Source of the DNA: Pseudomonadota bacterium
GTDB lineage: Bacteria > Bdellovibrionota_C > UBA2361 > OMII01
Direction: 5' to 3'
DNA: 64,000 nt
Assembly: GCA_041178185.1 (NCBI GenBank)
Contig: JBEGVS010000050.1
Span: 45,186-109,185, forward strand
Part shown: piece after piece, positions 1-64,000 of the stretch
Layout of the letters: the number at the start of each line of letters is the position of its first letter
Position numbering within the stretch: the stretch's first letter is position 1
Made by a program: the position numbers and the translations under genes
Notes under the pieces: generated by a model
The model's database searches: none
What the model saw: the letters and a program-made list of their open reading frames with translations, nothing else
What the model was told of the DNA's origin: nothing

Positions 1-3
1 GTA

Positions 4-411
4 GTGAAAGCCGCGCTTGAGGACGAGGAGTTTTTGGATTCGCTCGCCATCTCTGTATCCTCCGAGCGATTGTCCCAGTGTCGCTCCGAACTGGAGAACC
101 TTCAACGACAACGTCAGTGGATCTCGCTAAGTCAACGCATCGGCCTGCAATCGGTGAAGATAGTGCGTGCTCTTGAGAGGCTAATGCCCGCTGATGTTTG
201 GCTCACGGAGCTCACCGTGGGCCATGGAACGGCACTCTTGGCGGGATTTTCCCGTTCCGATTCATCGGTCTCTGCCTTTCTTCAAGCTCTCAAGGAGGGG
301 GAAGAGTTGGGCCGTCCGCGTCTTGAGTCGTCTCGACTTGCGCCCCATATGGCGCCCGACGCGCGGGAGTTTCGCATATCGAGCGATGGCTTATTGACCG
401 AGGGAAATTAG
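4..411 (+). CDS. pilN: Type IV pilus assembly protein PilN-like (5' end probably outside the window)
   Basis: Coiled coil followed by 'MPADVWLTELTVGHGTALLAGFSRSDSSVSAFLQAL', a PilN-type pattern; lies upstream of a pilO-like gene and pilQ. Confidence 0.75.
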   Translation: MKAALEDEEFLDSLAISVSSERLSQCRSELENLQRQRQWISLSQRIGLQSVKIVRALERLMPADVWLTELTVGHGTALLAGFSRSDSSVSAFLQALKEGEELGRPRLESSRLAPHMAPDAREFRISSDGLLTEGN

Positions 412-420
412 GGGGGGGCG

Positions 421-1002
421 GTGAGAACAGATCGTATCGCCTGGATGATACCACGGGGTGCTCGACGGATATCGCGTAGGTCCCTTCATCTCTCGGTGTA
501 TGCGTTTCACCTCTGCGTAGCCGTAGTAATTGTTTTTACGATCGTGTCTCCTGGGATACGGGAGCTGCGCTTGAGAAGGTCGACCGAAATGGCTACTCAA
601 GAGGAATTACGGGGAGCACGGGAGCGACGCAAAGTGATCGGCGCAATGAGATCTCAGCTCCTGAAGCTTCAGCGAGAGATGAACAAACGTGATCCAATGA
701 ATACGGATACGCAGGGCGTTCATTCTCTGGTGCGAGATATAGCGCGTACTTCAGAGATGACGTTGAAAACATTCACCTCGATGGAAGCAGATGGGGAGTA
801 CCTGTGCGTTCTGGAGGGAGGTTTCGATAACGCCGTTACTTTTTTAAGCGATTCTATCGATGCCACAGAGGCTATTCGTGTACAACGTTTTATCCTTCGG
901 GCCATTCCACCTGCGATAGGTACTGTGGAGCTAGAACTGCTCCTGGAAGCTCTGAACGTCCCGTCCCAAGCGAAATCCTCATGTGCTGAGTCTGAGCAGT
1001 GA
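421..1002 (+). CDS. pilO: Type IV pilus assembly protein PilO-like
   Basis: N-terminal TM helix, coiled coil, and 'LEGGFDNAVTFL' segment; position between pilN and pilQ. Confidence 0.55.
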   Translation: MRTDRIAWMIPRGARRISRRSLHLSVYAFHLCVAVVIVFTIVSPGIRELRLRRSTEMATQEELRGARERRKVIGAMRSQLLKLQREMNKRDPMNTDTQGVHSLVRDIARTSEMTLKTFTSMEADGEYLCVLEGGFDNAVTFLSDSIDATEAIRVQRFILRAIPPAIGTVELELLLEALNVPSQAKSSCAESEQ

Positions 1003-1346
1003 CCTCACGCGCTCTATTGTGACAGCGGTTGATCTTGAGCGATCTGCCCACGCCGCCGTCAGCAGGAAAAAAACAGCAACTTTCGAAATGACGTAACCAT
1101 CTCATCTTGGAGAGTTCGAATCGTCCATCGACATCCAAGGCAGGAGGCCTTGTCACATGAAGGGGCACGGATGCGAGGGATACGAGCTTAGGATCGAAGT
1201 TCACCGGTTTTGTCGGTGAGGTTTTTCAAAGGGAAACCCTGCAGCATGTGTGACGAGCAGAGTACGAAAAACAGGACGCAAAGGATTGTTTTGAGACAGG
1301 TCGTTGGAGAGTGCTGCATGGCCGTGGCGGTTTTTAGGGGGAACGC

Positions 1347-3854
1347 ATGAAGTCTCTCGTAGCTCATTCACGAATGTTAGAGGCGACCCTTGCGTTGTCG
1401 TTGACATTCGCTTCCTCGGTTAAGGCCGAGTCTCCGACAACCTCGATACCTAGTGGTCGTTCGTTGCTTTCTCGTTCGCAAGGGAATGTTGGCGTAAATG
1501 TTGCGCACACAAGTGGAGTTGATCAGATCGTTATTGATACCGGCTCAGAGCAACCAACGTATCAGGTAAAAAGACTTCAAAATCCTCCCCGTCTCGTTAT
1601 CGACCTGACCTCCACAACGATCAATTCCAACAAGAATCTCGCAATCGCCGATTTGGACCGGGTATCGAGCATTCGCATCGGGGCACAGCCAAATGCGGGA
1701 CGTATCGTGATGGATTTGGCAGAGGGCCAAGATATCTCTCATACCGTGCGTGCAGAGAAAGGCTCGATAGTGGTGAGCTTGGCCTCTGGTAAGGAAAACT
1801 CAGTCGAAACACCTGTCAAAACTGCAACGCAGCTTCAGGAGAAAGAAGTGCGCCCAGTGCAGCTTGCGAAGGCTGCATCCGCGGTTCCAGTAGAGAAAGA
1901 GAAGGGGAGCGAAGCGCCGAAGATTAAGGAGATTGCTCCTGTGAAGATAGAGACAGCTCCGTTGCGTAAAGCGGAGCCGTCAGTTGAGGAGGTTTCGGTG
2001 CTCCCTGTTGCGGCGAATCTCAACTCATCGGCTTCTCAGGTGAAGAGCGTCCGGCTCTCCTCATCAGGTGGAGCCTCTACCATGGTGTCGGTGGAGGTAG
2101 AGACGACTCCTGAGTTTACGATTGAGAGAACGGCTCCCTCGGAGTACGTCTTAACCCTCAAGAATACAACGCTTCCAGACAGTGCGTTAAGTGCAACCCT
2201 CTTCTCAGAGTCCCAGGCATCGCCGATTCGCTCCGTGCGATCGACCGTCAAAGGTCAGGACGCATTGATTCGAATATTCGCACAGCCAAATATCTACCTA
2301 ACCGCGCGCGTAGCGGGTTCACAAGTACTTGTTGAAGAGACCAGTGACCTCAAGCAGGTAGTTGATGACATGCGCGCACAGCTCGCTCCCAAGGGGACTG
2401 CAGCCCCAGAGGATAAAAAAGCTGCCGAGCCGGTTAAAGAGAAGGAGACAGCAGTGGCGGCTAAGTCCAAGCCGGCCGCGAAGTCAAAGTCAGATGAGGA
2501 GATGTCAGACAGTGAGGTTCGGGCGTTGCTTGGAGACACGGCTCGCTACACCGGGAAATTGATATCTCTCGACCTGCAAGACACCGATATCGACAATGCG
2601 CTGCGAATCATCGCAGAGGTTTCAAACTTGAATATCGTCGCAAGTGAGGATGTTCTAGGAAAAGTGACCCTCCGACTTACGGATGTTCCGTGGGACCAAG
2701 CTCTCGACGTCATCCTCAAGACACACGGTCTTGATAAGGTGCTCGAAGGTAACGTCATGCGTATCGCACCGGTGGATAAGCTTCGAGTGGAGCGGGAGTC
2801 TCTTAAGCAGGCTCAGATCGCTGACATGGAACTTGCCCAGCTCGTAGTGAAATACCTCCGTGTTAGTTACGGAAAAGCCTCAGAGCTTAAGAGTCTAGTC
2901 GAGACAGTGCTGTCAGAGCGCGGAACGGTGGCGTACGATGAGCGCTCCAATCAGCTCATCGTAAAGGATATTCAATCGGGTATCGATAACGTGACCGAAC
3001 TTGTGTCGAAGGTAGATCTTCGAACGCCGCAGGTTCTTCTTGAGACTCAGATCGTTGAGGCGAGTCGAAATCTCACGCGTGATCTCGGTAGCGAGCTTGG
3101 GTTCCAATATATCCAATCTCCATCCACAGGAAATGGTACCGGTCTGAATTTCCCATCGGCCGTCGCCGTAGGAGGAACACTGACTAACAATGGGCTTGGC
3201 GCCTCTGCCTTCCCCGCTGCGGTGTCAGCAACCGCTGGGTCCGCGGTAAGCATGTTGTTCGATAGCGCTGATGGAACAAAATCGCTCGAGCTGCGGCTAA
3301 CTCAATTGGAGTCAGAGGGGCGTGTTCGAATCGTGAGTCGCCCAGCAGTTGCTACCACAAACAACAAGCCAGCAGAGATTAAGAGTGTCGAAAAATATCG
3401 AGTACGTCTTCCGAGTGGCGGAACATCTGTCGCTACGGGACAGGGATCTACTGCAAATGGAACGGGTGGGGCAGCAACAGAAGTCATTGAGGCTGGAATC
3501 GTTCTGAACGTCACTCCTCAGGCTTCTCCTGACTACTACATCTTGCTGGATATCAAAGCGAAGTCCAGCACCTTCGGAAATTCAAGCGTAGAGGGCATTC
3601 CGAATGAAATTGAGCGCAGTGCGAGTTCGTCGGTTCTGGTGTCGAGCGGGCAGACATTTGCGCTCGGTGGAATCTACAAGCTCATGGATAAAGATGATGT
3701 GAGTGGAGTGCCCTTCCTCAAGGATATTCCAGTACTGGGAACGTTCTTCAGACGTCTCCAGACGACCAACACGGATGAAGAGCTGTTGTTCTTCATCACG
3801 CCGCGAATCGTTGAGGGCAGTTTCGATGATTCGATAATGAAGACCGCTTCCTAA
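1347..3854 (+). CDS. pilQ: Type IV pilus secretin PilQ with N-terminal AMIN domains
   Basis: Signal peptide; AMIN motif 'LQNPPRLVIDL'; 'YTGKLISLDLQDTDIDNALRIIAEVSNLNIV', 'VPWDQALDVIL'; secretin C-terminus 'GVPFLKDIPVLGTFFR...ELLFFITPRIV'. Confidence 0.95.
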   Translation: MKSLVAHSRMLEATLALSLTFASSVKAESPTTSIPSGRSLLSRSQGNVGVNVAHTSGVDQIVIDTGSEQPTYQVKRLQNPPRLVIDLTSTTINSNKNLAIADLDRVSSIRIGAQPNAGRIVMDLAEGQDISHTVRAEKGSIVVSLASGKENSVETPVKTATQLQEKEVRPVQLAKAASAVPVEKEKGSEAPKIKEIAPVKIETAPLRKAEPSVEEVSVLPVAANLNSSASQVKSVRLSSSGGASTMVSVEVETTPEFTIERTAPSEYVLTLKNTTLPDSALSATLFSESQASPIRSVRSTVKGQDALIRIFAQPNIYLTARVAGSQVLVEETSDLKQVVDDMRAQLAPKGTAAPEDKKAAEPVKEKETAVAAKSKPAAKSKSDEEMSDSEVRALLGDTARYTGKLISLDLQDTDIDNALRIIAEVSNLNIVASEDVLGKVTLRLTDVPWDQALDVILKTHGLDKVLEGNVMRIAPVDKLRVERESLKQAQIADMELAQLVVKYLRVSYGKASELKSLVETVLSERGTVAYDERSNQLIVKDIQSGIDNVTELVSKVDLRTPQVLLETQIVEASRNLTRDLGSELGFQYIQSPSTGNGTGLNFPSAVAVGGTLTNNGLGASAFPAAVSATAGSAVSMLFDSADGTKSLELRLTQLESEGRVRIVSRPAVATTNNKPAEIKSVEKYRVRLPSGGTSVATGQGSTANGTGGAATEVIEAGIVLNVTPQASPDYYILLDIKAKSSTFGNSSVEGIPNEIERSASSSVLVSSGQTFALGGIYKLMDKDDVSGVPFLKDIPVLGTFFRRLQTTNTDEELLFFITPRIVEGSFDDSIMKTAS

Positions 3855-3878
3855 GGACCGCGATTGAAAGGCTCGACT

Positions 3879-4841
3879 ATGAAACATTTTAAAAAGGTTG
3901 TTACCGTCCTCTTGCCGATGCTTACCATGATGGGATGTGGTGGTAACGGCGCTTCCAATAACGACCAGGGGATCTCGGTTACCTTGCTGGGTCTCTTTCA
4001 AAGCGCTACATCACAGGCGACGGGTGGCACTACTAATAACACCAACAATCTGACCGGTTGTGGACAGCTTCCACAGCCGCTTTCCGCTGGCTTCATTAGT
4101 CTTGGTCAAACCTTGCCTCAAGCAACGGCTACCCCTGACCCCTCGACAAACACGGGGTTATCAATCGATCCATCAGGTGCGGTGTACGCGGTCGTTGGTG
4201 TACAGAACAATCTATATGGACAGGTGTTTCGGGCAGATCGGGTTCTCTTGGAGTACTACATCCCTGGCTCGTCCGTTCAACCGCCATCCACGAATGTGGC
4301 GTTGAATATGCTTGCGGGTCCAGCTGAGGCTGGCACGCAGGGAGGAACTGTTGCGGGTGGTACTGGCACTGGCACTGGTACCGGTACGGGTACCGGAACC
4401 GGTACTAGTGTTGTCGGCGGTATCCGCCGACCGATCGTTACGAGTCTGCCTCCAACCTTTAATCGGATCTGTAATCGAGCGTTCGCGCAGGTTCCTATTA
4501 TACCTGCACCTATTCGCGAGTGGCTTGTTTTCAATAGCAATCAATTGCCCGAGGCCCCTTTTGATCTGGAGATCGTGATTACGTTGACCGGATTGTCATC
4601 GGGGGGAAATCGGTACGATACGAATCAGGGATTGTTCACTATTAGTGTCGTTCCTGAGATCCCTGTGATTCCACCAACACCTGTAGTGTCGGCAAATGGG
4701 GGAGCGACCGCCGAAACCGTCGACGAAGCTCCGACCCAGACACTGAGCGCTGCTGATGAGCCGGTCGGTGATACGGATGCCGAAGGGCTTGAGGAGCTTG
4801 AAAGTGCTTTCGAATCTGAGTCAGTAGTCCAGGGGGAATAA
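3879..4841 (+). CDS. Hypothetical lipoprotein with (Gly-Thr)8 linker and acidic tail
   Basis: Lipobox-like 'MMGC' after a basic/hydrophobic leader; ATG at 3879 chosen over TTG at 3864. Confidence 0.7.
   Translation: MKHFKKVVTVLLPMLTMMGCGGNGASNNDQGISVTLLGLFQSATSQATGGTTNNTNNLTGCGQLPQPLSAGFISLGQTLPQATATPDPSTNTGLSIDPSGAVYAVVGVQNNLYGQVFRADRVLLEYYIPGSSVQPPSTNVALNMLAGPAEAGTQGGTVAGGTGTGTGTGTGTGTGTSVVGGIRRPIVTSLPPTFNRICNRAFAQVPIIPAPIREWLVFNSNQLPEAPFDLEIVITLTGLSSGGNRYDTNQGLFTISVVPEIPVIPPTPVVSANGGATAETVDEAPTQTLSAADEPVGDTDAEGLEELESAFESESVVQGE
4359..4406 (+). repeat. Degenerate 6-bp coding tandem repeat (GGN ACN)x8 encoding (GT)8
   Basis: ggtactggcactggcactggtaccggtacgggtaccggaaccggtact. Confidence 0.9.
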
Positions 4842-4893
4842 AGCGATAGGTCTTTGATCGACAACAGATTATTGGGAAGCCTTACCGGGGAAC

Positions 4894-5958
4894 ATGATCA
4901 TGCGACGCCACACTATTTCACTTTTGACAATTTCGATCGTTGGTGTGGGCATCCTTGGCTTTACGGGATGTCAGGGAAATACTGATGGAGGTGAGGCGGC
5001 TAATCCGGATTATCGGGAAGACGTCTTTATAGGCGATGAGACGAGCACAGGGTCAATTCGACTAGAGGTCAATGATTCACACATTCCAGTTGGAGAAACT
5101 TCAGGATTTAAGGTTTCGGTAACCGATTCACGGGGGCAGCCGATCGCGAATACCAGAGTCGTCTGTGATAGCGAGAAGGGCGTGGCCCTCATAGAACCGA
5201 CCTCAGGCTACGAGTTAACGAGCAGCTCTGGAGTTATGAGCGGAGTTGTTGGATGTGCCGCACCTGGTAGCTATCAAATGGTCTGTCGATTGAGCATCGG
5301 AGCTAACCGCAGGCAGTTCGTTTCAGTAGTCTGCACCGGCGATGTTCCAAGCGGATTCACAGGATTCCCTGGAGCTGGAGGGGGTGGACTTGGGGGAGGA
5401 AGCCAAACAGGTGACGATGGCGACATTCAGATCACAGACGCCGGCTTTGATGATGATGGTGAGGTCGCGTCGACGACCGTGCCGGTAGACGCCTCAATCG
5501 ACATTGTGCAGGAGGCTGACTGCGATGTATCGACGCCAGCGGTCGATGTGGAGCCTTTTTATGATACGTACGCGGTGCTCAATGTCGTGAACAACCTCTC
5601 GGAGCAGGTGACGCTGGTCTCTCTGGAATGTTCAGTGAAGGGTATCGATGGCACGAGTAATACCGCTAGTTGTGGCCAGATCGGTTTGACGAGATCTTCG
5701 AGTTCGACACTGGAAGCCAATAACGATTCAACCATCGTCCAGGTTCCCGTCTTCAAGGCCTACAACGGTCGTAAGTATGTAGGTAATCCAACCAACGGTA
5801 CCGGCACCCAGATTACGAGCCCTGGACTTTTCACCGTCTCCTTTAAGCTGTACTACCAAAGGGCCTCTGACAGTGAGAGTGACAGCGAAGACCTTCCGTA
5901 CATCACAGCAACTGCGACCGGCTCATTCAGTAATTTCAATCGTTGCCCTGCCGGCTAA
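4894..5958 (+). CDS. Hypothetical lipoprotein with probable Ig-like domain
   Basis: Lipobox 'FTGC'; 'FKVSVTDSRGQPIANTRVVC' resembles a bacterial Ig-like (Big_1) strand pattern; Gly-rich linker; several Cys. Confidence 0.65.
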   Translation: MIMRRHTISLLTISIVGVGILGFTGCQGNTDGGEAANPDYREDVFIGDETSTGSIRLEVNDSHIPVGETSGFKVSVTDSRGQPIANTRVVCDSEKGVALIEPTSGYELTSSSGVMSGVVGCAAPGSYQMVCRLSIGANRRQFVSVVCTGDVPSGFTGFPGAGGGGLGGGSQTGDDGDIQITDAGFDDDGEVASTTVPVDASIDIVQEADCDVSTPAVDVEPFYDTYAVLNVVNNLSEQVTLVSLECSVKGIDGTSNTASCGQIGLTRSSSSTLEANNDSTIVQVPVFKAYNGRKYVGNPTNGTGTQITSPGLFTVSFKLYYQRASDSESDSEDLPYITATATGSFSNFNRCPAG

Positions 5959-6091
5959 CCTGCAGGGGGCCAGACCCAGAAAATAGGATTTGGCTTTGCC
6001 AAGGCTAAGTTGCTGTACTCACAGGCCTTGGCAGGGAAAAATGAGACTTGGTATTGGCTTTCTTCGGCCTTCGTGGCTAGGATACGCCCCC

Positions 6092-6556
6092 ATGGATATC
6101 AAGGATATTGAGAACATCATTAAGATACTGAAACAGAACGAGGTAACCGAGTTCGAGCTCGAGCAAGAGGGAACCCGTGTTAAGCTGTCTCGAACGACCG
6201 GCGGTGCTTACGTGACCTCCGAGGCTCGTTACGAGATGGTGCCAGCGGTGCAGGTCTCCATGGCTTCCGCGCCTGCCTCGAATGGGGCTGCTCCTCAAGA
6301 GGACCTCGGCCGCTACGTTAAGGTGGAGTCGCCTATCGTTGGCACGTTCTACCGTAAGCCTTCTCCAGACGCGGACTTCTTTGTGAAAGAGGGAGATACG
6401 GTAAGCAAGGGGGACACCCTCTGCATCGTCGAGGCCATGAAACTCATGAACGAGATCGAGGCCCCTACCTCCGGTAAGATCGTCAAGATCCTCGGAGTCG
6501 AAGGCCAGGTCATCGAGTTCGGTGAGGTTCTCTTCCTCATCGATCCTGCTGTGTAA
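6092..6556 (+). CDS. accB: Acetyl-CoA carboxylase biotin carboxyl carrier protein
   Basis: 'SPIVGTFYRKPSP' and biotinylation motif 'EAMKLMNEI'; ATG at 6092 (MDIKDIENII). Confidence 0.97.
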   Translation: MDIKDIENIIKILKQNEVTEFELEQEGTRVKLSRTTGGAYVTSEARYEMVPAVQVSMASAPASNGAAPQEDLGRYVKVESPIVGTFYRKPSPDADFFVKEGDTVSKGDTLCIVEAMKLMNEIEAPTSGKIVKILGVEGQVIEFGEVLFLIDPAV

Positions 6557-6579
6557 TCAAAGTTACCGCGGTACTTCAA

Positions 6580-7938
6580 ATGAGCTCTGTACCTTTTCAA
6601 AAAGTTCTCGTAGCGAACCGTGGCGAGATCGCGCTGCGTATCATTCGTGCATGTCACGAGCTCGGTATTAAAACGGTCGCTGTGCACTCTAAAGCTGACG
6701 AAGACGCGCTACACGTTAAGTTGGCCACCGAAAGCGTGTGCATCGGGCCTGCTTTGGCAAAAGAGAGTTACCTCAATATCGCTTCGATTATGTCTGCCGC
6801 TGTTGCGACTCGAGCCGATGCTATTCATCCGGGATACGGATTTTTGAGCGAGAATGCAGCGTTCGCCGAGATATGCGCGAGCTGCGGCATTACGTTCATC
6901 GGCCCAACCGTTCGCAGCATGCGCATCATGGGTGACAAGGCTCGTGCGCGTCGTGTTGCTGATAAGGTAGGCGTTCCTACGATACCGGGCGATAGCAAGG
7001 GTATGCTCGATGCCGCCGAGGCGTTGAAGGTTGCTGAGAAAGCGGGATATCCGATCCTCCTCAAGGCGTGCGCCGGAGGTGGTGGGCGTGGAATGAAGAT
7101 CGTTAAGAGTGCGGACGAGTTTGTCTCTACATTCCAAACCGCGCAGCGTGAGGTTGAGGCTGCCTTCGGTGATGGACACCTCCTCGTGGAGAAGTATCTT
7201 CCTAAGGTACGGCACATCGAGGTGCAGGTGGCAGGAGATCTCTCGCACAACGCTATTCATCTTGGGATCCGAGATTGCTCTATTCAGCGTCGATACCAAA
7301 AGGTGATTGAGGAATCCCCATCGATTGGATTACCCGCGAGCCTCCAAAACCAGATTCAGGACGCCGCTCTTGAGCTCATCAAGTCGGTGAACTACTCAAG
7401 TCTCGGTACAGTTGAGTTCCTTGCAGATCTTGAGCATGAGAAGTTCTACTTCATCGAGATGAATACCCGATTGCAGGTAGAACACCCGGTTACTGAGATG
7501 GTTACGGATGTCGACCTTGTGAAGGAGCAGATTCGGCTCGCGGCTGGTTTAGAGCTCTCGTGGCAACAAAAAGATATCAAGATGACTGGGCACGCTATCG
7601 AGGCTCGCATTAACGCCGAAGATCCTCGAACGCTTATTCCGTCACCGGGCTTAATCAAGAGCTACCATCCTCCTGGAGGGAACGGAGTTCGAGTTGATTC
7701 AGCTATTTACGCCGGATACTCGGTCAAGCCCTACTACGACTCCTTGATCTCTAAACTGATCGTTCGAGATAAAGACAGAGCTTCGTGCATCAAGAAGCTC
7801 CTCGTGGCGCTGGATGAGTACCTGATCGACGGCATTTCGACCAATATTGAGCTCCACCGAAGAATCTTGTCGCACCCTGATTTCCAGAATGGTAACTTCT
7901 CAACGAAGTTCCTCGATCAAGTTCAACTCTTTGGTTAG
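6580..7938 (+). CDS. accC: Acetyl-CoA carboxylase biotin carboxylase subunit
   Basis: 'KVLVANRGEIALRIIRAC', 'IHPGYGFLSEN', 'GGGGRGM', 'FIEMNTRLQVEHPVTE'; follows accB. Confidence 0.97.
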   Translation: MSSVPFQKVLVANRGEIALRIIRACHELGIKTVAVHSKADEDALHVKLATESVCIGPALAKESYLNIASIMSAAVATRADAIHPGYGFLSENAAFAEICASCGITFIGPTVRSMRIMGDKARARRVADKVGVPTIPGDSKGMLDAAEALKVAEKAGYPILLKACAGGGGRGMKIVKSADEFVSTFQTAQREVEAAFGDGHLLVEKYLPKVRHIEVQVAGDLSHNAIHLGIRDCSIQRRYQKVIEESPSIGLPASLQNQIQDAALELIKSVNYSSLGTVEFLADLEHEKFYFIEMNTRLQVEHPVTEMVTDVDLVKEQIRLAAGLELSWQQKDIKMTGHAIEARINAEDPRTLIPSPGLIKSYHPPGGNGVRVDSAIYAGYSVKPYYDSLISKLIVRDKDRASCIKKLLVALDEYLIDGISTNIELHRRILSHPDFQNGNFSTKFLDQVQLFG

Positions 7939-7941
7939 TTC

Positions 7942-8982
7942 GTGAAAAATATGCAGAGAGCTCCATCTCCTCGCTCCTCGTTTGTGACGTGGTTGTTGTT
8001 GTGCGTTGGAGTTGCCCTTGTGGCAGGCACCTCCGTAAGGGATGCCCAATCCCAACCCCGTCCGGTCTTGGCGCTCACCTCTAATTCCTACGATTTTGGA
8101 ACCGTCGCGCAGGGCACTAAAGTTGTTCATGAGTTTGAGGTCAAAAATACGGGCACCGCGGACCTCGTGATTCAGCGATTGTCGCCGTCATGTGGCTGTA
8201 CCGCTACTCAGCTTGCCTCTCCCATCATCAAACCGGGCGCTTCTGAAAAGGTGCGAGTCACCTTCGACACGACGGGTTTCATGGGCGATAAAACCAAGAC
8301 GGTAGCGATCGCTAGCAATGACACGAACAATCCTGAGGTGACGGTTACGATCAAGGGGCAGGTGCTCTCAAGCTATACGGTTGAGCCCTCTCGGGTTGAT
8401 TTTGGAGAGATCTTTCCATCTTCACTCAGCAGCGCTCGACAGAAACAGGTAACCTTCTCCATTGCGGAGGGAAGCGAGCTCAAGATCACCAAGGTCACCA
8501 GCCTCTCGAAGTATCTTGTAACCTCACCGGTAACCACCCAAGCAAATCGAGCGACTGTCACCATAGAGATCCTACCGACTGTGCCGCTAGGAGAGTTTCG
8601 AGATCGGGTAATCTTTGAGCTTGATGGTGGCCGTCGTGCCGCAGTGAACGTCCCGGTCAACGCATCCGTTAAAGGCGATATTCGTCTGAACCCAGGCACG
8701 ATCTCTTTTGGTGTAGTCGAGGGTCAACGCCCGCTTGAGCGTCGAGTGCAGTTCGAAAATAAGGGACAAAATCCGGTTTCCATTGAATCTATAACAACAT
8801 CGAATGCAGCGATTTCAGCGTCGATGGTGACTGTGCAGCCGGGACGACTGGGGGTTCTAATCGTTAAGGTGGATCCGCGTGAGGTAGTCGGGGATCTGAA
8901 GGGCACAGTAGATGTGAGGACGAACCATCCGAATGAGTCCGTTGTTTCATTGAACGTCTTCGGCGTGCTCCCCCCAAAATAA
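7942..8982 (+). CDS. DUF1573-domain exported protein (three Ig-like repeats)
   Basis: Signal peptide; 'YDFGTV..G..V.HEFEVKNTG..DLVI..LSPSCGCT' DUF1573 pattern; two further 'DFG/SFG' repeats. Confidence 0.8.
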   Translation: MKNMQRAPSPRSSFVTWLLLCVGVALVAGTSVRDAQSQPRPVLALTSNSYDFGTVAQGTKVVHEFEVKNTGTADLVIQRLSPSCGCTATQLASPIIKPGASEKVRVTFDTTGFMGDKTKTVAIASNDTNNPEVTVTIKGQVLSSYTVEPSRVDFGEIFPSSLSSARQKQVTFSIAEGSELKITKVTSLSKYLVTSPVTTQANRATVTIEILPTVPLGEFRDRVIFELDGGRRAAVNVPVNASVKGDIRLNPGTISFGVVEGQRPLERRVQFENKGQNPVSIESITTSNAAISASMVTVQPGRLGVLIVKVDPREVVGDLKGTVDVRTNHPNESVVSLNVFGVLPPK

Positions 8983-8983
8983 C

Positions 8984-10771
8984 TTGACCGATCCAACCAG
9001 ATTGAGTCTAAGAGAGAGCATGAACCTCTCCGCCGTCTCTTTTCTTCGGACGATGAAGTATACCTTCGCCACCGGGCGATTTGGGCTCAGCGCGAGCCTT
9101 TCGCTTCTCTCCTTGGTCATATGTTCCGAGGTGCACGCGGAGAGCGTTGAGTACGAGGGGCGCCAATTTGCGGTTGAAAGCATCAAAGAGATCGATGAAA
9201 AGAACGTCGCTATCGAGATATCTGGACAATCGGTTTTTGCATCGCGGGATACGATTGGAAAATTAGCCTTCAAGATATACGCCACAAAGCCTGAGCTCTT
9301 GGTTCGTGGGAACGCCTTCAACGGGTATGGGGCGTGGCTCGCATCTCTCGCTTCGAGGGGGCATGGCGATGAGGCGGAGATGGCTATCGCTCGTGTGGTG
9401 AGTTCGCAAACGATTGACGCCGGGAAACGCACGAGCTTCCTCGAGGAACTCGTCGAAAGTCCAGCTGGAGAAAAAGCACTCTTTCACGCGGTTTCTTCAT
9501 TAGAAAAAGGGGATGCCACCTCATGTAGTGCACTGGCTTTTTTGAGTGCCGATAGTCAACAGCAGCTACGGGCGCCCCCATCTCGCTCATTCGATTGGAT
9601 ATCAGTAAGCTGTCCTGAAGCGCTTGTTGCGACAGCGCAGCAGCTAATGAGAGAGGGAGAGCGTGTACGAGGGGTGTCGGCATTACGGGCAATCGCCAAC
9701 ATGGTTTCGGGGAGCGGAGGATTTGCAGACGCCGCACATGCATCATTAGCGCGGATAGATGCGCTCGATCAGGCGCTGCAGACTCAAGATGCCTCTCAGC
9801 TCGAGGCAGCGCTTAAGCTCGCGAGCTTTGACACCCTCTTAGGCGATTATTTTACGACAGCACGCCCTGAGTTGGTGGTTGAGTTCAGCTCCGAATCTCT
9901 CCGAAAGGGCAGGCCAGGGAGTGCTCTGAGGGGGCTGTCACTTCTGGATTTCTCAAATCGAACGGATGCCCACCATGAGTTGGTAGCGCGGGCTCTGAGA
10001 GAGCTGACCTTTGAAGATCGTGGAGTCGTTGAAGACGGCGGTGTCCGGAAGTTGTTGTGGTCATACGCCACCAAAGACGATGTCGTGAGACAGCAGTATT
10101 TGTCGATGCTTGAGGATTGGGTTCAGCTTTTACTGGCTGCGCATAAGCCAGATGAGGCGTTGAGGCTCTTTGAGCTAATCAAGGAGCTACGACTTGATCC
10201 CTCCGTTGAGAATGACACCGTACGAAGCAACATCGCTGAGGGTTTCGTTGACGACCGCAAGTATCTTTCCGCAGACGCCGTACTGGCTGGTGTTCGGACA
10301 GAGCTGCCCTGGCTCTACCGGTTTCGTCTCTTGCTCAAGAGAGACATCTATATGTTGATAATGGTGCTGCTCGGATGCGTGGTTATCTTGCGATGGATAT
10401 TCATGTTTGTGCGGGTCGCAATACGACAGAGCGCCGAGAGACAATCTGCGCAAGCCACTGAGCGGCGAGCCGCAGAGGTTGCTGATCGTGAGCGTTTCCA
10501 TACGCAGTTCGCGAATAGCGATCTGAGAGCGGATGGTTTCATGGATATTGATGAGTATGCTGCGGGACTCAAGAAATTTAGTCTTCACCCGACTGCTTCA
10601 TTAGCTGATATTAAAAACGCGTATCGTCACGTAGTGAAAACACTCCATCCGGATATCAATCCCGGCGCGAGCAAGGAAAACACGGATGTCTTTATTGATC
10701 TCACGAGAACTTACGAGAGGCTCCTCGTACTACACGCAGAGCGGGAGCGCAGGTCGAAGTCTTCAAAGTGA
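8984..10771 (+). CDS. Membrane-anchored protein with C-terminal J-domain
   Basis: TM helix near residue 455-480; C-terminal 'SLADIKNAYRHVVKTLHPDINPG' containing the HPD motif. Confidence 0.8.
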   Translation: MTDPTRLSLRESMNLSAVSFLRTMKYTFATGRFGLSASLSLLSLVICSEVHAESVEYEGRQFAVESIKEIDEKNVAIEISGQSVFASRDTIGKLAFKIYATKPELLVRGNAFNGYGAWLASLASRGHGDEAEMAIARVVSSQTIDAGKRTSFLEELVESPAGEKALFHAVSSLEKGDATSCSALAFLSADSQQQLRAPPSRSFDWISVSCPEALVATAQQLMREGERVRGVSALRAIANMVSGSGGFADAAHASLARIDALDQALQTQDASQLEAALKLASFDTLLGDYFTTARPELVVEFSSESLRKGRPGSALRGLSLLDFSNRTDAHHELVARALRELTFEDRGVVEDGGVRKLLWSYATKDDVVRQQYLSMLEDWVQLLLAAHKPDEALRLFELIKELRLDPSVENDTVRSNIAEGFVDDRKYLSADAVLAGVRTELPWLYRFRLLLKRDIYMLIMVLLGCVVILRWIFMFVRVAIRQSAERQSAQATERRAAEVADRERFHTQFANSDLRADGFMDIDEYAAGLKKFSLHPTASLADIKNAYRHVVKTLHPDINPGASKENTDVFIDLTRTYERLLVLHAERERRSKSSK

Positions 10772-11354
10772 TTCTCATACTCAGGGGAGATGGGCGACCG
10801 CCTTTGATGGTGGCGGGAGTAATGGATTCCTGCCGTCGAGCAGGTCGCCGTCGATCTCGGTTGCGTTGTGTTAGGTCAATAGCGCGAGGTCGGATTGGGG
10901 CACCTCGAGATGGGGAGGCGGCTCTGGAACCGATCTGGCGTTGTTCCTCCAAGGAGAGGTCGTCGTAGAGGGCTCCAGAGCATAAGCGCTGAGCGAGCTC
11001 AGATTGCGAGGCGACTCGCCGTTTGAAGACGTTGCAGAGAGCGGTATGGAGGGGAGTTGTTGGAGCAAGGTACTCGTTTATAACGACCAGACCCCACCAA
11101 GGATTTCCATGGCAGAGCTGATAGGAGATGGTTTTGAGTAGGGGTTGGCTTAGCTTCATGCCCTTCGGTGGGGCACGACCTGTGCCACCGCAATGCGCTA
11201 GTTAAGTACCTGTAATTACGTCGTTTAGGCGCGGGATCCTGTGGGAAATCCCACCAGGCCCTGATGCATGATGCTTCAGGCCGGGTGGCCTCCGACCGGG
11301 GACCACACGGTCTCATAGTGCGGCGAGTTTATTGAGATTTGGGGGCCCCTTTCG

Positions 11355-11384
11355 ATGACAGATGGGGGGCTTCATGTCTATAAT
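11355..11384 (+). promoter_or_regulatory. Sigma70-type promoter of the SRP RNA
   Basis: ATGACA-N18-TATAAT ending 5 nt before the RNA 5' stem. Confidence 0.7.
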
Positions 11385-11388
11385 CCGA

Positions 11389-11487
11389 GGCGACGATCGG
11401 TTCACGCGAGAGAGTGTACGAACCCGGCCAGGATCGGAAGATAGCAACCGCACTACATGTATCTGTGATGTGTTTCCGGTCGTCGTT
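11389..11487 (+). ncRNA. ffs: Small bacterial signal recognition particle (4.5S) RNA
   Basis: Terminal stem GGCGACGAUCGG/CCGGUCGUCGUU; helix-8 motif 'AACCCGGCCAGGAUC-GGAA-GAUAGCAACCG' with GNRA loop; known synteny upstream of dnaX-ybaB-recR. Confidence 0.9.
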
Positions 11488-11606
11488 TATTATACCAGCA
11501 GCTCCAAAATATTCCTTTCTTCATCGCTGGTTGCCCAAAGTTCTTGATGCGCGTTTGTGCAAGACTGAGTATCGTATAGAAGCTTGTTTGTTTTTGGAAA
11601 ACGAGA

Positions 11607-13304
11607 GTGTCCTACCTAGTTCTTGCCCGAAAATATCGCCCTTCAGTTTTTAGCTCCGTAAGTGGACAAGAGCACGTCACCCGTACGCTTGCGAACGCGC
11701 TCAAGCGGGACAAGGTCGTTCATGCGTATCTCTTCACTGGGCCGCGGGGCGTCGGCAAGACCTCGGTGTCTCGAATTCTTTCGAAGGCCATCAACTGTCA
11801 GAGTCCCAAAGACGCAGAGCCATGCCTCGAGTGCTCTACGTGCCGAGAGATCGGTGCTGGAACGAGTCTTGCGGTTAGAGAGATTGACGGAGCATCTCAC
11901 AATAGCGTTGAGAACGTGCGTGATCTGATGGATTCGTTCAAATCGCTGCCGCCTCCGGGGTATAAGCGAAAGATATACATCATCGACGAGGTGCACATGT
12001 TGAGCATCTCGGCGTTTAACGCGCTTCTCAAGAGTTTGGAGGAGCCACCTCCCCATACCGTCTTTATTCTTGCTACCACAGATGTCCACAAGATACCCGA
12101 GACCGTTATTTCACGCTGTCAGCGCCATGATTTCAGGGCGCTTAGTATGGCGGCAATAGAGGCGCGGTTGCGTGAGGTATGTGACGCCGAAAAGATAGAG
12201 GCTGATGCTGAGTCTTTAAAACTGGTCGCCCGCATGGCGGATGGTTCAATGCGCGACGCCCAGACGTTGCTGGATAGGGTGCAGAGTTTTTGCGAGGGCG
12301 CCATAACCGCTCCTGAGACGAGTCGCGCGCTAGGAACGGTTGATCAGCGCGCCTTGTTCGATCTTGCTCAGTCAATAGTAGCGCGTGATACATCCAGCGT
12401 TCTTGGTCGCACTTCAGATATCTTCTCAACAGGTATTGATCCGTCGACGCTCCTTCGAGAGTTTGTCCATTTTTGGCGCGAGGTATTTGTTGCCAAGTTG
12501 GGCGGAGAGCCGGCTCTCCTAGCGTTGGGATTGAGTAAGGACTCAAGCGTTGAGCTGTTACGCCTTGTCTCCGCGCTTGAGGCAACAGATGTACAAGATC
12601 TGTGGGATGTGGCACGTGAGGGAGCTGATCGAGCTTTGCGTTCAGCCCATCCGCGCTACGGGTTTGAGGCGCTTGTTGCTCGAATGGCGACACGACAGCC
12701 GGTTGCTGAGATCGGAGCGATAATCGGGCACCTGATGAGCAGCAGTGACGAGCGCAAGGGGAGTGCCACTACGGCTCAACGCGCTATGCCGACTCAAGCT
12801 ACGGCACCGACTCCACCACGAGCGTCGACGGTTTCTCGTACGCCAGCACCTACCGCTCCCGCCGCAACGGTTTCTGCGGCAACACCTGTCCCTGGTGGGA
12901 GGTTGGCTGGTGGCGCTGGATTTGCGTGGGAAGATATTGTGGCGTTCGCGTCTGCCACGACCGGTAGGGTGCTAGTTGAGAATTTAAAGCGACTTCTTCC
13001 TAGTCGATGTGAGGTTGGGGTTTTTGAAGCTGTCGGACCTGAGTTTACCGCTACGAGTCTGATGCGGGAAAAGGATAAGGTGATCGATATCTTCAACCAA
13101 TACCTCGATAAGCAGGGAATAGACCGGCCGCGGGCTTGGAAGATTATGATTCAAAAGGGACAAGGTGCTGTAGAGGTTTCGGCCGCAGACAAAGCGCAGG
13201 CAAAGGCGCAGGGCGAGCGTGAACTTCATGGTCATCCAGCGGTACAAAGTTTGCAGAAGATATTTCCGGGCAGCAAAGTTGAGCAGGTCAGGGGCAAAGA
13301 GTAA
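11607..13304 (+). CDS. dnaX: DNA polymerase III subunit gamma/tau
   Basis: 'YLVLARKYRP', Walker A 'GPRGVGKTS', Zn cluster, 'IIDEVHMLS', 'TVISRCQR' (SRC motif). Confidence 0.97.
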   Translation: MSYLVLARKYRPSVFSSVSGQEHVTRTLANALKRDKVVHAYLFTGPRGVGKTSVSRILSKAINCQSPKDAEPCLECSTCREIGAGTSLAVREIDGASHNSVENVRDLMDSFKSLPPPGYKRKIYIIDEVHMLSISAFNALLKSLEEPPPHTVFILATTDVHKIPETVISRCQRHDFRALSMAAIEARLREVCDAEKIEADAESLKLVARMADGSMRDAQTLLDRVQSFCEGAITAPETSRALGTVDQRALFDLAQSIVARDTSSVLGRTSDIFSTGIDPSTLLREFVHFWREVFVAKLGGEPALLALGLSKDSSVELLRLVSALEATDVQDLWDVAREGADRALRSAHPRYGFEALVARMATRQPVAEIGAIIGHLMSSSDERKGSATTAQRAMPTQATAPTPPRASTVSRTPAPTAPAATVSAATPVPGGRLAGGAGFAWEDIVAFASATTGRVLVENLKRLLPSRCEVGVFEAVGPEFTATSLMREKDKVIDIFNQYLDKQGIDRPRAWKIMIQKGQGAVEVSAADKAQAKAQGERELHGHPAVQSLQKIFPGSKVEQVRGKE

Positions 13305-13337
13305 TTTCATTCACTCATAAACGTGGAGGTAAGTGGT

Positions 13338-13679
13338 ATGGCGAAGGGCTTTAGTGGCTTTCCTGGTGGCGGTAATATGCAGGCGCTTCTTCAGCAGGCG
13401 CAAAAGATGCAGCGTGATATGCAGGTAGCGCAGTCTCAAGCCGAGGCATTTGAGGCTGAAGGTTCTGTTGGTGGAGGTGCCGTTAAGATTAAGGTCAATG
13501 GTAAGTATGAGGTGCTGGCGGTTGAGATAAAGCCGGAAGCCGTTGATCCCTCAAGCGTCGATCTGCTTCAAGATATGGTTAAATCTGCGGCTAATGAGGC
13601 GATCGCTAAGATTCGGCGCAACACAGATGCCGCCCTCTCCAAGGTTACTGGTGGCATGAGCATTCCTGGCTTGTCCTAA
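13338..13679 (+). CDS. ybaB: YbaB/EbfC family nucleoid-associated protein
   Basis: '[16 protein letters not shown]', '[11 protein letters not shown]', '[13 protein letters not shown]'; between dnaX and recR. Confidence 0.95.
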
Positions 13680-13682
13680 GAG

Positions 13683-14294
13683 GTGACGATGCTTGTATTT
13701 CCTCCAGCGCTCCAGCGATTGATAAAAGAGCTCTCTAAGCTTCCCTCTGTTGGGGAGAAGACTGCCACTCGTTTGGCATACCACTTGATCGCAAACGATC
13801 GCGACCTTGCGCGCTCTCTTGGGACAGCGTTGCGACAAGCGGCTGACGACGTGCGGCTGTGTGAGCGGTGTTTCTTTTTGAGTGAAGAGGCGCTGTGTTC
13901 GCTATGCCGGAATGCATCTCGAGATCCCTCAGTGTTGTGTGTTGTGGAAAAGCCGGTGGACCTCGTTGCGATTGAGCGAGGAGGGGAGTTTAAGGGCCTC
14001 TATCATATCTTGCACGGTCTTTGGGCCCCACTACGAGGCCAGGGACCGGAGAGTATGAAGCTCAAAGAGCTCATGGATCGTGTTCGAGATGGCTCTGTTT
14101 CAGAGGTCATTTTGGCGACGAGCGCTACCGTAGAGGGTGATGCTACAGCTCTCTATATCGGGCGTATGTTGGCAGATTTGGGCGTAAAAACGACCCGCCC
14201 AGCCCAGGGCATACCAAAGGGCGGAGAGCTCGAATACGCTGATGATGTGACCCTCTCTCGGGCCTTCGCTGCACGAAATACCTTGCAGTTTTAG
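13683..14294 (+). CDS. recR: Recombination mediator RecR
   Basis: 'LPSVGEKTATRLAYHL', C4 Zn finger, Toprim 'EVILATSATVEGDATA', 'GGELEYADDVTL'. Confidence 0.97.
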   Translation: MTMLVFPPALQRLIKELSKLPSVGEKTATRLAYHLIANDRDLARSLGTALRQAADDVRLCERCFFLSEEALCSLCRNASRDPSVLCVVEKPVDLVAIERGGEFKGLYHILHGLWAPLRGQGPESMKLKELMDRVRDGSVSEVILATSATVEGDATALYIGRMLADLGVKTTRPAQGIPKGGELEYADDVTLSRAFAARNTLQF

Positions 14295-14392
14295 TGAGTT
14301 GTTTCAGAGGGTTTTGAGGGCGTTTCTCGCAAAAGTAGGGCTCGGGTGTCTTGACTTTAATGCCCTTTGAGAGATTATAGTCCGGTCAATTT

Positions 14393-14468
14393 TCCCCGGT
14401 AGCTCAGTTGGTAGAGCAGGCGGCTGTTAACCGCCTTGTCGGGGGTTCGAGTCCCTCCCGGGGAGCCA
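14393..14468 (+). tRNA. tRNA-Asn(GTT), CCA encoded
   Basis: 76-nt cloverleaf TCCCCGGTAGCTCAGTTGGTAGAGCAGGCGGCT-GTT-AACCGCC...GGTTCGAGTCC...GGGGAGCCA. Confidence 0.98.
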
Positions 14469-14506
14469 TCTGTCCAGCTAAGACAGATAGGCTCCTCTTT
14501 TTTTTT
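14462..14506 (+). terminator. Rho-independent terminator after tRNA-Asn
   Basis: ggagcc-atctgtc/gacagat-a-ggctcc stem followed by T9. Confidence 0.7.
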
Positions 14507-14633
14507 ACCATTCACGCGTTTCTAACCCAGAGTAGCGGGCGTGCTCCCTGAGGCATTTAGGCGATGCGACACACCAGGTAGGAATAATTCCCTGCTGGCT
14601 CGAGGTGTGGCTAGAGCCCCACCACGTCGTCGA

Positions 14634-14927
14634 TTAATTGACCTTGTCTAACATCTTATGCAGCATCTTCCTGAACGCGGAATTCTGCTTCTGAAACTGG
14701 ATGAGGTTCTGTTGCCGCTGTGTAGATGACAACAGTTCGGAGCGGCATTCGGATACGGTGCTTTGAAGCTCTTCAGCTTGCTCGACGAGCTCTTGCAGGA
14801 TTGAGAGCGGATTGGATTGTGATGAAAGGTACGGAATATCGTCGGACGGCGAGGAATCTTTTACGATTTCAACCTCGATCTGTCCCGCCAGTCCGGAGCG
14901 CTTGTGACTGGAATTATCTGACGACAT
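14634..14927 (-). CDS. Hypothetical coiled-coil protein
   Basis: ORF from ATG 14927 (MSSDNSS...) with heptad-like C-terminal half. Confidence 0.5.
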   Translation of the reverse strand: MSSDNSSHKRSGLAGQIEVEIVKDSSPSDDIPYLSSQSNPLSILQELVEQAEELQSTVSECRSELLSSTQRQQNLIQFQKQNSAFRKMLHKMLDKVN

Positions 14928-15219
14928 GTAGCCTCCAACGGTAACGCTTGGGCCCCGACGAGTTGTGATGCCCGTGCATATTCTTCTCCCAAGGGAGGTT
15001 TGCAAAACTCGTTCTCACCAGGAGGATCATATGCTACGACCCGGCGGCGGCTTGTAACACTAGGTAATTAGGTGGCGTTAGTTGGGTAGGGATAGCTCGT
15101 CCCATAGGCAAATTCTTCCGGTCGACTTTGATACCTCGGGAAGGTGCGCGGGTATGGATGGCAGAAATTGCCTATCTCGGGCATCGTAGGGAGGTATCGC
15201 TTTTGAATGAGTTAGCTGT

Positions 15220-15915
15220 ATGGATGGTGAATTTTTCGCGCTTGCCCTCGTTTGGTACGTTGCTTTTCTTTTTAGCACCGTCTGTCATGAGGCGGCGCAT
15301 GCCTTGGTCGCCAAATGGGGGGGGGACCTAACGGCCTATGCAGGTGGGCACGTCACGTTAGATCCGATCCCGCACATCAAACGAGAGCCGCTCGGTTTGG
15401 TAGTGATTCCTTGGTTGTGTTTAATCGCTTCCCATGGAACGAGTTTGTTCGGATGGGGAAGCGCACCATTTGATCCCTATTGGCAGATTCGATATCCGAA
15501 GCGCGCGGCGCTGATGGCGCTTGCAGGTCCCGTTAGTAACTTTCTCATCGCGATCGTCGCGGCTATCATCATGCACGTAGGTATTAACTACGGCATTTTT
15601 ACTTTGACGTTTGCGCCCGTCGTAGGATCGAGCGCCGGTGGTTTTCTGGATGGGGCTGCGATGTTTTTGAGCGTTTTGTTTATCCTCAACATCATCCTTG
15701 GCGTCTTTAATCTTTTGCCGATTCCGCCCCTCGATGGATATTCGGTGCTAGGCCTCTTCATGCCGGAGCAGGCGTTCCTGAATCTTCTCAATTTCGCCAG
15801 AGGATCGGGCTTTTCCATCTTAGGAATTATCGTTGCCTACCAAGTGTTTCCTCACTTAGTACGACCGGTTCTTGGGTGGGCGATGTATCTCTTTATGCTA
15901 CCGCTTGTGCGATGA
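15220..15915 (+). CDS. Site-2 protease family (M50) membrane metalloprotease
   Basis: 'CHEAAHA' (HExxH), 'AGPVSN', 'FNLLPIPPLDG'. Confidence 0.93.
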   Translation: MDGEFFALALVWYVAFLFSTVCHEAAHALVAKWGGDLTAYAGGHVTLDPIPHIKREPLGLVVIPWLCLIASHGTSLFGWGSAPFDPYWQIRYPKRAALMALAGPVSNFLIAIVAAIIMHVGINYGIFTLTFAPVVGSSAGGFLDGAAMFLSVLFILNIILGVFNLLPIPPLDGYSVLGLFMPEQAFLNLLNFARGSGFSILGIIVAYQVFPHLVRPVLGWAMYLFMLPLVR

Positions 15916-16740
15916 TGACGCTCTGCGCGCGCGTGGCTTTACTTGACAGGTCGGGCACACGTGAGTTCCCCGTTGAGCGACAACGATACGGACAATTGTG
16001 TCCCGACATCGCGAACATTTTTTCTCATCTCGGCCGTAGACACGCGGTTTATACATACCTCCGTCGACTACGCCGTCACCGAAGTCGCAACCAAGTTTCT
16101 CAATCGCTTCACTCAGGGTCTCTCGTATAGCCCGGTGAAGTTTTCGAATGTGATCATCCCCAAGGGTAGAGGCTCTCGTGAGAGGGTGTACTTTGATTTT
16201 CCAAAGCACCTCGTCAACATAGATATTACCGAGCCCCGCGATAACGGTCTGATCGAGCAGAACCGGTTTAATCCTGCCAGACTTCTGAGAGAGAGCCCCC
16301 TGAAGAGCCTCTGGTGTGCATGATGGATCGAGGGGCTCAAGCCCTAAATGACCGATTACATCATCGGGATTTTCGCACAACGTCATTCGACCGAACTTTC
16401 GGGTATCATTAAATCGAATGCTTTTTCCAGAATCGAGCTCAATGCAAACTCTATCGTGCCGTGCGAGCTCGAAATCGGTTGGAATGACATCGAGGGATCC
16501 GCTCATGCGAAGATGTGTGAAAAGATAGAGAGGTTTGTGTGCGTCCAACCGCATGCCAACGTATTTGCCTCGACGAAAGAGCGACGAAATCCGCGCGCCG
16601 CAAATCTCTTGTTCAAACGAGAGGGGATCCTTTGGAGAAACCGTTCGTGCCCACGACACGTTGCTACGAACGATCGTCGCCCCTTGGACGCGTTCGCGCA
16701 GATAATCGACGGTTGCTTGTACCTCTGGAAGTTCGGGCAT
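15898..16740 (-). CDS. mutM: Formamidopyrimidine-DNA glycosylase
   Basis: 'MPELPEV', 'RRGKY', 'HLRMSG', 'LLDQTVIAGLGNIYVDE', C-terminal C4 Zn finger. Confidence 0.97.
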   Translation of the reverse strand: MPELPEVQATVDYLRERVQGATIVRSNVSWARTVSPKDPLSFEQEICGARISSLFRRGKYVGMRLDAHKPLYLFTHLRMSGSLDVIPTDFELARHDRVCIELDSGKSIRFNDTRKFGRMTLCENPDDVIGHLGLEPLDPSCTPEALQGALSQKSGRIKPVLLDQTVIAGLGNIYVDEVLWKIKVHPLTRASTLGDDHIRKLHRAIRETLSEAIEKLGCDFGDGVVDGGMYKPRVYGRDEKKCSRCRDTIVRIVVAQRGTHVCPTCQVKPRARRASSSHKR

Positions 16741-16870
16741 ATTGGCTCGGTTTTAGTGGGAGTATAGCCGTTTTATCGCCGAAGAGGGAGGTGACGGGGT
16801 GCCAGTGCTTTGCAACGTATTGGATTTACTACTAGGCCAGGGGACCATCAGCGTTTGACCCCTCAAATGA

Positions 16871-16878
16871 GCCGATAA
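16871..16878 (+). promoter_or_regulatory. Sigma28 (FliA)-like -10 element upstream of the FapA-like gene
   Basis: Exact GCCGATAA 58 nt before the ATG; no consensus TAAA -35 at 15-nt spacing. Confidence 0.4.
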
Positions 16879-16935
16879 CCCCTTATTTTTATCGAGGTTT
16901 CAACCGATCTCCAACCATGGAGGGTCTCACCAGCG

Positions 16936-18387
16936 ATGCGCGTCGTTCACCGATACCAAAGCGAACAGATGAATCTTGAGTTGTCGCTCTCTGACGACAA
17001 GCTCAAGCTATTCGCTAAGGTTGAGCCGCAACCAAAATACCATGAGGCGAGTGAGGCGATCCTGCTTGAGGAATTACTGAAGATTACCCAGGAGGATCGG
17101 ATCGATCGAGATGTCGTCCACGATATCGTCGCGCAACTTCATCAGGAAAAGGGCTGCGAGGGGCGTCGGGTAGCCAAGGGAGAGGCCGCCGTTCAGGGGC
17201 GTGATGGAAAGATCGTATGGTTGGTGCGACGCTTTCGTCAGGGCGCGACTGTGGATGCCAGCAGAGAGCTGGCTGATTTCTACAATTTGGGGCTCTTTGA
17301 AAACATCGAGGCGGGCCGCGAGGTCGGCCGTGTGTACAAACCAACCGAGGGGCGACCAGGTGTTGATGTCACGGGCGCGGCCATTCCATCAAAGTCTGGT
17401 AAACCAATAACAGAGAAATTTGATAAAACACTTGAGTTTAAACCCGATGAGAACCGCGAGGATTATCAGACTTTGATCGCTGCCGTGAGTGGCTATGCTC
17501 ATGAGGAGAGTGGAAAGGTTTCTATTCGTAACACCCTCTCTATTTCCGGAAACCTGGACTACGAGATGGGGCATATCGACTTCATTGGTAGCGTTAGGAT
17601 TGGCGGGGATGTTCAGAAAGGATTTCATATCAAGGCACGAGGGGATATCGAAGTAGTGGGATCCGTCCTCGGCGGAAATCAGCTCACGAGTGATGGTTCT
17701 ATCACCATACGAGGGTTTCATCAGGGGGGAGAGGGCTCGGTGGTTCGAGCTCGTAATAATTACTCCGTGAGTATCGTGCAGAATGTTACCGCGGATATTG
17801 GTGGGGCTATCACGATTCTCAAAGAAGCTCGAGATTGCTCATTTCGGACCTCGGCCGCTGTAAACGCCAGTCAGGCGACGGTCGTGGGAGGTACTATCTG
17901 GTGCGTGAAAGGTTTCGAGAGCAAGGTTCTCGGTAATCCGGCTGGCGTACGGACAACGGTTGAGCTGCGAAATGAACTAGAGGTCACCCCAGAGTATCGT
18001 CGCGTAGAGGAAAGTATCAAAAAGCATGAGGTTGCTATTGCCGCCCTTGAGCTTCACATCGGCCCGTATCTTCAAAATCGAAAGCGAGTCCCGCTTCTTG
18101 CAGCAAAATTCAAAATGAAGATGACCGAACTTCTGAATAAATACGACGGAGTTCAGGCATCACTCGCCAAACTACAGGAGGCGCTGAAGCGGATGCGAGA
18201 TGCGAAGCCGATGGAGGAGTCTTCCCGGATCAATATTCTTGGGGTGGCGTACTCAGGAGTGGTTTTAAATACAAGCGCTGCGAAGTTGGAATTTCATGAA
18301 GAGAAAAAGGGGCCCCTTAGCTTCAAGCCACAGCCGGCTGGAAGTGAGTGGGTTTCAGTACCGTATGAACCGTTGCAAAAAGGATAG
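16936..18387 (+). CDS. FapA/DUF342 family protein (flagellar assembly protein A-like)
   Basis: 'VAKGEAAVQGRDGKI', 'G.DVTG..IP', 'TLSISGNLDYEMGHIDFIGSVRIGGDVQKGFHIKARGDIEVVGSV' beta-helix, then coiled coil. Confidence 0.88.
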   Translation: MRVVHRYQSEQMNLELSLSDDKLKLFAKVEPQPKYHEASEAILLEELLKITQEDRIDRDVVHDIVAQLHQEKGCEGRRVAKGEAAVQGRDGKIVWLVRRFRQGATVDASRELADFYNLGLFENIEAGREVGRVYKPTEGRPGVDVTGAAIPSKSGKPITEKFDKTLEFKPDENREDYQTLIAAVSGYAHEESGKVSIRNTLSISGNLDYEMGHIDFIGSVRIGGDVQKGFHIKARGDIEVVGSVLGGNQLTSDGSITIRGFHQGGEGSVVRARNNYSVSIVQNVTADIGGAITILKEARDCSFRTSAAVNASQATVVGGTIWCVKGFESKVLGNPAGVRTTVELRNELEVTPEYRRVEESIKKHEVAIAALELHIGPYLQNRKRVPLLAAKFKMKMTELLNKYDGVQASLAKLQEALKRMRDAKPMEESSRINILGVAYSGVVLNTSAAKLEFHEEKKGPLSFKPQPAGSEWVSVPYEPLQKG

Positions 18388-18389
18388 GT

Positions 18390-18890
18390 ATGGATCAGAA
18401 AACGCTCATGTCTACATTACACTCAGCTACGGCTAGGGGGATCCAACTTATCCCACCAAATATTCTCAGTGAGAGCATAGGAACAATCGGTCTTAAGGAT
18501 CCGTTGACTATCGCACCCACCGCGACATTGCAGGATTGTCTCGACGTGATGCAAAAGCATCGAGTGGGGAGCCTTCTTGTCACTGACGAGAGCGATAAGT
18601 TGGTAGGCATCTTCACCGAACGAGACTTTCTTCTCAAAGTCATGGGCAAGATAAGCGATCTCTCGAGTCGTACCGTGTCGGATTTTATGACGAAAGACCC
18701 GGTGCGAGAAAAGCCGGAAGCTTCGCTCGCATTCGCATTGAGCGTTATGTCACACGGAGGTTTTCGGCATGTGCCCATCGTCGATCAGGATGATGTGCCG
18801 ATCGGCATCGTATCCGTTAAGGATGTGGTCGATCACTTCGTCAGGAGGATGCTCGATGGTATTTTCGCGTCAGTAGATACGGTGCTCTAG
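18390..18890 (+). CDS. CBS-domain pair protein
   Basis: 'VGSLLVTD...LVGIFTERD', 'FRHVPIVD...GIVSVKDV'. Confidence 0.92.
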   Translation: MDQKTLMSTLHSATARGIQLIPPNILSESIGTIGLKDPLTIAPTATLQDCLDVMQKHRVGSLLVTDESDKLVGIFTERDFLLKVMGKISDLSSRTVSDFMTKDPVREKPEASLAFALSVMSHGGFRHVPIVDQDDVPIGIVSVKDVVDHFVRRMLDGIFASVDTVL

Positions 18891-18928
18891 GAGAGCTTGC
18901 GCTACATTTCAGAGGAGGGCGAGTGCGG

Positions 18929-19645
18929 TTACGCACTTTTTGCGTCGTGCGGCAGAATTATTTCATTTTCAAGTGGCGATTCCACAACTACCTCATTTTC
19001 GAAGATAGGATGTCTAAATGAGAGGTGGTGGGCGTGGAGGAAGAAGCGTCTCGAGGACTTTACGAGGGGCGGGAGGGGTTTAGTAGATCCGTAGAGCGAG
19101 TCTCCGATGAGCGGGACCCCAAGATGCGCGGCGTGCGCTCGTACCTGATGTCGTCGGGCGGGTGAAGCAGAGGCTATCAGTAGTGTGGCGTTGTGCACCG
19201 GAATGTAGAGATTCGGGGTATACTTTGTCGTTCCCTCGAGTGCGCGAGCCCAAGAGGGAGGGCGTCTTTCATACACCTTTACTTTGGACGCGCCACGGTT
19301 GGGGGTTCCGATGAATGATGTAATTGAGAACTCCTTGGTCACACGCCCCTCAACGAGCACCGCGTATTTTTTATGGACCTCGCCGTTGAGTGCCTGTTTG
19401 TAGAGCCTCTCCCAGACGCTACGGCTTGTCGCGCCGAGAAGGATGCCGCTCGTTTCCTCATCGAGACGATTGACGAGTCCGGCGTCGCCCGGCTTCTCGC
19501 TGGCTCGAGCGAGTGAGGGATTGTCTCGCAGGAGCTCATCCGCTACGGACCATCCACCACCTTTTCGGAGCTGAACAGAGTGCGCCCCAGCGGGTTTGTA
19601 CACCGCGAAGATGTCACCGTCGTTGAAGAGGAACGTAAGAGCCAT
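18929..19645 (-). CDS. RluA-family pseudouridine synthase
   Basis: 'VYKPAG', catalytic 'NRLDEETSG', 'RRHQVRAHAAHLGVPLIGDSLYG', 'LHAHHLSFRHP'. Confidence 0.9.
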   Translation of the reverse strand: MALTFLFNDGDIFAVYKPAGAHSVQLRKGGGWSVADELLRDNPSLARASEKPGDAGLVNRLDEETSGILLGATSRSVWERLYKQALNGEVHKKYAVLVEGRVTKEFSITSFIGTPNRGASKVKVYERRPPSWARALEGTTKYTPNLYIPVHNATLLIASASPARRHQVRAHAAHLGVPLIGDSLYGSTKPLPPLVKSSRRFFLHAHHLSFRHPIFENEVVVESPLENEIILPHDAKSA

Positions 19646-19733
19646 AAGTTAGCGTGCCTTCAATCTAGCGTTGAGAGGGGATTGTCGCAATTGGGAAGGG
19701 AGGGCATCGGGAGTGCTAAGGAGACCCGCGCGC

Positions 19734-19765
19734 AAAAAAAAGGGCCACCCGAAGGCGGCCCTTTT
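19734..19765 (-). terminator. Rho-independent terminator of hppA (possibly bidirectional)
   Basis: Minus strand: aaaagggccgcc-ttcg-ggtggccc-T8, just past the hppA stop. Confidence 0.85.
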
Positions 19766-19781
19766 CCTGGAACGAACTGGA

Positions 19782-21854
19782 TTACGAGACCCAGATCTTC
19801 GCCAATACTGGAGCTATGAGAAGCGCCAGGATCGACACCATCTTGATGAGGATGTTGAGGGATGGTCCCGAGGTGTCCTTGAACGGATCGCCTACAGTGT
19901 CACCTACAACAGCCGCCTTGTGAGCGTCTGATCCCTTTTTCTCTCCCTCAACGAGCCCTTGCTCGATGTACTTCTTGGCGTTGTCCCATGCGCCACCTGT
20001 GTTGGCCATGAAGATTCCAAGAACCACTCCAACGATAGTTGTTCCGAGGAGGAGCCCAGCGAGTGCCGCCGGTCCCATCGCCAATCCAACTACGATAGGG
20101 GTGATGAAAGCTACCAACCCAGGAGCGCGCATCTCGGTGAGAGCAGCCTTGGTTGAGATCTCAACGCATCGAGAAACGTCTGGCTTAACGCCCTCACGTC
20201 CCTCAAGGAGTCCTGCGATCTCACGGAACTGACGACGAATCTCAGTTACGATCATCCCGGCAGCTTTTCCTACCGACTGCATCGTGAAGGCCACGATTAA
20301 GCCTGGAAGCATCGCCCCGATGAACACTCCCACAAGGAGGGTCGGGTTGGTGATAGCAAGGTCGATCTTCCCAGCAGGGAAGCTCTGGGTGAAGGCACCG
20401 AATACCGCGAGAGCTGTGAGTCCAGCGGATCCGATTGCGAAGCCCTTACCGATAGCTGCTGTGGTGTTGCCAAGAGCGTCGAGCTTGTCCGTGATATCAC
20501 GGGTCTCTTTGCCAAGGTGCGCCATCTCGGAGATTCCACCGGCGTTATCAGCTATCGGGCCGTAGGCGTCGATCGTCATGATGATTCCGGTCGTCGCAAG
20601 CATCGCCACACCAGCAATCGCTACACCGTACACACCGCCGAAGGAGTTCGAGATAAGAACAGCTGCTACGATGATGATGAGTGGGAGCGCTACGCTTCGG
20701 AAGCCGACAGCGATACCGTTGATTACGCAGGTAGCTGGCCCGGTCTTCGAGGCGTTGACGATCTCATACACTGGCTTCGAGGAGGTGTAGTACTCCGTGG
20801 TCAAACCGATTCCGATACCGCAGAAGGTTCCGAAGATTACCGGAATCCAGAGCGATACACTTACCGGTGTCACCAAGAAGAAGCCGAGTGACGCGATGAT
20901 GAAGAGGATGGAAGCCAAGAGGATCGTTGTTCGCAACGCCTTCGCTGGGTCTCCGTCCTTAAGGAACGACATCCACTTGATGGCGATGAATGAACCGATC
21001 GATCCAAGGAGTCCAAGGATGAGCGGGGTAGCCATGAGCCAGATCTTGTAGCTCTCAACTGTTGCTGGATCGCCAGAATAGTTGGTGAGCGTTTGAAGGT
21101 CGGTCAAGCTAATCGTGGCGGCAAGGGCCAAGCATCCGATGAGGCATGTGACGTATGACTCGAAGATATCAGCGCCCATTCCTGCCACGTCTCCAACGTT
21201 GTCTCCAACGTTGTCAGCGATAACGCCAGGGTTTCTGGGGTCATCTTCCGGAATGCCAGCCTCAACCTTACCAACGAGGTCAGAACCTACGTCAGCGGCC
21301 TTGGTGTAAATTCCTCCACCTACACGCGCGAAGAGCGCTACTGAGGATGCTCCCATCGCGAATCCGATGATCGGCTCGTGGTGAGCTGGAGTTCCGAATA
21401 CAAGAAAGAGCACTCCTACGCCGATCAGTCCGAGAGCCGCAACTGAGAGACCCATCACAGCGCCTCCATTGAAAGCGGTCATGAGCGCTTGGCCGGGCTG
21501 AGCTTCAGAGGCTGCTTGTGCCGTGCGGACGTTTGAGAGGGTTGCCGACTTCATTCCGAGGTAGCCAGCGAGAAGTGAACTGCCCGCTCCGAAAACGAAT
21601 GCAAGGGCCGTTGGGAGTTGCAACGCCCACCAGATAACGAGGAAGGCTCCGATGATGAACATCGAGAGGTACTGAGCTTGCTTACGAAGATAAGCGATAG
21701 CACCATCACGAATTGCAGCACTGATCTCCTGCATGCGAGCGTTGCCCGCGGGAAGGGCTTGAATGCCAACGTACAACTTGTACGCGAGCGCGAATCCAAT
21801 TAGGCCGAACAACGGAATGGCCCAACTGAAGAGGGACAAAGAGAATGCTTCCAT
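19782..21854 (-). CDS. hppA: Membrane-bound cation-translocating pyrophosphatase, K+-dependent type
   Basis: 'GGGIYTKAADVGSDLVGKVEAGIPEDDPRNPGVIADNVGDNVGD', 'DAYGPIADNAGG', 'GNTTAA', 'GDTVGDPFKDTSGP'; ATG 21854 (alternative TTG 21866). Confidence 0.96.
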   Translation of the reverse strand: MEAFSLSLFSWAIPLFGLIGFALAYKLYVGIQALPAGNARMQEISAAIRDGAIAYLRKQAQYLSMFIIGAFLVIWWALQLPTALAFVFGAGSSLLAGYLGMKSATLSNVRTAQAASEAQPGQALMTAFNGGAVMGLSVAALGLIGVGVLFLVFGTPAHHEPIIGFAMGASSVALFARVGGGIYTKAADVGSDLVGKVEAGIPEDDPRNPGVIADNVGDNVGDVAGMGADIFESYVTCLIGCLALAATISLTDLQTLTNYSGDPATVESYKIWLMATPLILGLLGSIGSFIAIKWMSFLKDGDPAKALRTTILLASILFIIASLGFFLVTPVSVSLWIPVIFGTFCGIGIGLTTEYYTSSKPVYEIVNASKTGPATCVINGIAVGFRSVALPLIIIVAAVLISNSFGGVYGVAIAGVAMLATTGIIMTIDAYGPIADNAGGISEMAHLGKETRDITDKLDALGNTTAAIGKGFAIGSAGLTALAVFGAFTQSFPAGKIDLAITNPTLLVGVFIGAMLPGLIVAFTMQSVGKAAGMIVTEIRRQFREIAGLLEGREGVKPDVSRCVEISTKAALTEMRAPGLVAFITPIVVGLAMGPAALAGLLLGTTIVGVVLGIFMANTGGAWDNAKKYIEQGLVEGEKKGSDAHKAAVVGDTVGDPFKDTSGPSLNILIKMVSILALLIAPVLAKIWVS

Positions 21855-22013
21855 GTCAAAACTCAACTTTTAAATGTCATGATTCATTGGCTCACAACCA
21901 AACCGGCATGGCATGAGAAGGCTCTCTGAATCCGCGGATACCACAAACTCGGCGGAGCTCTCGAATGCACCGGTACAGCTTGGCTGTAAGTGCCTGAAAC
22001 TACAGGCGGGGCG

Positions 22014-22041
22014 ATTCTAGCCGTATTGTATATAGAGTCAA
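22014..22041 (-). promoter_or_regulatory. Sigma70 promoter upstream of hppA
   Basis: Minus strand TTGACT-N16-TAGAAT. Confidence 0.6.
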
Positions 22042-22227
22042 CCCGAATATGAGAAGAAGAAGGGTGTGCAAGGGACTAATATTACACAGAGTATTGGAAG
22101 TATCTCGAGTAGGTGAGGGGCAGGGGATGGGAAAGCTTCTTGGGGCGGCTAAGTTTAGGCAGAGGCCCGTATTGAGGCACTGGGGGGTTGCGGTCCGTCC
22201 GAGGACGGACCGCCCCGTTTCAGGATT

Positions 22228-22773
22228 CTAGCGACGACGCTCTGGTCGCTCCGGTCGTTCCGGTCGTTCGGGTCGCTCCGGCCTCGCGTCTGCCGAATCA
22301 TCTCTTCCTCGCCCCCGTCCTCGAGAACCATCCTCGCCACCTCCCAGATTGGAGTTCGAGGGCCGAGAGTCATCGTAGAGGTCGTCATCGCTGCTCTCCT
22401 CATCTTCCTTCGGAGCACACGTTGATTCCTCAGCGGTTACAAGAGCTATCTTAAACTGCGAGAGGGTGGTTTTTGGGAGTATCTTCACTTTTGCCAGCGC
22501 CTTAAAGGCAGGACCTACCTTGCCTCCGGCTTTGCGGAAACATGCATGGCACGTTTCGGCATCGGCAGTGGTAGCGCACGCCTCCGAAATGCTTGCCACA
22601 ACGGACTCGGCTGAAACGTACGCGCCTGGAACGGCGCAGCCCAAGTTGTTGAGCGCCTCCGTTACCACCTTGAGGGAGCACTGTTGATCTGACTGGCCCC
22701 TGGCGAGCTGGAGTGGCAGGGTGAGTGTCGCGACAAGACTTAATGTGGCGATAAGTGAAGTTCGTACGTTCAT
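22228..22773 (-). CDS. Hypothetical secreted Cys-containing protein with charged low-complexity tail
   Basis: Signal peptide; six Cys including 'CHAC'; acidic patch followed by (RPE)n tail. Confidence 0.65.
   Translation of the reverse strand: MNVRTSLIATLSLVATLTLPLQLARGQSDQQCSLKVVTEALNNLGCAVPGAYVSAESVVASISEACATTADAETCHACFRKAGGKVGPAFKALAKVKILPKTTLSQFKIALVTAEESTCAPKEDEESSDDDLYDDSRPSNSNLGGGEDGSRGRGRGRDDSADARPERPERPERPERPERRR
22241..22285 (-). repeat. Degenerate 9-bp tandem repeat (about 5 units) encoding RPE
   Basis: Plus strand tctggtcgc tccggtcgt tccggtcgt tcgggtcgc tccggcctc. Confidence 0.85.
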
Positions 22774-22931
22774 GCAAAATCCTCACGATAGGTTTACCGT
22801 GATCACCTCAGCAATGTTTGGGCCAAGCCTGTAACGGGTCAGCATGACCACTTTCAAGGGACTTAGCTGGCCGGCCGTTGGAACAGACGTTCCCTGCTCT
22901 CGAAAACTTTGCGGATGAAGGGGGGCGATAC

Positions 22932-22974
22932 CATAAAGCCCGGTCGAGAGGCGGGCTCTGGACCGGGCTTTATG
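22932..22974 (-). terminator. Perfect 14-bp inverted repeat downstream of ettA (probable terminator or stabilising hairpin)
   Basis: cataaagcccggtc...gaccgggctttatg, 17 nt past the ettA stop. Confidence 0.65.
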
Positions 22975-22990
22975 AGTGACGCGGGCAATC

Positions 22991-24664
22991 CTAGTGCGTC
23001 AGCTTCTTGTACTTGATGCGGTGCGGTGTCTCGGCATCTGCCCCAAGTCGACGTCGTCTGTCAGCTTCGTACTCCTGGTAGTTCCCTTCGAACCACACGA
23101 CATTACTATCGCCCTCGAACGCGAGGATATGAGTCGCGATACGATCGAGGAACCACCGATCATGGGTTATCACCACTGCGCATCCTGCGAAGTTAAGGAG
23201 GGCTTCCTCAAGAGCGCGCAGCGTGTTCACGTCGAGATCGTTTGTCGGCTCATCGAGCAGGATAACGTTTCCGCCCGAGCGCAGCATCTTCGCCATATGC
23301 ACACGATTACGCTCACCGCCGGAGAGCGCTCCCATCAACTTTTGCTGGTCCTGACCAGCGAAGTTGAATCGAGCAACGTAAGCTCGACCGTTGATCTCGC
23401 GAGTACCGAGCTTGATGATGTCATCACCCCCAGTGATCTCTTCAAAGACCGAATTCTTATCGTTAATAGCTTCGCGGCTCTGATCCATGTAGGCGAGCGT
23501 GACCGTTTCTCCAACTTTGAATGTTCCGTTATCCGGCTTATCTTTGCCCGTGATGAGCTTGAAGAGCGTTGTTTTACCGGCTCCGTTCGGTCCGATAACA
23601 CCAACGATGCCTCCGCGAGGTAGGTTGAAGCTCAAGTTCTCAAAGAGGACGCGATCACTGAATGACTTGGATATACCGTCAGCTTGAATTACGACCTCAC
23701 CGAGACGCGGCCCTGGTGGAATGTAGATCTCAAGATCTTCAACCTGCTTAGATTGCTCTTGATTGAGGAGCTCCTCGTACGCTTTGATACGAGCTTTCGA
23801 CTTAGCTTGTCGAGCACGCGGGGATTGTTGAATCCACTCAAGCTCTCGAGCAAGGGTCTTCTGGCGCTTCGACTCTGATTTCTCTTCAAGTTCGAGGCGA
23901 CTCTTCTTCTGCTCAAGCCATCCTGAATAGTTGCCCTCCCACGGAACGCCATGTCCACGGTCGAGTTCAAGGATCCACTTAGCGACGTTATCAAGGAAGT
24001 ATCTATCATGGGTAACGCAGAGAACTGCACCAGGATATTCACTCAGGTGACGCTCAAGCCACGCGACCGACTCAGCGTCGAGGTGGTTGGTCGGCTCGTC
24101 GAGGAGGAGTACCTCTGGCTTCTCAAGAAGGAGTTTGCACAACGCTACGCGGCGCTTCTCTCCACCGGAGAGATTCTCAACACTTGAGTCCCCGGGAGGA
24201 CATCGAAGAGCATCCATCGCGATATCGAGCGTTCGATCGAGGTCCCATGCTCCGCAGGCATCGATCTTGTCTTGAAGCACCGATTGTTTATCGATCAGCT
24301 TCTCCATCTCCTCAGGGGAGATATCTTCACCAAGTTTGGCGCTGATCTCCTCGAACTCTTTGAGAAGGGTCGCAGCCTCTTTACATCCTTCCATGACGTT
24401 CTCTTTGACCGTCTTGGTTGGGTCGAGCTTTGGTTCCTGCGCGAGGTATCCGATGGTAAGGTTCGGACGGCACGTTACCTCTCCGGAGTACTCCTTATCG
24501 ATACCGGCGATGATCTTGAGGATGCTCGACTTTCCGGCGCCGTTGAGTCCGACGATTCCGATCTTTGCGCCCTCAAAGAATGATAGGGAGATATCTTTAA
24601 GAACCTGTTTACCTGGTGGGTACACACGGTTCACTTTGTGCATGGAAAAAATAATTGGTGGCAT
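22991..24664 (-). CDS. ettA: Energy-dependent translational throttle protein EttA (ABC-F)
   Basis: True start ATG 24664 (MPPIIFSMHKVNRVYPPGKQVLKDISLSFFEGAKIG); two ABC cassettes; 'WFEGNYQEYEADRRRRLG'. Confidence 0.95.
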   Translation of the reverse strand: MPPIIFSMHKVNRVYPPGKQVLKDISLSFFEGAKIGIVGLNGAGKSSILKIIAGIDKEYSGEVTCRPNLTIGYLAQEPKLDPTKTVKENVMEGCKEAATLLKEFEEISAKLGEDISPEEMEKLIDKQSVLQDKIDACGAWDLDRTLDIAMDALRCPPGDSSVENLSGGEKRRVALCKLLLEKPEVLLLDEPTNHLDAESVAWLERHLSEYPGAVLCVTHDRYFLDNVAKWILELDRGHGVPWEGNYSGWLEQKKSRLELEEKSESKRQKTLARELEWIQQSPRARQAKSKARIKAYEELLNQEQSKQVEDLEIYIPPGPRLGEVVIQADGISKSFSDRVLFENLSFNLPRGGIVGVIGPNGAGKTTLFKLITGKDKPDNGTFKVGETVTLAYMDQSREAINDKNSVFEEITGGDDIIKLGTREINGRAYVARFNFAGQDQQKLMGALSGGERNRVHMAKMLRSGGNVILLDEPTNDLDVNTLRALEEALLNFAGCAVVITHDRWFLDRIATHILAFEGDSNVVWFEGNYQEYEADRRRRLGADAETPHRIKYKKLTH

Positions 24665-25051
24665 GGGGAGAACATACCGCTGTGAGGCGATCGGGGGCAA
24701 GGGGAGGGGATACATCTTTGTTCGAGAAGGTGTCGGAAGAGCCCGATTGCATCTTGGTATTGATATCAAGGATTCGGTGCCGGTAACGGTGGCTGGAGGT
24801 GAGGGGGCAGTGCTGTCTGGTTTACCTGAAAGCCCTGTCTGCTGAGGGGTCGGAGCTCGCTCCGGTATGTTAGTACACCTTCCATCCGGTGGGGGCACGG
24901 GCCCAGCTGGGTCAGGAGTCTCAAAAAAGAGTGTTCTAATCTGTCGGTCGGAGCCCGCTTCAAAAAGTACGAACTTCAAACCAAGTGACCTTCGGCCTAC
25001 AGTTCGCCAGCCATAAACCGAAAGCGTGTCCACGTTACACTAGGAGGTGCC

Positions 25052-27400
25052 GTGCGTCGATGTTCCTCACCTGAGTTGGGAAGTTACGTACTAGAGCTGG
25101 CGGGCGTTGTGATGGGGGTCGCGGTGTTCATCGTTGGAGCCGCCGACATAACCCGAATTTTTCAGGCTCGGAGCGCAGTGAGGGCTGCGGTCAACGATGG
25201 GGCTCGATGCCTTTTTCCAACGGATGCCGCGTGCGTAGAGGGAGTATCTCGCGGATTATCCGCTCCGGGGCGAACCTTTAACGTGTGGGTTTGGGGATCA
25301 GGATACGAGGTCCCGCAGGAATCGTATCTCCTCTCAGCCCGATGGCAACAGGAGCCGGTCTATGAGGTGCCTGCACTTCAGGATGAGATCGTTGATGTAA
25401 CCGTTGAACGGCGGCAATTTCAGTACCGTCAGTACTCGATGCTCTATCCTACGACGGCCCATACGACCTACCTTTTGCAGACACGATTCCTTCCGGTTGT
25501 GGTGGGCGGGCGTCCTTTGAATCCGCACTTCGCGGATCCTTTAACTTTAAAGATCTCTCACCCTAACGCCACCTATGGACTCGAACGGGTGAGCGGCACA
25601 ACAACAAAGAGGGTCACGAGCGCTCTCAAAACCCCCTACCACGAGACCCTTCGAATTGGTTCCGTTTCGTTCTCCGTTAAGGATGCCTGGCCTACCATGG
25701 AGGAGGACAAATCCGTCATTTCCGGGTTTCCTGCTGATGTTAAAGGATCTCTGTCATGTTGGTTTGGTGATCGACAACCGTCTCTATCTGGTGAGGTGCT
25801 CAATTGGTCAGCCGGTACCCACCAAGAGTGTCGCTACCGCGTGCGTTCCTCTGGTTCCTCGCGTGTGATGGACCAGGGAGTTCTCAAGGTGCCGATGATG
25901 TTTCGGATCGAGGGAGATTCTCGAGGAACGGTGGAAGATGCCGAGGGTAAGGTGATGATAGCTCTCTCGTGGCAGAGTCCCTCTGGAGGCGCAGGTCGGG
26001 TCGAGTTGGGTGGAAGAAAACTGGGACACTGGGGCGGTGGCAATTTTGTGCCGCGAGGATTAGCTGAGGTCGACATTAACGCACCTCTTCGCTCTCAGTA
26101 CGCCGATTATGAAGAGGAGTTGGGCCTCTACTACGAGCTGCCACTGCTACCAGTAGACGCCTCGGTGACGCTCGATTTTTATCTCGTGAGTTTTAACAAT
26201 CGTCGTGTGACGTGGAATGGTGGAAAGCTTGAGGTCTGGCTTCCTCAATATCGATTAGTGCATGAGCGACAAGAGTGTGGATACACCCGTAATCCCGAGC
26301 TCTGCTCTCGGCCTCCCTCGTATGCTCCTGTTCACTATGTGACGATGACTGATGGCGCTCCCTTTAAAACCGAGACGTCAGGAGGGGATAGGTGCTCGAC
26401 GGTAGAGGATACCTCGGCTGAACGAGATCTCGCGACCGCCGTCGCGCGCCTTCAGGCTGAGGTATCGCATGGGGGAGCAGCACGACCCTATTCATTCCAA
26501 GCGAGGATACCAACCTCTCCAGAGGTGTGCGCTCCACAGGTATCCACCAAGGCGTGCTCTGCGCGGCTTCCGGAATACTTCGAGGGGTGTGCTGCTTCGG
26601 AGGATCTCGATCAGATCGCTGAACGATGCGGCGAATTAAACCCTTCGAGTAGGCTCATACACTACACGAAACGCTCTGTCTCAAGGGCTCTCAAAAAAGT
26701 GAGAGGGTGCTCCGACCGTTCGCTTCCACTGTGTGCGATGGGCAAAGCTCGACAGGTAGAGACGATGTCCTACGATGGAGAAGCCTCCTGTAGTGTCGCA
26801 GTAACGTCGAGCCCCGCTCACATGATTATTGGCCCGCTCAATACAACTATCTGTCAGCCACGCGATGCAGAGGTGCAACGAATCTATCGGTCACGAGAGA
26901 AGATTCCGATGGATATCCCGATATCGGTTGTTCGCCTTCCATCCCCCTCTCTTTTTAGCGCTGAGCCTCCAGGGTCATCGTGCACTCCCTACCTCTCAGC
27001 CGAGGGCAGTTCGCGCGAGATGATTTGTGGAAGAGGCTTGAGCGAGGCGGCTGCCGAGCGATGTTGCGCGGCGAGTGAAGGGCGGTGTCGAAAAGAGAGC
27101 GTGGTGCCGCCAAGTGATGCGGTTGGGGACGGAGTTCGGTTGGCGGTTCTTGCTGCGGCGCGACAACGGGTGGTTGAAGCGGTGCAAGTTGGATACCCCC
27201 CTGCACGGTACCAGGAGGTCTGCGAGGATTCCGATTTGAACTGTCTAGAGGTCACGGCGGCTTTAGTTGCGAACGAATCACAGGCGCTCGTTTCGGCAAA
27301 AGTTAACGTGCCGCTTATGCTGTTCAGTTTCTTGAACAAAGATTGGGCGACCGTCGAGCATGCAACGACGAGGCAGTTGGAGCGGGTAGTAGTGGGATAG
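25052..27400 (+). CDS. Very large TadE-like pseudopilin with Cys-rich insertion
   Basis: Prepilin-like site G|SYVLE (Glu+5), hydrophobic helix, 'AVRAAVNDGARC' TadE motif, C-terminal 'AKVNVPL...EHATTRQLE' strand. Confidence 0.65.
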   Translation: MRRCSSPELGSYVLELAGVVMGVAVFIVGAADITRIFQARSAVRAAVNDGARCLFPTDAACVEGVSRGLSAPGRTFNVWVWGSGYEVPQESYLLSARWQQEPVYEVPALQDEIVDVTVERRQFQYRQYSMLYPTTAHTTYLLQTRFLPVVVGGRPLNPHFADPLTLKISHPNATYGLERVSGTTTKRVTSALKTPYHETLRIGSVSFSVKDAWPTMEEDKSVISGFPADVKGSLSCWFGDRQPSLSGEVLNWSAGTHQECRYRVRSSGSSRVMDQGVLKVPMMFRIEGDSRGTVEDAEGKVMIALSWQSPSGGAGRVELGGRKLGHWGGGNFVPRGLAEVDINAPLRSQYADYEEELGLYYELPLLPVDASVTLDFYLVSFNNRRVTWNGGKLEVWLPQYRLVHERQECGYTRNPELCSRPPSYAPVHYVTMTDGAPFKTETSGGDRCSTVEDTSAERDLATAVARLQAEVSHGGAARPYSFQARIPTSPEVCAPQVSTKACSARLPEYFEGCAASEDLDQIAERCGELNPSSRLIHYTKRSVSRALKKVRGCSDRSLPLCAMGKARQVETMSYDGEASCSVAVTSSPAHMIIGPLNTTICQPRDAEVQRIYRSREKIPMDIPISVVRLPSPSLFSAEPPGSSCTPYLSAEGSSREMICGRGLSEAAAERCCAASEGRCRKESVVPPSDAVGDGVRLAVLAAARQRVVEAVQVGYPPARYQEVCEDSDLNCLEVTAALVANESQALVSAKVNVPLMLFSFLNKDWATVEHATTRQLERVVVG

Positions 27401-27464
27401 TAATCCCACCTAACCTCGAATTTGCGGTTGCGGAAAGTAAAGGGGCTAGCGGATACTTTTAGTT

Positions 27465-27968
27465 ATGCCGATAAATCGACCCCTCTTTGCATACTCTCTT
27501 ATCTCTCTGGCGCTCTCATTTTTCCTCCAGAGCACCTTAGCCCTCTCCGCGCGCGCGGACTTCGGCGCAGACTCTGGAAAAGCTGAGGTGCCTGTGGCAA
27601 TGGCTCAGGAGTATGGAGCTTTCGCTGACAAAGCGGTTGAGACCTTGGTGAAGGGAGATGGAAAGGCTTTTAGGGAGATGTTGAGTCCCGGCACGATTCG
27701 AATGGAGCAACGCGGCAAGGGCGCCATCGACACAATCATCTACGAGCGATTCATCCCCTTCTTTGATGGATTCGTAAAGCCGCACCTCGTCGCGCAACCA
27801 TTCCCAACGTATCGCCGGATCGATGGTGTTACCGGAGTCGGATTTGCCCGTTCTTTCTACCTTTCCGATGGAAGCGAGAGGTTTTATGTCATCTTCGTGC
27901 TCAAAGAGGATGGACGACTGACTGTCGGTAACCTCCTGCTCGATAAAAAGCTCGCCGATGTTCGTTAA
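27465..27968 (+). CDS. Hypothetical exported protein
   Basis: Signal peptide ending 'ARA'; fills the gap between flanking genes. Confidence 0.6.
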   Translation: MPINRPLFAYSLISLALSFFLQSTLALSARADFGADSGKAEVPVAMAQEYGAFADKAVETLVKGDGKAFREMLSPGTIRMEQRGKGAIDTIIYERFIPFFDGFVKPHLVAQPFPTYRRIDGVTGVGFARSFYLSDGSERFYVIFVLKEDGRLTVGNLLLDKKLADVR

Positions 27969-29284
27969 TTGATCGCCTGAAAGATCGCTTGTACCGTCTG
28001 CTCTGCAGCCTTGAACACTTCGTCCGCAGGAGAGCTGCTCATCTGTGACGCAATGACCTCGGCCTCTAGTCGACGGCCGGTGTTGAGTAGGTCGCGAATA
28101 GCGGAGAGGGTTATGATCGTCTGGTTCGGCATCGTGTTGGCGAAGTGAGCTATGATGTTGCTTCCTAGATTCGATTTCGTCATGTCGTTGTATGCATAAC
28201 AGGCGCGAACGAGATAGCCAGCTTGCGTATCGGAGAGAGCTTCGCCGGCTTCCAATCCCCTCTGTGCGGCCAGAAGGGAGGCGGTAAGTGAGACTATGGA
28301 ATGTGTGCCGGTATTCCTCATGCTTAGTAAGCTCGTAATGACGTGATTGATCATGATCCGAAAGTGCCGGTCTAACGCGGGCTTTCGTTTCGATATCGTA
28401 GAGAGGATCTGATTGACGGTTTGGGCGCGGTGTTTGGGAAGATGCTTTGAAATGACCTCCTGTCGGCCCGCCTGAGCGATTGCGCGCATCTGCTGCGGTT
28501 GCTGAAGAAGATGGGTAACCTTCTCGGTTGCTTCCTGCACGTTGTCGGGGCTGTAGGTTACGAGGTGTTTGCCCTCCTCAAAGAGGTCAAAGAGTCCATT
28601 CGGTGTTCGCTCGGTAAGAAGGAGTGCTCCCGACATCATTGCCTCGAAGACCCGAAAATTAAGGTCTCCCTTCACCGTTTGATTCACCACGATCTCCGAG
28701 AATGGAAAATACTCCCAGTAGTCGCCCTGGGTGATGTGAATCGGAATGCGGTGCTTGAGCTCATCAAAAAACGCAACCCTTCGAGGATTGAGCTTCGCGT
28801 TGAGGTTGCCCACAAATGAAACGGGCCACTTCTTCTGATCGCTTGCCTCGATCAATCGCGGTGCCCACAGTGGGAGCCATGTCACGGGTGTACCGCATCC
28901 ATCGAACAAGGTGACGTAATCCTTTTGCGCGACGAGCACGTGGTCGAAGATCTCCGCTAGTAAGAGGTGCATGCGGTGGTGATGAAAGGTGTCCACCGAG
29001 TACAAAACGAGAGGGATAGTTGTGTCCTCTAGGCCGGCGATCAGAAAGGTCGGAAGGCTGTTATCGTGCCACAGGATAGCGTCCGGAACGAATCCGTTGA
29101 GGCTTGCTATGACGCTCTCCAGAGTGTTCGTTTCAAAGGGAATACGGTGATCGAGGTGGGGCTCCGAACCACACGTAATGACCTCATGACCGAACTCCCG
29201 AAGTTCGGCGGCAAACCAATCCTGGTTGAAGATGAGGATCTTCACATGCGCTCCCGTGGCTAGTCCCCAAAGTCGTCCACCCAC
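27965..29284 (-). CDS. CgeB-like glycosyltransferase family protein
   Basis: 'VSFVGNL...RR', 'IVVNQTVKGDLNFRVFEAMMSGALLLTE', 'IAQAGRQEVISKH'. Confidence 0.82.
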   Translation of the reverse strand: MGGRLWGLATGAHVKILIFNQDWFAAELREFGHEVITCGSEPHLDHRIPFETNTLESVIASLNGFVPDAILWHDNSLPTFLIAGLEDTTIPLVLYSVDTFHHHRMHLLLAEIFDHVLVAQKDYVTLFDGCGTPVTWLPLWAPRLIEASDQKKWPVSFVGNLNAKLNPRRVAFFDELKHRIPIHITQGDYWEYFPFSEIVVNQTVKGDLNFRVFEAMMSGALLLTERTPNGLFDLFEEGKHLVTYSPDNVQEATEKVTHLLQQPQQMRAIAQAGRQEVISKHLPKHRAQTVNQILSTISKRKPALDRHFRIMINHVITSLLSMRNTGTHSIVSLTASLLAAQRGLEAGEALSDTQAGYLVRACYAYNDMTKSNLGSNIIAHFANTMPNQTIITLSAIRDLLNTGRRLEAEVIASQMSSSPADEVFKAAEQTVQAIFQAIN

Positions 29285-29414
29285 GGGTGCGGTACGCCTT
29301 TAGGTTCACTTAGGTAAGATGCGAGCACATAGGGTAGGGACGCAGCTATTGCAGCGCGTAACAAGCGTTTAAGCGCCCGAAACTACTGCGCTTTATTGGG
29401 GCTCGGGAGGGACG

Positions 29415-30305
29415 CTACGCTGAAAGGGCTGCCTTTTGCTCAAGAGCCTCTTCGTAGATACGAGCTGGGGGCTCACGCAGATCCCATACGAGCCCGAACC
29501 AGGAGAGCACTTTGAGGGTGTAGTGTGAGATATCGACCTCCCACCAGTAGAAGCCTTGACGCTCTGAGCCAGGGTATCGGTGGTGGTTGTTATGCCATCC
29601 CTCGCCAAGGGTGATGATCGCGAGGAGGAAGCTGTTCTTGCTGTCGTCGCCCGTCTTGAATCGAGCTTTACCGAGTACGTGAGCGAGTGAATTAATGCAG
29701 AACGTGCCGTGATAGAGGAGCGTTGTGCTGATGCAGAATCCCCACGTGAACATCTGAAGTGGGCCGGTCCCAAGCTCAGGGTAGTACGCTTGAAGGAAGT
29801 AGCCGAGCCCCGTAACCCCGAGACCAAGAAGAACTGGTGGTACTATGTGGTGTCGCTCAAGGAGGCAGAGCTCTGGGAATTTGACGAGGTCTTTCACAAG
29901 CTCCCAGCGAGTTTCAACGAATTGTGTGCTTAACACCCAGCCGACATGCGCCCACCACATACCGTAGATGCGCGGCGGATGAACATCCTCTTCCGTATCA
30001 GAGAACTGATGATGATGACGGTGATGCGATGCCCACCAGATAGGTCCCTTCTGAGCTGATGTCGCGCCGATAAATGCGAGTACGAACTGGAACCACCGAC
30101 TCGTCTTATAGCTTCGGTGTGAGAAGTACCGATGATACACGCCGGTGATACCGAACATCCGGATCACGTAGAGGGCCATGCATACTGCGAACGCTACCCA
30201 GCTAAAGCCGGCCCAGATAACCAAAAGGCATCCAAGGTGGATAGCCCAGAACGCGGCTTGCTTGATGAGGTTAACGGGGTGAAGGGGATTACCGCTGGTG
30301 TTCAT
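29415..30305 (-). CDS. Membrane acyl-CoA/lipid (delta-9-type) desaturase
   Basis: His boxes HRYFSH, HHRHHH, HNNHH; 'GEGWHNNHH'. Confidence 0.93.
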   Translation of the reverse strand: MNTSGNPLHPVNLIKQAAFWAIHLGCLLVIWAGFSWVAFAVCMALYVIRMFGITGVYHRYFSHRSYKTSRWFQFVLAFIGATSAQKGPIWWASHHRHHHQFSDTEEDVHPPRIYGMWWAHVGWVLSTQFVETRWELVKDLVKFPELCLLERHHIVPPVLLGLGVTGLGYFLQAYYPELGTGPLQMFTWGFCISTTLLYHGTFCINSLAHVLGKARFKTGDDSKNSFLLAIITLGEGWHNNHHRYPGSERQGFYWWEVDISHYTLKVLSWFGLVWDLREPPARIYEEALEQKAALSA

Positions 30306-30416
30306 GTTCTCGAGATATCTCCAGGGGCGAGGTCATTCTCGCGAGCCACAGTGGTTGAGATAGTAAATGAATTGAGCCCTCAAGCAAAGACCGGCTGGCG
30401 ATGATTAGGCTCTTTT

Positions 30417-30896
30417 CTAGGAGCACTTGCGACACAATCCAAAGAACTCAAGCACGTGAGATTGCACGGTAAAATTGTGGGTTTGTTGGATCTTTCCCTC
30501 AAGGGCGTGCAGATCGTGATGGGGAACCTCTACGCACTGAATATCTCTGCACGACGTACAAACGAGGTGATGGTGATGGTGGTCGGGATGAAGGAGTTCG
30601 TAACGTTTCATACCGTCGAGGATATCGATCTCGGAGAGGATCTTGTTGTCCGCAAGGAAGTCGAGCTCTCGGTAGATCGTGGTTTTGTTCACCGAAGGAT
30701 GCCTCTGAGAGACCTGTTCAAGAAGTTGTGGCGCAGATACCGGCTGGCTTGCCGCGACAAGGGCCTCGATCATTGCCTGACGGATCTTTGTGATGCGGAA
30801 GCCCTTAGTGCGTAGTGCATCGATCAACTGCTCTGCAGAGGAGGTCTCTGGAGCCTCGTCCTTAAGCACGGTAAGGGTCTTTGGTGGCGTCTTCAT
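30417..30896 (-). CDS. Fur-family (Zur-like) transcriptional repressor
   Basis: ATG 30896; 'GFRITKIRQAM', 'TTIYRELDFL', 'HHHHHLVCTSC', C-terminal 'GLCRKC'. Confidence 0.92.
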   Translation of the reverse strand: MKTPPKTLTVLKDEAPETSSAEQLIDALRTKGFRITKIRQAMIEALVAASQPVSAPQLLEQVSQRHPSVNKTTIYRELDFLADNKILSEIDILDGMKRYELLHPDHHHHHLVCTSCRDIQCVEVPHHDLHALEGKIQQTHNFTVQSHVLEFFGLCRKCS

Positions 30897-30906
30897 CCTG
30901 CGAACT

Positions 30907-31653
30907 CTAGTGCTTTGATGCTCGTGAGGGAATCTGAACCAGAGCATGTTGTATGCCAGACTTGCTGTGCATCCAGTATCCAAGGCCGATGCTTGTTGCA
31001 ATCGCGCAGAGAATAAACACCACCGCGCCGCTGTCTGGTAGCTCAATCGAATGCTCCACAACGTGAAACAAGGCGTAGCTTGCAAGCCCCGTGAGCCCCG
31101 CGGTTACCACCCCGGGTAGTGAATCGAGCACCTTCATGATCGTTGATCGGCGGGTTTCTCCAACCAGAACGACAAAAGAGATGAGAAGGCCGATCACAAC
31201 CGACGCTCCAAGAAGCATGATGATCAGCGGCTTCTGTTCCGTTACGCCGCTCATGTGGCTCAAAATAGGACCGGCAGCAAGCGCGTGAATCGAGAGCGCG
31301 GCAGCCGTCGAGATAATTTGCAGAGAGCTGATCGGAGCGGTCACATGGTTTTCACAGCTGCAATCCCCGTGAGAGCCGTGGTGGAGACGGTGATGGATGA
31401 AGTGTTTGAGAAGGATTAGCGTTCCGATGAAAACGATCACTCCACCGAGTGTTTCAGAATAGTGCGCCGCTTCGGCAGCGAGAAGGGTACCAGCCACAGC
31501 GTAGAGTGCGTGAAAAAACGCGAACGCCGCGCCACATACCCACGGGTTCCCGCCCGTTGTCGCGACAAGTGCGATGGCGATCAGAATACAGCCGTCTCCC
31601 GCCAGAACGAGGGGATAGAGCAAAATAAAGGAGAGGAGCGACAGGGAGGACAT
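30907..31653 (-). CDS. His-rich polytopic membrane protein, possible metal transporter
   Basis: About 6-7 hydrophobic segments with 'HFIHHRLHHGSHGDCSCENH' loop; 10 nt upstream of the Fur-family gene. Confidence 0.65.
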   Translation of the reverse strand: MSSLSLLSFILLYPLVLAGDGCILIAIALVATTGGNPWVCGAAFAFFHALYAVAGTLLAAEAAHYSETLGGVIVFIGTLILLKHFIHHRLHHGSHGDCSCENHVTAPISSLQIISTAAALSIHALAAGPILSHMSGVTEQKPLIIMLLGASVVIGLLISFVVLVGETRRSTIMKVLDSLPGVVTAGLTGLASYALFHVVEHSIELPDSGAVVFILCAIATSIGLGYWMHSKSGIQHALVQIPSRASKH

Positions 31654-31951
31654 ACCCACAGTGTATGCGGGAGGGGGGGGCTTTTGCAAATGAGTCGCAA
31701 GAAGCCCCGCGGGCAGGGGGCGTTTATGGGAGTGTCTGAGCTGAGCAGATATAATATATAGTTAAAGCAATTGCTTAGCTAGTTTGGGATTGGTGGGACG
31801 GGGCGGCCGCCTTAGCCTGTTTTGACGGGCAGGTGCATGCTTTACTGCGCTGCGCCACACTGCCGCTTCGTGAATGTTATCGTTCCACGGGATATTACCA
31901 TACCTACTAGGGTAAGTGTTCAATGAGGGGTTGCCCCCCAAGGATTTAGGT

Positions 31952-32506
31952 ATGCAACACATTCAGCCTGCCCAGGCACGCCCGGCTAACAGCGGTCCCG
32001 CAGCAGAGCATCCAGCGACTACGGATTTTTTCGAGAGAGCTCGACGCGTTGTCACGTCCTTGAAGGAAGGGGAGGTGATATACGACAAAGGAGGGTGCCA
32101 GGTGCTCGCGTTCGCCGAGCACGGTTTGGTGGTTAAGATTACGAGCGAGGCCGAACTGAAGAGAACGGAGAATGCGTTCTCAGTTCTCTCCAACGCGGGC
32201 TTCTCACCCCCTCGCGCACTCTTTCTTGGAGCAACTGCGGAACATGTCGCGCTTATGGTGATGGAGCAGATACCACTGGATCAGATAGCCGGGGCTCGAA
32301 GACTGTACTTTGCGGAGCCGCACGGCCAGCGGATGAAGGAACTCGTGCAGGAAGGTATACAAATAGTTGAAGATGCCGGGCTCCGCAGTGACCAATGGAT
32401 CCCTGATTGTGGATCGAACATGGCGATAACGCCGGACGCCGAGCAAGCGGCCGTTCGGGGGCAGCTTACGAGGAGGCACCTGATCCCCTTTGATCCAGTG
32501 TTATAG
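31952..32506 (+). CDS. Hypothetical protein, possible minimal protein-kinase-like fold
   Basis: RBS-like 'agga' before ATG 31952; kinase-like order of motifs (see findings). Confidence 0.5.
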   Translation: MQHIQPAQARPANSGPAAEHPATTDFFERARRVVTSLKEGEVIYDKGGCQVLAFAEHGLVVKITSEAELKRTENAFSVLSNAGFSPPRALFLGATAEHVALMVMEQIPLDQIAGARRLYFAEPHGQRMKELVQEGIQIVEDAGLRSDQWIPDCGSNMAITPDAEQAAVRGQLTRRHLIPFDPVL

Positions 32507-32839
32507 TTTCCTTGCGCCGTATGCTCTCACTCCCTGTCTCAGGGACCGCGCGCGAAGAGGACGATGAGTCTTTAGCACCCCAGTACACCCTACCTTGTCG
32601 AGGACGACCGACCCCGGCAGGGGGCCTCGGATGTCGGACTGAGCCTCGGCTGCAATACCGCCGGGGGTGCCGTGCGGTGTCTGAGAAAGATAGTGGGGAA
32701 AGATAGTCGGGCGCGTTTCAAAAGCCGAAAACTCTACCCTGACGGAACTTTGCCCTCGCAACTTCCATACATTATTCCCGCATACCTTTGCCGAGGAGCC
32801 CTGAGGCTTATCATGACAGAGCGTATCATTAATGATACT

Positions 32840-33034
32840 ATAGAAAAGATACGGAGAGGGAATTTCATCTTTGTAACCTAAGTCGGGGATCCCGCGCCCC
32901 GGCACGTGCACGTTTTCGCTCGAGAGAAGTTGCTGGTAAAATTTGATCTTGAGCGCAATCAGGCTATGGAGGGACGCATCAACCGGCGGATATCGAAGCT
33001 GATTCAAGAGCTACGGGCAGAGGGACGTCCATGA
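32840..33034 (+). pseudogene. Disrupted DUF4160-like toxin gene of a TA pair
   Basis: Frame reads (I)EKIRRGNFIFVT*VGDPAPRHVHVFAREKLLVKFDLERNQAMEGRINRRISKLIQELRAEGRP*; ATA at expected start; internal TAA 32879-32881; ATGA overlap with next gene. Confidence 0.7.
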
Positions 33035-33489
33035 AAATAAAGAGGGTCTTAGCTCACGAACGTAAGAGGTGCTTCATCGTGCAGTCTGGCACTAAAAGCT
33101 ACGAGGTGCCGTTCTCTACGTTTAAACACGGTCCTAATAAGCGAGACCCTCTCGTCTCCGTCTCCGTCGACAGGGATCTTGATGGGATGGGCTTTACCTT
33201 CTATCTGCGGTCTGGAAGGCAAGAAACTATGCCTCTGGATCAGGTTCTTGAGATGCACCACGACCCGGAGGTCGCGCGCAAGCGCGCCCTGTATGACCTA
33301 ACCTGCCTTGCGCAGGACGTTGTGAGAGATTCAAAGCTCACGAAGAGAGCTATCGCTCGTCGACTTGGATGTACCCCTACGCACCTGTATCGGCTGCTCG
33401 ATCAGACCTTCTACGGAAAAACGGTGGATCAGATGATTAAGCTCCTGAGCGTTCTTGGTGTAGAGCTTCGGTGGAAGGCGATCGCCTGA
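33031..33489 (+). CDS. HTH-containing putative antitoxin
   Basis: C-terminal HTH 'LTKRAIARRLGCTPTHLYRLLDQTFYGKTVDQMIKLL'; coupled to the upstream toxin-like frame. Confidence 0.75.
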   Translation: MKIKRVLAHERKRCFIVQSGTKSYEVPFSTFKHGPNKRDPLVSVSVDRDLDGMGFTFYLRSGRQETMPLDQVLEMHHDPEVARKRALYDLTCLAQDVVRDSKLTKRAIARRLGCTPTHLYRLLDQTFYGKTVDQMIKLLSVLGVELRWKAIA

Positions 33490-33594
33490 ATCATCTGCCT
33501 AATTTGAAGCGACGACTCCCACGCTTATTTCTCAAACGGCGCTTACTCTTTCCCTTAGGGCGCGTGGTGTCCGAACCGCGGCAAAAAAACCGCT

Positions 33595-33621
33595 TAAGAG
33601 ATTTAGCATCTATGCCGATCC
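33595..33621 (+). promoter_or_regulatory. Sigma28-like promoter
   Basis: TAAG-N15-GCCGATCC versus consensus TAAA-N15-GCCGATAA; followed by GGAGG RBS and ATG 33643. Confidence 0.5.
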
Positions 33622-33642
33622 TGCTTATGGGGAGGGGTATAC

Positions 33643-34491
33643 ATGGCAAAGAGGCCGACACAAAGACGGGGCGCTGACGGAGCATCAAAGGATGCTGACC
33701 AAGGGGTGCAGGTGGGTGGCGCACAGCTACCCTCGGCCCTGGAGCCGTGGAAAGATGAGACCCTTGCCCCCACAGAGCGGCTTAAGGCTTATAAGACATT
33801 TCTCCATGAGAAGATTGCAGCGACCCTAGCCGCGGTTGATGCCCTTCGAGGCGATGCGACGAAACAGCTTGAGATTCGTGACGCCCCGGAGACTAAGCAT
33901 TTGATGAAAGAGGCTGCTTGGGTAAGAGAGGTTTCGGCTGAGCAATTCTGCCAACGGATGGATACTCGCACTCCACTTGAGTTAGCGCAGGAGATGGTAG
34001 CGTCCTATCGGTTTGACAGGAGTACCGGTGCCTCCACCTTTAGGATCCCTGCAGGAGTCTCTGATATCGAAGCGATGATGGGGGTCAATGAGTACTTTAG
34101 AAGCTGTTTTCCGGATCAGAAGAGAGAGGCCATCTTCTCGTCGCTTTTCACGTGGTACGAGGTCGACCTACCGGTTCGTGATATGACCCAGCGGAGAGAA
34201 GTTACGATTATTGCCGTTGTGGAGGGCACCATGGGCAAAGATCGAAATTTCCAAGAAAGGGTACTCGTCGAGCAGGGATTGCACTTCGCAGACTTGCGAG
34301 ATCAAGTTTTGGCGGCTGCGCTTCATGCATGCGTTAACCGCGGAGAGGACCTGTTCCTGTCCCACTTAGTGCGTGGCTCTGTTCCTGAGTACGCGGTGCT
34401 CACCGATAAGGATCGCGGTGTCAACGTCTACTGGTACAACGACGCCAACGGCTCTAGCGGTATTGCTGCGTCCGGCTCTCCCTCCCCGTAG
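33643..34491 (+). CDS. Hypothetical two-module protein; candidate DGR-target-like protein
   Basis: N-module shared with ORF 63481, C-module shared with ORF 49048; NNC-rich 3' end. Confidence 0.8.
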   Translation: MAKRPTQRRGADGASKDADQGVQVGGAQLPSALEPWKDETLAPTERLKAYKTFLHEKIAATLAAVDALRGDATKQLEIRDAPETKHLMKEAAWVREVSAEQFCQRMDTRTPLELAQEMVASYRFDRSTGASTFRIPAGVSDIEAMMGVNEYFRSCFPDQKREAIFSSLFTWYEVDLPVRDMTQRREVTIIAVVEGTMGKDRNFQERVLVEQGLHFADLRDQVLAAALHACVNRGEDLFLSHLVRGSVPEYAVLTDKDRGVNVYWYNDANGSSGIAASGSPSP

Positions 34492-34526
34492 TAAAAAAGC
34501 GATCATTGGTGCTTGGTTCATTGATC

Positions 34527-34542
34527 CCCTCCGTCAGGAGGG
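34527..34542 (+). other. GC-rich hairpin downstream of the VR-like 3' end
   Basis: ccctcc-gtca-ggaggg, 35 nt after the stop, without a T-tail. Confidence 0.55.
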
Positions 34543-34722
34543 AACGAACCCTTTGATCCGCAGTGCTTCGTCCGAAATTGCTGAGATTTCGGTCGCAGGA
34601 TCGTTCATTTCGGACCGGGTGACTATCGAGAAAGGGAGCAAGGATGCAGAGCGAGATTCCGAGAATCACTCTTTAGCTTGAGGACCTGCCCTCTTTTGGT
34701 ATCGTCACTACCAGAGAGTCTT

Positions 34723-36006
34723 ATGCGCCACCAATCTAACCCTCTTAATGCAATTCTTGAGCAACGTGACTCGTTGGGCGTCATCTCCACAGAGACCTAT
34801 GCCCCGGTGCTTCGGCCTCGCGAGGTCCCTCTTGCCTCTTCAGGTGAGGAGATGGAGAGCTTGATTAAGCAACTCGAAGATCGTTGTGCATCGCAGCTCC
34901 ACTGTTCCTACTTCGGCAATCCAACCGCGCTCTTTAGGGGACCTTCCTCCGATGCCTACCAAAGCCTGATGGCTACCATGGGAGGGCCGGAAGAGATGGC
35001 GCGTTATTATGGCGATCTCACCGGCGATCATGTAGTGGCACGGGCGTGTCAGGAATATGAGCTCGCTGTTCGGGCCGGGCTAGGCCACTATACGGTCCAT
35101 TTTGGGATCGATTATTCATTCTGTGACGGAATGTACAGCTATCCCGAAACCTATGGTCTTGATCGAGAGGCGGTTCTTGACGGAGCCTTCCGCCAGACCG
35201 TCGTGTATCTCAATCGGTTCGAATCTCATCTCGCTCAGGTAGGTCTGCTCACGCCGGAGAGAAATCTTCCTACAATCGGAATAGAAAACGCCGGGTGGGG
35301 TTTAGAGTACGGGATTCAGACCGCCGACGATTACCGACGCTTGTTTCGCTACCTTGAAAAGGTGAATGCTCCCCTACGGGAGCTCGTCACCATTGATTGG
35401 GATTTTAACCACCTCCTGCATCCCCTTGGACGGGATAAGTCCGGACGGGCCTCCTTCATGCTCCCGGAGGAGGAGCGCTCAGATCAAATGCGAGCGCTTG
35501 AACGTGCGCGGGGAGAGCTCCCTGGTGCTCTCGCGGCGGAATGGATTCGAGTGAACGTGTTCGCAGAGGACCTTGTGTCTCGAGTGCGGTGTATCCATCT
35601 GTCAGATTCGTCATGGAAGGATCACGCCATCTTTGCTCGATGCCAAGCAGTTGGCCCCTACCTGGATCAACTACGCGAGGAGCGTAATCCCGAAGCTCGC
35701 GCCGCTCTCGGAGAGGAGCTGGTAGTTTCCCGCTATGATAACCATCTTCACCTCGGAAGTCCGGAGGGTATGCTCGAGAGTGAGCATATCGGGCCTGTGC
35801 TGCGAGCCATCCTCAAGGAAGTTGAGGATCGTGTACAAAAGGGCGCTGCGCAGTTTCCACTTCGGATCCTTCATGAGCTCAAGGGGTATCCCTACCAAAT
35901 AGAGAGTGGCGATAGACCGCAGGAGCGAGCTCTTCAGGCGCAGGTGGAGTTTTTGCGTGGATGTGGGGTCTTTTTTGCCGAAGCTCTGATTGAGCTTCGC
36001 GAGTAG
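34723..36006 (+). CDS. Xylose-isomerase-like TIM-barrel (sugar phosphate isomerase/AP endonuclease 2 family) protein
   Basis: Metal-ligand motifs in order: 'IGIENAG', 'TIDWDFNH', 'IHLSD', 'ILHE'. Confidence 0.65.
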   Translation: MRHQSNPLNAILEQRDSLGVISTETYAPVLRPREVPLASSGEEMESLIKQLEDRCASQLHCSYFGNPTALFRGPSSDAYQSLMATMGGPEEMARYYGDLTGDHVVARACQEYELAVRAGLGHYTVHFGIDYSFCDGMYSYPETYGLDREAVLDGAFRQTVVYLNRFESHLAQVGLLTPERNLPTIGIENAGWGLEYGIQTADDYRRLFRYLEKVNAPLRELVTIDWDFNHLLHPLGRDKSGRASFMLPEEERSDQMRALERARGELPGALAAEWIRVNVFAEDLVSRVRCIHLSDSSWKDHAIFARCQAVGPYLDQLREERNPEARAALGEELVVSRYDNHLHLGSPEGMLESEHIGPVLRAILKEVEDRVQKGAAQFPLRILHELKGYPYQIESGDRPQERALQAQVEFLRGCGVFFAEALIELRE

Positions 36007-36232
36007 GGTTTCTCACCACACAACAGACTAACCAGCAAGGTACGGATTCTACTATTAGTAGAATAAATTCCCTCCCTCATCGGAAACACCATAAGTGATT
36101 CCGCGTCCTTGCACAATGAACGGCAGGTGCGGTTTGAGTAGCGAATACTCTCTCGGTAGCATCGGCAATGGTAACATGTCTCATCACGGGTGATGGGATG
36201 AACGCACCATACTAAGAGGCGGGGAGTCGATT

Positions 36233-36628
36233 ATGAAATCTGAACTATCGCGAGATAGAAATCATGGGCCATTGAGTCCAGCAACGTGGTGTGCTGGTTT
36301 AACGATGTCATTGGCGGCGCTCGGGCTCTCAGGATGCACCGAAGAAACAGCCGCTCCCGTCGAAAAGGAAGCCAAGTCGACAGATGCGCGTTTTGTTGTC
36401 CAGACCCCAGCCTATACTGATATGGGTCAGGGGGTTTTTCTGATCCACGCGGGCGGTATGTACCAATCCCCAGACAATCAACACATGGAGTTTGCTTCAC
36501 ACCTTGCGACCTGGAAGAGGGAACATCCGGATCGCTCGATTAACATTATGCTCCCACTTTATGGAAGAGAACTCAGGTCAGGGGCAATCATAGAAACGAT
36601 CGAGAAGCCTTCTGCCCCAGCAAAGTGA
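36233..36628 (+). CDS. Hypothetical lipoprotein
   Basis: Lipobox 'LSGC' after a hydrophobic stretch. Confidence 0.6.
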   Translation: MKSELSRDRNHGPLSPATWCAGLTMSLAALGLSGCTEETAAPVEKEAKSTDARFVVQTPAYTDMGQGVFLIHAGGMYQSPDNQHMEFASHLATWKREHPDRSINIMLPLYGRELRSGAIIETIEKPSAPAK

Positions 36629-36734
36629 CTTGCGAAGTGGAGGCATGACATAGAATGTGGAAGGCCAATCAGAATTGCTTTTGTGCCAGCGGCATGAGCA
36701 CTCTAGGGAGCCCTACGTTCTTGCTATCTTCATC

Positions 36735-38693
36735 ATGGGATTAGAGCCAAACGACACGCCAGGAAGAGATCAAAAGAGCAAGCTGGCCGCTGCTCCGTCC
36801 GATGCCGACCTGTCGCATCTCGCTCCTTCGACGGAGGGGAAGATGCAAGAGCTCATCTCAGCGATAGCCACCGCCGCCGCATCATCCAACCAAGAGCTCT
36901 TCACATTTCTTCGGCGGCTCATAACATCCTCTGTCGATGACTATCGTGAGCTCGTCACCCTTCTTAGCCCGGAGGATTCCCCCTCAAACGCTTGCCTAAT
37001 GGCGGCACACATCGTAGCGCTCGAACACGACATCGTATTTGCCGGCGAATTATACAAGTCGTTCCCGTTCAATCCGAAAAAACTGGGGTCGACCGCTGAG
37101 ATGCGCAGAGCGGCGAATGTAATCTCGAGGCTCGGAACCTTCGAGGAGATGAGGGATGTTTTCCAGCGACTGCTCAAATGCGTCTGCGAGACCGGAGCTA
37201 TCACCCATCTGGTCGACACGCTCTATTTCGCTAGCCAGGGTTTCGGGATCCCTTCTACAAAGAGTCTTTGGAACGAAGCTCTGGCCCTACTTCCTTATGA
37301 CCTCTCCTCCAGTTACACAAAGTGGCTTAAGGGGCCACCCGTATGTACGACTGACTATCAGACACACCTTAATCCTCCAATCAAAGCGGGCGACACGACT
37401 CAACAGAGCCCCAGCCAGACCACCCATATCAGCGTGGCCATCGAACGCCTCGACGAGCTTGCGCAGCTTGGAAGGTTCCCCGAAGCGGTCAGGGGCTTCG
37501 AGCAACTGCTTAAAGAGCATCCGACGCTGACCAAAGCCGCACAGCGTTTTTGCGATCGCAACTCAATCCCAGAAAACCATAGTAGGAACCTTCTCCGGGC
37601 AGTTGGTCAGTCCCTAGCAAAACGAAAAAGGGAACAGCCCGGTGCTTTTCCCAAGGTATATCTGGACCGCGAAGTAAGCATTCACGGTAGGTGCAAAACG
37701 ATACGAGCGTGGCTCAAGGAGGCCAACGCCCTAACAGTTTCTCATCCCCTCAGCGGTGCGGCGGAGGGAGTGGTGGATATTTGGATGAGCATCGTCCATG
37801 AGTTTCCATCGACAACTCCATTTTTTAAGACACAACTCCAGGGCCTCCTACAGAGGATAGAGCCAACTCGTTGGCTTACTGCGTTGCAGGTGAGCGAGCG
37901 GTGCCAGAGAGGCGGGGCTGTCGTTAACCTCTTAACCAGCGTCGCTAGAGCTGGGGTACAGGAAGGGAGGGCGATTGCTCGCCAACTATTCGAGGAGCTC
38001 CTCAGCTCGGCACCTTCAAGTGGGATTCGGAAGACGTACTCCCATGCTCTCATCAAAGGGGGAGATCTCTCCGGTGCTATCGCGCTGTGGAAGGATCTCC
38101 CGCCGAGTGAGGGATACGCTACGCTTGTCTTCGTTGAAGAAGCACAGGCAGCTAATTCCAAGATCGCAGTCCACCTGAACACCATCATCGACCAGATAGT
38201 TGGGAGCAACCCGATGGCGTGCGTTGCCATGGCCTATCGCCAGATGGCGCTTTGGCCCTCTCCACCGTTAGCAAGAGAGCTCCTGACCCGGCTCATCGAA
38301 AGGCAAGCCGGATCGCTCACTGAAAACGACCGCACGGCTATCTGTCTTATGCTAGAGCATCGTGGGATAAAAGCTGCGCATAAAGCGCAGATGTTAGATA
38401 ACCTTCGCGGAGAGGGAAAACTGTCGCACGAGGAGTACGATTCGCTCCTTTCCGAGTTTCATATACAACCTCACAATCAGGCGATACTTCAACGAGACAG
38501 CGAGATTGAAGAGTATCTCAATCGCGCCATGCCCACCCTTAAAACTGGAACCTTCTTTCGAGAGCTTTCCGAGAGACAACCTCACCTCAATCCCGGTAAG
38601 AAGACGAGCCGTATGGCTCGGTCCGTCCTCTTTAAAACCAACCGAATGACGCAGAACAACACCCGTCCCGGACAGAAGAGGCGGGAGAGCTGA
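36735..38693 (+). CDS. Hypothetical alpha-helical (TPR-like) protein
   Basis: Long ORF; TPR-like segments 'LAQLGRFPEAVRGFEQLL' and 'ALIKGGDLSGAIALWK'; start uncertain (36657 or 36735). Confidence 0.65.
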   Translation: MGLEPNDTPGRDQKSKLAAAPSDADLSHLAPSTEGKMQELISAIATAAASSNQELFTFLRRLITSSVDDYRELVTLLSPEDSPSNACLMAAHIVALEHDIVFAGELYKSFPFNPKKLGSTAEMRRAANVISRLGTFEEMRDVFQRLLKCVCETGAITHLVDTLYFASQGFGIPSTKSLWNEALALLPYDLSSSYTKWLKGPPVCTTDYQTHLNPPIKAGDTTQQSPSQTTHISVAIERLDELAQLGRFPEAVRGFEQLLKEHPTLTKAAQRFCDRNSIPENHSRNLLRAVGQSLAKRKREQPGAFPKVYLDREVSIHGRCKTIRAWLKEANALTVSHPLSGAAEGVVDIWMSIVHEFPSTTPFFKTQLQGLLQRIEPTRWLTALQVSERCQRGGAVVNLLTSVARAGVQEGRAIARQLFEELLSSAPSSGIRKTYSHALIKGGDLSGAIALWKDLPPSEGYATLVFVEEAQAANSKIAVHLNTIIDQIVGSNPMACVAMAYRQMALWPSPPLARELLTRLIERQAGSLTENDRTAICLMLEHRGIKAAHKAQMLDNLRGEGKLSHEEYDSLLSEFHIQPHNQAILQRDSEIEEYLNRAMPTLKTGTFFRELSERQPHLNPGKKTSRMARSVLFKTNRMTQNNTRPGQKRRES

Positions 38694-39228
38694 CGAATCC
38701 CACGCTCTGGCACTCGTACTCGCACTCTCAGGTGAGATGAAGGCTCCTTGGAGAGCGACTACCGGAAGTGATAGCCGATCATTGCTGTAACTAACCAAAC
38801 CGTGGAGCAAAAGATATGGTCACTGAAACGAGCGTAGGGATCGACTACCACGGGCCCCGTGTACAAGTATGCGCAATGTCTCTTAGCAGCGAAAACTCCC
38901 CTTCCCTCCTACTCTCAGGGCCGAGCCAATATGATTTCAAAACATATACATCCTGAGTGGAAGATGGGCGACCACGCCCTGATATTTGCATAACCCCCTA
39001 AAAGCGCGTTTTTCATATGTGCTTTAAGGTCGGAGCTATCTCTGGCGACTTACCGCGCGGTGTCTGAGACAAATAGGCAGGATGCAGGGATCTCATCGTC
39101 TTCTTTTAACAGGACCTCTCGGGCAAGCCGCCTACTGCACATCAGATACTTGTTAAAAAATAATTGGTTTTCCTATCCGTTCCCCAAGAGCTCAAAAGTA
39201 GGATGAACCATGAGGAGGTAGGCCGGCC

Positions 39229-40692
39229 CTACCGAGAGCACAGCCGATCAAATGCCCTCATGAGGTCCTTAGGATCCCACCCATTGCGAGGGCTATTTAC
39301 TATCTCAAGGACGTGTGGCAGGTCCTGACGAGACAAGGAAAGCGTTATCCTTTTGATGACGTCGATACAAACCTTAGCTCCTGCTTGGTTCCTGATGACG
39401 GAGTGGCCGTTTCCAATTCTATGCCAAATTTGCGCTTGACCTAGCACCCCCTCAATCAGGGCTGTTACATCAGTCAGGCCGATATCTGATGGCGTACTTT
39501 CTAGGGCGGAGCACAGCTGTTCTGACCATTGCATTTTCATCGAGCCAGAGATTTGGGAGTGGGGATTACTGGGCGTCTTCTTGTTGAGAGCCTGATACAG
39601 GGCGTGGACGGTCTCCACTCTTTGGGAGTGCTTCTTGAATTGAGCAACAGCGGCCTCTCGCTCGGCGATTGTGCGATTGAGGCTGGATAGGAGCGACTTT
39701 TGCTTTGCGATCTCCGCAGTCATCGCATCCCGTTGAGTTATCATGGTAGTGATTTGCCCGGACTCGAAGGCTCGAATGTTCTCCGTTGCCAGTTCCGCTG
39801 CTTTCTGAATCAAATCTCGCGAGCGTGTTCGCGCTCCCTCTGCATCGAAGGAACCGATCTTTTTCTGAAGTGCGTTCAGATCTTCTGCTAGGAGGGCGCA
39901 CCGCTCAACAAACGCTTGGTGCATGACCTCGGCTGTATGCACGCAATCTGAGATCGCGCCCGATAGCTCCAGTCCCTCGTTCTGCCTGTGATGGCTGAGA
40001 CAGATACTTTTCAAGCGTGGCATGCTCAGCAGCATCGCCAACGTGTCCACAACGCGTTCCTCAAAGCCGTCATCCCCGGACAGATCACCCAGAGCGTCGT
40101 TATATTGTCTGACGGCGATCTCTTGTCGCGCCACGGTGACCACATTGAGGACCCAATTACGTATATCCTTGAGTAGGTGTGCGGACTCCTCCGGCGTCAG
40201 CTCCGTGTTCGTTTTGAGCTGAAACGGCAAGCCCGCAAAGCGCACACTACGTGTGTGGTCGAAATTCGTTATAGCCGCCTCTAGGCAGGCGGGTGTCGCG
40301 ATGCCTACGGTCCTTCCGAACCAGTTGTTCCAGCGACCCGGTCTATAGCTCACGACCAAGGTCGGCGCCAATAATTGCAATCCACACCGAACCTCGGCTG
40401 AATTTTGAAGCGCTGGAAGCCGTTCCTGGGTAAGGGGGACGACGTGAGCGTATGCCTCCTCCCGTGTTCGCGAGAAGAGTTCAAGAATGGCCTTCATATG
40501 GGCCTTGAGGTCGTTGAGAGCCTGTTCGGATTTAGTCTCGGCGGCAGCAAGGCCGACTTTGAGGTCCGCAAGGGGATCGGTTGCGCGGTCAAAATCCCTG
40601 ACCACCGAGGGCGCAAGATCTCCCTGCTCTGTGCGCTTCGTGAGCGCCGGTGCGGTGCGTTCGTTCGATTGAGCATTCATAGTCGTCACCAC
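39229..40692 (-). CDS. Hypothetical coiled-coil protein
   Basis: 487-aa ORF, heptad-rich, divergent from the LysR gene. Confidence 0.7.
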   Translation of the reverse strand: MVTTMNAQSNERTAPALTKRTEQGDLAPSVVRDFDRATDPLADLKVGLAAAETKSEQALNDLKAHMKAILELFSRTREEAYAHVVPLTQERLPALQNSAEVRCGLQLLAPTLVVSYRPGRWNNWFGRTVGIATPACLEAAITNFDHTRSVRFAGLPFQLKTNTELTPEESAHLLKDIRNWVLNVVTVARQEIAVRQYNDALGDLSGDDGFEERVVDTLAMLLSMPRLKSICLSHHRQNEGLELSGAISDCVHTAEVMHQAFVERCALLAEDLNALQKKIGSFDAEGARTRSRDLIQKAAELATENIRAFESGQITTMITQRDAMTAEIAKQKSLLSSLNRTIAEREAAVAQFKKHSQRVETVHALYQALNKKTPSNPHSQISGSMKMQWSEQLCSALESTPSDIGLTDVTALIEGVLGQAQIWHRIGNGHSVIRNQAGAKVCIDVIKRITLSLSRQDLPHVLEIVNSPRNGWDPKDLMRAFDRLCSR

Positions 40693-40755
40693 AACCTCCT
40701 CCGTGGAGGCATCAAATGTTTTGTCTATCTTGCCGCATCGCTATATTCTAAGATA

Positions 40756-40771
40756 ATTAATAAAACTTAAT
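40756..40771. promoter_or_regulatory. Candidate LysR binding site (T-N11-A inverted repeat)
   Basis: ATTAA-N6-TTAAT in the AT-rich divergent promoter region. Confidence 0.5.
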
Positions 40772-40890
40772 GTTATATAAGTATATATTATATATGTTCG
40801 CCCGTCCGACTAGCCGCCGGTCTCTGCTAAGGCGGGGCGTTCGCGGGGAAAAGACGTTTTTCTCCACTCTGTATCGAAGAGAGGGATTCC

Positions 40891-41775
40891 ATGGAAACCA
40901 CAACACTCATGTCTGCTTCCAATTCGTGCCTCGAGGCCTTTTCCGCGGTGGTCCGATCAGGCAGCTTTTCTCTCGCCGCTCGACAGTTGCGGCTCACGCA
41001 GCCGGCTCTCTCGCTCAGAATCAAGCAGTTGGAGGAAACAACCGGTCAGCAACTCGTTCGTCGTGGACGAAAAGGAATAGCTCTCACTCCTGCAGGCCAA
41101 CGCTTGCTTGAGTATGTAAAGTTGCGCGAGATAATCGATCGCGAAGCGTATCAGGATATCTCAGGAGAGATTGCTACCGAGTTTAGTGGGCAGGTGAGAA
41201 TCGCCGGGCACTTTTCAATCATCAACCATTTTGTAGTGCCTGCTCTCGCCACCTTTTTGCGAGAGAATCCTCAAGTGCAGCTCGATACTATCATTCGTGA
41301 GGACGATGAAGTTCCCCGACTTATCGAGCAAGGTGAGTGCGAGCTCGCGCTCGTGCAGCGTGCCATTCAAAAGGATGCGTATGAAAGCCGTTTCTTGGGG
41401 GAGGAACGGTATGTGCTGATCCGGAGCACTCGCTACAACACGCGACTGAACGTTTTTCTCGATTCTCACGTCTCCGATGTGCTTACCGATGATTTTTTAA
41501 AAATTCAAAAGCCTTCTAAAAGAAAGACGCAGTATTCGCGCTCGTACTTTCACAATGAGACCGGTATCGTTCGAGCGGTGGAGCTGGGACTGGGGCAGGC
41601 CGTCGTCGCCGAACGAGAGCTGCTCGGAGGTGCGAAGGTGCGGAAAGTAGCCGGATACAAGAGCCTTGGGTTGCCCGCATTCCTTCAGTACTCAGCTCAC
41701 GCGAAGCGCTCAAAGCTGCTGTCGCGAATTATAGAAGTGCTTCTTGGCTCGGCGCCGTCCTTTCTTTCAACGTGA
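40891..41775 (+). CDS. LysR-family transcriptional regulator
   Basis: 'LEAFSAVVRSGSFSLAARQLRLTQPALSLRIKQLEETTGQQLVRR...LTPAGQRLL'. Confidence 0.95.
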   Translation: METTTLMSASNSCLEAFSAVVRSGSFSLAARQLRLTQPALSLRIKQLEETTGQQLVRRGRKGIALTPAGQRLLEYVKLREIIDREAYQDISGEIATEFSGQVRIAGHFSIINHFVVPALATFLRENPQVQLDTIIREDDEVPRLIEQGECELALVQRAIQKDAYESRFLGEERYVLIRSTRYNTRLNVFLDSHVSDVLTDDFLKIQKPSKRKTQYSRSYFHNETGIVRAVELGLGQAVVAERELLGGAKVRKVAGYKSLGLPAFLQYSAHAKRSKLLSRIIEVLLGSAPSFLST

Positions 41776-41912
41776 CATCCAACCTCTTTCTCTCAAGTGA
41801 GATGAAGGAGTATGGAGAAGGAGTATGGAGTATCAGCCTGTCTGTTATCAAACAGTTCGCCTGCTTTTCAAAAGTAGGGGGTCCCAGGGGGCGGACCAGG
41901 GGTGCCGAACGG

Positions 41913-43466
41913 TTATCCCATCGCCTGAGCTGACTGGCCAGAATGCTTGGCCAGATCTACTACTTCCTTGAGCATCTCAAGCTTGGTGATGATGCGAGGG
42001 ACCTTATTCTGTCCTCCCAGTTTGCCCCGTTGGCGCATCCATTCCGCGAAGAAACCGGGGGCTACGGGAAGGATCTCGGGAGCTTTGAGCCCGAAGCCCT
42101 CTGAGCGATGGGCCTCGTAGTCCTCGTTCCGTTTGCAGAGCCGCGCGTCGAGTGTTTGTTGGAAGCGCGCTAACGTTTCGCTTGAAGGAAGTTCGTTGGC
42201 GAATTCGACAACGTAGATGTGTCCACCAATTTCGCCTGAGCGTTCTGGGAATACTGGTCCAACGGTGAAGTCCGATACCTCCGTGTTGGTTTCGTGCGCG
42301 GCGGTCGCGATTCCATCCTCGATCTCCTCAGCGATGAGGTGCTCTCCGAACGCCGAGAGGTAGTATGAGGTGCGGCCGGTCACGAGAACGCGTGGTGTCT
42401 TGGTATCGACGAAGCGAACAGTATCGCCGATTACGTACGACCAGAGACCAGCGCACGTTGTAAGGATGATCGCGTAATTTACGTCTTGCTGAACGTTGCC
42501 GATCCAGTGACGAGTTGGCTGAGCGCTCTCAAGCTCCTCAAGGGGAACGAACTCAAAGAAGATACCGTGATCGAGGTTCATGCGAAGACCGTCGCCATAG
42601 CCGCGATCGCCTACCGCGATGAATCCCTCGCTCGCTGGATACACCTCGCGAAGCTCCGCGTGGCTGTCAGTGAGAAGCTCACGGAATCGATCGACGTACG
42701 GCGCGAAGTTCACGCCACCGTGCACCACCATTTCCAGATTTTCATAGATTCGCCCGATCTTGTTCTGCGCCTCTGGTCGGAGTGAATTGAGTTTGTCAAA
42801 GAAGATCAGCATCCACGCTGGAACGCCCGAGATCATGCGAATATCCTCGGTGAGAGAGAGGTTCGCTAGGGTGTCGATCTTCTCCTCCCAGTTTTTGAGG
42901 AGCGCCAATTCAGCGGGTGGGAAGTATCGCATCTTCGCCCACCATGGGAGCTCTTTCACCGAGATACCACTCAGATCTCCGAAGTAGATGCCAGGCGCTG
43001 CGTTTGTGAGGTCGGTACTTCCACCGAGCATGAAACTCTTGCCACCCATCAAACGTGAGTGCGGGCGATTTGTGACGTGATGAATGAGGAGATCCGTTCC
43101 CGCTTTTGTGTTCGACTTTAACATCTCACGGGAGTAGGGGATGTACTTCGTCGTTCCCGACGATGTTCCGGAGCTAACTGGAAAGTAGGGGATCGTTCCT
43201 GGCCACGTGCAGTCAGTGAGAACAGGGAAGCTCTCCTGCCAGAAGTCTCGCCAGAAGTCCTCGTACTTTCGAAGTGGAACCTGTCGTTGGTAGTCCTCAA
43301 TAGATGAAATCGAGGAGAAGCCGTGCATCTTTCCGAACTTTGTCGATGCCGCGTGACGGACGAGCCCTAAAAGTTGCTTCTTTTGAGTTTCAGCGGGGTT
43401 GAGGGTGTTGAGCTGTTGAGTACGCCAACGGGCGTAGAGCCGAAGGAGGGGAGTTGCGTCAAACAT
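41913..43466 (-). CDS. GH3 auxin-responsive family protein (acyl-acid amido synthetase-like)
   Basis: 'SSGTSSGTTKYIP', 'EVYPASEGF', 'AGLWSYVIGDTVRF', 'GKLGGQNKVPR'. Confidence 0.92.
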   Translation of the reverse strand: MFDATPLLRLYARWRTQQLNTLNPAETQKKQLLGLVRHAASTKFGKMHGFSSISSIEDYQRQVPLRKYEDFWRDFWQESFPVLTDCTWPGTIPYFPVSSGTSSGTTKYIPYSREMLKSNTKAGTDLLIHHVTNRPHSRLMGGKSFMLGGSTDLTNAAPGIYFGDLSGISVKELPWWAKMRYFPPAELALLKNWEEKIDTLANLSLTEDIRMISGVPAWMLIFFDKLNSLRPEAQNKIGRIYENLEMVVHGGVNFAPYVDRFRELLTDSHAELREVYPASEGFIAVGDRGYGDGLRMNLDHGIFFEFVPLEELESAQPTRHWIGNVQQDVNYAIILTTCAGLWSYVIGDTVRFVDTKTPRVLVTGRTSYYLSAFGEHLIAEEIEDGIATAAHETNTEVSDFTVGPVFPERSGEIGGHIYVVEFANELPSSETLARFQQTLDARLCKRNEDYEAHRSEGFGLKAPEILPVAPGFFAEWMRQRGKLGGQNKVPRIITKLEMLKEVVDLAKHSGQSAQAMG

Positions 43467-43487
43467 GGAGCTTCCGAGCAGAGACCT

Positions 43488-43748
43488 TTAAGCAAGGCCG
43501 CCAGCATGACCCTGAAATCGTTGCTCGGCAAGTACGGCCGGAAGGGATGGTCCAACAAAGAGGACTACCGAACCCTCTACGCGGCCGGAACGGGCGATCA
43601 TCTTGAGGAGTTCTCGACGGTTAGGGCTATGATGACGAATGCGCCCTGCGTGGGGATGGAGGCTCTCTGGCTTCCAGGAGTAGCTCGTAAGCTCTACCCA
43701 CTCACCATCGAACGCTTCACGAATCCGGCTCCATGGAATCTGTGCCAT
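43488..43748 (-). CDS. Small hypothetical protein (DUF5678-like pattern)
   Basis: 'MAQIPWSRIREAFDGEWVEL...GRIRHHSPNRREL' pattern of small TA-associated proteins. Confidence 0.5.
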   Translation of the reverse strand: MAQIPWSRIREAFDGEWVELTSYSWKPESLHPHAGRIRHHSPNRRELLKMIARSGRVEGSVVLFVGPSLPAVLAEQRFQGHAGGLA

Positions 43749-44119
43749 GACTATCCCCTTGGTAAAGTACCTGCCCATCGTACAGGTCTTTTCGGCGCTT
43801 ATCAAAATTATTTTCGTCCCACCCCTGAGGGGGCGAGACTGGGCCCGTCCGTAAAAAGGAGGGTCAGGGGGCTTAGGGGCATGAGTGCTGAAGCAAGTTC
43901 ATTGCTTTCTCGCCATCCGTGAGCCGCGGTGGGGTGGGGATTCAAGGACTTGCGCAAGATCAGTACCGTTTCGAGCTATCAACACCTTTCACGTAGCTTC
44001 AAGCGGCGTGTTTACAGAGGGGAACGGGATCGGATGCCATGATTTTCCGTGCGCTGTCCTGGGACCATCGGTTGAAGGTAGCCCGCCTTCGGGGCAAGGT
44101 CGCGCTTGGATTGGGACGG

Positions 44120-44425
44120 TTAGGAGACCTTAACCTTGTCTCGCTCAACGTTCGGTCTGTACGAATCAGCAAGGTCTTGAGCCAGAACGATATCGACTCG
44201 AATGGGTAAGTTGCTCTCCTCGATACCTTCGGCAACCGACGAGAGTAGGGAGGAGGAGATATCGCCCTCGACAAGGATGTCGAGATCAGAGAACGGTGTG
44301 AAATCTCCTCGTGCGCGGGAACCAAATATAAATAGAGTGGCCCCTTTGTCCTTCAAAGGCCGTATGATTAGATCCTGAACGATCGACCAATTTTCGGGTG
44401 ATAAGCCGAACGAACTTTCAGCCAT
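44120..44425 (-). CDS. Minimal nucleotidyltransferase (MntA-type antitoxin)
   Basis: GS-X10-DXD motif 'FGSRARGDFTPFSDLD'; TAATG overlap with the HEPN gene. Confidence 0.92.
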   Translation of the reverse strand: MAESSFGLSPENWSIVQDLIIRPLKDKGATLFIFGSRARGDFTPFSDLDILVEGDISSSLLSSVAEGIEESNLPIRVDIVLAQDLADSYRPNVERDKVKVS

Positions 44426-44814
44426 TAAGCCTCGCGCTCAAGAGATGTGACAAGTGCGTCTGCGTATGGAGGTATCTCCCTAGCTGAGGCGTATACCTCT
44501 TCAGCTAGGGCTTCTTTGTACGTGTGGCTAGAAAGGTTGCGGGCGTCAATGAAGCGAAGCCACGCCTCGACATCAGTGATGAGCGAAAGCTTGGCAGCCT
44601 CTCGAAAGGTGTTTTTCGGCGACAATGTTTCGCTTATACCGGAGGCCTTCAAGTAGCGTTGTAGCACCTTCCAACTTAGCTCAACGGTAAATTCAAATCG
44701 CTGAATCACCGAATCTCGCACGATATCGTCTTTCGGCAGGCTGAGCGCTTCTTTTAATCGGGAGATAGCTCGTTTAAGCTCCCCCAGTTGAATATCTGTT
44801 CGGTCCATCGCCAT
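44425..44814 (-). CDS. HEPN-domain protein (HI0074/HepT-like toxin)
   Basis: 'RDSVIQRFEFTVELSWKVLQRYL', R-X4-H 'RNLSSH'. Confidence 0.92.
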   Translation of the reverse strand: MAMDRTDIQLGELKRAISRLKEALSLPKDDIVRDSVIQRFEFTVELSWKVLQRYLKASGISETLSPKNTFREAAKLSLITDVEAWLRFIDARNLSSHTYKEALAEEVYASAREIPPYADALVTSLEREA

Positions 44815-45125
44815 AAGTATAGCACATAGCCTCACTATGTGTCCTTATGGCTCGTGAATCCCCAATTATATCTATGTGGGCCTTACGGGTTTTGGTGTGT
44901 CGGCGCACAGAGCTGATCGGATTGAAGCTTTTTGCTTGCGCAGTTTCTCCCAGGGCACGCTCTCAAGAAAGCGGTAGATTCCCGAGGCTCCCCGAAAGGT
45001 AAATAGTTACAAATACTTCGACTGTCCTTCAGGGCGCGCGTTCGGTCAAGGAGTTGTCGCCTCGGCACCTTTAGGTGGGGGCCCAGATGGTGTACGCTCT
45101 GTGACCTTACACATACGAGGTTTCC

Positions 45126-46442
45126 ATGGCTAAACCATCTAAGATATCCGGCTTTCCGGAGTGGCTCCCTGAGCAAAAGATCGCAGAGGAGAAGGTCATC
45201 TCCACGGTCAAACGGATCTACGAGGGCTTCGGCTTCTCTCCGATTGAGACTCCAGCGGTGGAGCTTCTCTCAACGCTCGGATCCAAGGGTGTTATCGATA
45301 AAGAGATCTTCGCCGTCAAACGCCTCAAGGCTGAAGAGGGTGATGAGGCTGAGCTTGGGCTTCACTTTGACCTTACCGTTCCCCTGGCGCGGTATGTGGC
45401 GCAACACGCGCACGCGCTGGTGTTTCCCTTCAAACGGTACCAACTGCAAAAGGTATGGCGTGGTGAGCGTCCACAGAAGGGACGTTTCCGAGAGTTCTAT
45501 CAATTCGATATCGATATCATAGGCCGGAACGATCTTCCGCTCTCATGCGATGCGGAGGTTGTGTCAGTCATTGGTTTAGTGATGGAGGCTCTGCAATTCG
45601 GGCCCTACACGATTCGCATCAACAGCAGAAAGTTGCTCGGTGGTATCTACGCAGAGCTTGGTCTCTCGGAGTCTGCTCGGAAGGCCGCCATTATCGCGGT
45701 TGATAAGATCTTGAAGATCGGCGCCGATGGCGTAGTTCGCGAGCTTCAAAAGATAGAGGGCATATCACAAACGTCTATCGATACCATAATAAAGTCGACA
45801 ACCATTCAGTGCCCGATCGAGCAGCTTGCCGAGAAGGTCGCGGGCCTCAACACTTCAAGCGCTCTGATCGCTGAGGGAATCCAGGATTTGACGACCATAT
45901 GCTCGCTGCTGCCGGCATCCGTGAGGGAGCGACTGATAATCGATGTGAGCCTTGCACGAGGGCTTGATTACTACACCGGCCTTATTGTTGAGACGGTTTT
46001 GATTAATCACCCAGAGTTTGGAAGCGTAATCTCTGGTGGGCGGTACGACGATCTTGCATCTCAGTTTACGGATCAAAAGCTCCCGGGCGTAGGCGTTTCG
46101 ATCGGGCTGAGTCGTTTGATGGAGCTCGCATTTACCGAGAACCTTATCGCGACAAATCGTAAGAGCCCGACTGAGGTTCTTATCACGGTGTACGATGAGG
46201 CGGATAGGCCACACCTTAACACCGTTGCGCAGGAGCTTCGCGGCCTGGGAGTGCCGACCGAGGTGTTCTTCAAGTGTCCGAAGTTGGGCAAGCAGATCGA
46301 ATACGCTGAGTCGAAGGGGATTCGCTACGTCGCATTTGTGGACTCAACGACCCGTGCAGTTCAGATCAAGGATATCGTTTCGAAGGAGCAGGTCTCGGTG
46401 TCGTCGCTCGCAGAGTGGGTCAGAACCGTTCGACAGGGGTAG
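45126..46442 (+). CDS. hisS: Histidine--tRNA ligase
   Basis: 'LHFDLTVPLARY', 'WRGERPQKGRFREFYQFDID', 'LARGLDYYTG', 'GGRYDDL', 'PGVGVSIGLSR'. Confidence 0.97.
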   Translation: MAKPSKISGFPEWLPEQKIAEEKVISTVKRIYEGFGFSPIETPAVELLSTLGSKGVIDKEIFAVKRLKAEEGDEAELGLHFDLTVPLARYVAQHAHALVFPFKRYQLQKVWRGERPQKGRFREFYQFDIDIIGRNDLPLSCDAEVVSVIGLVMEALQFGPYTIRINSRKLLGGIYAELGLSESARKAAIIAVDKILKIGADGVVRELQKIEGISQTSIDTIIKSTTIQCPIEQLAEKVAGLNTSSALIAEGIQDLTTICSLLPASVRERLIIDVSLARGLDYYTGLIVETVLINHPEFGSVISGGRYDDLASQFTDQKLPGVGVSIGLSRLMELAFTENLIATNRKSPTEVLITVYDEADRPHLNTVAQELRGLGVPTEVFFKCPKLGKQIEYAESKGIRYVAFVDSTTRAVQIKDIVSKEQVSVSSLAEWVRTVRQG

Positions 46443-46443
46443 T

Positions 46444-46848
46444 ATGGTGCAGTCCTTCACCGTTCGCACTCCCGGTCAGGGGCTTCACGAGATCACGGAT
46501 CGTGTAGCTCGCGTGGTTCAGGAGTCAGGAGTTGATGAGGGGCTATGTACGGTCTTCATCCGGCACACCTCCGCGAGCCTGACGATTCAGGAGAACGCTG
46601 ACCCTTCAGCGAAGGCGGACCTTGAGGCATGGCTCAATCGTTTGGTTCCAGAGAACGATCGATTGTACACCCACACCTTTGAGGGGCCCGATGATATGCC
46701 CTCACACATCAAAGCGATCCTGACGAACGTATCCCTCTCGATTCCGGTGATCGAGGGGAGGTTAACCCTTGGAACGTGGCAAGGGATCTACCTCTGGGAG
46801 CACAGAAGGAGTCCCCATACCCGCGAAATAGTAGTACATGTTGGATAA
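46444..46848 (+). CDS. yjbQ: YjbQ/UPF0047 family protein
   Basis: 'HTSASLTIQENADP', 'EGPDDMPSHIK', 'LGTWQGIYLWEHR'. Confidence 0.93.
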   Translation: MVQSFTVRTPGQGLHEITDRVARVVQESGVDEGLCTVFIRHTSASLTIQENADPSAKADLEAWLNRLVPENDRLYTHTFEGPDDMPSHIKAILTNVSLSIPVIEGRLTLGTWQGIYLWEHRRSPHTREIVVHVG

Positions 46849-46909
46849 GGTTGGCACGTTCGCCCCGTAGCGGCGTACAATAGGGGGAGCCCCTAGAACC
46901 CAAGGCAGT

Positions 46910-47509
46910 ATGTCGCAACGTTGGCAAAAAGTAGACGCATTCTTACAGGACGTTTTCTTCGTTACGGGGAACCGCTTTAAGCTTGCCGAAGTTGAAGCCG
47001 TGTTAGGCAAGATGCGCCACGTTGATCTCGATCTCCCCGAGGTTCAAGAGCTTGATTCCCGAAAAGTTGTCATCGCCAAAGCGCAAGCGGCGGTCCAGCA
47101 AGGCTATTCGCCGGTACTAATAGAGGACACCTCGTTATCGCTCACCGCGTTGAACGGACTCCCAGGTCCGCTGATCAAGTGGTTCTTGAAGGCGCTCGGC
47201 GGCGAAGGGGTCTACCAGATGGGACTCTCTCGCAACGATTGTCAGGCCGAGGTCAGAACGATCTTCGGACTCGCGCTCGGTCCTCAGACCCTGATCTATG
47301 GCGAGGGAGTTGTGCCCGGTAAGGTGGTGCCTCCTCGCGGGCGAGGATTCGGGTGGGACTCAATCTTTCAGCCAGACGGAAGTGATCTTACGATGGGTGA
47401 GATGACGCCTGAACAGAAGTCATCGTTTAGTATGCGGGTGCGGGCCTTGCAGGACCTCCGCGTGCAGCTTGAGCGGTTCCATGCATCGATCGCTCGAGAC
47501 AACGACTAA
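46910..47509 (+). CDS. Non-canonical purine NTP pyrophosphatase (Ham1/ITPase/RdgB family)
   Basis: 'FVTGNRFKLAEV', 'IEDTSL', 'GLPGPLIKWF', 'FGWDSIFQP', 'SMR'. Confidence 0.92.
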   Translation: MSQRWQKVDAFLQDVFFVTGNRFKLAEVEAVLGKMRHVDLDLPEVQELDSRKVVIAKAQAAVQQGYSPVLIEDTSLSLTALNGLPGPLIKWFLKALGGEGVYQMGLSRNDCQAEVRTIFGLALGPQTLIYGEGVVPGKVVPPRGRGFGWDSIFQPDGSDLTMGEMTPEQKSSFSMRVRALQDLRVQLERFHASIARDND

Positions 47510-47522
47510 GTGAAGTGTACGT

Positions 47523-48638
47523 GTGACCGTGAGCTCGGCATCAGAGGATAGATCTCCAAAGCTCTCTAGGAACATCGAGAAGGTGGCCCGATCACTTTTC
47601 GCTGACGTCGAAACGCAGCAGGCGTTTCTTCGCGCCGTAGAGCAGGGTGAGAGCGGTGTGACCGGTGTAGTATGGTTGTATGGAGATCCCCAAACCGGCA
47701 GCTTCTCAACCGGTGAACGCCCCGAGTGGCTACCCACCTGGATCGATGTCGCCGCGGAGGGCGAACGACCAGGAAAGCTCCCTGCGCACGACCAGGGAGA
47801 GCTCTACTGTATGGACCTGTCGTCCACCTTCGCCTGTGCCGCGCTCTCTGCAATACCCGAGCGCGGTGGTATTATCGTCGATGTCTGTGCGTCGCCAGGT
47901 GGCAAGGGTATTGTAGCTCGGCGCTACCTCCAGCCCGGTCTCGTGGTAGGAAACGAGGTTATCGGCAAACGAACGGCTCAACTTATCTCGAACTACAAAC
48001 GGTGCCGAGTCGATCCTTCCGTTGTGACCTCACTCGATCCAGAGAACCTAGGTACCGAGATACCGCATAGCGCCGACCTCGTGATAGTTGATGCGCCATG
48101 CTCCGGACAGTCGCTCGTCCTGAAAGGTATGGCGGCTCCCGGAGCATTTCATCCCGCAACGATTGGGATGAATGAGCGCCGACAACGCAGGATTCTCGCA
48201 CACTCACGGAACGTCGTTGCACCGGGTGGGTACCTTCTCTACGCGACCTGCACCTTTTCCCGGGAAGAGAACGAGGACAACGTTGAGTGGTTCCTTAAAA
48301 CCTTCCCTGATTTCTCCGCCGTGGTGGTCCCCGTTCTTGAACCGTATCGATCCCATATCGGAGAGCCCGTCACCTATCGACTCCTTCCCCATCAAGGAAA
48401 GGGCGCTGGGGCGTTCTGTGCGCTCCTGCGCCGCAAGACTGCTGAGGGACGTTTTGAACGGGAGTCCCCTGATAGTGTGACCGCAAAGCTTCGAACCGCG
48501 TGGAGATCTCCAACTCTTTTTGTCTCTCGAGCACCCAGCGCTGGTGAGCGTCGAGACCGCAAGCGCGATGATAAAGGGAAACGCGCTGCGAAGTATGAAC
48601 GACACAAGACGAAGCAGATGTTGCGGCGGCTCGACTAG
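47523..48638 (+). CDS. RsmB/RsmF/NOL1 family RNA m5C methyltransferase
   Basis: 'DVCASPGGK', 'VDAPCSG', 'YATCTF', 'ENEDNV'. Confidence 0.9.
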   Translation: MTVSSASEDRSPKLSRNIEKVARSLFADVETQQAFLRAVEQGESGVTGVVWLYGDPQTGSFSTGERPEWLPTWIDVAAEGERPGKLPAHDQGELYCMDLSSTFACAALSAIPERGGIIVDVCASPGGKGIVARRYLQPGLVVGNEVIGKRTAQLISNYKRCRVDPSVVTSLDPENLGTEIPHSADLVIVDAPCSGQSLVLKGMAAPGAFHPATIGMNERRQRRILAHSRNVVAPGGYLLYATCTFSREENEDNVEWFLKTFPDFSAVVVPVLEPYRSHIGEPVTYRLLPHQGKGAGAFCALLRRKTAEGRFERESPDSVTAKLRTAWRSPTLFVSRAPSAGERRDRKRDDKGKRAAKYERHKTKQMLRRLD

Positions 48639-48881
48639 AGTGCGATGGTGAACGATAGCTCATCGTCATAGGGAGCACCCGATCGACGACCGCTGTCATT
48701 CCACTTTAAGTGGAATAGGCTCGAAAAAAGCTCCGGCTCGACCACCTCGATATTTCAACTATTTGCACGAGGCTCTCCAGGTATGATCACACCTGATTCG
48801 GTAACTTATTTGAGATCTCAAGCACGCCGTGCCCTGCGCAAAATGAGCAAATTAGGCCAATTCTGTTACTATCTCTCAGTC

Positions 48882-49046
48882 ATGCGCAGCGACTCACAAA
48901 CCGAAGAACAACGAGCGAAAGAGGAGCTTCTCAAGCTCCTGCAGGCCGAGATTGCGGCTCTGTTGTGCGCGGATCATGTACGTGAGGATGAGAAACTATC
49001 TCGAATGAAGCTAGCGCAAGCGATTATTGAAAAAGGAGAGGTCTAG
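48882..49046 (+). CDS. Small hypothetical helical protein
   Basis: 54-aa helical ORF ending 1 nt before ATG 49048; its 3' end supplies a GGAGAG RBS. Confidence 0.4.
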   Translation: MRSDSQTEEQRAKEELLKLLQAEIAALLCADHVREDEKLSRMKLAQAIIEKGEV

Positions 49047-49047
49047 G

Positions 49048-49995
49048 ATGAACAAGTTAGCCCCGATACGAGATGCAGTTGTTAAAATAGGAACTATATC
49101 CCAAACCCTCCACTCTCAGATGGCGTTACATCTTTACGCGTCTGCAGAAGAGAAGATGGGAGTGCTCCCAGTGTCTGCTATCGCGCAGCGGTTGGAGCTC
49201 GCTCGTAAAGCGCTTAACGGTGTTCTGCCTGAGCCCTCAGTAGAAAGCAGAGGGGAAGGGGATGCGCAGAGCAAGGTCCGAAGGGCCCTCCCCGATATAG
49301 TGCGGCTAACTACCTCGCTGTACTCCCAGGCCGCATCGAATACCTATGGTACCCAGAACGACGAAATGGCCCTCTCAACGCAGGAGATAAAGCACCGATT
49401 GGGATTAGCAAGTGATGTGCTCCACGGACGTGCTCCTCTGATGACAGCTGGCCTAATGGTTGAATCGTATGGGTTTGATCCTCAGACGGGGATATCGACC
49501 TTTACGATTCCGGCAGGTGTAAGTGACGATGAAGCGATGCGTGCGATCAACGCGTACTTTAGGACGTACCATTCAATCCCTTGGGGCATGCCCTTCAGGG
49601 AAGCAATTACGGCGGAGGTCTTTGAATGGTTCGCAAGTCTTGCGGATAGCTCAAACGGACTTGAGCCACTACCTTGCCGAGAGCACGGGACGGCTCGGCA
49701 CATAGCCATTCATTCAATCGCCAAGGGAACGATAGGACTAGACCTTCAGGCACAATCCGAGATGCTTCAAAAGAGCTCCCTTGTGTTCGCAGATCCTCGA
49801 GACCTCGCGATAGCCTCCGGTCTTCACGCCTGTAAGCGTAACGGCCAGGACCTATTTGCGGATCAAGAGGTGCGCTGTTCGCGCAGCGGTGTCGTTTTGT
49901 ACTGCGATTGGCGGGGTTTGCGGGTACGGTGCAACGTAGCCGACGACGCAAAAAACCTTGCTGCTGCAGGAACGCCGATAACGGTTAGCGAATAA
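49048..49995 (+). CDS. Hypothetical protein; C-terminal module paralogous to ORF 33643
   Basis: 'YGFDPQTGISTFTIPAGVSDDEAM', 'FADPRDLAIASGLHACKRNGQDLF'. Confidence 0.8.
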   Translation: MNKLAPIRDAVVKIGTISQTLHSQMALHLYASAEEKMGVLPVSAIAQRLELARKALNGVLPEPSVESRGEGDAQSKVRRALPDIVRLTTSLYSQAASNTYGTQNDEMALSTQEIKHRLGLASDVLHGRAPLMTAGLMVESYGFDPQTGISTFTIPAGVSDDEAMRAINAYFRTYHSIPWGMPFREAITAEVFEWFASLADSSNGLEPLPCREHGTARHIAIHSIAKGTIGLDLQAQSEMLQKSSLVFADPRDLAIASGLHACKRNGQDLFADQEVRCSRSGVVLYCDWRGLRVRCNVADDAKNLAAAGTPITVSE

Positions 49996-50063
49996 ACTAA
50001 TCGAAACGAACATAGGAGCCGTTGATTCATAGCGCGAGATAGCAGATTGCTCTGCTCGATAAG

Positions 50064-50879
50064 CTATTCCCCCATCGCGCGGAGCCCAACGATCTCATGT
50101 CCCCGCTGCGGTGGCAGGGGAAAGGGTGGGTTGTGAGGAGTGTTGGGCACCTCAAGGGTGTTTCTTCCCGCTGCAAGCACCTCTATCCCCGGAGTGATAG
50201 AGCTCACACGAATTCCGCCGAGTGCTGAGAGAATCGTTACCTTTCGAGTGTGTCCCGATTGGGTCGTGATTGATCCGATCTCGACATCTCCCCCTGCAAC
50301 CATGACGAGATCCGATTCGAGCGAAAGAGCGCCTGTAACGGTTATCCGTCCGGGTGAGGCGATTACGGATGCCCCAGAGGATGGGGGAAGTACCTTAATG
50401 CTTTCACCGCGGATATTTTCAAGGAGAATCACACCTCCCTTGAGGGTCGTCGGTATACCACAATCCTTGGATGCTGTGGGTGACGCCTCAAATGGATCTG
50501 TTGCGCTCGACGGAGGTATTGGACACCGTATCGCCTGAACGAATATCGCATCGTAGTCGATCCGAGTAAGGGGTAGCACGGCAGATGGAGGCGCAACCAT
50601 AAAAGGTACCTTACGCTCTCCACACACCTCATACGTCATAGTTGTCTCCTCAAGCGTAATCGCTCGTTGCTCGCACAACGGCTTGGGCTCTCCAGCAGCG
50701 AGGATCTCTCCAAGCGCATACTGCCGTAGTGTATGTGCACGCCGTATATCGCTTAACATCTGCGTCGCTTGAGTCGCATCTATCGAAAGGAGTCGGATCG
50801 TTGCAAGGATAAGGGTCAAGCCAAAGAGCGTCGTTGGCAGTGCCCATCCCTGTTGCGTACTTTCAGGGTAGCCACTCAT
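50064..50879 (-). CDS. PilX/GspK-like minor pilin
   Basis: 'QG|WALPTTLFGLTLIL' prepilin-like site lacking Glu+5, as is typical for PilX; ATGA-coupled; last gene of the cluster. Confidence 0.55.
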   Translation of the reverse strand: MSGYPESTQQGWALPTTLFGLTLILATIRLLSIDATQATQMLSDIRRAHTLRQYALGEILAAGEPKPLCEQRAITLEETTMTYEVCGERKVPFMVAPPSAVLPLTRIDYDAIFVQAIRCPIPPSSATDPFEASPTASKDCGIPTTLKGGVILLENIRGESIKVLPPSSGASVIASPGRITVTGALSLESDLVMVAGGDVEIGSITTQSGHTRKVTILSALGGIRVSSITPGIEVLAAGRNTLEVPNTPHNPPFPLPPQRGHEIVGLRAMGE

Positions 50880-51805
50880 GGTAGCGCCTCGTTCCAAAGA
50901 TTGCGTTGTGTGAGAGCGGGGATGCCGACGTGAGAGATCGGACGTGCTCCGCTGGGCTGAATCGTTAGTGTGAATATCCGTATCCCCCGAGAGCGGTTCT
51001 CCTCTTGGATCGTGATGAGATCGACGCCACGAGTGACCGGTTGGTTCTCAAGGATAGTCGCGCCGGTATGAGACGCGAGTCGGAGATTAGCGATCCGGTC
51101 AACAAAGAGGGAGTATTCCCGATCGATCGGCACGAAGGTCAGCGGGCGAGAGGGGAAGGACGTTTGGGCAGAGACGATCCCGCTGATAGACGAGCCGGTG
51201 AGTCGAGCGCATGTTGAGGTTATGGCTACAACCTCGCCAACAACCTGCCGCGCTCCCTCAAGAGTAAAGAGGAGGTAGCTCTTAAAGGCACCACTCGCTA
51301 TGCGAGAGGGAAGTCCGCATACTGTCGCCTGAATAGTACTACCCGAGATAGTCGCAGCGGTGACCGTGCCTCGGTAGCGAGTATCAATATCGATTAGGGT
51401 GAGGATATCCGACTCAGGTGAGGGACCTGATAAACTCGAGATAGCTGCGAGTGGATGGCGAGCTCCATTCATAAGGCGTAATGAACGGCCCGACGTGATG
51501 TGGGCACCGAAGGGTTGCCGATTTCGGTCCAGCGAAAAGAGTCCGCCAGTTATCACCCCGATCACCTTTGCTCCCACAAGCCTGCCATGTATCTCGCGAT
51601 TGAGGGTTGCAGCAGTAGACGAGACTCGGGCGCTCAAAAAGGCGCAGCTCACGAGCACGAGGCTACCCAATAAAAGTCCCCACAGGGCATCAAGGGCCAC
51701 GAAGCCCCCTTCTTTAGCGCTGAGCGCGAAAAATGTACGTTCCACACCGACACTCCGACATAGTGAGACCTGTTGCACATGTGGGTTGCTCGCACTGAGG
51801 TTCAA
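50876..51805 (-). CDS. PilW-like minor pilin
   Basis: 'EGG|FVALDALWGLLLGSLVL' (Asp at +5); true start probably GTG 51745. Confidence 0.55.
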   Translation of the reverse strand: MNLSASNPHVQQVSLCRSVGVERTFFALSAKEGGFVALDALWGLLLGSLVLVSCAFLSARVSSTAATLNREIHGRLVGAKVIGVITGGLFSLDRNRQPFGAHITSGRSLRLMNGARHPLAAISSLSGPSPESDILTLIDIDTRYRGTVTAATISGSTIQATVCGLPSRIASGAFKSYLLFTLEGARQVVGEVVAITSTCARLTGSSISGIVSAQTSFPSRPLTFVPIDREYSLFVDRIANLRLASHTGATILENQPVTRGVDLITIQEENRSRGIRIFTLTIQPSGARPISHVGIPALTQRNLWNEALP

Positions 51806-51947
51806 GAAGGGAGCGTTGAAGTGCCGTCATGCGAAGCGCCCGATGAAGAAACCAGATCGTGCTACTCGCGGCGACCGTGACGAGCAGCATTGCAACGAGC
51901 GCCTCGATCATAATGATCCCTCTTTGGCCAGTATCCCGTCCCCTCAT
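51714..51947 (-). CDS. PilV-like minor pilin
   Basis: 'QRG|IIMIEALVAMLL' (Glu+5); ATG 51947 overlaps the fimT-like TGA. Confidence 0.65.
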   Translation of the reverse strand: MRGRDTGQRGIIMIEALVAMLLVTVAASSTIWFLHRALRMTALQRSLLEPQCEQPTCATGLTMSECRCGTYIFRAQR

Positions 51948-52363
51948 GCACATTCCAGTCGTGTTCGACCCCGTAGCGAAACGATGACGGAGCACCGGTA
52001 CGAGGGTCCCAGGACCTCGATCGTAGCTGGTGAAGCGGTATGTGAGGGATACAAGACCAGAGAGCTGTCCTGGTTCCCTTTGATGCGCGCTGTAATGGAT
52101 GCGGGGAGGGGATGCGAGAAGAGTGGTGCCGTAGTGGCGGAGGTTGCGATTATCTGGCTAGGAAGGAACTGGACGGATACGGGAACCGAGCGTACAACAG
52201 CCAGCGTATAAGCACGCTCCACTACCAATTGCACGGCGCGTGCCTCACGACGAACGGCGTGTCGCGGTATCCATTCGGCGAGGGACGGCAGTGCGATCGC
52301 CACAACGGAAGCGATCATTGACACCCCTAGGAGCATTTCGATCAGTGAGAAGCCTCGTTCCAT
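51944..52363 (-). CDS. FimT/GspH-like pseudopilin
   Basis: 'MERG|FSLIEMLLGVSMIASVVAIALPSL', 'ARAVQLVVERAYTLAV'. Confidence 0.8.
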   Translation of the reverse strand: MERGFSLIEMLLGVSMIASVVAIALPSLAEWIPRHAVRREARAVQLVVERAYTLAVVRSVPVSVQFLPSQIIATSATTAPLFSHPLPASITARIKGNQDSSLVLYPSHTASPATIEVLGPSYRCSVIVSLRGRTRLECA

Positions 52364-52370
52364 GAGGGCT

Positions 52371-52378
52371 GTATCGGC
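52371..52378 (-). promoter_or_regulatory. Sigma28-like -10 element before the fimT-like gene
   Basis: GCCGATAC 7 nt upstream of the ATG; -35 is weak. Confidence 0.3.
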
Positions 52379-52405
52379 GCCTGATGCGATCTGTTGCGTG
52401 CTTCC

Positions 52406-53221
52406 TTACCCGATAAGGGAGAGTGCCTTGCCGGCGGTGAGCGGAGTTATTTGCTGAATCATCGATACCTGATACTGCAGCAGTGCCTTAGCCGCAGTTG
52501 CCTCGACCACGGCAGAGGATAGATCGGCATCCCTAATCTGAGAGAGGGATGCAGTCTGCGCGAGGGTCTGGGTAGAGAGGGTGTTCTGCATGGAGTCGAG
52601 CCGTGACATCGGTGCCCCTATGAACTGAGTCCGTTGAGATATGAGGTCCTGTGAAAATTGACCGACCGTCGACATCGCCGCTTGGGCCCCGGCCTGCGTG
52701 CTTATGTCCTGCGAGGTCGCTGCGCTGGAGAGCTCTGCAAGATTGATTCCCCCGACTTGCAGGGAATCCCCACCTGAGCCGATCTGCACGCTCATGGTCG
52801 AGCCATCGAGAAGGTTCTTTCCGTTGAAGGTGGTGGTCTGCCCGATCCGTTGAATCTCTTGAGACAGAGCCGTATATTCAGCCTGCAGAGCGCTACGCTG
52901 TTGGTCACTGTAGGTCCCATTGGCGGCCATGGTAGCCAATTCCTGCATCCTTATCGTAATGTCCGACACCTGCCCGAGGGCGCCGTCGGCGATGGAGAGC
53001 GCAGAGCCGGCATCGCTCACGTTACGAGAGGCTTGGCTCATTTGGGCGATAGTGGCGTCGAGGTTTGCAGCCAAGGCCAGCCCAGCTGGGTCATCAGAGG
53101 CATTATTAATTCGTAATCCTGAAGACAAGCGCGACAGTGCACGATTGAGCGAGGTTGCAGTCCTCGAGAGATTGTTTGGTGATCCCAGGTTGATCCCTAT
53201 GGCGGAGAGACCGAAGGGCAT
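52406..53221 (-). CDS. Short, atypical flagellin
   Basis: 'RLSSGLRINNASDDPAGLA', 'ASRNVSDAGSALSIADGAL', 'RMQELATMAANGTYS', 'TTFNGKNLLDG', 'IRDAD'; AGGAG RBS. Confidence 0.88.
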   Translation of the reverse strand: MPFGLSAIGINLGSPNNLSRTATSLNRALSRLSSGLRINNASDDPAGLALAANLDATIAQMSQASRNVSDAGSALSIADGALGQVSDITIRMQELATMAANGTYSDQQRSALQAEYTALSQEIQRIGQTTTFNGKNLLDGSTMSVQIGSGGDSLQVGGINLAELSSAATSQDISTQAGAQAAMSTVGQFSQDLISQRTQFIGAPMSRLDSMQNTLSTQTLAQTASLSQIRDADLSSAVVEATAAKALLQYQVSMIQQITPLTAGKALSLIG

Positions 53222-53473
53222 ACAGCTACTCCTGACCGGGAGCGCACGAAGACCTACTCCCTGCTGGTCGAGTCGGTCCAGATTGGCAAAACCGATAGGG
53301 TGTGGCGCTAAATAGTGACTAAATTCTCACACAGTTCCCTTCGCTCGTGAATGTAGCGAGGGTTTGTACGAGGATGCCGTATCTCTCCGATACGAAAAAC
53401 TAGTGATGGTTTCTTTGGTTGGATGCTAGGTGCCTACGTGTCACGGAATCGCTCTCGCGAGTGGCAACCCTGG

Positions 53474-53929
53474 TTACTCGATGTGCGTAGGCATCTCTTC
53501 CGGAATTCCCAAGATGTCTCTGAAGCGTTTGCGAAGATACACCTCGATGCCATCCACGACGCCGTTGCAACGGATGAGGTTATCGATTACTTGGGCGATC
53601 GCTCGTTTGGAGGCTATATCGAGGGAGTCTCGTAAGATCTCCGCCGCTGAGGAGCTTCCTCGCATGCTGGAAAGTTGTGCCTTAGCTCGATTCATAAGGC
53701 CGTTTGCAGTTTCATCAGAGACCCTGAAGAGCCCTTTGAGTGCGTTAAGAATCACGGTGCGTTCAAATTTATCAACAACGTTGTCCGACGATGCGATCTC
53801 TATGAGAACCACAGCCGCAGCGAGCGCTATCTCATCTTTGCTGCGAAGAGGACCGGATGGTTTGAGGCCCTGCATGCGCGTCATGAGCGCTTCAACGGTG
53901 TGCGAAGAGTTGTTGTTGTTCTTGTTCAT
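53474..53929 (-). CDS. TerB-like family protein
   Basis: 'AAAVVLIEIASSDNVVDKFERTVI' and 'LIRCNGVVDGIE' TerB-type repeated motifs. Confidence 0.8.
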   Translation of the reverse strand: MNKNNNNSSHTVEALMTRMQGLKPSGPLRSKDEIALAAAVVLIEIASSDNVVDKFERTVILNALKGLFRVSDETANGLMNRAKAQLSSMRGSSSAAEILRDSLDIASKRAIAQVIDNLIRCNGVVDGIEVYLRKRFRDILGIPEEMPTHIE

Positions 53930-54949
53930 AGGTGCATGACCGCCCGGATATTCCTTTCTCTGGGGATATGGCAGCTCGCTTGGGATATGTGCTGTAGGAA
54001 TCAGTAAAATTCAGGCGGGGATTGAAATATTAGTAAAAACAGCTGGTTGCATCGCGTTTAGATCTCGGGATTAGAGATCTTTCACAAAACCACCAGTGCT
54101 CTAGGGGCCTTTGTAACCATTTTCTGCCTCGTTTTCTGAATCGTGAAGGAGGAATTAGATTGAAGGGCCGGTAGTCATCTGACACTATGATCGAATCATG
54201 GAAATCACGATTTATCCCTATTGCGTTAAACACGACTCCACCAAGGTGGGGCTCCGTGCGCTTTGGGAGCGATCGGCTTTCCGCTCTTGATACTCGAAAG
54301 AGTTCATGAGTCCCCTGAGAAAGCCCGACGTTCACAAAGAGCGGGTTTTCAGAGGGACAACATCTTGAAAATCCAATCTTAAAAATTCGACGGACTATCG
54401 GGACTTCTCTCGGGAACAGGATACAGCTGCTGCTGTGGGCCGGCCTCCGGACGCGCATCTGCCCACCACCCTTCGCACCAAAACGCGGAGGTTTGTGGGG
54501 ATTAAGGGGCGGCTCTTCATCCTGTGACGGTGGTTGATCCAGGAGGTGGGCGGTTTTTGTGGGACAGAGGGGCGCACATTCATACGCACATTGCACTGAA
54601 TTTGATGTGTGAGGTGCATGAATACTAGCGAAAACCCACGTTTTTCCGGGGTTTTTTGAAGTTTTTACGGGTAGACGCGGGTACATGGTGCGTCCGCCCA
54701 AAAATAGCCAGCCCCCCGAGAAAGGGGTTCGGAGTGTCAAATTAAACGAATGGCGCTGTTCGGGTTCGATGAATTTGACACTGATTTGCGAGCTCGTGGC
54801 GGGAAGACTATTCAGTAATTGTTTCTGGAATGAAACCAGGTGGCAATTTCAGGAATAGGAGCAGTTGGTCAGCGAGAGGTAAGGCAAGGATGCCGGAATA
54901 AGCTGATAAACGGGGCACAGAAGTTAGAACGAGAGTTAAGGAGGACGCT

Positions 54950-55471
54950 ATGAGAGACTTGAAGTTATATTTCGAAGTAGGACAGCTGACCGAGGTTACT
55001 TTCTGCGATGGAGTCAGCGGAGATGTCCGTCGGAGTATTCGAGGCAAGAGTGGCGGGGCCTACCGTTCCGCTGGCTCGTTTCAGTGGACCTCTGCGGTGC
55101 GCGGACTCGCGCTCCTTGCGGTGCGCGCGGTAAGTGACCTCGAGGAGCCGTTCATCAAAGGATGTGCGGGCTCACTTGCGGCGAGTCTCGACTACGCTAT
55201 CTCGAAGCAACCAGTTTGGTTGACGGAGATGTTTGGATGTGACCAGTCCGGCATCTCTCTCATCCGTCGCATGGTGCTTAGGACAAATCCTGAGAGAAAG
55301 CGGCCAGGCCCGACGGTTCTCTCTATCAACGAGAGGTTTATGCCGTTAGGGGCGATCTCTATCATCGTTGATGGAGTGAAGGCCTCTCGAGAGCAGCTGG
55401 TGGTATTGGGTGCGGCGTTAGCCGAGGAGATTGCCATCCCAGCTCAAGAGACCTTGGCGCAGGCCGCGTAG
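54950..55471 (+). CDS. Hypothetical protein
   Basis: Strong GAGGA RBS before ATG; 173-aa ORF; no family recognised. Confidence 0.65.
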   Translation: MRDLKLYFEVGQLTEVTFCDGVSGDVRRSIRGKSGGAYRSAGSFQWTSAVRGLALLAVRAVSDLEEPFIKGCAGSLAASLDYAISKQPVWLTEMFGCDQSGISLIRRMVLRTNPERKRPGPTVLSINERFMPLGAISIIVDGVKASREQLVVLGAALAEEIAIPAQETLAQAA

Positions 55472-55557
55472 GTGTGGTGCGGGGCGGGGGACTACCCCGC
55501 CCCTGCTCTGCCTACAGAGAGAGGTGTGGGTAGGCGCAAGAACCACGAAGCTCGTTG

Positions 55558-56361
55558 CTAATTTCCTAGCACAAGTTGGCGATACGGAGCCCATTCGGGC
55601 TCGTTGGAGAAAACCCAGCGGTAGTACTCCTTCATTTGCAACCACTCTGCCGCAGCTTCATCCACGATTACGGTGCAGCGACAGTGCATCTGCAGAGCGC
55701 TCGCGGTAACAACCGCGGTTATCGGACCCTCTACCGCTTTAAGAATTATCTCAGCTTTACTGGATCCGGTTGCGAGCAGGATAGCCCATCGACTTTCCAG
55801 GACGGTTCCTACCCCCATCGTCATGGCACGGGTTGGTACCTCATCGAGTGATCCGAAGGCTGGCGCGTTCTGTCTGCGGGTCTCAGGCGTGAGTGCTTTC
55901 GTGCGAGTGCGGGACGCGAGCGAAGAGAGCGGCTCATTAAAGGCTAGGTGCCCATTCAATCCGATACCCAAGAGCTGAAGATCAATGCCACCTGCGGAGG
56001 CGATGGCGCGCTCATAGCGAACACACTCCGCGTCAAGGTCTTGAGCCATTCCGTCTGGAAGATGGGTGTTCTCTTTCTTGATGTTGACCTTTGAAAAGAG
56101 GTCTCGCTCCATGCACGCGCGAAAGGATTGAGGGTGCGAAACCGGAATACCGATATATTCATCGAGGTTGAAGGTTGTAACACCAGAGAAGTCGAGGCCC
56201 GCTTCTTTGTGGAGTTGGGCTAAGCGAGCGTAGACACCTTCGGGCGTTCTGCCCGTTGCAAGTCCAAGAACAGCATTCGGCTTTGCTTTCACGGTGTCAG
56301 CCATAAGCTGAGCGGTGAGGAGATTCGCGCGTTCGGCAGAGGGGCAGATGATGACTTCCAT
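55558..56361 (-). CDS. nagB: Glucosamine-6-phosphate deaminase
   Basis: 'LGLATGRTP', 'TFNLDEY', 'IDLQLLGIGLNGHLAFNEP', 'AMTMGVGTV'. Confidence 0.97.
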   Translation of the reverse strand: MEVIICPSAERANLLTAQLMADTVKAKPNAVLGLATGRTPEGVYARLAQLHKEAGLDFSGVTTFNLDEYIGIPVSHPQSFRACMERDLFSKVNIKKENTHLPDGMAQDLDAECVRYERAIASAGGIDLQLLGIGLNGHLAFNEPLSSLASRTRTKALTPETRRQNAPAFGSLDEVPTRAMTMGVGTVLESRWAILLATGSSKAEIILKAVEGPITAVVTASALQMHCRCTVIVDEAAAEWLQMKEYYRWVFSNEPEWAPYRQLVLGN

Positions 56362-56538
56362 GGCCGGCAGTATAGCGGGAATGGCGTCCCAGGGCGAGTT
56401 TTTGAATCACACCAGAGGATGGAATAGGAGGGGCTAGAAAAAAGGGGCGGTTAGGGATGCGGGGCGGATGCCGAAAGGGGGCTGCTCAAAGAGAACGGCG
56501 CACGCGCAGGCGCAGCATGCGCAAGGTGTGCAGAAGGG

Positions 56539-59364
<2,826 letters not shown>

Positions 59365-59386
59365 ATCCCGGGCGATACCGGGATCT

Positions 59387-59839
59387 ATGAAACAACTATG
59401 GATCGTGATCGCTACATGCGCGTTCGCTCTGCCGAGCTATGCGGATGATGTGTGGGTACAGGTGCGGGAGTCGCGTCTTCGCAGCAAACCGCTCTTCTAC
59501 GCTTCAACTATCTCCTCTGTTCGTTACGGACAGCGGCTCCCAAAAATGGGAGAGGAGAACGGATGGGTGTCTGTTCGTGCGGGTGGTCAACAGGGATATC
59601 TTCCGCTCTCGGCAGTATCTTCAAAAACCATCGTTTTCTCGACCGCCGACGCCGTGAAATCTCAAGCTGATCCCACTGAGCTCGTACTCGCCGGTAAGGG
59701 TTTTAGCAAAGAGATCGAGCAGAGCCTTCAAAAGCAGGATGGAAGCGCTCGATACGACCTCGTTGATCGTGTTGAGCGGCAGGCTAACGCCTCGCCCGCC
59801 GAGGTCGCGCAGTTCATAAAGCAGGGAGGGCTGAAGTAA
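59387..59839 (+). CDS. Exported SH3-like domain protein
   Basis: Signal peptide; 'LRSKP...GWVSVRAGGQQGYLPLSAV'; 'AGKGFSKEIE'. Confidence 0.75.
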   Translation: MKQLWIVIATCAFALPSYADDVWVQVRESRLRSKPLFYASTISSVRYGQRLPKMGEENGWVSVRAGGQQGYLPLSAVSSKTIVFSTADAVKSQADPTELVLAGKGFSKEIEQSLQKQDGSARYDLVDRVERQANASPAEVAQFIKQGGLK

Positions 59840-59840
59840 G

Positions 59841-60758
59841 ATGAAGCACCTCACCCGTCTCCTTACCGTTTCCGTTTCTGGTGCGCTCCTTGTAGGGTGT
59901 GCTACTACCTCGCTCGATCAGATAGGGGCGAACGCACTTGCAGCAACGGGATATGTTGATCCAACGCAAGCCCAGGGGCTTTTCTCTGCTGGTCGCAAGG
60001 TGGTCGCCTCCCAAGAGGAGCTTACCTCTGAGCAGGAGTACTACCTCGGTCGAGCGGTATCGGCTAAGCTCCTGAACTCCTATCCACCCAAACTTGATGG
60101 TGCAAAAACAAGGTACCTGAACGAGATCGGCATGACGCTCGTGAGCGTCTCTGATGCTCCAGAAACCTTTGGCGGCTTCCACTTCGCTGTAATCGAGTCT
60201 CCAACTATCAACGCTATGTCAGCACCGGGAGGCTTCGTCTACCTCTCGTCGGGATTTATGAACCTGCTTCCAGATGAGGATGCGCTCGCTGCTGTCCTCG
60301 CTCATGAAATAGCGCACGTTGTTAAAAAAGACGGTGCACATGCTATCTCAAACGCGAAGCTCTTTTCTGCGCTCTCGGAGGCTTCGGCGCAAGGCGCTTC
60401 GATTGCGGCAGGACAGGTTGGGGCCCCTGAGCTCTCTATCCTGACTACCGCGCTCTCTGACAGCGTTGACGGTGTGATGGAGAAGCTTCTTACGAAGGGT
60501 TTTGATAGATCGCAAGAGTACCGCGCCGATCTCTACGCGGCACAGCTTCTCCAAAGAGCTGGATACGATCCCTCTGCGCTCGTCCGAGTTTTAAAGATCC
60601 TTGAAGCGCAGACTGGCAAGGATACCGGTGGATGGTTCGCTACACATCCCGCTCCCGTCGATCGTATTGAGGAGCTGCAAGATGAATTCACCTTCAGCGC
60701 TGGTGCAGCAGAGCCACACTCTCGAACGGCTCGGTTTAAAAAGATAGTCGGTCGTTAG
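59841..60758 (+). CDS. M48-family metallopeptidase lipoprotein
   Basis: Lipobox 'LVGC'; 'INAMSAPGGFVY', 'LAHEIAH', 'QEYRAD', 'THPAPVDRI'. Confidence 0.92.
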   Translation: MKHLTRLLTVSVSGALLVGCATTSLDQIGANALAATGYVDPTQAQGLFSAGRKVVASQEELTSEQEYYLGRAVSAKLLNSYPPKLDGAKTRYLNEIGMTLVSVSDAPETFGGFHFAVIESPTINAMSAPGGFVYLSSGFMNLLPDEDALAAVLAHEIAHVVKKDGAHAISNAKLFSALSEASAQGASIAAGQVGAPELSILTTALSDSVDGVMEKLLTKGFDRSQEYRADLYAAQLLQRAGYDPSALVRVLKILEAQTGKDTGGWFATHPAPVDRIEELQDEFTFSAGAAEPHSRTARFKKIVGR

Positions 60759-60806
60759 CCTGCCGTCCTTGCTCGCTGAAATACCGGGCATTTGAGATGA
60801 GGTTCG

Positions 60807-61445
60807 CTACACCCGCATCTCCGCCTCTCTTCCCATGTGTTTGAGCTGACGATTCACCATCTCGTTAAATAGACTGAAGAGGCCCTGATAGGTCGGGATT
60901 TTGTGTGCACAACCTGATACCACGGCGTTGAGGGTAAGGAGGTGAGCGACCGATTCGACGGTGCTCAGGTATCCACCCTTTGGAGGTTTGCGAATTCGAT
61001 AGGTCGAGATCATGGGCTTTCGAAAGGAGATACGTTGAACCGAATGCAGCACCGGATTTCGGTATACGATCTTCTGCGCTTCGTCCCAGGTACCATCTAT
61101 GACGATAACCCGAGAGCGGGACGAGAGAGCAACCTCTTCGCAATCGACTGCGTCCTTGCCGGGATAGAGCAGGAAGGTCTCGTGAGAAGCGATTGCGGCG
61201 TGTAATGTTTCAGGCGAAAACTCAACCCCTCTCCAAACATTCACGTTCGTTATGGAGCTCCGTACGAGCTTTGCGGTCGAGTAATACTTTCGCCATTCGT
61301 TTGGATGTTGCAAGAGAAGGAGATTTGTATGTGCCTCAAACGGTTTTAGGTAGCCACACAAGCATTGGGCCACAGGCCGAAAGCAAGCGTAGCAGGTGGC
61401 TCGCGCCTCGGTGATAGTGTGGGTTGGTTGCCCTCTTTGTTGCAC
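60807..61445 (-). CDS. DTW-domain tRNA-uridine aminocarboxypropyltransferase
   Basis: 'CYAC...CLC', 'LLQHPNE', 'LLYPG', 'VIDGTW', 'LSTVES'. Confidence 0.9.
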   Translation of the reverse strand: MQQRGQPTHTITEARATCYACFRPVAQCLCGYLKPFEAHTNLLLLQHPNEWRKYYSTAKLVRSSITNVNVWRGVEFSPETLHAAIASHETFLLYPGKDAVDCEEVALSSRSRVIVIDGTWDEAQKIVYRNPVLHSVQRISFRKPMISTYRIRKPPKGGYLSTVESVAHLLTLNAVVSGCAHKIPTYQGLFSLFNEMVNRQLKHMGREAEMRV

Positions 61446-61503
61446 GTAATTCCTCTCTCTATAAGGGTAGGTAGCCTGAGGCCGGTCGTTCGGTCAAGGC
61501 CGC

Positions 61504-63198
61504 TTATCGGGATGAGTTTTTCCAGGAAATCCCAAGTCGCTTGAAAGCCTCAATGCCGTCCGTTCCCGAGGGCGTACCTGTGTTGTCAACCGGAGTCGTT
61601 TTAACCGCTATCTCTTGTATTGGAACTGCAAGGGAGAGTCCAAGCTCACCGAGAAGTCGGATGATAGCGAGGAATATCTCCTCCTTTCGCCGTTGCTCCT
61701 CGGCCCATGTTTGAAGGGTAAGGTTGAACTGAATAAGCACACCGAGGCTACTGGGATTGAACTCGTTAAAGTGCACCACGATAGAGTCCCGAACGCACAG
61801 AGGGTGCGACTCTAAAATCGCTCGTACTCCAGAACAGAGTGCCTCTAGTGATGAGGGCGGGGTCGATAGTGGGAGATTGAGAATGGTTTTTACCCTGACG
61901 GAGGTTCGAGCTCCCAGATTATCTACGTGTGAGGCGATAATCTTTGAGTTGGGGAGTGAGACAAGGGAGTTCTCAGGGGTCCGGATACGGGTCGAGCGGA
62001 GTCCGATGTGCTCGACGGTTCCGGTCAAGCCACCCATGGAGATGCTATCACCAACTCGGAACGGTTGATCGATCAGGATAGCGATAGCGCCGAAGATATT
62101 TTCTACGGTGTCCTTTGCGGCGAGAGCGAAGGCGAGACCTCCGAGTCCGAGTCCGGCGGCAAGTCCTGAAACGTTGACACCATGCGTCCACAATATCTGC
62201 GCCGCGCCGATAAGAAGGATGCAGAGCCAAGCTGCTTTCTCGACAAGGGGGTAGAGGATCTCCTCGGTGACAGAGGTTGCTTCGGCGGCGAATCGATTAA
62301 CGCGCGCCGTAAACATCGGGATGAGTCGAATCCCGAGTAGCATAATCGCTATGATTCGAACCGTTGAGATCCAGGTGATGACGAAGGTGTAGAAATCGAT
62401 CTCAAGGTCAAACGAGGAGAGAAAGAGTTGCAGCGCTGACGTAAAGACGATGACAAATATCGGCTTTCGGATCGAGGTGAATACCTCCTTTTGGTCTGCT
62501 GAGAAACGTGAAGGAAACACCTTAGAGAACACACGCTGAATCAAAAAGACAACCGTGTATTGGACCAAGAAGGTGGCTAAGAGGGTAAACGCGGCTGCTA
62601 ACCAGTGCCAATCCTCAAGGATAAAGGTCGTCCCCTTGAGTTGTTCGGGGATGTAGGAGCGAATGGTAAGCCAGGTAGCGGTGGTACCACCAAGCTTGCG
62701 CATCTCTTTCTTTGAGAGGTTGTGCTCGATCTCGCGAAAGATATCAGGCACGTCGTTAACGGTGGATCGACTAAATCGCCAGTTAGGACCACTTTGTTCA
62801 AGGTAGATACCGTAAGCATTTACATCCCCGATTTGAAGGGGCGATACCGCTGTTGAGGAGGATACCTTCGCTGGAGTTATCTCTTTGAAGGTTAGAATAG
62901 TATAGAGCTTAATGGCGATCTCCTTCGCTCGTTCGTCTCGTACGAGCTCCGGAAGATCGGATACATCCAATGCCTTAATGGCGCGATTAAGATCGGCATC
63001 TCCCTCAGCTGGGCGCATCGTCGCGAGGAAGTACGCGATCGTGGTTCGTGGTGAGCGGAGCTCCGGATCGGCTGTTCCAGTTTCGGAGGCGACCTCTGTC
63101 GGTTGGGGTGTAACGTCGGCTCGGGTCGTTGTTGCCGCGAGATACACGACCATGGCGGCGAGAGCGAGGATGCGAAGTGAGCGTTTCAAAAACAACAT
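61504..63198 (-). CDS. MscS-family mechanosensitive channel with periplasmic N-domain
   Basis: 'LRSPRTTIAYFL', 'GLGLGGLAFALAAKDTVENIFGAI..LIDQPFRVGD', 'IGLRSTRIRT'. Confidence 0.95.
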   Translation of the reverse strand: MLFLKRSLRILALAAMVVYLAATTTRADVTPQPTEVASETGTADPELRSPRTTIAYFLATMRPAEGDADLNRAIKALDVSDLPELVRDERAKEIAIKLYTILTFKEITPAKVSSSTAVSPLQIGDVNAYGIYLEQSGPNWRFSRSTVNDVPDIFREIEHNLSKKEMRKLGGTTATWLTIRSYIPEQLKGTTFILEDWHWLAAAFTLLATFLVQYTVVFLIQRVFSKVFPSRFSADQKEVFTSIRKPIFVIVFTSALQLFLSSFDLEIDFYTFVITWISTVRIIAIMLLGIRLIPMFTARVNRFAAEATSVTEEILYPLVEKAAWLCILLIGAAQILWTHGVNVSGLAAGLGLGGLAFALAAKDTVENIFGAIAILIDQPFRVGDSISMGGLTGTVEHIGLRSTRIRTPENSLVSLPNSKIIASHVDNLGARTSVRVKTILNLPLSTPPSSLEALCSGVRAILESHPLCVRDSIVVHFNEFNPSSLGVLIQFNLTLQTWAEEQRRKEEIFLAIIRLLGELGLSLAVPIQEIAVKTTPVDNTGTPSGTDGIEAFKRLGISWKNSSR

Positions 63199-63480
63199 GG
63201 TGAGTTGGATAGTCTATCGGATCTAATGTAATATCGACCAGTTAGCGGGAAGACATGAGGTGAACTCACAGTAGACGTTCTAAACTCCGGATTCTTCAAT
63301 AGGGGCGCGGTATTATTCCCGAATTAAAGCTCCCCTCCGCGTCTCGGGCGAATATCGAAGGGCCGACCATGTATATGGAGCCGAGATCTGAACCCATTCG
63401 TACCATATAGATGGCTGCGGACCAAAAGCTCATATTTTTAGCACCAAGAGCCGACCTCTCCCTCACGAGGAACGCACTCC

Positions 63481-64000
63481 ATGAGCCAGGGCCCGAAACA
63501 CACAGGTGATAAAGCGGTGAACGGCATAACTCATGCCCAAGGATCCGATAGCATACTCTCCTATCCCTCAAGCCTGAAGCCATGGGAGGATCGAACCCTT
63601 TCACCTGGAGTACGCCTTAAAGCGTATAAGGAATTCGTACTAGAAAAAGTCTCCGAGATCCTAGCTGCAGCCAACCTAGTGAGTGACGACCCAGCGAAGG
63701 TGTTAGAGATCCGCGACTCCCGCGCAGCGCAGTATTGGATGAAGGAGGCTACGGGGTTGAAAGGGCTTTCAGCAGAGGATTTCTGCAGTCAGATCTTTCT
63801 GCGCGAAATCCGAGAGCTCTTAGGTAAGAACTTCCTAGGCGCTGAAGAATGGCGCTCTGAAGATATCGATGTGGGAGAGGTCCCCCCGATCCCCGCTTCA
63901 ATCACCAGAAATCTCCTTGAGTCAGAGTGCCCATTTCATCCGGGAGAGAAGATTAAGGATACACACCTCTTGGTTCTCGTCCCGGAGACGGTGAATGGAG
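63481..64000 (+). CDS. Hypothetical protein running off the window end; N-terminal module paralogous to ORF 33643
   Basis: Not in the ORF track because no stop occurs in the window. GAGGA RBS, ATG 63481, translation MSQGPKH...SLKPWEDRTLSPGVRLKAYKEFVLEKV...GKNFLGAEEW...ECPFHPGEKIKDTHLLVLVPETVNG. Confidence 0.85.
   Translation, partial: MSQGPKHTGDKAVNGITHAQGSDSILSYPSSLKPWEDRTLSPGVRLKAYKEFVLEKVSEILAAANLVSDDPAKVLEIRDSRAAQYWMKEATGLKGLSAEDFCSQIFLREIRELLGKNFLGAEEWRSEDIDVGEVPPIPASITRNLLESECPFHPGEKIKDTHLLVLVPETVNG

Follow-up and report, generated by a model that had tools for sequence, protein, structure and literature searches.

A probable chromosomal target of a diversity-generating retroelement in an uncultured Bdellovibrionota-like bacterium

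The segment at positions 34375–34488 of the window (the whole stretch of DNA analysed here, 64,000 nucleotides) very probably represents the recipient side of a diversity-generating retroelement (DGR), in a chromosomal gene whose protein family is targeted by DGRs. The initial annotation proposed a DGR variable region and its cis stem-loop at the 3' end of this gene, and the proposal has been borne out from two sides. In relatives, the template repeats differ from the variable regions at adenines, and an Avd gene and a reverse transcriptase (RT) with the SQ motif lie beside the template. In the window, the mismatches to those templates are biased towards adenines, the synonymous sites resemble the template, and the downstream hairpin and repeats are conserved in the family.

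The target gene and its run of C-ending codons

The features of the target gene that bear on this finding are the following.

33643–34491, + strand: DGR-family target gene, an open reading frame (ORF) of 282 aa
34375–34488, + strand: variable region (VR), homologous to the template repeats (TRs) of related DGR cassettes; in frame, at the 3' end of ORF 33643–34491
34399–34461, + strand: hypervariable core, codons L253–G273 (LTDKDRGVNVYWYNDANGSSG), opposite AAC, AAT or A-containing TR codons in a codon-by-codon alignment to the TR and VRs

A run of codons ending in C had been described at 34414–34458. Position 34414 is in the reading frame of ORF 33643–34491 (34414 − 33643 = 771 = 257 × 3), and the codons are cgc ggt gtc aac gtc tac tgg tac aac gac gcc aac ggc tct agc. 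The third position is C in 12 of the 15 and A in none, so the description and its listing of the 12 codons are accurate. The peptide quoted for the C-terminus is also correct except for its final residues: the protein ends in AASGSPSP before the stop codon and not in SGSP, the last SP having been omitted. The run falls within the hypervariable core. Among the 15,826 stretches of 15 codons in the 43 long ORFs of the window, four contain at least 12 C-ending codons; one of these is the run at 34414–34458, and the other three overlap each other in ORF 29415–30305. For this exact peptide and the codon usage of the window itself, 5.5 C-ending codons are expected, and the probability of 12 or more is ~2 × 10^−4.

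It could be argued that the run results from chance, or from the ordinary codon and amino acid composition of a conserved C-terminal motif with no history of hypermutation. The region was chosen post hoc from 64 kb, ORF 29415–30305 also reaches 12 of 15, and codons for Asn, Tyr and Asp always end in C or T. Nevertheless, such an origin is extremely improbable. The richness in Asn, Tyr and Asp is insufficient by itself for the C-ending bias because the probability remains ~2 × 10^−4 once the peptide and the local usage are given. In addition, the homologous columns are the most variable of the family, and the segment aligns to bona fide TRs.

The target protein has no sequence match in Pfam, NCBIfam or the PDB, and no lipoprotein or pilin features have been seen in it. 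It is represented by one sequence (P0001) on one contig.

Hypervariability in the protein family

A word-indexed search has identified 17 relatives of the target protein, all hypothetical proteins from uncultured 'Pseudomonadota/Bdellovibrionota' MAGs. By profile search, the family comprises 184 clusters at 50% identity and is unannotated. The family alignment shows a conserved core with the motifs SYRFD, IPAGVSD, AAALHAC and VRGSVPGFAL, followed by ~22 residues that are nearly unconserved save for an internal G-V-x-V, and then by the invariant end AASGSPSP(E). A catalytic role for His228, which is invariant, and Cys230, which is nearly so (LHAC), has been considered and set aside, as no structural or family match for any enzyme class was obtained.

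The columns of the hypervariable core are scrambled among proteins of the family that are otherwise nearly identical. In seven proteins that are at least 90% identical to P0008, residue pairs differ at 63.5% inside the variable stretch and at 2.4% outside it, and 99% of the residues inside this stretch can be encoded by NNC codons. The same within-cluster pattern has been observed for P0010, P0011 and P0012. The family also has static members: P0013 is identical on at least eight contigs from several samples, and the cluster of P0017 is invariant.

Members of the family occur in several arrangements. At least five paralogs are present in the MAG RL518, and locus L023 carries targets in tandem. 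Solo VRs have been found at six loci, L012 (a 61-kb contig), L013, L015, L019, L020 and L021 (a 328-kb contig). Genes bearing a VR are located among chromosomal housekeeping genes in the window, in L002 and in L031. The VR of L031, a paralog from JGI sample 3300043449 (Ga0451725), which also contains a contig 100% identical to the end of the window, is heavily decayed, with 65% identity to the TR and without the hairpin; the presence of this decayed paralog in the same JGI sample has been listed against current activity of the window VR. The target has no match by tblastn in PLSDB plasmids and GenBank phages, and a search of IMG/VR viral contigs for the VR/TR pattern gave 0 hits.

Complete cassettes in relatives

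Complete DGR cassettes have been identified in relatives of the target. On the contig of P0008 (L010), the VR at 1998–2115 is followed 600 bp downstream by a direct 118-nt copy, the TR at 2598–2715. The two differ at 18 positions, and all 18 are TR adenines. An allelic VR on L011 has 22 mismatches to the same TR, again all at adenines (22/22). Further pairs of VR and TR (L014, L016 and L017) have been obtained with a degenerate VR/TR pattern from Bdellovibrionota or 'Pseudomonadota' MAGs and lake metagenomes. The mismatches at adenines and at other sites number 18 and 1 in L014, 20 and 0 in L016, 22 and 0 in L017, and 15 and 1 in L032. L018 has a TR without a target of this family. The pattern scans of genome and metagenome contigs cover relatives, the window's own contig lying outside the scanned set.

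With the target on the + strand, the order of the cassette is a small ORF, the target with its VR, ~550–600 bp, the TR, avd on the opposite strand, and the RT. The Avd of the relatives belongs to PF22296 (bAvd), is encoded downstream of the target on L010, and scores 81.7 bits against the NCBIfam model DivGenRetAVD (NF033474), for which the cut-off is 80. On contigs reached by homology search with Avd, an RVT_1 gene is located back-to-back with avd. The RTs of L028 and L032 contain IGNLTSQ and FADD, and the motif (I/V/L)GxxxSQ is a hallmark of DGR RTs (PMC3521204). L032 (GCA_002058965.1, 9.9 kb) is a compact complete example. In L016, avd is truncated and the 7 kb past the TR hold only DUF3024, AAA/DUF4143 and AbiE genes, representing a degraded cassette. 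The relatives show every testable defining feature of a DGR; the window shows the features of the recipient side and not those of the donor side.

The variability of the family might instead have arisen by gene conversion among paralogs, by slippage or by diversifying point mutation, and not by retrohoming. Several paralogs per genome and the tandem targets of L023 would provide material for such processes. This is nonetheless highly improbable, as the six VR–TR comparisons in relatives show only 0–1 non-adenine mismatches, Avd and an RT with the SQ motif are adjacent, and an adenine-only spectrum is given by no other process.

The complete cassettes adjoin genes for a MobA/MobL relaxase, TraD/TraG, ParA, a resolvase or integrase and toxin-antitoxin pairs, and the cassette contig L027 also carries a Trb/VirB T4SS. 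Judging by these neighbours, the complete cassettes sit on plasmid-like or ICE-like elements that are mobilisable or conjugative.

Homology of the window segment to the template repeats

By blastn, the L010 TR has a single match in the window, at 34375–34488, with 75% identity over 114 nt. The window VR is mismatched at 16 of 29 TR-adenine sites and at 12 of 84 other sites (Fisher p = 3 × 10^−5). In comparison with the two nearest TR types, mismatches are found at 15–17 of the 29–31 adenine sites and at 11–14 of the 84–87 others. The diverged TR of L032 has 23 non-adenine mismatches to the window VR.

The synonymous sites give a second line of evidence. At four-fold third positions, the window gene is 82–89% identical to the targets of L010, L015, L017 and L027 within the VR region. 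In the gene body, four-fold sites under identical amino acids are only 17–33% identical in the same four comparisons and are therefore saturated. The DNA of this segment has thus come recently from the TR lineage. Overwriting by TR-derived cDNA would produce such a recent shared ancestry of the VR DNA, unlike that of the gene body. In the static VR of P0013, the four-fold identity in the VR region is only 50%.

A VR far closer than the gene body to distant homologues shows by itself a recent foreign origin and not the route. The window gene might accordingly belong to a lineage that has never been a DGR target and that acquired its 3' end and hairpin by recombination or horizontal transfer from a diversified homologue. 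Donors for such an event exist, since the family is multi-copy (as in RL518) and is also found on plasmids. This route is very unlikely, however. The limits of the similarity coincide with the limits of TR–VR homology in the cassettes, the downstream cis elements aside. The differences between the window and the TRs are concentrated at adenines, and the window VR matches no sampled VR. These two observations argue for independent homing and not for a copy of another VR.

The 3' boundary, the spacer and the hairpin

Three elements have been recognised at and beyond the 3' end of the VR.

34465–34488, + strand: 3'-terminal, GC-rich part of the VR (GCTGCGTCCGGCTCTCCCTCCCCG), which codes for the invariant AASGSPSP; IMH-like boundary of TR–VR homology
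34492–34526, + strand: conserved non-coding spacer that follows the stop codon and contains repeats of the TTGATC/TTGG type; partly degraded compared with relatives in the alignment
34527–34542, no strand assigned: GC-rich inverted repeat, CCCTCC at 34527–34532, loop GTCA at 34533–34536, GGAGGG at 34537–34542

The DNA of 34465–34488 is almost invariant across loci and in all TRs. In L010 and L032, the homology of TR and VR stops just past the counterpart of this element. The TR copies then continue into unrelated sequence.

The ttga/ttgg periodicity noted after the gene in the initial annotation is real, and homologous loci keep TTGATC-type repeats. The hairpin had been given exactly, and it proves to be a conserved non-coding element of the family. 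In the window, it has a 6-bp stem with a DNA ΔG of −6.3 kcal/mol; in relatives, the stems are 7–8 bp long, with values of −7.3 to −10.2 kcal/mol. The hairpin is kept in L001, L010, L011, L013, L015, L016, L017, L019 and L020, and its loops vary. L032 has the spacer repeats and lacks the GC hairpin. A GC-rich inverted repeat downstream of the IMH has been described in DGR targets, together with the IMH concept itself (PMC5758913). The inverted repeat at 34527–34542 is the counterpart of the hairpin or cruciform downstream of the IMH in known DGR targets.

Gene neighbourhood and search for a donor

The search for a donor covered 81,852 bp: the window itself with flanks of 8,654 bp on the upstream side (L024) and 9,198 bp on the downstream side (L025). 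Both flanks are 100% identical to the window in the overlap. No TR-like copy has been found in the window by low-stringency blastn or by an adenine-tolerant sliding comparison on both strands, and blastn of real TRs against the window gave no match beyond the VR itself. Avd was not detected in the window or its flanks by tblastn, nor was a DGR RT by tblastn and annotation. Pfam shows no RVT_1 in 38 ORFs of the window, including every non-overlapping ORF of 280 aa or more. The earlier observation that RT, Avd and template repeat are absent from the window stands, and it extends to the full 81,852 bp.

The surroundings of the window gene are ordinary chromosomal genes, such as accC, dnaX, fpg, hisS, rsmB and those for an H+-PPase and a secretin. 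The absence of a donor near the window is expected either way, because the donors in relatives are plasmid-borne. An FGE-sulfatase gene located 8.6 kb upstream of the window (L024 3334–4947) has also been considered, and no TR-like direct repeat was found in 8.7 kb.

The paralog at 49048 and its small ORF

A second member of the family is located further downstream in the window and is preceded by a small ORF.

49048–49995, + strand: paralog of the target family, ATG at 49048 and stop at 49995; 41% identity over the C-terminal 185 aa
48843–49046, + strand: small ORF of 67 aa directly upstream of the paralog, homologous to small ORFs preceding DGR targets elsewhere

In the orthologues of the paralog (P0146, P0170 and P0171) the C-terminus is conserved, and therefore the paralog is not diversified. 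The paralog also shows no DNA similarity to the TRs and has no downstream hairpin, so it represents a fixed form. This agrees with its original description as a paralog that lacks the NNC bias and may be a retired target. It may be either a retired target or a gene that has never been diversified.

The DNA of 48917–49051 is 72–75% identical to L013, L017 and L023, and L017 has a 78-aa ORF with a C-terminal peptide matching the small ORF. No such small ORF is present upstream of the target gene at 33643.

Proposed mechanism and present state of the window VR

The mechanism of diversification is seen in relatives, and from these we infer it for the window. The TR would be transcribed, and the DGR reverse transcriptase with Avd would make a cDNA, misincorporating opposite template adenines. 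This cDNA would replace the VR, turning the AAC and AAT codons of the TR into NNC and NNT codons. As a result, a beta-hairpin and loop at the C-terminus would be randomised at ~20 residues, while scaffold residues (G-V-x-V and AASGSPSP) would be spared. The window VR was very probably written from a TR of the family's lineage after the divergence of the host genes.

Since there is no donor in 81.9 kb, the window VR is either a target served in trans or a recently orphaned one. The chances that it has recently been orphaned and has begun to drift are slightly better than even. That a cognate TR outside the sampled set still acts on it from afar has a substantial probability, somewhat under one half, and any reading other than these two carries very little weight.

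Several features speak against activity at present. Relative to the nearest sampled TRs, the window VR has 11–12 non-adenine mismatches, more than any other of the 14 VRs compared; the cis VRs have 0–1 and the other solo VRs 2–7. None of the sampled TRs can account for seven of its positions. Otherwise fixed scaffold residues are altered in the window, with PGFAL changed to PEYAV. The stop codon occurs 2–3 codons early, degradation affects the first of the TTGATC repeats, and the stem is 1–2 bp shorter. P0013 and L031 also show that members of the family can be static or decayed. On the other hand, the intact frame and the mostly retained C-ending signature are evidence for recent or continuing activity. 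The synonymous divergence of the window VR from the TR lineage is ~12–18%, which is lower than the 34% divergence between the gene and its closest homologue. TR lineages differ from each other by up to 23 non-adenine positions, which makes an unsampled cognate TR plausible. Targets located over 100 kb away from the RT have been described, as has action of avd-TR-brt in trans (PMC5758913).

Structure of the variable domain

In the target protein, a disordered N-terminus and a helical region precede a C-terminal alpha/beta domain (residues ~108–282), and it is this domain that bears the VR. The AlphaFold2 model has a pLDDT of 83 for the full length, and of 95.6 with a pTM of 0.92 for residues 108–282. 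In this model, the variable residues are predicted to lie on a beta-hairpin and loop at the C-terminus.

Foldseek searches of the PDB with the full-length and domain models gave no match with E < 0.2, and a search of BFVD with the full-length model gave none with E < 0.3. Among the sub-threshold matches, the CTLD/Link superfamily is the only recurrent theme. These matches include LYVE-1 (TM 0.42–0.45 on the target), the TSG-6 Link domain, aggrecan G1, and the CTLDs of MR and DEC205. TvpA (2y3c) has been matched at a non-significant E of 3.2 over 42 columns. The predicted order beta-beta-alpha-alpha-beta, followed by two extra helices and then four strands, would be compatible with a CTLD/Link-type fold. 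The VR domain may therefore have a CLec fold that has diverged strongly, or a fold of another kind. In a large survey, annotated VR regions were systematically CLec (PMC8144416). A confident model of a VR domain without a significant structural match is consequently a useful test of how general this rule is.

Comparison with known systems

The system operates in the manner of the BPP-1, Treponema and Legionella DGRs. In the DGR of Bordetella phage BPP-1 (mtd VR, avd, TR and brt), the VR likewise occupies the very 3' end of its target ORF. The relatives share with this DGR the adenine-limited differences from the TR, the AAC-rich TR giving NNC codons, and Avd with an SQ-motif RT. In both, a GC-rich inverted repeat whose loop is 3–4 nt long lies beyond the GC-rich end of the homology (PMC5758913). 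Unlike in BPP-1, the cassette of the relatives is not phage-borne, having no match in phage records or IMG/VR, and avd is on the opposite strand between the TR and the RT. The target also has no recognisable Mtd or CLec domain, and the window holds only the recipient end.

In the DGR of Treponema denticola (TvpA and as many as seven targets that are non-adjacent or remote) and in other 'Lineage 4' cellular DGRs, one donor serves several paralogous targets, some of them far from the RT. The target family described here is similarly tandem and multi-copy, with solo VRs on long contigs. TvpA differs in being an FGE-type CLec protein, and the donor of the window has not been found within 81.9 kb. 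The LdtA DGR of Legionella pneumophila, on an ICE, and the ICE-borne DGRs of Bacteroides are similar in that the donor cassette is on a transmissible element, and precedents for DGRs on conjugative elements have been published (PMC5758913; bioRxiv 10.1101/2024.11.15.621889). There, the target moves together with the element, whereas here VRs are also borne by chromosomal genes. The new aspects are an unannotated target family that is absent from curated plasmid and phage records, the inverted avd of the cassette, and a plasmid-borne donor together with solo chromosomal VRs in graded decay.

Biological significance

The window demonstrates that a DGR VR can be recognised in raw sequence by its NNC run and hairpin when the retroelement is not nearby. 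More speculatively, a DGR on small plasmids, mobilisable or conjugative, of freshwater Bdellovibrionota-like bacteria might act as a roving diversifier that, upon entry into a host, rewrites the resident chromosomal paralogs of its target family in trans, with the window gene as one of its docking sites and with a scaffold that is a new fold or an unrecognisably divergent CLec. We regard this combined proposal as possible and on balance doubtful. If true, it would explain why VR DNA and non-coding cis elements are nearly identical across genes with saturated bodies, as well as why solo VRs are found in varied states of decay, which would follow the loss of the plasmid.

The graded decay of the solo VRs provides a natural series on the recruitment of DGR targets, their service in trans and their retirement. 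The family itself, with ~184 clusters at 50% identity, is a family of DGR targets in uncultured, probably predatory, freshwater bacteria.

Sequences 3' of the variable region

TTGATC/TTGG repeats, which contain GATC, follow the stop codon of the target gene (window 34492-34526) and are found at the homologous positions of four loci from relatives (L010, L015, L017 and L032). They are conserved in all loci and are retained in L032 despite the absence of the GC hairpin there. The repeats may constitute an independent cis element, for example a protein-binding site. In L001 (~1000-1040), L012 and L023, the end of the variable region (VR) and the hairpin are separated by a short REP/MITE-like insert that is palindromic and rich in GC (…CCGCCTTCGCGAACGGTACGGCGG…).

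Neighbouring genes

The following genes lie near the target, near its paralog or beyond the window's edge.

Window 48843-49046, + strand: small ORF of 67 aa immediately 5' of the paralog; its peptide includes …EELLKLLQAEIAALLCADHVREDEKLSRMKLAQAIIEKGEV*
Window 33031-33489: protein of 152 aa, just 5' of the target gene, in which an HTH_37-type domain is weakly matched
L024 3334-4947: FGE-sulfatase-domain protein of 537 aa, ~4-5 kb 5' of the window start on the same contig

The DNA at window 48917-49051 has 72-75% identity to the region 5' of the DGR targets in L013, L017 and L023, and ORFs of 51-78 aa are located 5' of the targets in L002, L017 and L032. The 67-aa ORF has no counterpart upstream of target 33643. 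Members of the target family may have this small ORF as a conserved partner.

The cassettes of L010, L028 and L033 are flanked by Gp49/HTH_37 (HigBA-like) pairs. The 152-aa neighbour could thus be left over from a mobile context shared with them, or its presence could be coincidental. Among DGR targets, the FGE-sulfatase domain is the classic fold; for the L024 gene, the 8.7 kb examined contained no direct repeat resembling a template repeat (TR).

Disruption, decay and possible target replacement

Four other loci carry altered cassettes or targets.

L018 1651-2274, - strand: unrelated 207-aa gene in the target's position
L011 1963-4096: IS21 (IstB) element interrupting the DGR cassette 3' of the target
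L030 2864-4050: IS element with an rve-type transposase, interrupting the DGR cassette within the RT
L031 9841-10473: family member P0007, with a VR strongly decayed (65% to TR) and no hairpin

L018 is syntenic with L017, and its TR, avd and RT N-terminus are intact. The unrelated gene at the target position suggests target replacement or cassette capture. The IS insertions in L011 and L030 show that natural copies of the DGR cassette are often disrupted.

L031 comes from JGI 3300043449, the sample that also yielded L001 and L025; the L025 contig is identical to the end of the window. The MAG RL518 encodes at least five family paralogs (locus tags 447, 477, 502, 1936 and 2068). Together, the decayed VR of P0007 and the RL518 paralogs suggest a series of retired targets inside one genome or community.
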